Positions 1-45,168 of a stretch of 45,168 bases of DNA are shown one piece after another (within the stretch, counting starts at the first letter, position 1; each line of letters starts with the position of its first letter). Origin of the DNA: an uncultured delta proteobacterium (GTDB lineage: Bacteria > Desulfobacterota > Syntrophobacteria > Syntrophobacterales > Syntrophobacteraceae); contig CAWEHK010000047.1 of assembly GCA_963808625.1 (NCBI GenBank), forward strand, positions 1-45,168, written 5' to 3'. Position numbers and translations under genes: made by a program. The notes under the pieces are model-generated. The model did not search any database, was not told the DNA's origin, and saw only the letters and a list, made by a program, of their open reading frames with translations.

Positions 1-263
1 GTTATGTTGGCCTGGTTCGGTTCGGTCTTTGCTGCCTTCATTGGCTCTGGGTCGGGAGAGCGGTTGCTGTCTTTGAGCCCTTCGGTCGGGATGGCAACGG
101 CTGGAGAGAAGGCATCCTTTTGCGCGACTGACGAGGCTTTGTGAATGGTGCTTTGTTTTGATGTCGGGCCGGTCACCCCTTTCGGTAAGGAACAGGCTGT
201 GGGTGCGCTCCCGATTTTAGTGTTGGATGACCGGCTCTTCACAACTGGATCAGCCATCTTCAT
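1..263 (-). CDS. Hypothetical protein, 5' part (runs off the window edge)
   Basis: GAGGA RBS before ATG at 263; frame open to position 1 (MKMADPVVKSRSSNTKIGSAPTAC...); no recognisable motif. Confidence 0.4.
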   Translation of the reverse strand, partial: MKMADPVVKSRSSNTKIGSAPTACSLPKGVTGPTSKQSTIHKASSVAQKDAFSPAVAIPTEGLKDSNRSPDPEPMKAAKTEPNQANI

Positions 264-597
264 AATCCTCTGCAACAATTGGCCCATGTGGAGGCGCTTT
301 GGCTCTTCTGCGATGAAGGGCTGAATGCTGTCGCAGGTTCCGAGCGGTGAGAGATTCGTTAGCAGTTAGACCGATGGCTTGTGTAGTGATACCAGCCTAC
401 CTCATATAGAGCTGTTGGCACCGAGGCCTTTTGATTTCATAAATCTCTCCCATTCTTGAAAAACCGAGCATCGAAATCTTCAAGGGTTCCGAATCTTATG
501 TATAGAATTGCCTGGTTCGGGGAAGGTGGCTGGAAGCGCTCCCTCCCCTATCACTTACGATCATCCGTAGAGGTTTTAAATCCGCCTTGTTGCTTCA

Positions 598-965
598 CTA
601 TCGCGGATTTTCCCGAGATACCGCTGAGTCGTTGAGAGAATTCGAACGGCGCAGGATCACCTTGCCCACGATTTCGATGGGAACGCCTGATATTGAGGCA
701 TACGTGGCTGCATGCCTCCTGAGATCATGCGGCCTAAGGTCAATCCCGGCTAGCTTCCCGGCATTTTTGACAATGCTCCTTGCTGCAGCATAGGTGATCG
801 GGAAAATCCTGTGCTCAGGCTCGACTGCCTTGTCCTTCAGGTACGATCTCAAACGATCTACCACTTTTCGCGGAATGAACGCGGCCTCAGCGTCCTTGCC
901 GCTCTTCGGGCTTTGGATAACAAGCTTTTGGTCACTTACATCTCTGGGGGTGGGCTGCAGTACCT
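598..965 (-). pseudogene. Tyrosine recombinase/integrase C-terminal remnant
   Basis: ...PKSGK...RPHDLRRHAATYAS..GVPIEIVGKVILR box II motif; N-terminus missing and catalytic-Tyr region disrupted. Confidence 0.8.
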
Positions 966-1140
966 CTTACGTTAAAACCCTCGTGGAGGATTCGGAAATG
1001 AGGGCTTGACCCGGAGAGACGAACCACTCTTTCTCAACCAGACGAAATGTTGTATTTTATTGAGCCTGTCGGAATCAGGGAATTTTTCCGGGAGGTGATA
1101 CTATGCAGTGGTCCATAGACAAACTTACGAGGGAGGACTC

Positions 1141-1797
1141 ATGAAGGCGATAGCTGTCAACGGCAGCCCCAGGAAGAGCTGGAACACGGCGACTTTGCTG
1201 CGGAAGGCCCTGGCCGGGGCGAGGAAAAACGGCGCGGAGACCGAGTTAGTGCACCTCTACGGCCTGTCGTACAGAGGCTGCATCAGCTGCTTTGCCTGCA
1301 AGAAGATCGGCGGGAAGAGCTACGGCCGGTGCGCGGTCAGTGACGAACTCACCCCGCTCCTCAAGCGGGCCGCCGAGGCCGACATCCTGATCCTGGGATC
1401 ACCCATCTACTTTCACACGGAGACCGGCGCGATGCGCTCGCTCATGGAGCGCCTCCTGTTCCCGTACCTGACCTACACCCCCGGCTACGCCTCCATCTTT
1501 CCCGGCAAGGCTCTGACGGGCCTGGTCTACACCATGAACGTAACCGAGGAAAAGATGCCGGCCTTCTACCAGGACAAGTCCGTCGAGGCCTCCCGTGGCG
1601 TCATGACACGTGTCTTCGGCAACTGCGAAGTCCTGCTGTGCACGGACACGTTTCAGTTCACAGACTATTCGAAATACGTCTCCACGGCTTGGGACCCGGC
1701 CGCCAAGGCCAGGCGGCGCCAGGAAGTGTTCCCGCAGGACTGTGCAAAGGCCTATGAGCTGGGGGCGAGGCTCGCCCTCGCTGCAAAGGCCCGCTAG
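1141..1797 (+). CDS. Flavodoxin family / iron-sulfur flavoprotein (NADPH-dependent FMN reductase fold)
   Basis: GGAGG RBS; NGSPRKSWNT, CISCFAC...C cluster motif, GSPIY. Confidence 0.9.
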   Translation: MKAIAVNGSPRKSWNTATLLRKALAGARKNGAETELVHLYGLSYRGCISCFACKKIGGKSYGRCAVSDELTPLLKRAAEADILILGSPIYFHTETGAMRSLMERLLFPYLTYTPGYASIFPGKALTGLVYTMNVTEEKMPAFYQDKSVEASRGVMTRVFGNCEVLLCTDTFQFTDYSKYVSTAWDPAAKARRRQEVFPQDCAKAYELGARLALAAKAR

Positions 1798-1822
1798 CCC
1801 TGCCCCCGGTACTCGAAAGCAA

Positions 1823-1865
1823 AAACGACAGCCAGGGCGGGACCGCCCCGGCTGTCGTTTATTTG
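1823..1865 (+). terminator. Rho-independent terminator
   Basis: AAACGACAGCC...GGCTGTCGTTT hairpin followed by ATTT downstream of the flavoprotein gene. Confidence 0.65.
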
Positions 1866-2218
1866 TGGACCATCTCCTGCCAGGGTTCAAAGCACGGCGG
1901 AGATCATCCCAGGGGAGATTTTCCTGTTCCAAAGAGTGCGTAAGACACAACCCTGAAGACAGCAGCCCATCCCGAAGACAGTAGCAACCCACCCCGGTTT
2001 CCCGGTTGATCCCAATTAGAGTGGGTTTTCCGCCTTCCTCCGAGCCACGATTGACCCCGGCAGAGTGCACTTGTTCATCGCGTCAAATCAGATGTCCCCG
2101 ATTTCTCAATTGCCTGTTGCTGGGACCGCGATGATCATTTTTTTCTCAAAGATGTTGAGAGAAATGGCAAGCAGGCAAACGCGCTCACGTCTTTTAACCA
2201 GAGAAAGGAGAGCATCCC

Positions 2219-2575
2219 ATGGCAAAGATCTTGGAATGCGCCAAGGTGGACCCGTCGAGTGGGTGTCGGCACGTCATACGGGGAGAGACGGAAGAGGAGG
2301 TATTCCAGAGAGCGGCCGAGCACGCCAGGGAACACGGCATCCGCGACGTGACGCCCGAGTTGATCGTGCGCGTCAAAGCGAACATCCGTGACGCCTGGCG
2401 AGGGGCCCTGTCTGTTGCATCAACGCGCGGGGCTGACGAGAAAGCTCCGTGCCTCGTATCGCGTTCCGTGCGGGCTTTCGTCCGAAGCAAAAGGCACCAC
2501 GGACATGGCCCTCCAGCTTCCCCTGCGAGAACCGGGGTCGAACTCGAATTACGAATCCATCTCATCCCTTCCTGA
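2219..2575 (+). CDS. DUF1059-type small metal-binding protein (C-terminal extension doubtful)
   Basis: AGGAG RBS; C...GC.HVIRGETEEEVF..AAEHAREHG pattern; family-like region ends near IRDA (~2396). Confidence 0.7.
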   Translation: MAKILECAKVDPSSGCRHVIRGETEEEVFQRAAEHAREHGIRDVTPELIVRVKANIRDAWRGALSVASTRGADEKAPCLVSRSVRAFVRSKRHHGHGPPASPARTGVELELRIHLIPS

Positions 2576-2776
2576 CCAACTCCGCAACTATGTCTTGCCG
2601 CCTCCGGAGCTCATCCCGCAGTAGCAGGCCGCAGGAAAAGACTCAGCCGTTCCAGGTACCCTTGCCTTGGCTGAAAAAGATGTTGTGATTTTTCAGTCGG
2701 TTGCTATATTAGCTTGCTGCAAGCCACGTGCTGTTGTTGGCAAGGCAAATCGGTGGCCTTTGGTGTTCCGAAAACA

Positions 2777-3253
2777 ATGAAACTTGTGGTAATGTCCGAT
2801 ACCCATCTCAGTCACGTGACCGATCCGTTCAAGGAGATCTGTGAGCGCTATTGCCGTGATGCGGACATGGTGATTCATCTGGGAGACTGGACGCGCAGTG
2901 CGGTCCTTGATTACCTGGAGCAGTATCCCTTGCAGGCTGTTGCGGGCAATACGGATGAATACAGCATTCATCATCGTTTGCCGGTAAAGAAGGTGATTGA
3001 GGCAAAGGGATTTCGCATCGGCCTTATCCACGGGTGGGGCTCGGGAGGCGATTTGCGGAAGCGCTTGAAGACGCAGTTTGACAACGTGCATGCGATCTTT
3101 TTCGGACACACGCATCAGCCCCTCCAGCTTCAGGAAAACGGTCTCTTCTGGTTTAATCCGGGTTCGGTCTTCGCGGGGCGTGGGCAGGTTCGGGGCAGTG
3201 TGGGCGTGGTTCATGTCGAGCAGCAACTGCGCGGTGAAATTATCGTGTTATAG
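2777..3253 (+). CDS. Metallophosphoesterase, YfcE/MJ0936 family
   Basis: SDTH, IHLGD, GNTD, IHG, FGHTH, NPGS motifs. Confidence 0.92.
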   Translation: MKLVVMSDTHLSHVTDPFKEICERYCRDADMVIHLGDWTRSAVLDYLEQYPLQAVAGNTDEYSIHHRLPVKKVIEAKGFRIGLIHGWGSGGDLRKRLKTQFDNVHAIFFGHTHQPLQLQENGLFWFNPGSVFAGRGQVRGSVGVVHVEQQLRGEIIVL

Positions 3254-3259
3254 GATGGC

Positions 3260-3763
3260 ATGATGGAGAATCTCTGGGCTCCGTGGCGGATGGAGTACAT
3301 ACTGGGAAAACGGGAGCCGTATTGCATCTTTTGTCCTGAAGGAAACGGGCATTCGGACGAAGACCGACTTATTTTGCATCGTGGCCGTCTCGTGATGGTA
3401 ATGATGAACAAGTTTCCCTATAACAACGGCCACCTGCTGGTTGCGCCCTGGCGGCATGTCGCGAACCTGGAAGAGCTTGCCGAAGAGGAAATGACTCAGA
3501 TCATGCAGTGGCTGAAAATAACGACTGGGATCCTCAAGAGAATCATGCACCCGGATGGCTTTAACGTGGGCCTCAACCTGGGAAGCGCGGGAGGGGCGGG
3601 AGTGGAAGATCATCTTCATTTTCATGTGGTGCCGAGGTGGCAGGGAGACACCAATTTTCTCACGGTATTTGGCGACGTCAGAAGTATTCCCGAGCATTTG
3701 AAGCAGACTTACGAGAAGCTGTTACCCTATTTCAACAAGGAGAGCGTACATGAGATTCATTAA
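3260..3763 (+). CDS. HIT family hydrolase (Ap4A phosphorylase/FHIT-like)
   Basis: LWAPWRMEYI, CIFC, NKFPYNNGH, HLHFHVVPRW histidine triad. Confidence 0.93.
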   Translation: MMENLWAPWRMEYILGKREPYCIFCPEGNGHSDEDRLILHRGRLVMVMMNKFPYNNGHLLVAPWRHVANLEELAEEEMTQIMQWLKITTGILKRIMHPDGFNVGLNLGSAGGAGVEDHLHFHVVPRWQGDTNFLTVFGDVRSIPEHLKQTYEKLLPYFNKESVHEIH

Positions 3764-4031
3764 GCCAATCGTCATCCTGGTAATCCTCGGCCTTATCGCA
3801 GCATTCATCTGGCAGAATCTTCCGATCCTTAACCGCCCCGCAGCCCTTCGCGCTAAGCCTTGGTTTCGGGCAGCCTTTCAAGACGGCCCCTCCGGCTGCT
3901 TGTCTCTACGCCACTGCCGCCATAGTCGGTTTTTTGGTGGGGATACTGCAGTGATGCTGAAGCCCTCACAGAACGCACGCAAGAAACTGGCTCAAGAGCG
4001 GCAGGAGAAACAGGAAACGAAGACGGCATAG
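3750..4031 (+). CDS. Small membrane protein, LapA-like (probably frameshifted)
   Basis: N-terminal TM helix ending FIWQN; second hydrophobic stretch (AAIVGFLVG) lies in another frame; charged tail. Confidence 0.5.
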   Translation: MRFIKPIVILVILGLIAAFIWQNLPILNRPAALRAKPWFRAAFQDGPSGCLSLRHCRHSRFFGGDTAVMLKPSQNARKKLAQERQEKQETKTA

Positions 4032-4101
4032 TACAGCACCGCAGAAGAGAGTGACCGCAATCTCACGACGTCATTCCCGCTGGAAGCACGCGGGAATGAC
4101 G
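4030..4101. repeat. MITE/REP-like element (partial)
   Basis: AGTACAGCACCGCAGAAGAGAGT end plus palindrome CGTCATTCCCGC-N-GCGGGAATGACG; related to 6174-6275 and 18022-18179. Confidence 0.7.
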
Positions 4102-4141
4102 TTCTCGGATTTTCGCTCAGCGCTCTGTAGGTTCGCCGTGA

Positions 4142-5122
4142 TCACCCCAACGGCGCTTGCTCAGCCTCTTCGGACCCGCTCTTCGCCTGGAAGCGGGCGG
4201 CCCGCTGTTCCTTTCTTTCCTCAGATCTTTCGTCAGACCGGGAAACGGAATACTTCTGGAGGTAGCCTCGCGGGGTGATCATCCAGCCGCACCAGACGTA
4301 TGTCTGACTGTTGCCCACGAGCAGCGTTGACTGCATATCAACCTCTTCCAGCGGGATGCCGGCAAGGGTGGTGAGGGATGCCTGTCCGCCTGCTCTCATG
4401 GCCGATCGGACAATGGCCACCGGGGTCTCGGGGCGGCGGTGTTCGAGGAGGATCTTGCGAGCCTTCTCGAGCAGGTGGGGGCGGGTCTTGCTGCGCGGAT
4501 TGTAAAGCGCCAGGACAAAATCTGCCGAAGCCGCCGCGGCAAGGCGCCTGGCGATTACTTCCCAGGGCGTGAGATGATCACTGAGGCTGATTGCCGCGAA
4601 ATCATGCATGAGCGGGGCCCCTACCAGGGACGCAGCCGCGTTGAGGGCGCTCACTCCCGGGATCACCTCGACGGAAAAACCCACCGAAAGACCCGCCGCC
4701 TGCTCCGCTCCCGTCGCCGGACTTGAAAGGCACAGGTTCTGCTCGCGACAGAGGTCGAAGACGAGTCCCGCCATCCCGTATATGCCCGCATCGCCGCTCG
4801 AGATGATCGCTACACGATACCCCCGAAGGGCATAATCAATGGCCGCCTGGCAGCGCTCCACCTCTTTCCGCATGCCGCTGGCGCAGATCGTTTTGCCTTC
4901 CAGCAGGTCGGAGATCAGCTCCAGATAGGTCTTGTAGCCGACAATGACTTCCGCCGCCCGGAGCGCCTCCAGTGCCCGGGGGACCAGAAAGGAACGATCT
5001 CCCGGCCCCAGACTTACGATGGAAAGGCGACCCGGGCAACGGCCAGGGTCACGTTGGCGGTCTTCTGCTTCGTTATGAGTAACTGGCTGCTCTGGGCGCT
5101 CAGCAGCGCGGTTGCTTCGCAT
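4142..5122 (-). CDS. cbiH: Cobalt-precorrin-3B C17-methyltransferase
   Basis: VSLGPG, IVGYKTY, SSGDAGIYGMAG, HDFAAISLSD.LTPW, YNPRS, MITPRGY. Confidence 0.95.
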   Translation of the reverse strand: MRSNRAAERPEQPVTHNEAEDRQRDPGRCPGRLSIVSLGPGDRSFLVPRALEALRAAEVIVGYKTYLELISDLLEGKTICASGMRKEVERCQAAIDYALRGYRVAIISSGDAGIYGMAGLVFDLCREQNLCLSSPATGAEQAAGLSVGFSVEVIPGVSALNAAASLVGAPLMHDFAAISLSDHLTPWEVIARRLAAAASADFVLALYNPRSKTRPHLLEKARKILLEHRRPETPVAIVRSAMRAGGQASLTTLAGIPLEEVDMQSTLLVGNSQTYVWCGWMITPRGYLQKYSVSRSDERSEERKEQRAARFQAKSGSEEAEQAPLG

Positions 5123-6115
5123 ACGCTCTCGACTCCTACGTGTCCCAGCACCATGCGTGACGGGTTGGGTACTGCCACCTGGTCAATTTCCCGGCGGGAA
5201 TAGAAACGGATGGGCCTTCCCAGCGCTTTCGCCGCTTCCAGCATGCCCTGCTCATCCGACTTGAGGTCAATACTGGCCAAATTCCTGATCGACAGGAGGC
5301 ACAGTCGTTCGCGGTCAAATGTGGTGCGCAAAAAATCCGAGAATTTCCTCGACCGGCGTTCCTCGATTGCAGCCAACTCCCACCACCAGGTTTTGCGGGC
5401 GCAGGAGCAGACATCGAGAACCAGCGGGCGCCAGGTATTCGGAAACCCAAATGCCGGCATGCTCCTGGTCGCAATCCGGCAGCTTTGCCCATTCCTCCAG
5501 CCGGACAACCTTCACTTCACCTTCAAGGGCAGGTGCGAGCCTGCGGTCAGGGTCGTACAGCCACACCGGCTCGTCTTCGAGGATGCGACGCGCCACGCCC
5601 GCAAGCATTTCCGGGTTTTCAATTTCGAGCCCCAGTTTCTGCGCGATAAGGTCGATCGCCGGCCGTTTTTGAACATCCGAAGCGGTAGTGATAACCGCTT
5701 GGCCGCCGGTTATCCGGGCAATGGTTTCAGCGAGGCGATTGGCCCCTCCGAGATGACCGGAAACCAGGCTGATGACGTACTGTCCTCGTTCGTCCAGGAC
5801 CACCACCGCCGGGTCCCGGGTCTTGTGCTTCAGCAGCGGTGCAATTTGACGAACCACGATTCCGGTCGCCATGATGAAAACCAGCGCTCGATACCGGCGC
5901 CACAACTCCGGGACCACCGCCGCCAGGCGGTCGAACCCCACGGCCCCGAGAGCCAGCGCAAAACGATGCCGCTCGGGGACATAACAAACACATTCCGGAA
6001 GGCCTGCCTGGATCTGCAGGGCCAGCCTGACCCCGTTTCTGGTGAGCGCAATGACCGCTGTGGCGGCGTATTGTCCGCCAAGTACCGCGTGTTGTGCGCC
6101 CTGGCTCCTCTCCAT
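5014..6115 (-). CDS. cbiG: Cobalt-precorrin-5A hydrolase (frameshift near 5320)
   Basis: MATGIVVR, DPAVVV, SGHLGGAN, VITTASD, GVGCNRG; C-terminal SIDLKSDE...SVCEA in a second frame. Confidence 0.92.
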
Positions 6116-6173
6116 CGGATGCTTCCATTGTTTCCAGGCGCACCGCTAAAGGGCGATCCCTCGGGCCCCAATC

Positions 6174-6275
6174 AGTACAGCGCTGCATGAGTAAGTGTCC
6201 GAAGCCAGTTCGTCATACCGGCGAAAGCCGGTATCCAGGCAATTCTTCCGGATTCCGGTTGCCGCCGGAATGACG
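6174..6275. repeat. MITE/REP-like element
   Basis: AGTACAGCGCTGCATGAGTAAGT end plus paired palindromes GTCATACCGGCGAAAGCCGGTATCCAG ... GGATTCCGG..CCGGAATGACG. Confidence 0.7.
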
Positions 6276-6344
6276 TGTCAGGTGCAGGGTCATGACCTTG
6301 TAGCGAGCCCGCACTCGGTCAACCCTCACCTCCTGGCTGGCGGT

Positions 6345-9300
6345 TCACCGCATCGCGGCAGCTTTATTCAAAATCTCCTCCACCCGGCGCAGATGTTCCA
6401 CCTCGCTCGACCGGCAGTCTGGTTCGGAAGACTCCCTTACCTCCCCTTCAGGCACGGGCGCCCATAATTCGATACTGCTCTCTGCGGGGTTTGGTCCAAA
6501 CGAATCGAAGAGCTTCGGTCCCGTTTCCCCACCGGCCACATAGAGACGCCCGCCCATGAGTTCGCCGGTAACCAGGGACCCGTGAGCCCTGGGCATGGAC
6601 TGTTTTGTGGCCAGTTTCCCGGTGACGGGATCAAAGAGGTGGGTCCTCCCAGTTCCCTCGGCAATGGCGATCTTTCCGCCCAGGGGTGCGGCGGTGTCCC
6701 ATCCGGTAAGGTTCAGTTTGGAAAAGGATAGAGAAGACGCCCACTTATTGGTCTTGGGGTTGAAGATTTCGATCTTGTCATTGCGCCAATTGCCTCCAAT
6801 GACGTATATCTTCCCGTCCAAAACGGCGGTTGACGACCCGTAGCCGGCGGTCGGCATGTCGGCTTTTTGGGTAAAGCCCAGGGTCGCGGGATCGAACTCC
6901 CACGTTGTGTTCAACGGGCCGTATCCTCCGAAGAAATAGATCTTACCGTCGTATATGGCAGGCTCGCTCGTCCATTCGAGATTCGGCACAGTACCTCCCA
7001 GAGGAGACAGGATTTTGGTTGTCAGGTCATACGTCCAGCCCTGGTCCCCCGGATCGGAAGCGTCGAAAATATAGATCATGTTCGAGAGGGCTGCCGCCCG
7101 CAGCAGATAGCCCATCTCGCCGACGTCTTTTTGGCTCCAGGTCTTGGTCGAAGGGTTATAGATGCGAATTTTGCCCCAGTTGGCCGGGGCGCCGCCACCG
7201 ATGACATAGAGTTTGCCGGCCGCCACCGCCGATCCTGCCCAGTCAGCACCCGTGGGCATTGCCGCCTCGGAACGCCAACTGTATTCGCCGCCAGGCGTGA
7301 CGCTGTTCGAGGCAGCCGAAGGCGGGCCTGTGCCCACCGCGTTGGTGGCTGCCACGGTGAAGCTGTAAGCCGTGCCATTGGTCAACCCCGTTACCGTGAT
7401 CGGGCTTGACGCCCCTTTGCCGGTCTTCCCCCCCGGACTCGAGGTGGCGGTGTATTCGATGATCGGACTGCCGCCGTCGGAAGCCGGCGGAGTGAAGGTG
7501 ACGGTCGCCCGGGCGTCGCCGGTCGTAGCTGTACCAATGATGGGCGCCCCGGGTAGTCCCGCCGGCGTGATGCTGTTCGAGGCGGCCGAAGGTGGGCCTG
7601 TACCCACCGTGTTGGTGGCTGTCACGGTGAAGGTGTAGGCCGTGCCATTGGTCAACCCCGTTACCGTAATCGGGCTTGACGCCCCTTTGCCGGTCTTCCC
7701 CCCGGACTCGAGGTGGCGGTGTATTCGATGATCGGACTCCCACCGTCGGAAGCCGGTGGGGTGAAGGTGACGGTCGCCCGGGTATCGCCCGCCGTGGCGG
7801 TGCCTATTGTTGGCGCTCCGGGGACCGTGGGGACCGTAGTGCTGATCATGATGGTCCCTGACTTAACGCAGCCCACGCTCCCCGAGACGGCCGTGAGCGT
7901 CCACGTGTAAGTGCCTTCGACGGTGTAGGTGTGAAAAGGATTCCGGCTGGCCACCGCCGGAGATTTGTCTCCGAAAGTCCAGGTGTAGGTGACGGCATCG
8001 GCGCAGTCCCTGGTGGAAGCGCTTCCCTGGAAGGAAACCGGGGATGCGGGTGGGGCCAACGAGGGTGCGGTGGCGGTGCAGGAGACGCTGCAGGAGCTCG
8101 TGCCAAAGACCGTGGCGCCGACCGAGAAGCTCGCTTTCTGCTTGCCGTAGACACCCAGGTACCAATCACCGCCGCTCAGAGGTCGCGGGGTGCTCGCAGA
8201 GGTCACGGTGATCTTCTCCGAACCGGTGGCGCCGTTGGACCGGTAGTCATGGTTCGAGAGGCTCGGTTTCGCGCCCTTTCTGAGGTAGAGATCCACATTG
8301 CCGGAAGCGGTACCGGTGTATGCCTCGAGAGAAAGGGAATCGCCCGGCACGGTAATGCGGAAGAACTTCCAGGCTCTGATGCCCACGGAGTCGCTCACAG
8401 GGATGCCGCTCTGGAGCTGGCGTACGTGCTGAGGCGGAGGAGTGCCGGAATACCAGGGCTCGAAGGCGCGGATTCGTTGCCGGCGCCGTCGAAGGCGACC
8501 ACAGCAAACCGGTATTTCCCACCCGCCCGAAGGCCCTCCACCCGGGCGCCGGTGCCGGCCGGGGCGGTCACGCCAAAGGGATACCCCGGCAGGGCCGGGC
8601 TGTCGGTGTAAAGGATGCGATAACCCTTCACCCCGGCACTGGGCGGTGCCGTCCACTGGAGCTGGCAGACTGTACCGGAAAAAGACCCGGTAAGGTTGGT
8701 CGGCGGTTTTATGGCTCCGGAGCCGATTTGCAAGGGGTTGGCATAGTAGGTGATCACCGGGGGATTCTTCCCGTCGTCGGTGCGCGCGAAAAGGTAGTAG
8801 GTGCCTCCGGTCACCCCTTGGGCGTTCCAGACGGCGGATACGGTTCCCGATGCGGCTGAGAGGTTCTCGGCGATGGGCTCGCCCATCCCGCCGTCAGCAA
8901 GGTCTGAGACAAAGAGAGAGACCTTTGTGAGCGATGAGGCGGGACGGACGGAAGCCTGGATGCTCACCTCGCCGGCAGTGACGCCGACTGCGGTGAAAGT
9001 GGTGGTCGGGGTGGGGGTGGGGGCAAGACATTGGAAGGTCACATCGGCATCCGCGAGGTTTGTCACACCCAGCGTCCAAGTCCCGGCGATGGCTTCATCC
9101 ACGCGAAAGAGGGCCACTTTGAGGCTGTTGTCCGCCGCGTAATGGACGTCCGGATGGCTTCCCACGTCAGCAGGCGTGATCGTGGCGCCCGAAGGGGTCT
9201 TCAGGTAGATGGCCGGAAGTGCCACAGACGGGTCGTTGGCCGCAACGGCGAAAAGGGCCTGGCGCTGGGGCGTCGCGAGCGTAAAGCTCCGCTCGGCGGA

Positions 9301-11286
9301 GGTCTTCGCGAGGGCAGCTTTCGCCAGACCCAAACCGACAACATCGGCGTAGTTCGGACCCACAAGGAGGGAGAAATCCTCATTGTCATATTGCAACACG
9401 ACTGCCAGGCTGAGGGGACCGATCTTCTGCATTCCCCGAAACATCCCCTGCCAGCCGTTCTGTCCGGGACTGATCAACATATCCATGTCCACGGCGTTGA
9501 GGGTGAGTGGCAGGGTCACAGCCGAGGTGAGCGCCGTCTTCACTGCGCGGCAGGGAGCGTTGTACCAGGAACAGGAAAAATCGGGGACCTGGAGCGTCCC
9601 CAGGCTGCCGCCAGCAATGGTTTTCTTCGAGACGCTCAGAAATCCGCTGACGTTGGATTGGTAGATGCCTGCCAGGTCCGTCCACCCCTTGAAAGTGACT
9701 CCGGCGAAGTGGGGCTTGAAGCTGATGCGGCCCGAGAGGTTTCCTACGGGGAAGCCCAGGAGGTTCGCGGTGCCGCCTTCCAGGACCATCAGGTAGGGCC
9801 GCTGATATCCCACGCCCACCTGACTCAGGGTGAAAACCTCACCGGGTACTTCCGCGATGCCCAGATCGCCCCCAATGAAGATGAAAAACTTGGGAACGTC
9901 GCAGATGTTGTCCACCTTCAGGGTGAACCCGGCCAGGCCGAGGCCCGTCGTGCCGAGGGGAATCGGGTCGGGGAGGCCGATGGCGATGTCGAAGCCGTTG
10001 AGCCCCGCCCCATCTGCCGAACAGGAGGGCTTGATACGAATGGTGGCGCTCACCGACCAGGTGCCCATGAAGGGAAAGCCCACGGACACACTGCCGGTGA
10101 ATATGTCCGTGTCCGGATCGTAGACGCCCGACATGCCGAAGAACTGGATGCCGGGGGAAAGCTGACCTTCGATGAGCTCAAATCCCAGGAGCGTTTTCTG
10201 GCCTCCGGAAACATACAGGATGTTCCCTTTGAAGGAGGCGAGAGTGAGGGCCGCGTTCCCGATGTAGAGGGTCGGCTCGATCTTGACGCCGTCAGTCTCG
10301 AGAGTGATGGGAGTTCCCGAGACCAAGAGCGGCAAACCCGCCAGGGACGCCGCCCACTGGGTCCCGGTGAGTTTCGGCGTAAGGGTCCCCGCAGCCCCGT
10401 CCACATCGAAGGAGAGGCCGGGGCCCTTAAGGAGCGTCTCCTTCGAATCGTGCTTCAGTTTGACGAAGACATCCCCGTCCGTGGCAAGAGTCCCATGCCC
10501 GGTAGCAGGGTCGCCGGTGAAGACGGAATCGGCGCTGAAAAAGAGCATCCCGTTGATGTTCACGTTCCCCGAGAGGGTGTAGATGTTCTGCGCCGGGTCC
10601 TTGCCGAGGCTTTGCCCACAGATGGAGAGGTCGCCCACCTGGATGCAGTTGGACACAACGATGATGTCCCCGGCGCTCGCACAGCTCCAGCAGTCCCCCA
10701 GCGCATAGGCCCAGGTGGAGAAGGTCCACTTGTACACACCGCCCTGGGTGTACGTGTGACTGGCGTTCATCCCCTCGGCGGTGGCCCCGTCTCCGAAGTC
10801 CCACCCGTTGTAGCCATAGTCCGAGCAGGTGGATGTTCCCGTAAAGTTGACGGTGAGGGGCGGGGGACCCGGTGTGTAGGGGGCGGCGGCCGAGCAGCCA
10901 AAATTAGTTCTGGCGACATTCACGCGCCCTGACCGGGTGCAGGTCGCGCCGTCGGCGCTGGCGGTGAAGGTCCAGTCGAAGTCCTTGCCGTAGAATCCGG
11001 GATCCGGGTAGGAGTGCGCGGGGTCCTGGTCCGTGGAAGAGGCTCCGTCTCCGAATGTCCAAAGATATTGGACGGGACTTGTGCACCCTGCGGGGACGGC
11101 CACCCCCGTGAACTGCACCGGTTGCTCAGGAAGGGTCCAGTAGGCGGACACCCCCGCGTAGCAGGTGATGGCGCAGGCCCCCTCGTTCCGGTCCCTGGCG
11201 TCCGCCTGAGCGTACCCCGCAACCGCCATGGCAAGCAACATGGCCGCCACAACCATCCTCACCAGACCTGAAAATGCGGTTCTCAT
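6345..11286 (-). CDS. Large secreted/surface protein: signal peptide, PKD domains, beta-rich region, FN3, PPC, PKD, 2x FN3, Kelch beta-propeller (frameshifts ~8470 and ~7700)
   Basis: Three consecutive ORFs in shifted frames; WTFGDG/WDFGDG PKD motifs, [28 protein letters not shown]3, KLYVIGG/KIYFFGG/KIYVIGG Kelch repeats. Confidence 0.85.
7300..7825 (-). repeat. Two tandem near-identical FN3-coding repeats (~264 bp)
   Basis: Repeated GCCGTGCCATTGGTCAACCCCGTTACCGT.ATCGGGCTTGACGCCCCTTTGCCGGTCTTCCCCCC at ~7370 and ~7640. Confidence 0.85.
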
Positions 11287-11512
11287 GACTTCTTCCTCTG
11301 TCTTTCCGGGACCAAACCGACCTGCCTCTCTCTTCTTCCCTATACCCCATACCCCGCTTTTCATAGAAACCTGGGAGATGACCAGAAAATGGTGACGGGA
11401 AATCACCCGTTTCAGCTTGCCGCGGACCCTGTGGAAGTTGTCAAGAAGGTCTACAGGACCCACTGGCTGAAGCAGGGCATTAAGCAAAACGGTTCTATTG
11501 TGACCGGCACAA

Positions 11513-12302
11513 TCATGGAGAGCAAGAAGTATTCTTTGTCTTGCGGAACCCATGTTCGAAAGCTTCATCGTAGAGTTTCGATTTCTTCAATTCTTTCCCG
11601 TCGCGTGAGCCAAACACTTCGCCGATCATGATGATGGCCTGGCTGCGAATGCCGGCAGCTTTCACTTTCGCAGCAATATCAGCGAGACTGCCGTGCACGA
11701 AACCCTGATCCGGCCACCCCACGCGATGGGCGACGATGACCGGGGTGTCATTGCCGTAAGAGGGCGCGACCTCGGCGACAACCTCTGCAATTTGCTGTAC
11801 GCTCAGGTAAATCACAAGCGTCGCGCCATGGCCGGCAAGTGAGGCTCAGCCGTTCCGCTTCAGGCACCGGGGTGCGCCCTGCGAGCCGCGTCAGGATGAC
11901 CGTCTGCGAGACTTCCGGCAGGGTCAGCTCCTGCTTCAGAGCGGCGGCCGCGGCGAAGACTGCCGATACTCCGGGCACCACCGCGTAGGGAATACCTTCC
12001 TGGTCCAGCAGTTGCATCTGTTCCTGGATCGCCCCGTAGAGGCTCGGGTCCCCCGTATGCAAACGCACCACCCGCTCTTCCAGAAGATACCCTTCGCGGA
12101 GCAGTTGATGCGTTTCCGGGAGGGCCAAAGAGGCGCTGTTGAAGACCCTGGCGCTGGCCTTTCTCCCTTCAAGGAGTGCTTCCGGAACGAGGGACCCGGT
12201 GTAGACAATCCGGTCTGCTTCCCGGACCAGCCGCCGGCCCTTGACCGTAATCAACTCGGGGTCGCCGGGACCCGCTCCCACAAAATAAATAGGATGCTTC
12301 AT
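11513..12302 (-). CDS. cbiF: Cobalt-precorrin-4 C11-methyltransferase (frameshift ~11840)
   Basis: YFVGAGPGDPELITVKG, RLHTGDPSLYGAIQEQ, ELTLPEVSQTVILTR, C-terminal SKLYD..F.HGFR. Confidence 0.95.
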
Positions 12303-13637
12303 CGTTTTGACCACACCGTCACAATAAAAATCGGGTTCAGGGCTTCGAACCGCAAGCTTTCAGAGATGGCAGCGGAACGGTTGACCTGCAATTGGGTAAT
12401 AGCGATTTCAAAGGGTTTTCCACGCCAAAATGACCTGGCTGTCTCAATTGTATCCAGGGTGACGGCCGTTTGCACCACGCGGCCCCCCGGCCGCATCCGT
12501 TCTGCTACCCGCGGCAGGAGTGCCCGAAGCTCTGCGCCACTGCCGCCGATGAAGACGCGGTCCGGATCGGGGAGTCGGTCGATCACCTCGCCGGCGCTTC
12601 CGTGGATCGCCTGAAGCTCAGGACCTCCAAGGTCTTTCACGTTCTGCTGCAAGGCTTCGAAGCGCTTCCGGTTCTTTTCGACGGCAATGACCCGTTTGAG
12701 GGGGGCGAGGCGTGCGGCTTCAATGCTCACCGAGCCGCTGCCGGCGCCCAGGTCCCACATGGTGAGGCCGGGTTTGAGCTGGAGATGAGCCAGCACCACG
12801 GCACGAACTTCCATTTTCGTGATCATTCCCGCTTCGTGTTCAAAAGCGGACTCCGGGAGCCCAAAAACCGGAAGGCTTTCACCTGCTGTCGACGTAGAGC
12901 AGGCTTTCCAGCCTGCTGTTCCGGCCTTAGCAGCAGGCTGGAAAGCCCGCTCCACATTCACGGGATCCTCGGCAGTGACTACGACAAGATTTAAAGGAGA
13001 AAAACTCCTGCTCCCGGCTTCTTCCAGCGACAGGCGCGTAATCCTTTCCGTGGGCAGGCCGAGGTCCTCGGCCACGATGAGGGTCCGTTCCGCCATTCCC
13101 GCACCGAGCAACTGCTGAGCAATCCAGCCAGGGTGATGCTGCGGGTCGGTAAAGAGGACAACCCTGGAAGACGATTCCACGACGCGCAGCCAGTCGGCAG
13201 ACGATGATGACCGCGCGCCGCCGTGAAGGCTTATTACGCTTACCTCTTCCCAGCCCTCTCCCAATTTGGCAAACAGGGCTTGAACGCTTGTGATATTCGG
13301 GAAAGCAATGACGCGCTCCCTGCCCAGGGCCCTCACCAGGCGGCGCCCGATACCGAAAAAGAAGGGGTCCCCGGAAGCCAGGACGGCGGTGCGTTTTTGT
13401 GCGGAAACTTGGTCCAGCGCGTGCAAGGAAACTCTCGAGGGTTGAGTCAAGAGGCACCTTCTCGCCCTTGAATTCCGGAAATGAGTCCAGGTGGCGCTTC
13501 CCTCCGGCGAGGACCTCGGCACGTTCGAGCCATTGCAGCACCCTGGTGCTCAGGTCGTCTCTTCCCGTGCCCAATCCGACGAGGAGCACCACGGGCGGGC
13601 GCCATTCCTTCGGGTCGGGCTTTGTGACTTCTTTCAT
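12299..13637 (-). CDS. cbiET: Bifunctional cobalt-precorrin-7 C5-methyltransferase / 6B C15-methyltransferase (frameshift ~13440)
   Basis: LAGGKRHL, VLASGDPFFFGIG, ITKMEVRAV, WDLGAGSGSVSIE, PDRVFIGGSG. Confidence 0.93.
12894..12955. repeat. GTAG/GTGG-type REP doublet inside cbiET
   Basis: 25-bp inverted repeat GTAGAGCAGGCTTTCCAGCCTGCTG / CAGCAGGCTGGAAAGCCCGCTCCAC (2 mismatches), 12-bp spacer. Confidence 0.8.
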
Positions 13638-14977
13638 CGGCCTTCCAGATCGAGCAACAGGCTTCCATCATAACCAAACAGGAGAAGTCTCACCTTCACC
13701 GGGTCCCTGAGAAGACGTGACGCCTCTCCAATAACATTTTGCGCCACTGTCCGTATCAGATCTTCGGCGTGGTTGGCAAGCAGCAAATCCAGGGCTTCTC
13801 GAGCCGTGTTGGCACCCGCAAGGCCCCGGCAAAGGCCCGGAGGGTAACCGAGTTTCCCGGCCCCTTCCGCCAACGGACCCAAATCCAGCGGGACCCTGTG
13901 AGCATGGGTGTAACGATGTCCCTGCGCCATCTTCACCGCTTTTCCGAAGAATACGCTCAGCACCACCTTCTCGAACCCTCCCCGGCAGGCTTCCTCGAGG
14001 GCGAAGGCAAAGAAATCAGCAATCTGCACAAAGGCTTCCTCCGGCCAATCTGTGAGCACTTGCCTGGCGAACCGTTCACTCTTTCCCCCGGTGCTCAGGA
14101 CGAGTCCCTTGCATCCATTCGCCGCCGCCACGGAAAGCTCAGCCTGGATGGTTTCCTTGTAAGCCTCGTGCGAGAAGGGTTTGACGAGCCCGGTGGTGCC
14201 CAGAATGGAGATCCCTCCGACGATCCCCAGGCGCGGGTTCAAGGTGTGCCGGGCCAGTTCCAATCCTCTTGGCGCCCGGATTTCAACTTCCAGCAGGGTC
14301 CTGCTGAGCAAGCCCCTGGGATGGTTCCACGGAATAAAAACATGAGGCTTGGCCGAGGCAGTATCGGGCTTTGAAAGGCAGCCCGCTCGCGACTCGTTCC
14401 AGCCCCTCTCGGAGATTTCTTCGGAGAGATTTTCCGCGAGCATCATCCTCGGCACGGGATTCACCGCCGGTTCGCCAATCGCAATAGGAAGCCCCGGCTT
14501 GGTCGCAACGCCGATGCCGTCGCCTGCAACCAGGCAGATGCCGGGCCTGGGGCTGGAGACAAAACAGCCATCACCAGGGTTCCTCTCACCTTCGCCACGG
14601 AATAGTGGGGGATCATTTTCATGCCCGGTGATGGCAGTCGCGGAAGCACCATGCGTCAGGGCAGCCCGTCCGGCCGTTGTCTCCGAAGGATTGTCGGCCG
14701 GACCTGCGACCAAGCATCTCACGCTGGCCTGGATCTCTGCTTTGTGCGTTACATCCGGATCATCTCCTCCGTCCTTGATGACACTGGCGGAGGCGCCATT
14801 TTCGGTCAACCGGTTCTCGCTGATCAGGACCGGCAGGAAGATGCCTGTTGGCAGGCGTACCGCCACACAGCGTTGCGCTTCACCGGTAAGCAGATGGTGC
14901 AACGCCGCTCGGGCGGCAGCCGTCGCCGCAGTCCCGGTGCTGAAACCGATCCGGAGTCTATCCTTAACCTTGGTCAT
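13634..14977 (-). CDS. cbiD: Cobalt-precorrin-5B C1-methyltransferase
   Basis: LRIGFSTGTAA, KDGGDDPDVTH, AVNPVPR, TLNPRLGIVGGISILGTTG, GKAVKMAQG..TH. Confidence 0.96.
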   Translation of the reverse strand: MTKVKDRLRIGFSTGTAATAAARAALHHLLTGEAQRCVAVRLPTGIFLPVLISENRLTENGASASVIKDGGDDPDVTHKAEIQASVRCLVAGPADNPSETTAGRAALTHGASATAITGHENDPPLFRGEGERNPGDGCFVSSPRPGICLVAGDGIGVATKPGLPIAIGEPAVNPVPRMMLAENLSEEISERGWNESRAGCLSKPDTASAKPHVFIPWNHPRGLLSRTLLEVEIRAPRGLELARHTLNPRLGIVGGISILGTTGLVKPFSHEAYKETIQAELSVAAANGCKGLVLSTGGKSERFARQVLTDWPEEAFVQIADFFAFALEEACRGGFEKVVLSVFFGKAVKMAQGHRYTHAHRVPLDLGPLAEGAGKLGYPPGLCRGLAGANTAREALDLLLANHAEDLIRTVAQNVIGEASRLLRDPVKVRLLLFGYDGSLLLDLEGR

Positions 14978-15029
14978 GAACAGCCCCTGGGACCCTTTTC
15001 TCGGTCAAACGGTTGCCGCCCGTCTCATC

Positions 15030-16502
15030 TTACAATCCTGTGAACGCCTTAAGTGCAACGTTTTCCTGATAGTTTGAGGCGCCCAGATCACCCCATGTTT
15101 TGCCGCCGTCGCAAGACATGAAGCTTTGGAGTGCGGATGCGGTGGCTCCGGATGAATAACCGTCAATCCTTGCTTCCGCTGGCAGCACGTAGTTGGCATA
15201 TAATCCTGACCACGAAGGAGCATACTTCAACACCACGGCGAATCTTTTGCCCTTGGTTAAAGGGATTGCCGCGGGGAGTTTGACGGTATGATAGCCGACA
15301 TTGGGAAAAGTGATCACTTTATTAACCTTGCGGGTACCGCTTGTCGGGTTAGCCGCCGTCACGTTGACATGTACGGCATACCTCACGGACTGGTTGGGAT
15401 GTGCCGTGTAAAAGCTGATGGCCTTCAGCTTTTCATCGGCCTTGGCGGTGAAGATATTGGCGCCCCAGATCGCATTGCCGTAGTTGCAAGCCCACGTATC
15501 TTCCCAGCCGAGCGGATCATACTGGTAGATGCGCTTATAATTAGTGGTTGCCTCAGCATTGTGGAAAGCCCAATTCTGGGTGCCGAACAGGGCGTCAAAG
15601 TATGAAACCCAGAAATAGCCGTCTTTTCCCCAACTCGTTCCCCAGCTATTTTTGACGAGAAAAGCACCATTTTCCGGTGGTGGGTTCGTGAAATTAGTGT
15701 TGGGGTAATCGTTGTCCCAGCCGATAATGGCCACCGTATGGTTGGACGGGGTCCCCAGGCTTCCGTCGTAATAGTACGCCGCATTGGCGGCATTGTAGAA
15801 GCTGTTGTCCATATAGAAAGACGAACTGATCGCACCGCCGTTGCTAGCAGTGAGGAACTCCTTGATCTTATCCATCTCAAAGTTGAAATACTCGGCATTT
15901 TGAACATGATATTGGACCGGTTTGGAGGCCCCGCAGTTGGCCCACCCGGGACTGTAATTATAGGGACAGTCGCTTTCCTTCACCGGACCAGCCCACCTTG
16001 TCAGGTATGCTATGGTGATCAGTTCAAACCCGCCGTCGCATGGTCCCCAGTCAAAGCCATGATTAAATACCAGGTGTTTCTCAGAAAGGTTCGGCGGCGT
16101 CGACTTGGGCATCAGGCCGGACTCAGAAGAAGCGTAGCTGCCGAAAGCCCAGCAAGATCCGCACGCCATCTGGTCCCTGACGGGGGTCACCTGATTGGTC
16201 GTGCGCAGATCGAAGGATGCAGGATAGCTGGCCGCACTGGCTTTCTTTAGCGCAAACAAGGCATCGACGGGGTCCTTTTCCTTGCTCGCAAGCCATGGTT
16301 GCAGAGGCGGAATATAGCCGAGAGAATGGCCCTCAGGAGTCGCCGCCTTGCGCAGGCCCAACTCTTTCTCAAAAAGAAACTGCTGAAATTCGGGGTTAAT
16401 GGGGGCTTTGACGATTGGCAGTTCGGCCAAAGCACCTGCAGGGGTAAAAGCCAAGAGCAGAGTAACGACGATAAGACCGATTATTTTCCTGTTCCATCTC
16501 AT
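15030..16502 (-). CDS. Secreted papain-like C1A cysteine peptidase with C-terminal lectin-like domain
   Basis: Signal peptide; FDLR, VRDQ..CGSCWAF, NHTVAIIGWD, KNSWG; C-terminal YQYD..G...GANIF...ALKAFT. Confidence 0.92.
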   Translation of the reverse strand: MRWNRKIIGLIVVTLLLAFTPAGALAELPIVKAPINPEFQQFLFEKELGLRKAATPEGHSLGYIPPLQPWLASKEKDPVDALFALKKASAASYPASFDLRTTNQVTPVRDQMACGSCWAFGSYASSESGLMPKSTPPNLSEKHLVFNHGFDWGPCDGGFELITIAYLTRWAGPVKESDCPYNYSPGWANCGASKPVQYHVQNAEYFNFEMDKIKEFLTASNGGAISSSFYMDNSFYNAANAAYYYDGSLGTPSNHTVAIIGWDNDYPNTNFTNPPPENGAFLVKNSWGTSWGKDGYFWVSYFDALFGTQNWAFHNAEATTNYKRIYQYDPLGWEDTWACNYGNAIWGANIFTAKADEKLKAISFYTAHPNQSVRYAVHVNVTAANPTSGTRKVNKVITFPNVGYHTVKLPAAIPLTKGKRFAVVLKYAPSWSGLYANYVLPAEARIDGYSSGATASALQSFMSCDGGKTWGDLGASNYQENVALKAFTGL

Positions 16503-17052
16503 GATGATTCCTCCTCATAGACCAAGAACTATAGCCTGGTTTGATTGCCACCCTGGGACATCCACTTATGGCCTCTTTGCTCTCATCTCCTCTCTTCTTG
16601 AACTTTCGGCTGCGCCTGAGCGGCCGGCATTCCGGTCCCGCGCATCCGTCCGAACAGAAACATGCAAAGTCACTCAGCCCTCCTTTCCTGCCATTTGAAG
16701 AGGCAGTACCAATGGAAGAGACGAGTACGATTTCCCGCACCACGAAGGGAGCGCACATTCTCGCAGCACTTTCCCGCAACCGCAGGCACTCAGTTCGCTT
16801 ATGTGTTTATACTGCGCCGCATCGGCAGTTCGACGAAAAAGAATAAACCCTCTCCGGGAGCTTGATGTGAAACATTTGGGAATTACCTTAACAATCCACA
16901 TTTAATATTCTATACCAAACCAGGTCAAGAGGGAACTCAAGAGAACGAACTCTCCGGAATATTTAAGGTGCGTAAGCCAGTGAGGCGCTTCGTTCGCTGA
17001 AGTGAGAACCGCTGGAGGATGGCTGTGCTTTGTACCCTTCCCGTACGAATCC

Positions 17053-17946
17053 TCAGGGATATAGTTCTCGAGCCAGCTGTTCCACCGCTTCCACGCACCG
17101 CGGGCCCGGCCGCGAAAAGAGATATTCGTCAACAAAGATTACCTTTCCTTTGCGTACGGCCCGGAGTTGATCGAAATGAGGCCGTTTCGCGGGAGGGGTT
17201 GGATTGTGGCTCATGGGGCCGCGCTGCACAATATATACGTCGGGGTCAGCCACGAGGAGGGCTTCGAAATTATACTGCAAAAGCGCCTTTTCGCTCTTGA
17301 TCACATTTTGCGCACCCGCCGCAGCAAGAATCTCCTGCACGACGGACCCTCTGCCGGCAGCAGTGAGCGGTTCGGGCCGTACTTCAAAAAATACCCGGAG
17401 GCGTTCCCTGACATGCTGCAAGCGGTCCTTCACTTCGGCCAGCCGCTTCCGCAATTGTGCCACCGCTTCCCGCCCCTGTTCCACCCTGCCGACAAGGATT
17501 GCCAGACGGTCCATGGTTGAGAAAATCTCTTCGAAGGTGTTGGGGGAGAAGACGGCCACCGGAATGCCCGCATCCCGCAGCCGCGTCATGTCCGCTGCAG
17601 CTTCCCACCGGCTGGCGCTCTGCACGACGAGGTCAGGCTTGAGGCCAATGATCATTTCCACGTTAGGACGCATATGGGTCCCCACCGAGGGCAGGTTCAC
17701 GATTTCGGGAGGGAACTGGTCCGCCTGCGTACGCGCCAGAACTTCCTTCCCGGCGCCAAGGGCAAACAACATTTCCGCAAAAGCACCGTAAAGCGGGATG
17801 ATGCGCCTGGCCGGTCCCTGGAGCGAAATCTCACGGCCCAGATCGTCCGTAATCTGCGCGGAAAAAGCTGCTCGCGGCAGAATTATCGCTAGAACCAGAA
17901 GAAACCAAAAGGCTGCGAACGGCCTTCTAACCAAATCGTGAAGCAT
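17053..17946 (-). CDS. ABC transporter substrate-binding protein (BtuF/FhuD-like)
   Basis: TDDLGREI, RPNVEMIIGLKPDLV, FSRPGPR; next to permease and ATPase in the riboswitch-led cluster. Confidence 0.88.
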   Translation of the reverse strand: MLHDLVRRPFAAFWFLLVLAIILPRAAFSAQITDDLGREISLQGPARRIIPLYGAFAEMLFALGAGKEVLARTQADQFPPEIVNLPSVGTHMRPNVEMIIGLKPDLVVQSASRWEAAADMTRLRDAGIPVAVFSPNTFEEIFSTMDRLAILVGRVEQGREAVAQLRKRLAEVKDRLQHVRERLRVFFEVRPEPLTAAGRGSVVQEILAAAGAQNVIKSEKALLQYNFEALLVADPDVYIVQRGPMSHNPTPPAKRPHFDQLRAVRKGKVIFVDEYLFSRPGPRCVEAVEQLARELYP

Positions 17947-18021
17947 GGGTTTCCGCTCTAAAAATAGGTTTTCGCCTTCCCCGTTCCTTGTGTGACATTC
18001 GATATTCGACTTTCGATACTC

Positions 18022-18179
18022 AGTACAGCGCTACAGAATAAAGTATCCATCACCCACGGTCGTCATTCCCGCGTGCTTCTGGCGGGAATCCAGGCTCTGC
18101 AAATTTTCTGGATTCCCGCTAAGAGCATGCGGGAATGACGTCCTGAGAATAAGTAGACTCTATTCTGCGGTGCTGTGCT
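18022..18179. mobile_element. Complete MITE-like element with ~23-bp terminal inverted repeats and an internal REP-like doublet
   Basis: AGTACAGCGCTACAGAATAAAGT ... ACTCTATTCTGCGGTGCTGTGCT; internal CGTCATTCCCGCG..GCGGGAATCCAG / CTGGATTCCCGC..GCGGGAATGACG. Confidence 0.75.
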
Positions 18180-18243
18180 CAATACTCAATACTCGGTACG
18201 CGACTAAATCGTCACCGCTGCTCCCGGACGGTTTTGAAAAAAA

Positions 18244-19053
18244 TCAGGGCATGAAAACCACCTGACGCTTGTCGGTGTTGGGCACTTGCTGGATTATCAC
18301 CCGGGTTTGGTAAACTTCCTCGAGGATTTCCGGAAGCAGGACGGAGCTCACCGTGCCGTCAGCCACCACCCGCCCTTCCTTGAGAAAGATCAGCCGCCGG
18401 CAGAAGAGAGCGGCCAGGTTGACGTCGTGCAAAACGGCAAGGACCGTCAATCCGTTCTCCGCGTGCAACTGCTCGAGGACTTTAAAAACCTGCAGTTTGC
18501 GATGGATGTCCATGGCGGAAGTGGCCTCGTCAAGGAGCAGGACCGTCCCCTCCTGAGCCAGCGTCTTGGCCATGATGACCCGCTGTTTCTCGCCTCCGCT
18601 CACCGCTGTGATCAGGCGCTCGGCAAGCATTTCCGTGTCGGTGAGGAGCATCGCCTGCCTCACCGCTTCGGCATCCTCGATGCTGTCCAACTGCCAGCGC
18701 TTTTGATGGGGATAGCGCCCCATCCGGACCACCTCTTCACAGGTAAAGGGGAAGCGTACTTCCGGGTCCTGCGTCACCACCGCCATGTGCCGTGCTCGCT
18801 CCTTGTGTTTGAGGCGCCCGGAAGGCAATCCCAGGAGCTCCATGTCCCCGCCGCGGATCGGCAGAATCCCGCTCAGGGCGAGGAGCAGCGTCGTCTTCCC
18901 CGACCCATTGGGTCCCAGAATTCCCAGGAATTCCCCTTTTTGGACGGCGAAGGAGACCCCCTGCAGCACGTTGTGGCCGGGGTAGCCACACCAAAGGTCT
19001 TGCACCCGAATCACAGTTGCAGGTATTTCTTTCGATGAAGCAGCAGATAGCAA
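18244..19053 (-). CDS. ABC transporter ATP-binding protein (BtuD/FecE-like)
   Basis: GPNGSGKT, SGGEKQR, LLLDE, VLHDVNLA. Confidence 0.93.
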   Translation of the reverse strand: MLSAASSKEIPATVIRVQDLWCGYPGHNVLQGVSFAVQKGEFLGILGPNGSGKTTLLLALSGILPIRGGDMELLGLPSGRLKHKERARHMAVVTQDPEVRFPFTCEEVVRMGRYPHQKRWQLDSIEDAEAVRQAMLLTDTEMLAERLITAVSGGEKQRVIMAKTLAQEGTVLLLDEATSAMDIHRKLQVFKVLEQLHAENGLTVLAVLHDVNLAALFCRRLIFLKEGRVVADGTVSSVLLPEILEEVYQTRVIIQQVPNTDKRQVVFMP

Positions 19054-20024
19054 AAGAAAGGCCCTCCGAGAATGGCGGTTACCACCCCCACCGGGAGCTC
19101 TTCTCCCGTGGTGAGAAGGCTTCGGGCGATGGTATCGGAGATGAGCACCAACAGTCCCCCCAGCAGGAGCACGGCGGGGAGCAGCCGACGGTGCCGGGGT
19201 CCGATTGCCAGGCGTACCAGGTGCGGAACGACCAGCCCCACAAAACCAATAACGCCGCTCACCGCAACCGCGGCTGCGGTGATCAGAGATGACGCCAGGA
19301 GCAGGAAGAAACGCATGCGCTGCACGTCGACTCCAAGGTGCTGAGCCTGGATGTCGCCGAGGCTGAGCAAGTCCAGTTCCCGCACATACCAGAAGATCAC
19401 CCCTCCGCCCAAAACCAGATAGGGCAAGACCAGGAGCACATGGGTCCAGCTCTTGCCCGAGAGGCTTCCCATAATCCAGAAGACAATCGTCGAGACGGAA
19501 TCTTCATTGAGGCTCTTAATCAGGCTGATGCAGGCGGAAAGAAAGGTGGAAACAATGATGCCGGCGAGGACCAGAGTCGTAACATGGATGCGGCCATCCA
19601 TGCGCCCCAGGACGTAGACCAGGTACAGGGCCATCAGCGCTCCGGCAAACGCAGCCACCGGCAGCGCACTGATCCCCAGGAGGTGAATGCCGCCGGCCCC
19701 CGCAATGATCGCCAGAGAGGCCCCAAAAGCCGCGCCGGTCGAGACGCCCAGGGTAAAGGGATCGGCCAGGGGGTTGAGGAGCACCCCTTGATAGACGGCC
19801 CCGGCGAGGGCCAGGGCGCCGCCCACGGCCAGGGAGAGGACAATCCTTGCCAGGCGCACGTGGATAACGATGTAGCGCATGGTGTCATCGATGCCGGCGG
19901 CCCAGGCAGGATGGAAGGGCGATAACCAGAGCCTCAGGACCGTTTGGTAAGAGACGTCAAGAGGCCCGATTCCGGAGGTGAAAAAAGCGGCCAAGACAAT
20001 CAGCAGGAGCAGTCCGAACCACAT
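19011..20024 (-). CDS. ABC transporter permease (FecCD/BtuC family)
   Basis: RLARI, NPLADPFTLGVSTGA, SGVIGFVGLVVPH, ELPVGVVTA; start placed at ATG 20024. Confidence 0.93.
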   Translation of the reverse strand: MWFGLLLLIVLAAFFTSGIGPLDVSYQTVLRLWLSPFHPAWAAGIDDTMRYIVIHVRLARIVLSLAVGGALALAGAVYQGVLLNPLADPFTLGVSTGAAFGASLAIIAGAGGIHLLGISALPVAAFAGALMALYLVYVLGRMDGRIHVTTLVLAGIIVSTFLSACISLIKSLNEDSVSTIVFWIMGSLSGKSWTHVLLVLPYLVLGGGVIFWYVRELDLLSLGDIQAQHLGVDVQRMRFFLLLASSLITAAAVAVSGVIGFVGLVVPHLVRLAIGPRHRRLLPAVLLLGGLLVLISDTIARSLLTTGEELPVGVVTAILGGPFFCYLLLHRKKYLQL

Positions 20025-20026
20025 TG

Positions 20027-20767
20027 TCAGACCTCTGCCTCTCCCTCCTTCGCTTCGAGGCCGCGCTTCTTGACAATCATCAGGGAAAGATAGTGGGGCT
20101 GGTTGAACTGGGACAGCCGTGCAAAGTCCCGCTCGATGATTTCGCCCTCCAAACCGCAGCGGCTGATGAAACAGCAGTTGTCTTTGAGCCCGCTTTCCTC
20201 GATCTGCTCCAGAATTTGAGGAAAGTGTTTGTAGGTCTTCATCAGGACGACGTTGTCCGAGACCTGGATCACTTCTTTCAGCCGCCCGGCCCCCTTGGCC
20301 CCCGAGACGATCGTCATCACCTCTTCCCCTTCGGCAAGGGGTAAGGTGGCGCAAGCCGCTGCCGCCTGAAAAGCGGTGATCCCGGGAATGACGGTGATCG
20401 TGGCCTCCGGCAGCCGTTTCCGGACCTTTCGCATGAGATAGATAAAGGTGCTGAAGGTCAGGGGATCGCCGAGCGTCAGAAAGGCTGCATGTTTTCCCTG
20501 TTTGAGGACCCCGATCACCTGTTCGCAGTTGGTCAGCCATGCATCTTCCAGGTGGTCGGGATCGAAGGTCATGGGAAAGGCGAGCTGGTCGAGGGGGGTA
20601 TTGGGAGGCAGATGTTCGCGCACAATGTCGTGGGCGAGGCTGTAGTCATTCTTCGTTGACGCTGCCGCAAAAACATGTTCCACGCGCTTTAAGGCCGTCA
20701 CCGCCTTGAGTGTAAGCAGTTCCGGATCGCCGGGTCCGACACCGATCCCATATAACGTGCCAAGCAT
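20027..20767 (-). CDS. cbiL: Cobalt-precorrin-2 C20-methyltransferase
   Basis: GTLYGIGVGPGDPELLTLKA, FPMT, FLTLGDP..FSTF, IPGIT, VVLMK. Confidence 0.95.
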   Translation of the reverse strand: MLGTLYGIGVGPGDPELLTLKAVTALKRVEHVFAAASTKNDYSLAHDIVREHLPPNTPLDQLAFPMTFDPDHLEDAWLTNCEQVIGVLKQGKHAAFLTLGDPLTFSTFIYLMRKVRKRLPEATITVIPGITAFQAAAACATLPLAEGEEVMTIVSGAKGAGRLKEVIQVSDNVVLMKTYKHFPQILEQIEESGLKDNCCFISRCGLEGEIIERDFARLSQFNQPHYLSLMIVKKRGLEAKEGEAEV

Positions 20768-20778
20768 ATCATTTCACC

Positions 20779-21453
20779 TTAATCTGTTTGTGTTCTGGCG
20801 AGCTCCAGGAGGGCGTGCACCATCGCCACCGCCACCGAGCTCCCGCCCTTGCGACCCAAAACGACGATCGCGGGTTGCTCCTTCAACTCCCAGAGTGCGT
20901 CCTTTGATTCCGCCGCCTGCACGAATCCCACCGGCACGCCGAGAATCAATGCGGGTCGCACGCGTTCCTCACGAATGATGCGCAGGAGCTCAATGAGCGC
21001 CGTCGGGGAGTTGCCGATGACCACCACTCCCCCGTCCAACTGCTGGGCGCAGCGCCGAAAAGCCGCGACCGCCCGCGTTGTCCCCATGGCTTCCGCCCAC
21101 CGCTGACTTTCGGGCTCCGCCGAAGGCGTTACCACAGCGTTTCCAAACCACTGCAAACGCCATGGCGACAGACCGGTATGGATCATGCGGGTATCCGTAA
21201 AAATGGTGGCGCCCTGCCGCAGGGCCTTTAAACCCGAGGGAATCGCCTGCGGGTGAAAGCGCATGAGGTTGGCATAGTCAAAATCGCCCGTCGTGTGAAT
21301 GACTCGACGGACGACCTGCCACTGGTCCTGAGAAAACGGGTGGTCCCCGATCTCTGCGTCAATGATCCCGAAGCTTTTTTCCTCGATCTCACGCCCGGCA
21401 TGCACCAGACCCGGGCGGTCCATGTTCTCACTGCCTTGAGGATTAATGGTCAT
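20779..21453 (-). CDS. cbiC: Cobalt-precorrin-8 methylmutase
   Basis: IEEKSF.II, RRVIHTTGD, IGNSPTAL, PVGFV.AAESK, GRKGGS. Confidence 0.95.
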   Translation of the reverse strand: MTINPQGSENMDRPGLVHAGREIEEKSFGIIDAEIGDHPFSQDQWQVVRRVIHTTGDFDYANLMRFHPQAIPSGLKALRQGATIFTDTRMIHTGLSPWRLQWFGNAVVTPSAEPESQRWAEAMGTTRAVAAFRRCAQQLDGGVVVIGNSPTALIELLRIIREERVRPALILGVPVGFVQAAESKDALWELKEQPAIVVLGRKGGSSVAVAMVHALLELARTQTD

Positions 21454-21628
21454 GAACTCCGTCTCTCAGGTTTCTACCTTTGTTCCGCTGCCGGCAAAAA
21501 AAAAGTCCTTGAGTCCCACCATATCGGGACCGCAAGGACTGCACCCAGCTCACTTGATCCTTTCTCGTCAGGGAAATCCCTCGTTCCCCGGAATAAAAAG
21601 ACTATTCCTCCATTGAGAAACCCTGAAG

Positions 21629-21800
21629 GCTCAGGCAGGTTTTCTGACTCACGGATCGTCCTACTCGCCACACCTTCCCATCACGCTTGGCGCGCGGCAG
21701 TGGTCATCATGGCTTTCGTCCCCGTTTACAGCGGCGGGACCGCGACGGACTTGCACCGTCTTCCCTTTTGAATCCTCTCGCTCACGGATACCTGAACCCA
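21629..21800 (-). ncRNA. Cobalamin riboswitch
   Basis: Minus strand AAAAGGGAAGACGGTGCAAGTCCGTCGCGGTCCCGCCGCTGTAA...CCACTG...GGGAAGG...GAGTCAGAAAACCTGCC (B12 box) upstream of cbiC. Confidence 0.95.
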
Positions 21801-21931
21801 TACCTTATCAAAGAACACAGCAAACGATTAAAGAGACGGCCTCTGGAAGGCTATGCCTCCAATAATCTCGAAACCCGCTCCCTCACCCGGCGTGGCCAAA
21901 CCACCCGGCAACCCGGCTGGAAGTCCGGAGA

Positions 21932-21960
21932 AGCCTACCCTATTTAATATTTGACGTCAA
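21932..21960 (-). promoter_or_regulatory. Putative sigma70 promoter of the cobalamin cluster
   Basis: TTGACG-17 nt-TAGGCT on minus strand, ~130 bp upstream of the riboswitch; -35 lies within palindrome TTGACGTCAA. Confidence 0.55.
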
Positions 21961-22029
21961 TCTTTATGGCGATGCTGAGGATGCCGGAGGCGGTGACAGC
22001 CCGCCGCGTCATGAAAAAGCTAAAAAGCT

Positions 22030-22058
22030 TTGACCCGCGTTGGTTATGTGCTTAGATT
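22030..22058 (+). promoter_or_regulatory. Putative sigma70 promoter of the UPF0182 gene
   Basis: TTGACC-17 nt-TAGATT. Confidence 0.5.
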
Positions 22059-22123
22059 TAGGTGAAGAGCATCCACTTATGCCGGTTGAGGTAGAGGTTT
22101 TGAATTTGCCAGGACCACCATTT

Positions 22124-22182
22124 TGCAGGAGCGCCTCTTCGGCGCGATTTCATGAAGATCGCGGCAAAGTGCCGCTCCTACA
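22124..22182. repeat. GTAG-type REP doublet
   Basis: TGCAGGAGCGCC..GGCGCGAT / ATCGCGGC..GCCGCTCCTACA imperfect inverted pair. Confidence 0.6.
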
Positions 22183-22256
22183 GAAAACAGAATGATCATC
22201 TTTAACGAGAGTAGCTACTCATCGATGCAGTTTTTCTTCTCCACAAGGAGCAGAGC

Positions 22257-24882
22257 ATGAAGGACTGGAAACGCCGAGCAGCAATAGTGGCGGTGGCCTT
22301 AGTCGGCCTGGGAATCGTCTTCTTTGGACTCAGTTTCCTGACGGCCGGCTACCTGGTGGACATCTGGTGGTTCGAATCCCTGGGGTATGCCTTCTACTAC
22401 TGGCAACGCCTGCTCTATCGCTACCTTGTCTTCGCTTCGGTTACGGTCTTGTTCTTCCTCATCTTCTTCCTGAATTTCTGGGTTGCCTCCCGCTACCTGG
22501 GAGCGGCAACGCCATCACCGGTTGCGAGCAGGTCACCCGCACCCAAAGCCTACCAGGATCTCCTGAAGATGTTCCGGGCGGGATCGCTCTGGGTTTATAC
22601 CCCGGTATCGCTCGTGCTTGCCATTGTCGTTGCCTATCCTCTCATGCAGCAATGGGAAGCGTTTTTGCTTTATCTCTTCGGACCCGCCATGGGGATTTCG
22701 GACCCGGTCTATGGCAAGGACGTCAGTTATTACCTGTTCTCGTACCCCATCTATACGTTGCTCCAGCGACGGCTGCTGATCGCCTTTCTGCTGCTTTTCA
22801 TCGGCTTGATTGTGCTCTATTGGCTGGAACACCGCATCCTCATGCAGCAGGATCGGCGCATTCCGGGAGGCGCCAGGTGGCATCTCAGCCTGCTCATCCT
22901 CCTGGTTTTTTTCATCGAAGTGTGGGATTACGTCCTGCAGCGACATGCTCTGCTCTATACCGATGGCCACCTGCCCCTCTTCTTCGGCCCCGGTTTCGTG
23001 GAGATGCGGATTGTCCTGCCGCTCATCTGGCTATCGCTCCTGTTACTGATGGCGACCGCCTTTTCGCTTATGTTCGCGATCCACAACGAGAGGTTCATCA
23101 AGGTTTTCATCCCGGTGGCCGTGCTTTTCGTGCTGGCTATGGGAGTGCGCTATTCCAGCTTCGTCCCCGAGGCGGTTGAGAATTACATTGTCAAGCCCAA
23201 TGAAATCAGCCGGGAGAGTCCCTTCATTGCGGCCAACATCAAGGCTACCCTCGATGCTTACCAGCTCACTCGCGTGGAAACCCGCAATTTTGACCCGGAA
23301 CGGGTCCCGACCGATCTTGCCGTCCCCAGCATCCAGGCGGGACTGCGCAACATTCCGGTATGGGACGGGGAGTTCCTGGAAGCGGTGTTTGAACAGTTGC
23401 AGCAACTGCGGACCTATTACGACTTTTCCGGCGTGAATGTCGGCCGGTATACGGTTAACGGCGTCTACCAGCAGGTCTTTCTGGCAGCACGGGAGCTCAA
23501 TCACAAGCAGCTCCCCGCAGGAGCACGCAACTGGATCAATGAGCACATGTCTTACACCCACGGCTACGGCGCGGTGATGACCCCGGCGAGCCAGGGTGGG
23601 GATGAACCCATGACCTGGTTTCTCCAGGGCATTCCCCCGGAATCCCAATACGGCTTTGAGATCGAACAGCCGGGAATCTACTTCGGGCTGGAGGACTTCC
23701 ATTACATCATCGCGCCCAACGATGCCGGCGAGATCGACTATCCCAGCGGCAACACCAACGTCATGGCCAACTATCAGGGCCGGGACGGCGTTCCGGTGTC
23801 ATCGCTCTTCCGGAAGCTCCTCTTCGCCGTTTATTTCGAGGACCGGAATATCTTTTTCACCACCAAGACCAACGACCGGAGCAAAATTCTTTACCGTCAG
23901 AACATCGTCGAGAGGATCGCGACGTTGACTCCCTACCTCCGCCTGGATCGCAGCCCTTACCTGGTCGTGACCCCCAAGCGGCTCTACTGGATCCAGGACG
24001 CCTACACCGTTTCCGACTGGTATCCCAATGCCACCCCGTCCAGCCCCGGAGAAGGGCGCCCCGAATTACCTCCGCAATTCCGTAAAGGTGGTGGTCGATG
24101 CCTACCATGGGACCGTTGATTATTATATCTTCGACCCCCAGGACCCGATCATTCGGGCCTACAGCAGGATCTATCCGGGGACGTTCAAAGACGCGCGCGA
24201 AATGCCGCCGGAATTGCTGCCCCACGTGCGCTATCCCCAGGACCTTTTTGAAATCCAGATGAGCATCTACGCCAAGTATCAGCAAACCGATCCCGAAGTC
24301 TTCTACCAGCAGGAAGACCGGTGGGAATTTGCCAGGACCTACAGCGGCAACCAGGCCGTCGCGATCAAACCCTATTACCTGACACTCGACCTGATCGACC
24401 CGCACCGTTTCGACTTCCTCCTGCTCGCGCCGATGAGCCCCAAGGGACGGGACAACCTGCGGGCGCTGGCCATCGTGGGCTGCGATCCGCCGCATTACGG
24501 GAAGATCATTGTTTACAACTTCCCCAAGGGAAAGCTGGTGTATGGCCCCTCGCAGATCCATGCCCTGATCAACCAGGACACCAGGATCTCTGAGCAGTTC
24601 ACGCTGTGGGACCAGGTCGGGTCGCAGGTTGAGCGCGGCAAGATGATTATTCTACCGGTCGGGAAAGTTATGCTCTATATCCAGCCCATCTATCTGCAAT
24701 CGACAACGAGGCTGAAGATCCCGGAATTGAAACGGCTGATCATGAGCCAGGGGGAGATTGTGGTGATGGAGCCGTCCCTCGAGGAAGCCTATGTCAAACT
24801 CCAGGAACGGATCAAAATCGACACCCAGCGGCAGGACAAGCGGTTTCATCCGCTCCTGCCTCAACCGGGGCCCAGACCGTAA
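22257..24882 (+). CDS. UPF0182 family membrane protein (frameshift ~24050)
   Basis: WWFESLGY, DPVYGKDVSYYLF, QQLRTYY.F, YTHGYG, WIQDAYT, NYLRNSVKVVVDAY.G, YP.DLF.IQ, YGP.QI. Confidence 0.93.
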
Positions 24883-25131
24883 CGAAAGGAAAGGACCCGG
24901 TTTTGTCAAAACGGGTCAATTGTCCTGCCGAGTTGCTTCCTGGGAGCGGGAGCATCCGCGCCCAAGGGTGATTCGTCCGATGAGGTTGAGTGCAGAAGCA
25001 AGGGTTTGCTTTTTGGGAGCGCGGACATTCTTGTCCGCGATTGATGATGCGGGATCGCATCCTCAATCGATCTAACCAAAGGGGACGGCTGAGCGCCGTT
25101 TCCTAAAGAGAACGACCGAAAGGAACGGAGG

Positions 25132-25713
25132 ATGTTGAAAGAATTGGTGACACGGAGCCGAAGCTACCGGAGATTTTCCCGGGAAATCGCGGTCGATATC
25201 GAAGTATTACGGGAGTTGATCGAACTGGCGCGATTCTCGCCATCCGGAGGGAATCTGCAGCCGCTGAAATACGTTCTATCCAGCGACGGCACAACCAACG
25301 ATCTGATTTTCGGACACATCACCACCTGGGCCGGCTACCTCAAGGATTGGCCGGGGCCGGCGGAGAAAGAGCGCCCGTCCGCTTATGTCATCCTCCTCCA
25401 CGACAAGGCTCTCGGGGGCACGCCCGGCTATGACGCCGGCATTGCGGCCCAGAGCATCCTCCTGGGAGCGGTGGAGAGAGGCTTGGGGGGCTGCATCATC
25501 GCCTCGGTAGCACGCGAGAAGCTGAAAGCGGCGCTCGACCTGCCCGAGGGCCTGGACATTCTTCTGGTGCTGGCTCTCGGTAAACCGGCGGAAGCAGTTG
25601 TCATCGATCCCCTGGGAGTTGATGGAAAGATCGAATATTGGCGAGATAATCAGGGCGTGCACCATGTCCCCAAAAGGCCTCTCGAGGAGCTCATCTTCAA
25701 GGAACTCACATAG
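25132..25713 (+). CDS. Nitroreductase family protein
   Basis: RSYRRF, SPSGGNLQP, DAGIAAQSILLGA..GLGGC, HHVPKR. Confidence 0.93.
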   Translation: MLKELVTRSRSYRRFSREIAVDIEVLRELIELARFSPSGGNLQPLKYVLSSDGTTNDLIFGHITTWAGYLKDWPGPAEKERPSAYVILLHDKALGGTPGYDAGIAAQSILLGAVERGLGGCIIASVAREKLKAALDLPEGLDILLVLALGKPAEAVVIDPLGVDGKIEYWRDNQGVHHVPKRPLEELIFKELT

Positions 25714-25835
25714 CCGGGAACAGGGCCTTTTTGGTTGAACATGGCGCGGTTTGGCATCGTTAGAAAACGATGAAGCAAACCGAGTTTTTCAAATGAGCTT
25801 TTTAGGCTGGGCTTATTCTCCTGAGCTTTTTGACC

Positions 25836-25864
25836 TTGACACGCCCCCTGAAATTGGCTAGGTT
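25836..25864 (+). promoter_or_regulatory. Putative sigma70 promoter of the tRNA
   Basis: TTGACA-17 nt-TAGGTT about 80 bp upstream of the tRNA. Confidence 0.6.
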
Positions 25865-25945
25865 TCGTGCGCCTGGATCAGGGTGGCACATGACATGGCC
25901 GTTTCTTGGCTCCCGCTCCGGGTGGTGCCAAATCGAGTCAGGAAA

Positions 25946-26021
25946 GGGCCGTTAGCTCAACTGGTAGAGCAGCTGACTCTTAATCAGGAGGTTTGGGGTT
26001 CGAGTCCCTAACGGCCCACCA
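25946..26021 (+). tRNA. tRNA-Lys (CTT)
   Basis: GGGCCGT acceptor stem, D-arm TAGCTCAACTGGTAGAGC, anticodon arm CTGA CT-CTT-AA TCAG, GTTCGAGTC T-loop, encoded CCA; 76 nt. Confidence 0.97.
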
Positions 26022-26038
26022 AGAAAATCAAGGGGTTA
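25973..26038 (+). repeat. att core, left copy (3' half of tRNA-Lys plus 17 bp)
   Basis: CTGACTCTTAATCAGG...CCCACCAAGAAAATCAAGGGGTTA, identical to 36374-36439. Confidence 0.95.
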
Positions 26039-26116
26039 CGGATTTTGGCCTGTGACCCTTTTTTGTTGGTGTGTAAATAGTGTGTAAATCTTCGCCGCTG
26101 AACACCCAAAAACGAA

Positions 26117-26145
26117 CAAAAGGCCCGGATCACTCCGAGCCATTT
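26117..26145 (-). terminator. Rho-independent terminator after the cargo gene
   Basis: Minus strand GGCTCGGA-GTGA-TCCGGGCC-TTTTG. Confidence 0.6.
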
Positions 26146-26260
26146 CTCACCAAATGAAATTTCCCATCACTTCACCAGGCCCCGCGAGGGCGAGCCGGAC
26201 CTGCCGGAGGTCATGTAATGCCGCTGCCGTGAACTGGCAAATAGTCAAAGGGCCAAATTA

Positions 26261-26428
26261 TCAAGGTCCGCCGCGCACACACCGGACGTAATAGTATGTA
26301 GGTCTTATAGTCCGCAATACTGCGTAGCCATCGTTGAAATTCACGCCCCACGCGCAGTCCGGGTAGTCGCCGACGGTACTGCTCGACCAGTAATAGTCCG
26401 AGCGGCAGTCAAACACCGGATCGATGGC
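26261..26428 (-). repeat. DGR-type variable repeat (VR), C-terminal copy
   Basis: Matches 28011-28175 except at positions 1-2 of NNC/NNT codons and a short indel-shifted stretch. Confidence 0.8.
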
Positions 26429-28830
26429 CGGGCTGTCTTGATCTTACCACGATGGTCTATCAGTTCATCGATCGGTGGCAGGCGCCAGTCGTCATGGCCG
26501 CCCAATACCAGGTTTGCACAATATTGACCGGCATCAGCCCAGTTTCGCCTGTCCCGTCATCGCCCTTTTGCCACATGAGCCCAGTCTTATTGTCCGTAAC
26601 CGTCCCATCCCCATTATTCACATACCTCAAAGTGAAAGTGAAGTTGAGATCGCTTCGTGCAGCGCTGAAATCCATTGAACCCGGAAAGAAACTGTTGTCG
26701 TCCTTGAGGGCGTGACCCTGTAGGTGGCGCCGCTGGCGAACCCTGACTGGCTCCAGTTTCCGTTTGAGTCTGTGGTCACGGCGTAGGAACCGTTCACGCT
26801 CCCGGAGATCAGGCTAAAGGTCATGGTTACCCCGGAAATTCCTGTCCCCGTCACTCGTCGCCACCCGACCCGAGACGCTAAAGACTGTGGCAGGGTCTAC
26901 CGGCGTTACACTGTTGGATGGACTTGAGGCCGGACCGGTTCCAACCGCGTTGGTTGCCGTTACCGTGAAGGTATAGGCTGTCCCGTTGGTCAGCCCGGTC
27001 ACCGTTATCGGGCTTGACGCCCCGGTGGCCGTCTTCCCGCCAGGACTTGAGGTCACCGTGTACGAGGTGATGGGGCTTCCTCCGTCTGAAGCCGGAGCCG
27101 TGAAGCTTACCGTTGCCTGGGCGTTCCCTGCCGTTGCCGTTACCCCTGTCGGGGCTCCCGGTACTGTGGCACGGCGTTACACTGTTGGAGGGACTTGAGG
27201 CCGGACCCGTTCCAATCGCGTTGGTTGCCGTTACCGTGAAGGTATAGGCGGTCCCGTTGGTCAGCCCGGTCACCGTTATCGGGCTTGACGCCCCTGTTGC
27301 CGTCTTGCCGCCAGGACTTGAGGTCACCGTATACGAGGTGATGGGGCTTCCCCCGTTTGAAGCCGGAGCCGTGAAGCTTACCGTTGCCTGTGCGTTCCCC
27401 GCCGTTGCCGTTACCCCTGTCGGGGCTCCCGGTACTGTGTAGGCAGAGTCTACCGGCGTTACACTGTTGGATGGACTTGACGCCGGACCCGTTCCAATCG
27501 CGTTGGTTGCCGTTACCGTGAAGGTATAGGCGGTCCCGTTGGTCAGCCCGGTCACCGTTATCGGGCTTGACGCCCCTGTTGCTGTATTCCCACCAGGACT
27601 TGAGGTCACCGTATACGAGGTGATGGGGCTTCCCCCGTTTGAAGCCGGAGCCGTGAAGGTTACCGTTGCCTGGGCGTTCCCTGCCGTTGCCGTTACCCCT
27701 GTCGGGGCTCCTGGTACTGTGGCAGGGCGTTACACTGTTGGATGGACTTGAGGCCGGACCCGTTCCAATCGCGTTGGTTGCCGTTACCGTGAAGGTATAG
27801 GCGGTCCCGTTGGTCAGCCCGGTCACCGTTATCGGGCTTGACGCTCGCGAGTTGCCGTCTTCCCACCAGGACTTGAGGTCACCGTATACGAGGTGATGGG
27901 TTTTCCCCCGTCTGAAGCCGGAGCAGTGAAGGTTACCGTTGCCTGGGCGTTCCCTGCCGTTGCCGATACCCCTGTCGGGGCTCCTGGTACTGTGTAGGAA
28001 GGAATGCTCCAAGGTCCGCCGCGCACACACCGGACGTAATAACTGTAGTCAGTCTTATGGTCCGCGTACACGCCGCCACCGTGGAAATTCACGTACCACG
28101 CGTGGCCGGGTTGTAGACGTAGGTACTGCTCGACCAGTAATTGCCCGAGCGGCAGTTAAACACCGGATCGATGGCAGGATCAAATCGGGAATAGTCGATA
28201 ATCGTTTCCAACTCATCAATGTTTGGCAGCCGCCAGTCATCATAACCGCCAAGAACCAAATCCTCACAGTACTGTTTGGCATCAGCCCAATTTCTATACT
28301 TTTCCATCATCAGCCCGCTGCCAGATCAAGCCGGTCTTGTGGTCTGTCACGGTTTCATTATTGTCCGCCAATGAATAACGGACGATGGAAACCTGCTTCG
28401 ATGAAGCCATTCTTGCTGCTTGCCACCACCGCACCGTAGTAATATTTCCCGGACAATCCGTTGATCGGGAATCCAATACCTTCGTGGTCGTCTTCTTGCT
28501 TTGCCCAGGCGCCAGTCCCTGTGGAAAATGTCACATTTTTCAATAGGCGGTCGGTAGCAGGGTCAATCGTCTTGTCCGTGGACAGGTAGAGCTCCACCTG
28601 GTAGGCACCTGAAGCTGCGTACCCTGGTTCTTCACAGTGTAGGTCACCGATATGGTCTGGTTAAGAAAGGCCGTAGCAGGACCAGAAACCGAAGTAACAA
28701 CCAGATTGGCCCCGGCACCTACCCCCGCGACCGGAAACTCATCCTGTGCTTGTTGCGCAAGCGAAATGGTTGCGATGAATCCCAGAAACAAGCAAATGAC
28801 TGCAATCAGGAAACTCTTCTGTGCTCTCAT
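26261..28830 (-). CDS. Secreted modular adhesin-like protein: signal peptide, CARDB-like, DUF1566 (Lcl C-terminal, CLec-like), 4x FN3, beta-sandwich, DUF1566; several frameshifts; putative DGR target
   Basis: [27 protein letters not shown]; two copies of TVTD.KTGL.WQ...W.DA..YC..L.LGG.DDWRLP.IDEL...YWSSST...AW.VNF...[12 protein letters not shown]3 repeats between them. Confidence 0.88.
26900..27995 (-). repeat. Four tandem near-identical FN3-coding repeats (270-282 bp units)
   Basis: GGGGCTCCYGGTACTGTG recurs at ~27151, 27422, 27704 and 27977; [19 protein letters not shown]...SNSVTP. Confidence 0.92.
28011..28175 (-). repeat. DGR-type variable repeat (VR), internal copy
   Basis: See 26261-26428; ends GGCGGACCT-TGG (read-through) instead of GGCGGACCT-TGA. 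Confidence 0.8.
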
Positions 28831-29021
28831 GATATCCTCCATATACGGCTAACGGTTGGATGAAACGTGAGAAGAAATTATTTTTTCACATGGATTTTAG
28901 AATAGCACATCCTCTGGAGGAAGTCAGAAAAAGTTGCGGTATAGTCATTTTACTGCTCCCTTCCCGCTGTTCACACTGGAAGGGTACACTTACTCCATTA
29001 CCCCGAGAGAGAAAATTGATT

Positions 29022-29408
29022 CTAGGCCGTCAAACGCCCTGCCACGTGTGCTATCTCGGGATGCTTAAGCCTTCCCAAGCGCATCCTTTTCTGTTCTTCC
29101 GAAATTACGATGTTCGGATTGCGGCCTAAACGATAGGGCCATAACTTGCAGTGAATACCCTCCTTATCGCTATTGCCAGGGCATTCCCGCACAAGAGAAA
29201 CGTCACCTCCCTGGCACCACAAGCAGACTTGCCTAATCAGCTTCACCGAAGGTCGGCCTTTACCCATGCGATAGCGATAGAACCAGCAGATGCCATTCTT
29301 ATCGCAACCTCCATTTAGGCACTTGTCGCTGCCGCAATTGTGGACTTCTTGAGCACTGCCTACACAGTCAACGCAGAATTTGCGTATCGCTTCACCGGGT
29401 GTGGTCAT
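29022..29408 (-). CDS. Cys-rich hypothetical protein (duplicated IR..C..C.G...V..C module)
   Basis: AIRKFCVDCVG..EVHNC...C.FYRYRMG and LIRQVCLWCQG..VREC...C.LWPYRLG. Confidence 0.7.
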   Translation of the reverse strand: MTTPGEAIRKFCVDCVGSAQEVHNCGSDKCLNGGCDKNGICWFYRYRMGKGRPSVKLIRQVCLWCQGGDVSLVRECPGNSDKEGIHCKLWPYRLGRNPNIVISEEQKRMRLGRLKHPEIAHVAGRLTA

Positions 29409-29738
29409 CGCTGTTGCTGCTCTCTCTTAAAAAGGTGCGTGCGTGTAGGTCGTGTGTGGTGCGAATCGAGTAAATTATCTGCAGGAGGATGAGGTGCAGC
29501 CGGTCCCCCTGCCGCCTCGAAGACTCTGCAACTTTTCAAGGAAAATTTTGGCCAGTGGTCATTCCAGAAATGCGTTGGTTTGGTGGGTACGGAAACCGCC
29601 ATCTCGATGATGGGTGCCAAGATATCGGGTTGAACCTGATAGATAATCCGGAGGTCTGTGGTTGATATACGGAATCACAGCGCGGTCCTAGCATCGAATC
29701 AAACTCGTAGTGTGTAAATGGTGTGTAATGTTGCGAGA

Positions 29739-30295
29739 TTATGTCTCGTCCAGGTCAATGATGTCGTCCTCTTCGTCGCCGGGGTCCTGAGTCTGGATGA
29801 TCTGCCGGGTGGCGTTACCAAACATCTGCATGACGTTGGCGGAAAGAACCACCTGGCTAGGACCAGTGAATATCTGCTGTAAGAAGTATCGATGGGGTGG
29901 GTGAAGCAAAAATGCCCATCGCCTGCCCTGCTCGTTTTTCTTTCTTGTCTGCCAATTCAAGCAAGTCTTTGTTCGCTGTTGCCAGTTTCGCGGCATCCTC
30001 TGGCGTTTCCTGTCGTGCTATTTCCTGCCAAGCCCGGTTCGCCGCGTCTAAAGCAAGCCGATGGTTCTCAAGGAGGGTCTCGCCGGTCTGCCGGGCAAGT
30101 TGCTCTGACAAGTCTCTGGATGAACCTTTTCAGGTCGGGTTTGTGAACCCGATGATGGACAGCATTTATTGAGAGCCCCACGGAAGCTGATATGTCTCGA
30201 ATACTGGCCCCCTGTGCTCTTAACGTTCCAATTTTTACATCCATCGCATTGTCAGGTATCGGTTGTGTCAGCTTGCTTTCTCCTTCGCTGTTCAT
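29739..30295 (-). CDS. HTH protein, possible terminase small subunit-like (frameshifted)
   Basis: LRAQGASIRDISASVGLSINAVHH HTH, helical middle, acidic tail EEDDIIDLDET; three overlapping ORFs; lies downstream of the primase. Confidence 0.5.
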
Positions 30296-30452
30296 CCTGA
30301 GCCTTTCAATGTGTCACCAACTCGAAAGCGCCACAGTTGGTTCCGTCTGTAGGCATTTTTGACAAGCTGCCGTCGTGTGGTTGTTCGCAGATGCCGGGTT
30401 TGTTTTGAGGGTCTGAAGTGTTCGGTGAGAAGTTGACGCAAGAGTCGCAATT

Positions 30453-30560
30453 ATGAGTTTCATGAGTTTCGAGGGTCTTTTTTCCCTGGTGTATATAATT
30501 GTCACTCTGCCAATTTTCACGCGTAGGGTGAAAATTGTCGTTGAAACTCATCAAACTCAT
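30453..30560. other. Candidate replication origin (inverted iteron pairs)
   Basis: ATGAGTTTC-ATGAGTTTC ... GAAACTCAT-CAAACTCAT flanking a spacer containing TATATAATT, directly downstream of the primase/helicase. Confidence 0.5.
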
Positions 30561-30569
30561 AGGTCTTGA

Positions 30570-33258
30570 ACAATCCATTCAACCGCCGTTACAGGTGAGT
30601 CCCACACCTCGCAAATCGGCTTCCGTCAACAATCCGGCCTTCATGCTGTAGAAATCCATTTACCAAGTCGCCGCGGTGGGATTTTTCCACTTTCGCCTGA
30701 AACCTCGTCTAAAATGTCAAAAAATTCCAAATCCGTCCTTAGCTCAGCCGAATGGCTTGTGCTACCGTTCCGCCGCTTTTCCCAAAAACACGTTTCCACT
30801 CGTTTTGTAGTGCTTTCAGGCGGGTTGTTTCCGGGTCGAGGTCAAAACTGAGGTCAATTGACTTCGCCGGGTCACCAACTTCGAGCCAGCCATTTTCACC
30901 AATCCAGCAAACGGCATTTCGAACAAAGTCTGACTCCAAACTTCAAAAGCAAGCCATGCTGCCGCCGTCATGTTTGAAAGCCGCTGTCAAGTGCGCCTTT
31001 GAGGATCACCAAAACAGCGCGAACAAGCTCAAGGCGGTGCGCTTGCACAAAACTGAGCGGGTCCAGGTCAAAGCGTCGTTCGTGTGGTTTTTCGCAGTGT
31101 GGGTCAATTGAAACACGGATAAGCCGCCGGTTGAGGTCGCCAATAATAATCGGGTTGTTGCCGGAGAGGATCACCAGCGCAACGGGTCTTCCGGCAATGG
31201 TTGAATTTGAGCCAAGCAAGCGGCCTGAATATTGCGGACTGTGCTCAAGAAGGCGCAAAGGACTTTCGCTTTTAAGCGGTCGCGCCAGGTTGTCGAAAAT
31301 GACGCAGCGTGAGAAATAGCTCGAAGCTCGGTAAACAGACGTTTTTCCCATTTCCTCTTCGTCGCGTCCGGCACGGTGACACGCTTGCCGTTGCGCCTGA
31401 AAGAGCTGCCAGGACAAAGCGCGAGCAAAGTCTTACCTGTTCCTGCGACTGGTGCTGAAATGAGAAAACCCGGTGCGGTCGGTAATAACGGCCTGGACTA
31501 GTCGCGGTTAGCAACGCCGCCAGGTAGCCGCCGCCGTCCACGGGTGAGACAAACGGAAACTTTCTCAAAGGGCTTCCACAGATCCAGCCACAGCAGCCTT
31601 GACGGTTTGCGGGTCGGTTTTTCCGGTATGTTCTGCCATGACTCGTTTTGCCGGAAAATGCAGATAAAGGCCAGTTTGGTCGTCGAAGCCGTCTTCTTGA
31701 ATCAGCGGCCTTCCGGTGTCATACTTGGTGCGGTCAAGACACCTTCGAGCGTGGGAAGGGTCCATTGTCCGGCCATAGCGCAAAGGGTCCGCGCGAGGGT
31801 CAACGGACAATCTGTAATTTTCCATTTCTCAGAGCGCTTATCAAACTTCTGGAATTGCAGCAGGCCGGTGAGATACCACGCCAGCCATTCAGCGGAAACC
31901 GGATAAGGTTTGCCGTCGCTCAAGCGTACAAACTCGCCTTCCCTGGCATAAACAACGCCGTCCAGCCGCATGAGTTCAAGGCATTTCGCGGTAAGGTTCT
32001 GCAAGTCGCCGCCTTGGAATATGAATGATCTTGACGGCACGGTGCAAGGTGAAGCGTTGTCCGCCGTGCGCATGAGATAAAAAGATAGGGTTTGCCTGCC
32101 GCCTTGAGGTTCACGATTGCAATGCGTCGGTCACTGCCGATATTCCGGTTCGAGCGGGTCCGCGAAGCGTGCGCCATGAAACTTGTCCGGGTTGTCGAGG
32201 ATCGCCGCCACGGTGACGGTGCCGTATTTTTCAGCTCACAAGCTCGAAGTCACCTAAAAGCCGTTTTTGCGTGACGGCTCGCTCAGAAGATTTCGCCGCA
32301 TTTCTTTTCTTTCCTTGCCGTTCGGCACGGCCTTCAAGCGCTCTTCAATCCATTCTGCTTGTTTCGCCACGCTGGCCGGTTGTCTGCGCCTGGCGTGCCG
32401 CACTCTTGAGCGTTTCAAGTCGCCGCCTGCTCTTCCGGTGACAGGTCAGCCAGGGTCCGCGAGTCCATGAAAGGCTGCCGCGCCGTTGAATAGCCTTGGC
32501 TCTTCCCGTCGCTGCTCGAGTCCCGGTCCGCATTGTGCGCCGCCTGCAAAGTCCAGCCTTTCCGGTTGCCACACGGAAGCGTCAATATGCGAACGGTCCA
32601 GCAGCGCGCCGCTTGCCGAAATGTCGAAACGGCCAAACCCGGCCAGCCACAACCGCCCATAAAGCACCGCGCCTGCTCGCGGTATGTCTTGAGCGTCAAG
32701 AACAGGCACATAAACACGCTGACCCATAACGCCGCGCAGCTCCGCGCCGGTGTCGGTCCGGTAAATGCAACTCGAAGCGCTTTCCCGCCAAATATGCGGT
32801 GCGGCTTCGCAGTTCCGGCCACACGCCATAAAGCGCTGTCAAGAAGCGCTTCCCTGCGTGAACGGCGTTGCTGTCCTTTGCCGGGTCGTAGTCCAGCATG
32901 AGCACGCCGGGTCCGTCCGGCCAGGTGAAGTGCTCCCGGTCCCTTGCAACAACGGGAAGCTTGCCGCGGTGCTTCTTGCAAAGCGTCCTCTTGAGGAACA
33001 ACAAGCGCCTGGTCGTGCTCACAAACGCCGAAGGTAAGCGCCTGGTTCGGTTTGAGTTCGGCCAGCAGCGCGCAAAACTCCGCAATGGACAGGGTGCGCC
33101 GGGTCGCCGTGCCTTCGGTAAGACTGTCCGCCAGGGTGCTTTTGCAGGGTGCCGTCTTCGGCAGGGTGAATTGCTTTGAAAGGTAAGGCGGTTTCTGTGG
33201 CGTTTATGACGCTCAGAGTCACAAAGTCGTTGACTTGAAGTGTCTCAGGTTGATACAT
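30570..33258 (-). CDS. Primase-polymerase/helicase replication protein (many frameshifts)
   Basis: Fragments GVLMLDYD, DASVWQPERLDF, FQKFDKRS, LEGVLTAP, Walker A-like SAPVAGTGKTLL, FDNL, SGNN...GDLNRR. Confidence 0.75.
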
Positions 33259-33274
33259 TTTTCCTGCCTCGTCT

Positions 33275-33624
33275 TTAGTTCTGTACCCGGTGTGGGTCGG
33301 TCGCTCCGCCGGGTAAACTTTTTTGCAGGTCTCTAAATTCCAGTAGAAAGCGCGTCACTTCGTTTGCCTTCCTGACTTCCGCCGTTGTGGTCCGGGTGAG
33401 CTCGCCGAAGTGCGAAACGGCCAGAATTGCCGGAAGCCGTAAAGGACGTAGAAAAGGACGTTTCGCATTGCCTCAACTTGGCGTTGCAGGTCTTCCAGTT
33501 CAGCGCAACTCTCGCAGTCCCGCGCCTCGTTCTTGCGCTCAATCCAGCACGAAAGGCACAGGCGCTTCCAGTGCTCGCCGGGTTCCCGGTGAAACCATTC
33601 GCCGCAATCCTCGCAAGTAGCCAT
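33275..33624 (-). CDS. Small Zn-finger protein with J-domain-like HPD segment (frameshifted)
   Basis: CEDC...W...CLSC; after correcting two +1 indels: LRRAHPDHNGGSQEANEVTRFL. Confidence 0.55.
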
Positions 33625-33627
33625 GAC

Positions 33628-33819
33628 TCACTTTGCACCTCGTCCGGCTTCGGCCAACTTCTCAAGCTCTGCCAAATCAACAAAAACAGCGCCGCCAATC
33701 TTGCAAAACAGTTTTGGGAATTTTCGAAGCGTCCTCCATTTGTAAAACGTGCTCCGTGCGAAGCCGGTTTCTTCTTCAAGCCGCTTCTTGTCTCGAAAGG
33801 GAATGAGTCTTTTAACCAT
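33628..33819 (-). CDS. Excisionase / AlpA-like DNA-binding protein
   Basis: 63 aa, basic, TGFARSTFYKW...P.LF.KIGG.VFVD winged-HTH pattern; position between integrase and primase. Confidence 0.75.
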   Translation of the reverse strand: MVKRLIPFRDKKRLEEETGFARSTFYKWRTLRKFPKLFCKIGGAVFVDLAELEKLAEAGRGAK

Positions 33820-33996
33820 GTGCTAATCCTTTCCGGTTTGGGTTTTTTGAATGTTCAAACGGATTGTATTAGCTGGTTTTTTTGGCGTTAATATCGGCGG
33901 GTAAATGTCGGGTAAATGTCGGGTATTCGGGTACTACTAGAATGGCATTATCGTGGAGTTTATAAAAAGCGGTAAAAATAATACCCGATAATCTCG

Positions 33997-34956
33997 TCAG
34001 GCATTTTTATAAATTTCAAAAAGATATTCCCTCAGTCTTTTGTCAGGGACTTTTTCTAAGTCTGAGTCTTGTGTTTTTGCTGCTCTTATCGTGTCGGCTT
34101 TTGTCGGAAGGGGGTTTTTACCCTTAATGTAATGTTTTGCAAATTTCTCAAATGAAATACGTTCAATATAATACTTGCCCTTATAACCTCTTGTCACCTT
34201 TTCTGTATAGGTGAGGCTCGATTGCTTCTTGACGGTCGGCGCGTCTTGCCGCTCTTCCTGCGCCACGGCTTCCTTCGCAGTCTTCGCGAAAGTCTGGTTG
34301 AATGGATCATCAACCTCTTCTACTTCCGGCTGTGTTTCCTGCAAAATGCGGTTAAAGTCCTGTTTTTGTTCTTCGCGATTCAGCTCGAAAGCATGTATCC
34401 TCAACTTTTGAAGAATGTGTTTGCGCTCTTGTTCTTCTGGAAAAAAGTAAAGAGCCAGCGTCTCTATGTCGCATTGGGTAGGGTTAGATAGGGTCGGACA
34501 GAAAATAGTTTTCTGGTGAGTCTTTCAGAGCTAACAATTTCTCACTGTACTCGGCAATCTTGCCGGTCCTTTGTTATCTATGGCTTCGGTTGTAGTCGGG
34601 TTGCTTTTTTTCCCATTCATTTATTTCCTTTCTCAGTCTCTCTTCTTCTCTCTGAGCGAAGACGCTCACCCATTCCTTTTTTGTCGCCTCATCGTGAAAA
34701 TGCTCAACGTCCTCTGTACTGAAAAACCACGTGCCGTTACCAATTTTAGAAGGCGCGCCTTCTTGGCCTGGCTCGTTGCGATCCCGTAAATGCTGAGCAA
34801 GGCATGAAAGGAAAGCCGTTCAAGCACACGGTCAACAGACTTCTTGGCAATGGGTTTTTCGCTCAAGTTGTATGGTTGAAGACCATCTTTGAGGTATTGC
34901 AGAAGTTCGGCAATTGTGATACCGCGCTGTTGTAGTTGATTCCCGGTAAGAAGCAT
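33997..34956 (-). CDS. Hypothetical protein(s), possibly one disrupted gene
   Basis: ORFs 34666-34956 (GGAGG RBS) and 33997-34404 on the same strand in a lower-GC stretch. Confidence 0.45.
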
Positions 34957-35067
34957 ATTGCGCCTCCCTTGTGCGCTCCCTATGAGGTCCAGGGAAACCG
35001 GGTAGGGATTCCCGGCTTTCGGCCAGGGTAGCTATTCCTGGCCTATCCCTGGAAGAGGGTTATCGTT

Positions 35068-36206
35068 TCAATTCAATGCACATCGGCTTTGCGTTTCGGT
35101 TGCAGCAACTCCCCCGGCCTTGACCGCCGCCGCTTGCACTGCGTCCGGGTTCAAGTGAGCATATCTCATGGTGGTTTGCGCTTGCTTGTGGGAAAGCAGC
35201 TTGCCGACAACGGCCAGGTCAACGCCATTGCTGATAAGCGTGCTTGCAAAGTGGTGTCTGATTCCATGAAAGCGGTAGTTCTCCGGCAAATCAGCGGCCT
35301 TTCTTATCTTTAGCCACGGTCCTTTGAAATCGGTGCGCTGCTTTCCGTTCTTGCCAGGGAAACAAAAATCAGAGGTACGGTTTAACCCTCGAAGCACGTC
35401 AAGCGCCTGCTGGCTAACGGGTACGGTCACGGTCTTCTTTCCCTTCGGGTCCGGCAGGGTAATCATGCTCCGGTCAAAGTCACGTGGCTCCATTGCAGCT
35501 TGAAGAGCTCGCCGCGCCGGAAGCCGCTGAACAAGAGCAAACTTGACGAACGCCGCCGAATCATCGAAAGGCCAATTGTCGAGCACTGCCATAAGGCGGG
35601 AAAGCTCTTCGTCGGTCATGTACTCGGTGACTTGGTTGTCAACGTGCGGCATTTCCACGCCCTTGACCGGGTTCGGTCCCTGGTAGAGGTTCCACTTGAC
35701 GGCAAGGTTGAAAAGACGCCGCACAAGGATAAGGTGATGCTTGATACTTGCCGGCGCGAAGGGTCTTCCGTTCTGACTGACAGCTTTCTTAAGTTCGCCT
35801 TTCATCCGCTCCAAATCAAAAGCACTGATGCTCTCAAGCGCCTTTTCCCCGAAGCGCGGTTCAATGTGCTTCCGATAGTGGTAATCGTCATCGCGCCAGG
35901 TCTTCTTATTTTGCTTGCGCCCAGGGAAGGTATTTCTCCCACACCTCGTTTAGGGTGACAGGCTTTTTTTTTGCCTGGTGGTGGGTAATGTCAAACTCTT
36001 CCCGCACCATATCGGCCTTGATGCTTGATTCGAGCTCCCTGGCAATGGTGAGGTTGTCCACCACGCGGGTTGACCTTTGGCCTTTGACGGATACCTGAAC
36101 GCGGTATTTCCGGGTCCTGTCGAAAGGCTTCTGACACTTCGCCGCAGACTTTGGCAGTTAAGGCGCTGCTGGTCTTGCACTTCGGACAAAAAATCTGAAT
36201 GCTCAT
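35068..36206 (-). CDS. int: Tyrosine integrase with N-terminal CxxC zinc ribbon (frameshifts)
   Basis: CPKC N-terminus; R..FNLA..W...NP; RFHGIRHHFAS..GVDL..VGKLLSH...TTMRYAH; next to att. Confidence 0.92.
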
Positions 36207-36373
36207 GCTGCCCCGCTCCTGCCCCGGCCTGTAAGGGGGTGTGTAAATAGTGTGTAAATTTTCAGAAAACAGAGGCTAATTTCGTCTCAAATCGTAATGA
36301 GACAACTATCATGAAGTCATTGAATTGTCAATATAAATCTCAATCTATCAAAAGGTAGGAAAAGCTATTGAAC

Positions 36374-36439
36374 CTGACTCTTAATCAGGAGGTTTGGGGT
36401 TCGAGTCCCTAACGGCCCACCAAGAAAATCAAGGGGTTA
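36374..36439 (+). repeat. att core, right copy (duplicated tRNA-Lys 3' half)
   Basis: Identical to 25973-26038; lacks tRNA 5' half. Confidence 0.95.
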
Positions 36440-36513
36440 GCGATTTTGTCGCTGCCCCTTTTTGGCTTTTGGAGGGGATTTTTGCCAAAATTTTGCCAAA
36501 AATGCTGTCAGTG

Positions 36514-37070
36514 TCACTTCCTTTTGGTTCCCGATTGCATTCGCCGGAACATGGCCTCGAGGGTTGATCCGTCTTCCGTGCCGCGCAGATTTTCCACGTA
36601 CCGACTGTAGACCTGGATCACCATTTCGGCATCCCGATGCCCCATGACCTGGGCGATCCAGAGGGGATTTTCACCGCAGCTCAAGGCCACGGTCGCAAAG
36701 GTGTGCCGGGTTTGTTTCATCTCGCGCAGCTTAACACCGGTTCCCCTTAAAGCCGGAATCCAGGCTTTCCTCCTCAGGTTGCTCAAATGAATCGCGCACC
36801 CGTTGGGAGTGCAGAAAAAATACTCGCCGCCCAGAGAATCATGGATTTTCTTCTGTTCCTGGAGAGGTTCAAGCATTCCCTCCGTTAGCCTGGTTCTCCT
36901 TCGGCTGTGCCTCTTCTTCGTGTTTCCTTCGCATCTTCCGCCATGCTTGTCCGGGTGATCGCGCGCTCCACGTACAACAGGCCTCTCTCCCAGTCGATGT
37001 CGCCGGGCTTCAACCCTATCTGCTCTCCTGGACGCAGGCCGGAGCGGATCGCAAAATCGAATTAGGGCCT
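36514..37070 (-). pseudogene. Second tyrosine integrase, catalytic-domain remnant
   Basis: FAIRSGLRPGEQIGLKPGDIDW (box I, other frame) and QTRHTFAT..GENPLWIA.VMGH....VYSRY; no N-terminus. Confidence 0.85.
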
Positions 37071-37098
37071 GCAATGATCCGGGAGTCCTCGGCGCACC

Positions 37099-37842
37099 TT
37101 GATCAGCGTCACCTCGCCGTTGGGCTGCCAGCGCGGCACCTTCCTCGAGCGCACGACGGAAGACGCCGAGCATCCCATGAAAATGTGGTGGTCGCTTCGA
37201 AGCAGCCTCATTCAAAAGCTGGTCGAGCGTGAGGACACCGAGCACCGTTTCTCCGAGCGCCAGCTCAAGACCGCCCTGGACGGCATCCCGCTCGTGGGGC
37301 GCATCGATTCCTACCAGGTCCGCTTCCTCCAATACGGCATTCTCAAGGACTGGAAGAGCATCGGCGACAACGGCCTCCAGTAGATCATCCATGACGGCGC
37401 CAAGGAAGAGCACATCTGGCAGGCGAACATCTACGCCTGGCTGCTCCGGCAGAATGCCTGCCCCGTCAATTACATCGAGATTGCCTACCTCACCCTCATG
37501 GCTATTGTCAAAACCGGCCACCAGACCACCTACTACGAGTATTTGAACGAAGCTCCAAAGCCGTCCGGCCGGCGCAGGGACCTGGCCGCGCTGCCCACCC
37601 TGGTAAAGTCATATCCTTCCGGCAAGAAGAAGTGGGCCTGCGTCTACAACGTGCCCCCTGTACCGCTCTATGACGACAAGACCGTCGAGGATTTCATCCG
37701 GCCTTGCATGCATGTCCTCGATGACGCGTTCCATCGCGGCATCATGCCGCCCACGGTCCCCGACGACATCCGCGCCTGGAAAGGCGCAGACTATTGCTCG
37801 GTGAGCAATGTTTGCGCCGACCTGGAACGCGCCGCAGCCTAG
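37099..37842 (+). pseudogene. PD-(D/E)XK (Cas4-like/phage exonuclease) nuclease with internal TAG at 37381-37383
   Basis: GRID...LKDWKS...*...WQANIYAWLL...YCSVSNVC in one frame. Confidence 0.7.
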
Positions 37843-37879
37843 TGCTTGATGGCGTTAATTCGCGAAACATTATCTCAGT

Positions 37880-37939
37880 CGTCATTCCGGCGTGCTCCCC
37901 GCCTAAAGCCTGCGGGGACAAGCTTTGGCCGGAATCCAG
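37880..37939. repeat. REP-like palindrome (GTCATTCC...GGAATCCAG family)
   Basis: CGTCATTCCGGC...GCCGGAATCCAG with inner CCCCGC..GCGGGG hairpin. Confidence 0.6.
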
Positions 37940-38012
37940 TCTTCATGCGGTGGGGCAACGGTTTAAAGATAGGTCAAGAAGTTCTGCAATCAGGCACAAG
38001 AAAGGAGTCCCC

Positions 38013-39106
38013 TTGAAAATCACCAGGTTCACCGCGGAAAACATCAAGCGGCTCTATGCCGTGAGTATCGAGCCCGATCAAAACGAACCAATCGTGAACA
38101 TCACCGGTCCCAACGCCGCCGGCAAATCGAGCGTCCTCGATTCCATCTGGATGGCCCTGGGCGGGTCCGCCGCCGTTCCGGAGATGCCCGTCAGGAAGGG
38201 CGCGACATCGGCCCAGGTCACGCTGGATCTCGGCGATATCCTGGTCACCAGGACGTTTACCCACAAGGGCACCTGTCTCAAGGTCTCGAACAAGGACGGC
38301 CTCGAGTGGGAGTCCGCCCAGACCTTGCTCAACACACTCGTTGGAAAACTCGCCTTCGACCCGCGGCCTTCATGCGCCTGGATGCCGCCAGGCACCGCGA
38401 AGTCCTGCTCTCGCTCGTTGACATTCCCATCGACTACGGCCTACTTGCCGAGCTTTCGGGAGCCGCCGTTGCCAATGGTGGTGACCCCATGAAAGCCCTC
38501 GCTGCGGCCAATGCGGAAGTCTACCAGGCGCGCACGGCGGTCAATCAGCTCGGGAAGCAGCTCGAAGCCGCCCACGAGGCGATCACGATCCCCCCCGATG
38601 TTGACGTCGTGCCGCCCGTCTCGACCGCCGACCTCATTGCCGAGCGCGACGCCCGCGTGGATAGCGTTCGCAGGAAGCAGGCCATGCGCGAGGAACTCCG
38701 GGACCTCGAAGATCAACTCAAGGCGCAAAAGGAGGAGTGCAACGAACTCGCCCGCCGGCTCGCTACCTGCAGAAAGGCCATCAGCGATCTCGAAGCGCGC
38801 GTCTCACACCAGCGCACCACGGTCGCCAACCTCATTGATCCCACCTTCGATGACATCGAGGCCAGGATCAGGGACTCCGACCGCCTCAACCATTTGGCCG
38901 CCGATATTCAGCGCAAGCGCGACCTGGCCGCCGGCCTCGCGGCCAACAAAGCCAGGGCCGACGACTTGACCTCGAAACTCACCGCGATCCAGACCTGCAA
39001 GGAAGACCTCATGGCGCAAACCATCTTCCCCATCGTGGGCCTGGACTTTTCATCTGAGGCTCATCTTACAGAGGAGAGAGATTTTAGAGTTTCGGATTGC
39101 TCCTGA
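38013..39106 (+). pseudogene. Phage-type SMC/SbcC-like AAA ATPase, frameshifted and C-terminally truncated
   Basis: AAGGAG RBS + TTG; AENIKRL, ITGPNAAGKSSVLDSI, FDP..F, coiled coil; second ABC half missing. Confidence 0.75.
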
Positions 39107-39245
39107 TGGTAGTGCGTACGGTACTCCGAGGGATACTCTATCACGGAGCCAGGAAGGAGTCCTCTGGGAGTGTGCTTTTCCGGAAACCGGTGCAGGGGAG
39201 CATTATCAAATTCTTAATACGCAGTGAAAAGCCCAGGCAAACGTC

Positions 39246-39650
39246 TTAATCTTCACTCCAGTCTTCAAGCACCAGTCCCGGCACCCGTTCAAATTCTTTG
39301 ACATTGTTTGTCACCAATATCAGGCCGAGCGCCCGGGCTTGGCCGGCTATCATCATATCGTAAGGTCCAATGGGCCGCCCCATTCGATAAAGTGCGGCTC
39401 GAATCTGTCCAAAATGATATGCGGCTTTGTCTTCAAAGGGCAGCACTTCAAGCCGGGCGACCATGGCCTCGATGTCCGCCAGATTCCGTTCTGCCTGTTG
39501 TGAATGTTCCGCACCAAACACCAATTCCCCCAAAGTTACAGCGGAAATGCCCATCCTGCCGTGATGAACCTCAAAACGTCTTTTCACCTGTTGAGGACGG
39601 TTCTTTAGAGTGAAGATGACAATATTGGTGTCGAGCAGGTATTTCAGCAT
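39246..39650 (-). CDS. vapC: Type II toxin, PIN-domain ribonuclease
   Basis: KYLLDTNIVI, ELVFGAE, IGPYDMMIAG.A, LVTNN.KEF.RVPGL. Confidence 0.95.
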   Translation of the reverse strand: MLKYLLDTNIVIFTLKNRPQQVKRRFEVHHGRMGISAVTLGELVFGAEHSQQAERNLADIEAMVARLEVLPFEDKAAYHFGQIRAALYRMGRPIGPYDMMIAGQARALGLILVTNNVKEFERVPGLVLEDWSED

Positions 39651-39886
39651 TCCATGCTATCCCGTCGTTGGTCTTCCGGTTGCTTTCGCTCCCTCATGAA
39701 ATCACTGGAAACCCCCGGTGCCTTGAACCACTCATCCCAAGATTGTCCAACGGGCTGAATCATGCGTTTGTTGCCAACCGCTGTGATTTCAACGTCCTTC
39801 ACAGATTCCGGAAAGGCAACTTCCCTTGGCAGGCGAACAGCCTGGCTCCGGTTACTCTTGAAGATCCTGGTTTTCACGCAAGTCAT
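39644..39886 (-). CDS. vapB: Type II antitoxin, AbrB-type
   Basis: FKSNRSQAVRLPREVAFP...V...WDEWF...VSSDFM..R.QP. Confidence 0.95.
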   Translation of the reverse strand: MTCVKTRIFKSNRSQAVRLPREVAFPESVKDVEITAVGNKRMIQPVGQSWDEWFKAPGVSSDFMRERKQPEDQRRDSMEC

Positions 39887-39941
39887 AACGCTACCTCACA
39901 AAACGAAATATTGGTCTTGAAAATACTATATAATCCACAAA

Positions 39942-39962
39942 GGATATGTCAATAGGATATAC
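39942..39962 (-). promoter_or_regulatory. Putative vapBC operator / -35 region
   Basis: GTATATCCTATTGACATATCC imperfect palindrome containing TTGACA upstream of vapB. Confidence 0.55.
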
Positions 39963-39974
39963 GTCCCACGCATC

Positions 39975-40277
39975 ATGCCACGGGTCTTTGTGTTATTCAA
40001 ATTCCAGCCCGCTTCGATCGTTGAAAAGCTCTTCGCCCGCAACTTGTTCACCAAGGGCGAATCGGCCCAGATCATCGAGACGCTCTTCGAACTGATGAAA
40101 CAATCCTTGCAGGACGGCGAAGACGCCATGATCAGTGGGTTTGGAAAGTTTTGCGTTCGGGAAAAGCACCAACGGCGGGGCCGAAACCCTCAAAGCGGAG
40201 AGCCAATGACGCTGGCCCCACACAAAGTGGTCACGTTCAAGTGCTCCACGGTGCTGAGGGAGAAGATGGAATGGTAA
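39975..40277 (+). CDS. Integration host factor alpha-like protein (native N-terminus apparently lost)
   Basis: ISGFGKF.VR.K..R.GRNP.SGE.M.L...VVTFK.S..LR; usual M.LTK start absent. Confidence 0.75.
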   Translation: MPRVFVLFKFQPASIVEKLFARNLFTKGESAQIIETLFELMKQSLQDGEDAMISGFGKFCVREKHQRRGRNPQSGEPMTLAPHKVVTFKCSTVLREKMEW

Positions 40278-40402
40278 GAATAACCGCCGATTCCAACCCG
40301 ACGTAACCAGTGGCGCAGAATGAATCCATGATGCCATCGGGGAAGGTTGGCTTTCTGAACAGGAAACCCGTTTCAGAATGTTCACCTGTCCCGAGCTGCT
40401 CC

Positions 40403-41145
40403 TCAGGTAAAATACCACCCACCATTTACGCTCACCGTCTGGCCGGTCATGTAGCCGTTCTTTACCAGCATGACCACAACGTCGGCCACTTCTTCTACCG
40501 TTCCAAACCTTCCTACCGGGATGCGATCGGGGGTGGCTTTGAGGTCCCCCGTGATCATGTCGGTCTCGATAAGTGCCGGAGCAACCGTATTGACGGTAAT
40601 CCCTTCCTTCACGAGCAGTGTCGCGTAGGAGTGAGTCAGCCCCCAGAGTCCTGCTTTGGACGCAACATAGGGAGGAGCGGTTATGCCGCCGGTATGTGCG
40701 GCAACGGATGAGATGTTGATGATTCTTCCCCAGCGACGGTTTCGCATTCCTGGAAGCACGGCCTGCGTCACCAGGAACGCCGACTTCAGATTGACATCGA
40801 TCACCCGGTCCCAGTCTTCCTCGGGAATATGGTCGAGGCTCGCCCGGTAGACGATGCCCGCATTGTTCACCAGGATCTGGATGGTCCCGAGGTCCCGCTC
40901 TATTGACGCAACCATCTGTGCCACTTCTCTGAGATGGAGACGTCTGCCTGGACAGCGACGGTCTCTCTCCCCAGATCTTTGATCGCGGAGCAAGTCTTTT
41001 CGGCTTCATCCGCGCGCCTGAGGTAATTCACCGCCACATCCATTCCCTCCCTGGCCAGAGCCACAGCGATAGCCCGTCCTATGCCGCAGCTTGCCCCCGT
41101 AACCAGGGCGATTTTTCCTGTCAATTCATTCATTGTCGGTTCCAT
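40403..41145 (-). CDS. SDR family oxidoreductase (FabG-like; frameshift ~40925)
   Basis: ALVTGAS.GIG, LVNNAG, NISS, YVASK, IPVGRFG, TGQ.V.VNGG. Confidence 0.92.
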
Positions 41146-41337
41146 CTCTTCATTTTCATCTCTTTTGCCATAGGCTCTCTGCCGGCCAGAGCGTTGATCA
41201 GTTGATGAGTCGTACCATATGCTCCAACGGCCGATGATGTGACGAAGATTCCCGACTGCGGGATCGAACTGCCTTTGCTGAGATCGGTAAAGATGAGGAG
41301 GTTTGGGCGGGAACCCTGGAACTCGCCTGATAATAAA

Positions 41338-41976
41338 TCATGTCTTCCCGAGCGATCCTTGCCTGCATTGATCCACCAAGTCGGATAAGCACTCGAGGCA
41401 ACGGCGCAGGCTCTCTGCTGATTCGGCGGCAATGTCAGGGCGCCATCCTTTCTCCCTGTTTTCCACAAATTCAATGAGCCGCGAAGGGTAGGCAGGCCCG
41501 ATCTGACGGCCGCTTGCCGGCCTTGGCACCATGTCTTGTTGGATGGCGCGGACGCGAGAATGCCGTGCCAGGTTGACTAGCGTCTGTTTGGGGTTTTCCA
41601 GTTCCTCAGACGCCAAAGGGATTTGAGCAATGGGGACGTGCAGGAATTGAGCAAGATGTTCGCGATCTGCGAGGAGCCATGCCTCCACCTCTCGGACTGC
41701 AACCCGGAAACACATCATTGGGCTTACGGATGGCAGCCACCTGGCCCGAAAAGGTGGTGCGCAGCTAGCATCTTGATCGAGATCAACCATGACAAGCCAA
41801 GGGTTGTGGCGTGCCGCATGGTTGTACCCCTGTAGCTGCTTCAACAAATTCTGCTTGCCATTCTTCCCGTAGACGCGCCCAAGTTCTGCGCCGACGTGCT
41901 CCAGGAGTCGTCGCGCTACCGCTTCATCGACAATCCCTTCGACGGCGACTGAAATTACTTCTGAGACCTCGTTCAT
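41338..41976 (-). CDS. TOPRIM-like protein (DUF4276-like)
   Basis: VAVEG.VDE, VDLDQD, AVREVEAWLLAD; directly downstream of the ATPase. Confidence 0.7.
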   Translation of the reverse strand: MNEVSEVISVAVEGIVDEAVARRLLEHVGAELGRVYGKNGKQNLLKQLQGYNHAARHNPWLVMVDLDQDASCAPPFRARWLPSVSPMMCFRVAVREVEAWLLADREHLAQFLHVPIAQIPLASEELENPKQTLVNLARHSRVRAIQQDMVPRPASGRQIGPAYPSRLIEFVENREKGWRPDIAAESAESLRRCLECLSDLVDQCRQGSLGKT

Positions 41977-42016
41977 TTCATCCAGCCCTTGATACTCTGG
42001 GAACCCTTGATCGATT

Positions 42017-43235
42017 TCACTTGTTTGCTTTCTTTGTCACGTCTCGTTGGGCTTTCGTGGCGTTTGGCGACTCAAGTTCCCCGAACAGTGTCAGTTGATA
42101 GGCTCTTTGGGGGCGTGTTTGAGGGATGACGATGTCGGCCAGGCTTTGCCCTCCCTCGAGGAGGGTTTTGACTTCAGCAAGTGACCCTGAAGGTTTAACC
42201 ACCGTGCCTCCCTCACCGGGAAAGAGCAGGAGCACCTCATCGAGTCCGATCCCTTCATCTCTCAGGATTTCGCTGGAATGGGTGCTGACCAGCAGTTGCC
42301 GCCCCTGCTGACGTTGAGCGCGTGCGAACATTTGGGGGATATAGCTGACTACCTCTGGATGGAGGGAGAGTTCCGGCTCTTCCAGGAGCAAAGGCCCTTT
42401 TCCTTCCTGCAAGGCCCACAGGAGACCGATTAAGCGCAGCGTCCCGTCAGAGAAAACATCTTCCGATTGCCACGCGCCCTTGGGGCGCCAGTGTTCATCT
42501 TCCACGAAGGTGGGGCGTTCCCCGATCATCCCGCTGCAGCTCCAATTCTTGGAGTTGGGGCACGGCCACTCCGAGGGCTCTCTGGATACGCTGCAGTCTG
42601 GCCTTCCTGGTCTTCTCCGGGGTTCGCGCAATGGCCTCCAGGAAGTCCCCTCCGTACGGGTCATTGCTTCGACCTACCGAACGGTCCGGTTCCCGAATCA
42701 GTTGCGGCACTACGTGGAGGTAGCGGATAGAGCCGAAGAACTCGGCCACGTCGCGAAACGCCTGGTTCACGTAAACCTGTTCGAGGTAGGTTTGGGTAAG
42801 GCGCTCGGCATCCTTCTTGTCCTGGTCGTCCGGACGAACCAGGATTTGTCTGCCCAGATGGATCACCTTTTCAGATTTGATGACCGGTCGTCTTTGATTG
42901 TCCTGGTTAAAGGCCAGGGTGTACTCCCAGCGGTTCGGCTCATCCTCAGGGCCAACCTGGACCCGGAAAACAATATCCGAGATGCGGCGCGCCGCAAGGC
43001 AGCGCAGCATGGACACCCCACCCCGCCGCCTGACGGCTTCCTGAAAGCCTCCGCCAACAGACACAAGGTCTCGAAGAAAGCGGAACACATCCAGCAGATT
43101 CGACTTGCCGGAAGCATTCGGTCCCACAAGAAAGACTCTCTGCGTCAGGCTCACTTCAACATGACTGAAGTTGCGCCAATTCTTCAGCTCCAAATAGCCA
43201 AGACTCATGGGCGAGGTGCGCTTGCTGTCTTTCAT
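42017..43235 (-). CDS. AAA_21/ABC-type ATPase (frameshift ~42480)
   Basis: LKNWRNF, VGPNASGKSNLLD..RFL, FSDGTLRL, LLLEEPELSLHP, LVSTHS. Confidence 0.88.
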
Positions 43236-43305
43236 GGCTGAGTAAGTCTCCTTTGCCTCTCCAGGCTGTTCCTTATGGGGTTGGCTCGGTCACGTGTCAC
43301 CAACC

Positions 43306-43560
43306 TCAAATATCCCCATTTGCCTCGATTTTCTTGTCCTCATAGGGGGAAAGTTTCTTTCGGTACCATTCGAGCTTGGCGTGTTCCATGGCGCTGGAGC
43401 ACATGCTGAGCTTGTCGTAACTTTCCCCGATTCTGCCGATGAGAAGGGTTGAAAGCTTGTAGATGCAATAGTTCAGCTCCCCTTCTCCCTCGATTTCTCG
43501 GGCGCAAGCTTCCAGCTGAGCATCGAAAACCTTTCTTCTTTCCGGCTTTATGTAGGGCAT
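43306..43560 (-). CDS. Conserved hypothetical protein (DUF6899-like)
   Basis: MPYIKPERR...GELNY.I...Y...EHAKLEWYR...PYED.KI..NGDI. Confidence 0.65.
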   Translation of the reverse strand: MPYIKPERRKVFDAQLEACAREIEGEGELNYCIYKLSTLLIGRIGESYDKLSMCSSAMEHAKLEWYRKKLSPYEDKKIEANGDI

Positions 43561-43775
43561 TTTGAGGGGCCTTTCGTTCTCGGTCCAGGCAACTGAACCC
43601 GGCAAGGACCTTAAAAGTAGTTTCGAATCGATACCTCTCAAACTGGATTCTTAACACGAAATTCCGACAAAGCCGTCATCGGAATCTGTATGGGATCTGC
43701 CTTGAACCCGCAACTGTTTAGTGCTATCGGAACCAGGATTGTGGCGTCGGCATGCAGTAAAATCGAGGAAGCACC

Positions 43776-44325
43776 ATGATTCAGCTCATACGTCGGGCAG
43801 CAGGCTCCAGCACCATTTCTGCCTACTCCGGCACCGAGGGCGCCAGGTTCGAGCAACTGGATACCGGGGAGTGGTTCATCATCATCTACATGGGCCAGCC
43901 GTCCAAAGAAGAGAGAAAGATCGTACGGAAAGCCAAGATCCTGACCAGGTATCTCATCGACGAGAGCAAAACCATGGTCATGGCCCTGATACGCTTCGAA
44001 TCCTCGCCGATAATCTATGAACTGGTCTTTGACCCTACCCGGTACAAGGCCATCGAGTGGAAGGACCGGATTGACTGGTGGGACAAATCCAATACCGTCT
44101 CCCTCCTCTGTGATCGACAGCATCACCGGCATCATCGGGGCCATTCGCCTTGCGAACATGCCGAAAACCCTGTGGGAAGTGTGGCGGGAATCCTGGCGCA
44201 AGAGCCTCAGCATCGAGGATTACTCCCGAAAATATTCCGAGTGGATCAACACCCTCTGGCAGCGCAAGACCATGGAACTGTGGAATACGGCAACACCGTC
44301 CGGGGTGTTTGGTGAGCGATACTGA
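43776..44325 (+). CDS. Hypothetical protein (frameshift ~44105)
   Basis: GAGGA RBS; two overlapping ORFs that join into ~180 aa. Confidence 0.55.
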
Positions 44326-44367
44326 TCCGATCTCACCCGCGACTTCCTCAACGTTTGGAGCCGATCC

Positions 44368-45168
44368 ATGCAAATCCAAATGAGCGATTTTAACGCGGTC
44401 AATCCAACAAGAAGAGCAAAAGTTCCAACGCATCGCCGGAGAAATGCGGGCAACGCTGGCCTCCGAGGAAGCGGATCGCCGGCAGAAAGATCAGGAACTT
44501 GCCGAACTCAAACGCCAGAAGCTCGAAGCCATCGGCTGGCGTGAAAAGCGGGAATTCGATGAACAAATCGAACGTTCCCGCGCCCGTTATGCTCTCCGCC
44601 ACTACCAGGATGCCAGAGCCTTAAACCAGCCCTATTTCGGCATCCTTGAGCTGGAAGATGACGATCTTGGGGCTCTCAGTTACTGCATAGGCCCCCAATC
44701 CTTCTTCGACCGGAGCGGCAAGGCACTGGTGATCGATTGGCGGGATGCGCCGATCTCTCGGCTTTACTATGAATACGAGGCCGGCGAGCTCTACGAGGAG
44801 GAAATCCGCAAGCGCGAGCGAACCGGTGTGGTTCGAACGAAGCGGCAGGTGGACACCACCGGCGGCGAACTGCGGAAGATCAAGGAAAGGACATTCTCCT
44901 CCTCCGCCGTAAAGACGGCACATGGCACCGCGCCGACGATGAAGGCGCAGTAGCCAGCAAAGAGGAAAAGGCCGACCATCGCTTGCCTGAGATCACCGCC
45001 CTCATCAGTCGGGAACAATTTCAAGCCATCACTCGCCCGGAATCCGGCACCGTTCTTCTCCAGGGTGGCGCCGGCAGCGGCAAAACCACCGTCGGCCTTC
45101 ACCGCATCGCCTATCTGCCTACCAGGATCCCGAGCGTTTCAGTCCCAAACGCATCCTGGTGGTCATGT
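44368..45168 (+). CDS. HelD/UvrD-like helicase, 5' part (frameshifts; runs off the window)
   Basis: QPYFG, IDWRDAPISRLYY, KRQ, LPEITALI..EQF..I, QGGAGSGKTTVGLHRIAYL. Confidence 0.8.

Follow-up and report, generated by a model that had tools for sequence, protein, structure and literature searches.

Two DGR-type variable repeats in a surface-protein gene that is probably cargo of a satellite-like element without DGR genes

Architecture of the gene and of the element

The window (the whole 45,168-nucleotide stretch analysed) is contig C47 of the genome of an uncultured delta proteobacterium, G000, which was assembled to 4.8 Mb in 54 contigs and is 84.6% complete. Next to a tRNA gene we identified a gene for a large surface protein. 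From its start it comprises a signal peptide-like N-terminus, a CARDB domain, an Lcl_C domain that contains the first variable repeat (VR1), four FN3 repeats, an SdrD_B-like domain and a second Lcl_C domain that contains the second variable repeat (VR2; Table 1). The earlier note on this DNA had named two DUF1566 domains, and both match the corresponding PF07603 family. Over the Lcl domain, a profile of the family matched PDB entry 8Q4E weakly (E 0.008), and a single-sequence search of the PDB gave no matches.

Table 1. Features of the surface-protein gene and the surrounding element (positions in the window)
Feature	Position	Strand	Remarks
tRNA-Lys(CTT), integration site	25946-26021	+	
att repeat, tRNA side	25973-26047	+	73/75 bases identical to 36374-36448
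T-rich repeat, ~8-base period	26235-26260	-	directly after VR2; candidate target-site mark
Surface-protein gene	26261-28830	-	tRNA-Lys(CTT) immediately beside its 3′ end
Lcl_C/DUF1566 domain 2	26261-26620	-	C-terminal; PF07603 E 1.1e-8 on last 57 codons
VR2	26261-26410	-	ends in 32-base tract common to VR1
End tract, 32 bases, IMH-like	26262-26293 (VR2), 28010-28041 (VR1)	-	putative IMH
SdrD_B / CarboxypepD_reg-like beta-sandwich	26660-26884	-	PF17210 E 3.3e-4, PF13620 E 0.011; weak, below cut-off
Four FN3 repeats	26890-27994	-	starts 27994, 27721, 27439, 27168; mutual likeness 93-94%
Lcl_C/DUF1566 domain 1	28010-28350	-	PF07603 E 1.4e-18; internal, in-frame run into FN3 array
VR1	28010-28157	-	part equivalent to TR; inside domain 1
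CARDB	28400-28715	-	PF07705 E 3.5e-4 on a fragment; bounds approximate, in pieces
Putative signal peptide	28741-28830	-	hydrophobic N-terminus, judged by eye from translation
Large primase gene	30650-33244	-	several frame pieces; phrog_16593 E 1.5e-25 on a piece
AlpA/excisionase-like HTH	33631-33822	-	phrog_66 E 4e-5; PF05930 E 9e-4, below cut-off
Tyrosine integrase	35071-36261	-	PF00589 E 6e-23, phrog_1 E 9e-45; frameshifted in assembly
att repeat, integrase side	36374-36448	+	

In the assembly the gene is a broken frame with many single-base indels, a fact that went unmentioned in the earlier note, whose comparison of 35 codons is otherwise as described. Alignment of the first half of the gene to a congener homolog, which has indels of its own, revealed 15 frame-breaking gaps in 838 bases; at other loci of the assembly the comparison with congeners gave 0 to about 12 such gaps per aligned kb. 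Insertions and deletions are about equally frequent across the assembly, and third-position substitutions between VR1 and VR2 are nil in gap-free codons. Judging from these patterns, the frame breaks are likely to be consensus errors. Homologs with the same modules have open frames, two of them with the order CARDB-Lcl-FN3 (P0033 and P0017) and one with CARDB-Lcl-Lcl (P0002).

The att repeats enclose an element of about 10.4 kb. A homolog of its fragmented primase gene, on contig C2 of the same genome, is an open frame of 962 aa (phrog_16593 E 2e-60). No virion or structural phage genes were found when 17 minus-strand pieces of the element were searched against PHROGs. No packaging-hijack gene (terS, capsid or size-redirection) was detected among the pieces scanned, for which the frameshifts reduce sensitivity; a terS-like gene is present in the sister element on C2. 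The integrase-AlpA-primase layout belongs to the feature list of PICI-like phage satellites. Its small size, the att repeats at its ends, the genes for an integrase, a primase and an AlpA-like regulator, and the absence of virion genes from the pieces searched make the element satellite-like, as had been proposed.

Substitution pattern in the two variable repeats

In a DGR, an RT together with Avd copies the RNA of a template repeat (TR) and misreads its adenines, and the resulting cDNA is pasted at a site with a matching IMH. The two DUF1566 tails are 83% identical. Across 44 gap-free codons (23 and 11 gap-free codons plus the identical 32-base end tract), VR1 and VR2 differ 9, 7 and 0 times at codon positions 1, 2 and 3, which amounts to 12 non-synonymous changes, several of them double, and no synonymous ones. 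In contrast, 38 codons just upstream in the same two domains differ 8, 3 and 22 times at the three positions (17 synonymous and 7 non-synonymous changes). The difference at third positions, 22/38 upstream versus 0/44 in the VRs, is significant (Fisher p = 4e-10), and the ordinary silent change reported upstream is thus borne out. Codon bias may reduce third-position change, but the upstream control should absorb it.

Thirteen changed codons in 35 had been reported, with no silent change among them. Twelve are found in 34 gap-free codons, whereas the thirteenth hangs on the placement of a one-base gap in the first copy. The lack of silent changes holds in the clean blocks; the ten codons that had been skipped, between the compared block and the end tract, carry third-position differences (e.g., ACT/ACC) as well as indels, namely an inserted base at each of three places in the second copy and one additional codon in the first. 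The indel-rich assembly blurs the comparison in this part of the VR tail. The GC-rich tract said to end both copies is identical over its 32 bases.

Undrifted and drifted copies of the repeat

The same genome has 14 PF07603 matches. Paralogs of the first half of the gene are located on C9 (88% and 79%) and C33 (82%), and C50 has the same tail. The CARDB domains of the C9 paralogs match PF07705 with E 7e-9 and 9e-10. We counted third-position differences at 34 VR sites and 38 upstream sites. For VR1-VR2 the counts were 0 vs 22, for VR1-C9a 0 vs 6 (p = 0.026) and for VR2-C9a 0 vs 23; VR1-C50 and VR1-G003a, the latter a congener target, gave 2 vs 20 and 2 vs 19. Drifted paralogs from the same genome served as controls and had no deficit (VR1-C33 8 vs 8; VR1-C9b 6 vs 11). 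Other congener targets had none either (VR1-G001a 9 vs 7; VR1-G006a 8 vs 9; VR1-G002 8 vs 9).

The chromosomal paralog C9 has the same undrifted scaffold as VR1 and VR2. By these counts, VR1, VR2 and C9a appear to have been reset recently, after the divergence of their genes, and the absence of differences at 34 third positions bounds later divergence at about 9% (rule of three). The other copies (C33, C9b and those of the congeners) seem to drift like ordinary DNA. The gene is a member of a dispersed, mainly chromosomal family of host targets. Given that the differences between VR1 and VR2 fall at codon positions 1 and 2 on an undrifted scaffold, both were likely rewritten from one template.

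A related template repeat and the adenine match

VR1 had matches in 9 of 61 genomes searched, including 6 of the 7 congeners. A TR of this type occurs at locus L065 (contig C355 of G049), which belongs to the same order and another family. This AAC-rich repeat lies in the order target-avd-TR, and the avd between target and TR matches PF22296 with E 1.7e-7, below the cut-off. The VR at this locus differs from its TR at 19 sites, 18 of which are A in the TR, and a variant from a metagenome (L064) differs from the L065 TR at 23 sites, all of them A. The L065 TR is a real template repeat. No RT was seen beside it on the contig, which ends 170 bases further, and none of the five RT matches in G049 was classified as DGR-type.

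When VR1 and VR2 are aligned to this foreign, non-cognate TR, 19 of their 27 variable columns fall on its adenines (A at 41 of 134 columns; p = 2e-6), and the count is 28 of 42 when C9a and C50 are included. Of the eight columns that are not A in the L065 TR, two lie in codons that vary in homologs and six in the indel-rich tail. The 32-base GC-rich end of VR1 and VR2 is conserved with the ends of the L065 TR and VR. As VR1 and VR2 differ from the L065 TR at non-A sites (18/93 and 15/93, respectively), this repeat is a relative of the template and not the template itself. Since the cognate TR was not found, the case for adenine specificity depends on a TR from another genome. Homologous proteins show the same columns to be variable. 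From the best 100 we obtained 83 VR-like segments, 55 of which keep the spacing of the TR, and in these 55 the 15 AAC/AAT columns have entropies of 2.7-3.6 bits. Residues that cannot arise from AAC/AAT codons account for 44/825 (5%) in the 15 columns vs 18% upstream, a rough control given that the regions differ in make-up.

In combination, the results provide good support for a DGR origin of both tails, and for the proposal that both VRs were written from one TR, a DGR template of CLec2/DUF1566 type. In a modular protein whose FN3 repeats are 93-94% alike, one could imagine that paralogs made the tails uniform through gene conversion or the shuffling of domains, and that point mutations, positively selected on the binding face, later set them apart. 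The tract common to VR1 and VR2 does begin about 18 bases upstream of the part equivalent to the foreign TR; the failure to find a cognate TR in the 84.6%-complete assembly would also fit. However, such a process would have to leave 12 changed codons, several of them changed twice, with no third-position change, and variable columns that coincide with the adenines of an independent TR, in a family that has a true TR-VR pair and avd remains. We regard it as highly improbable. We give equally little credence to an assembly artefact, in which a noisy consensus that mixes paralogs would have created the differences between the VRs, or even the gene with its two VRs. The frame-breaking gaps of the gene and the frameshifts in integrase and primase are of the kind that this would produce, but errors would ignore codon position and TR adenines, the two domains differ at 22/38 upstream third positions, and other datasets contain these modules fused in open frames.

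Search for the RT, avd and cognate TR

As stated in the earlier note, neither the element nor the rest of the window yielded an RT, an avd or a TR. The assembly contains four RTs, two of which (on C43 and C38) are DGR-type and lie beside TRs of FGE-sulfatase type. The C43 DGR has 16/16 and 15/16 of its VR mismatches at TR adenines. Both DGRs were rejected as writers of VR1 and VR2, to which their TRs are unrelated. By eye, the motifs of the C36 RT are group II intron-like and those of the C54 RT are of another type.

No cognate TR was found in the 84.6%-complete assembly by blastn of VR1 and VR2 (word size 7), by a search with the L065 TR and its flanks, or with a TR pattern that allowed three mismatches. 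A scan of the assembly for AAC/AAT density returned 20 windows, among which the C43 TR was the only TR; it missed the known C38 TR. The adenine-bearing repeat beside a DGR RT that the earlier note had predicted has thus no match in this assembly. A generic bAvd query gave four matches, one of which is the avd of the C43 DGR, and the other three have no VR look-alike nearby.

Across 96 genomes of the order, the TR pattern matched only G049, and the L065 avd query matched three (G049, G006 and G001) and not G000. A second TR pattern, run on 401 genomes of the phylum, matched only G000, at VR1 itself. Pattern scans of the genome and metagenome contig collections gave one match and two matches, respectively (L062 and L065 are the same stretch and were counted once). 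All are TRs of L065 type and none is cognate; all TR patterns used here were exact or near-exact, so that a diverged TR would escape them. Viral scans gave 0 matches and 1 match, the latter non-cognate, and seven viral DGRs whose avd is related all have non-cognate TRs.

The seven congeners have no detectable cognate TR either, and two of them retain broken avd remains. G006 (99% complete) has a split avd, without TR, between two targets, and G001 has a 40-codon piece of avd. In G003 (96% complete) two adjacent, near-fresh targets (2 vs 18 third-position differences) lie on a 240-kb contig, and the interval that separates them contains neither avd nor TR nor RT. Judging from these remains, the genus once had the cassette and has lost it on two or more occasions, and VRs that look fresh can persist after its loss. 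Among eight RT loci of the congeners, one is DGR-type with its own unrelated TR (G004) and five are group II intron-like; no A-biased repeat was found near the two long RTs of G003 and G005.

Contig C54 of G000 matches, at its start, the genes adjoining the two G003 targets. This contig begins inside an ATPase gene, and the spot that matches the G003 pair therefore falls in an assembly gap. As a pointer to the missing core the gap is weak, as the loci in G006 and G023 have different neighbours. Whether the avd-TR-RT core lies in the unassembled 15% of the genome or was recently lost is about even. The proposal that a host or helper DGR is now used in trans found no backing: the cognate TR is not in the assembly, the C43 and C38 TRs are unrelated and the congener cassette has decayed.

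Sequences downstream of the variable repeats

VR2 is directly followed by the T-rich repeat listed in Table 1. Such a repeat was found after 12 of 17 VRs (including that of viral locus L156), after neither of two TRs and in 2.5% of random windows, with a pattern that was drawn after seeing the data. Most terminal VRs have it. The internal VR1 does not; VR1 may have ceased to be a target when the fusion arose, or it may need no such repeat. A downstream hairpin was rejected as a target mark, as no stable fold was found after VR1, VR2, C9a, the L065 VR or a C43 VR. An IMH and a hairpin were enough to retarget the Bordetella DGR (PMC3240598). A survey gives inverted repeats after 34% of VRs (PMC5758913), and a hairpin is thus not defining.

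It is conceivable, though rather unlikely, that a host DGR in the unassembled part of the chromosome diversifies the surface protein of the element at two sites in trans, that the element exports ready-made or still-editable variants, and that the T-rich 8-base repeat, not a hairpin, marks the targets.

Distribution of the element and its cargo

Related integrases were found in 38 of 80 other genomes of the family. A related element in G001 occupies the same tRNA-Lys and encodes a related integrase (72% identical), with different cargo. The surface-protein gene was found at none of seven related integrase loci, three of which end early at contig ends. Since none of these loci carries the gene and the G001 cargo differs, the gene looks like recently captured host cargo and not a fixed part of the element family. 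The comparison of homologous elements thus lent no support to the idea that the element spreads a hypervariable adhesin, and neither did the mainly chromosomal location of the target family.

The same observations bear on the possibility that the element is made for moving a DGR target from genome to genome, the target being re-diversified in trans by any host or helper DGR that the element meets. The gene does lie between near-identical att repeats, both VRs are undrifted, such targets occur in six of the seven congeners, and trans activity of DGR parts is described in published work (PMC5758913 and PMC10907252). Nonetheless we judge this improbable. Besides the absence of the gene from the seven related loci, three of them truncated, and the chromosomal bias of the family, suitable hosts look rare, with the TR type in 1 of 96 order genomes and only VR1 itself in the scan of 401 phylum genomes, and the viral searches, including the seven viral DGRs with a related avd, returned nothing cognate.

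Discussion

We consider it probable, on the pattern of differences among the copies, that both tails were rewritten recently by one chromosomal CLec2-type DGR, which likely also wrote the C9 paralog, and that the gene is cargo of a satellite-like element without a DGR of its own. The RT and Avd would have copied the TR RNA with misreading of adenines, and the cDNA would have entered any site that ends in a matching IMH. Such pasting would reset the silent sites and randomise the AAC/AAT codons of the predicted binding face, and an FN3 stalk would then present two binding tips, each drawn independently, on one long surface protein. The satellite-like element likely picked up the gene as cargo, and the rewriting may have occurred before or after this capture. 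The gene may therefore be a relic that no longer changes, or else a remote target.

Should the core still exist, a satellite-like element would be transporting a DGR target without the RT and template that serve it. The mobility of targets would then be separate from that of cassettes, and the surface protein would bear two independently randomised tips. It would also offer a natural test of the recognition of internal sites, as VR1 has no downstream repeat and yet looks as fresh as VR2. If the core was lost, the genus, with its broken avd and its targets in fresh, drifting and dead states, would give a dated record of how DGR output outlives the machine, and would extend a pattern already reported in Treponema.

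Comparison with known systems

Targets of the CLec2 type (category "d": DUF1566, DUF823 as well as Fib_succ_major; the type of Legionella LdtA) make up about 14% of the DGRs surveyed (PMC5758913). The gene resembles them, as described there, in its DUF1566 domain with a variable C-terminal stretch, its added adhesion-type domains and its GC-rich constant end. It differs in that no RT, avd or TR was found adjacent or in the assembly, and in having two VRs in one gene, one of them internal. Internal and multiple VRs are rare in the survey, which mentions an internal VR for one CLec2 DGR and three VRs for one CLec1 gene (PMC5758913). The Lcl C-terminal domain of Legionella (PDB 8Q4E) is reported to be C-type-lectin-like (PMC11162425); the family profile made here matches 8Q4E weakly over the Lcl domain, and the collagen region of Legionella Lcl is absent.

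Remote targets, for example in Treponema denticola, number 73 in the survey and belong to 45 of its 372 DGRs, almost only to those without phage association; they are not anticipated for phage-associated DGRs, and by definition require a same-genome TR with A-only differences (PMC5758913). The dispersed paralogs on one VR scaffold, with the machinery elsewhere, are similar to the remote targets portrayed in that survey; unlike them, the gene has no detected same-genome TR and lies inside an att-bounded element. Large DGR surveys are said to miss remote targets (PMC8144416), and trans activity has been described at incomplete DGR loci (PMC10907252).

Leftover targets are described in isolates that have no RT and TR (PMC4891356). 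As in that account, the VRs here differ from the TR of another genome mostly at adenines, genomes without a core occur, and the cassette was gained and lost among close relatives. In contrast to that account, whose reference TR is from the same species, the nearest TR here belongs to a different family within the order, and a mobile element houses one of the targets.

Like PICI-like satellites, the element is about 10.4 kb in size, has a tRNA att site, an integrase, an AlpA-like regulator and a primase, and carries variable cargo at its far end. Unlike them, it has no detected terminase small subunit or capsid-redirecting gene, and its cargo is a DGR-type surface protein. In the literature covered, no description of a phage satellite with a DGR target came to light; the supplementary table of PMC5758913 could list targets on islands. 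Remote and leftover targets are known already. Less usual are the carriage by a satellite-like element and the two fresh VRs in one gene, one of which is internal.

Diversity-generating retroelements in the source genome and a congener
Among the 54 contigs of the source genome are two diversity-generating retroelements (DGRs) with FGE-sulfatase-type targets. In the complete one, on contig C43, the mismatches of the two variable repeats (VRs) fall at adenines of the template repeat (TR) in 16 of 16 and 15 of 16 cases, and downstream of each VR are short direct repeats. In the second, on C38, the TR is placed downstream of the reverse transcriptase (RT). A different DGR occurs in the congener G004, where 12 of the 13 mismatches fall on TR adenines.

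Features in the source genome (G000) and its congeners
Feature	Location	Content
Complete DGR	G000:C43:89579-97540 (part in L020)	avd, TR, RT, two FGE-sulfatase-type VRs
TR of C43 DGR	G000:C43 94684-94803	
Second DGR	G000:C38:15392-23260 (L021)	FGE-sulfatase targets, HRDC gene, frameshifted RT, TR
Different DGR	L104:3587-4209 (G004:C6)	TR, VR, RT
Core-type target	G000:C50:10746-13501	63% to L065 target
Decayed cassette	L068:8755-9800 (G006:C2)	target, split avd, second DUF1566 gene
Sister satellite-like element	G000:C2:17414-28500 (L110)	integrase, terS-like gene, ERCC4 nuclease, topoisomerase-like gene, primase

DUF1566 targets and cassette remains
The core-type target on C50 resembles that of L065, a stretch from another family of the same order, and its VR is internal, reading on into further domains. 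In the decayed cassette of the congener G006, avd is interrupted by a short insert, the second DUF1566 gene carries PKD-like and further domains, and no TR was found. At L063:400-2887, a transposase gene lies directly upstream of an L065-type TR, at the position of avd and target. Contig C54 (G000:C54:1-8109) begins within a P-type ATPase gene, and in the congener G003 (compared stretch L067:1-9840) two DUF1566 genes lie just past the counterpart of that gene; we thus infer that the corresponding site of the source genome is unassembled.

Other genes and repeats
Positions 6345-11568 of the window contain a large gene for a surface protein, broken into three frame pieces, with FN3, PKD, PPC and Kelch domains; its FN3 repeats are ~72% alike to those of the 26261..28830 gene. 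Past the att repeat, genes at 36517-43289, including AAA/SMC-like, PIN, and AAA_21 with DUF4276, possibly form a defence cluster. Simple repeats with a 7-base unit, belonging to several families, form numerous arrays across the source genome (e.g., G000:C51:6476-6693). The primase of the C2 element is an open frame of 962 aa, 71% alike to the primase of the window element.
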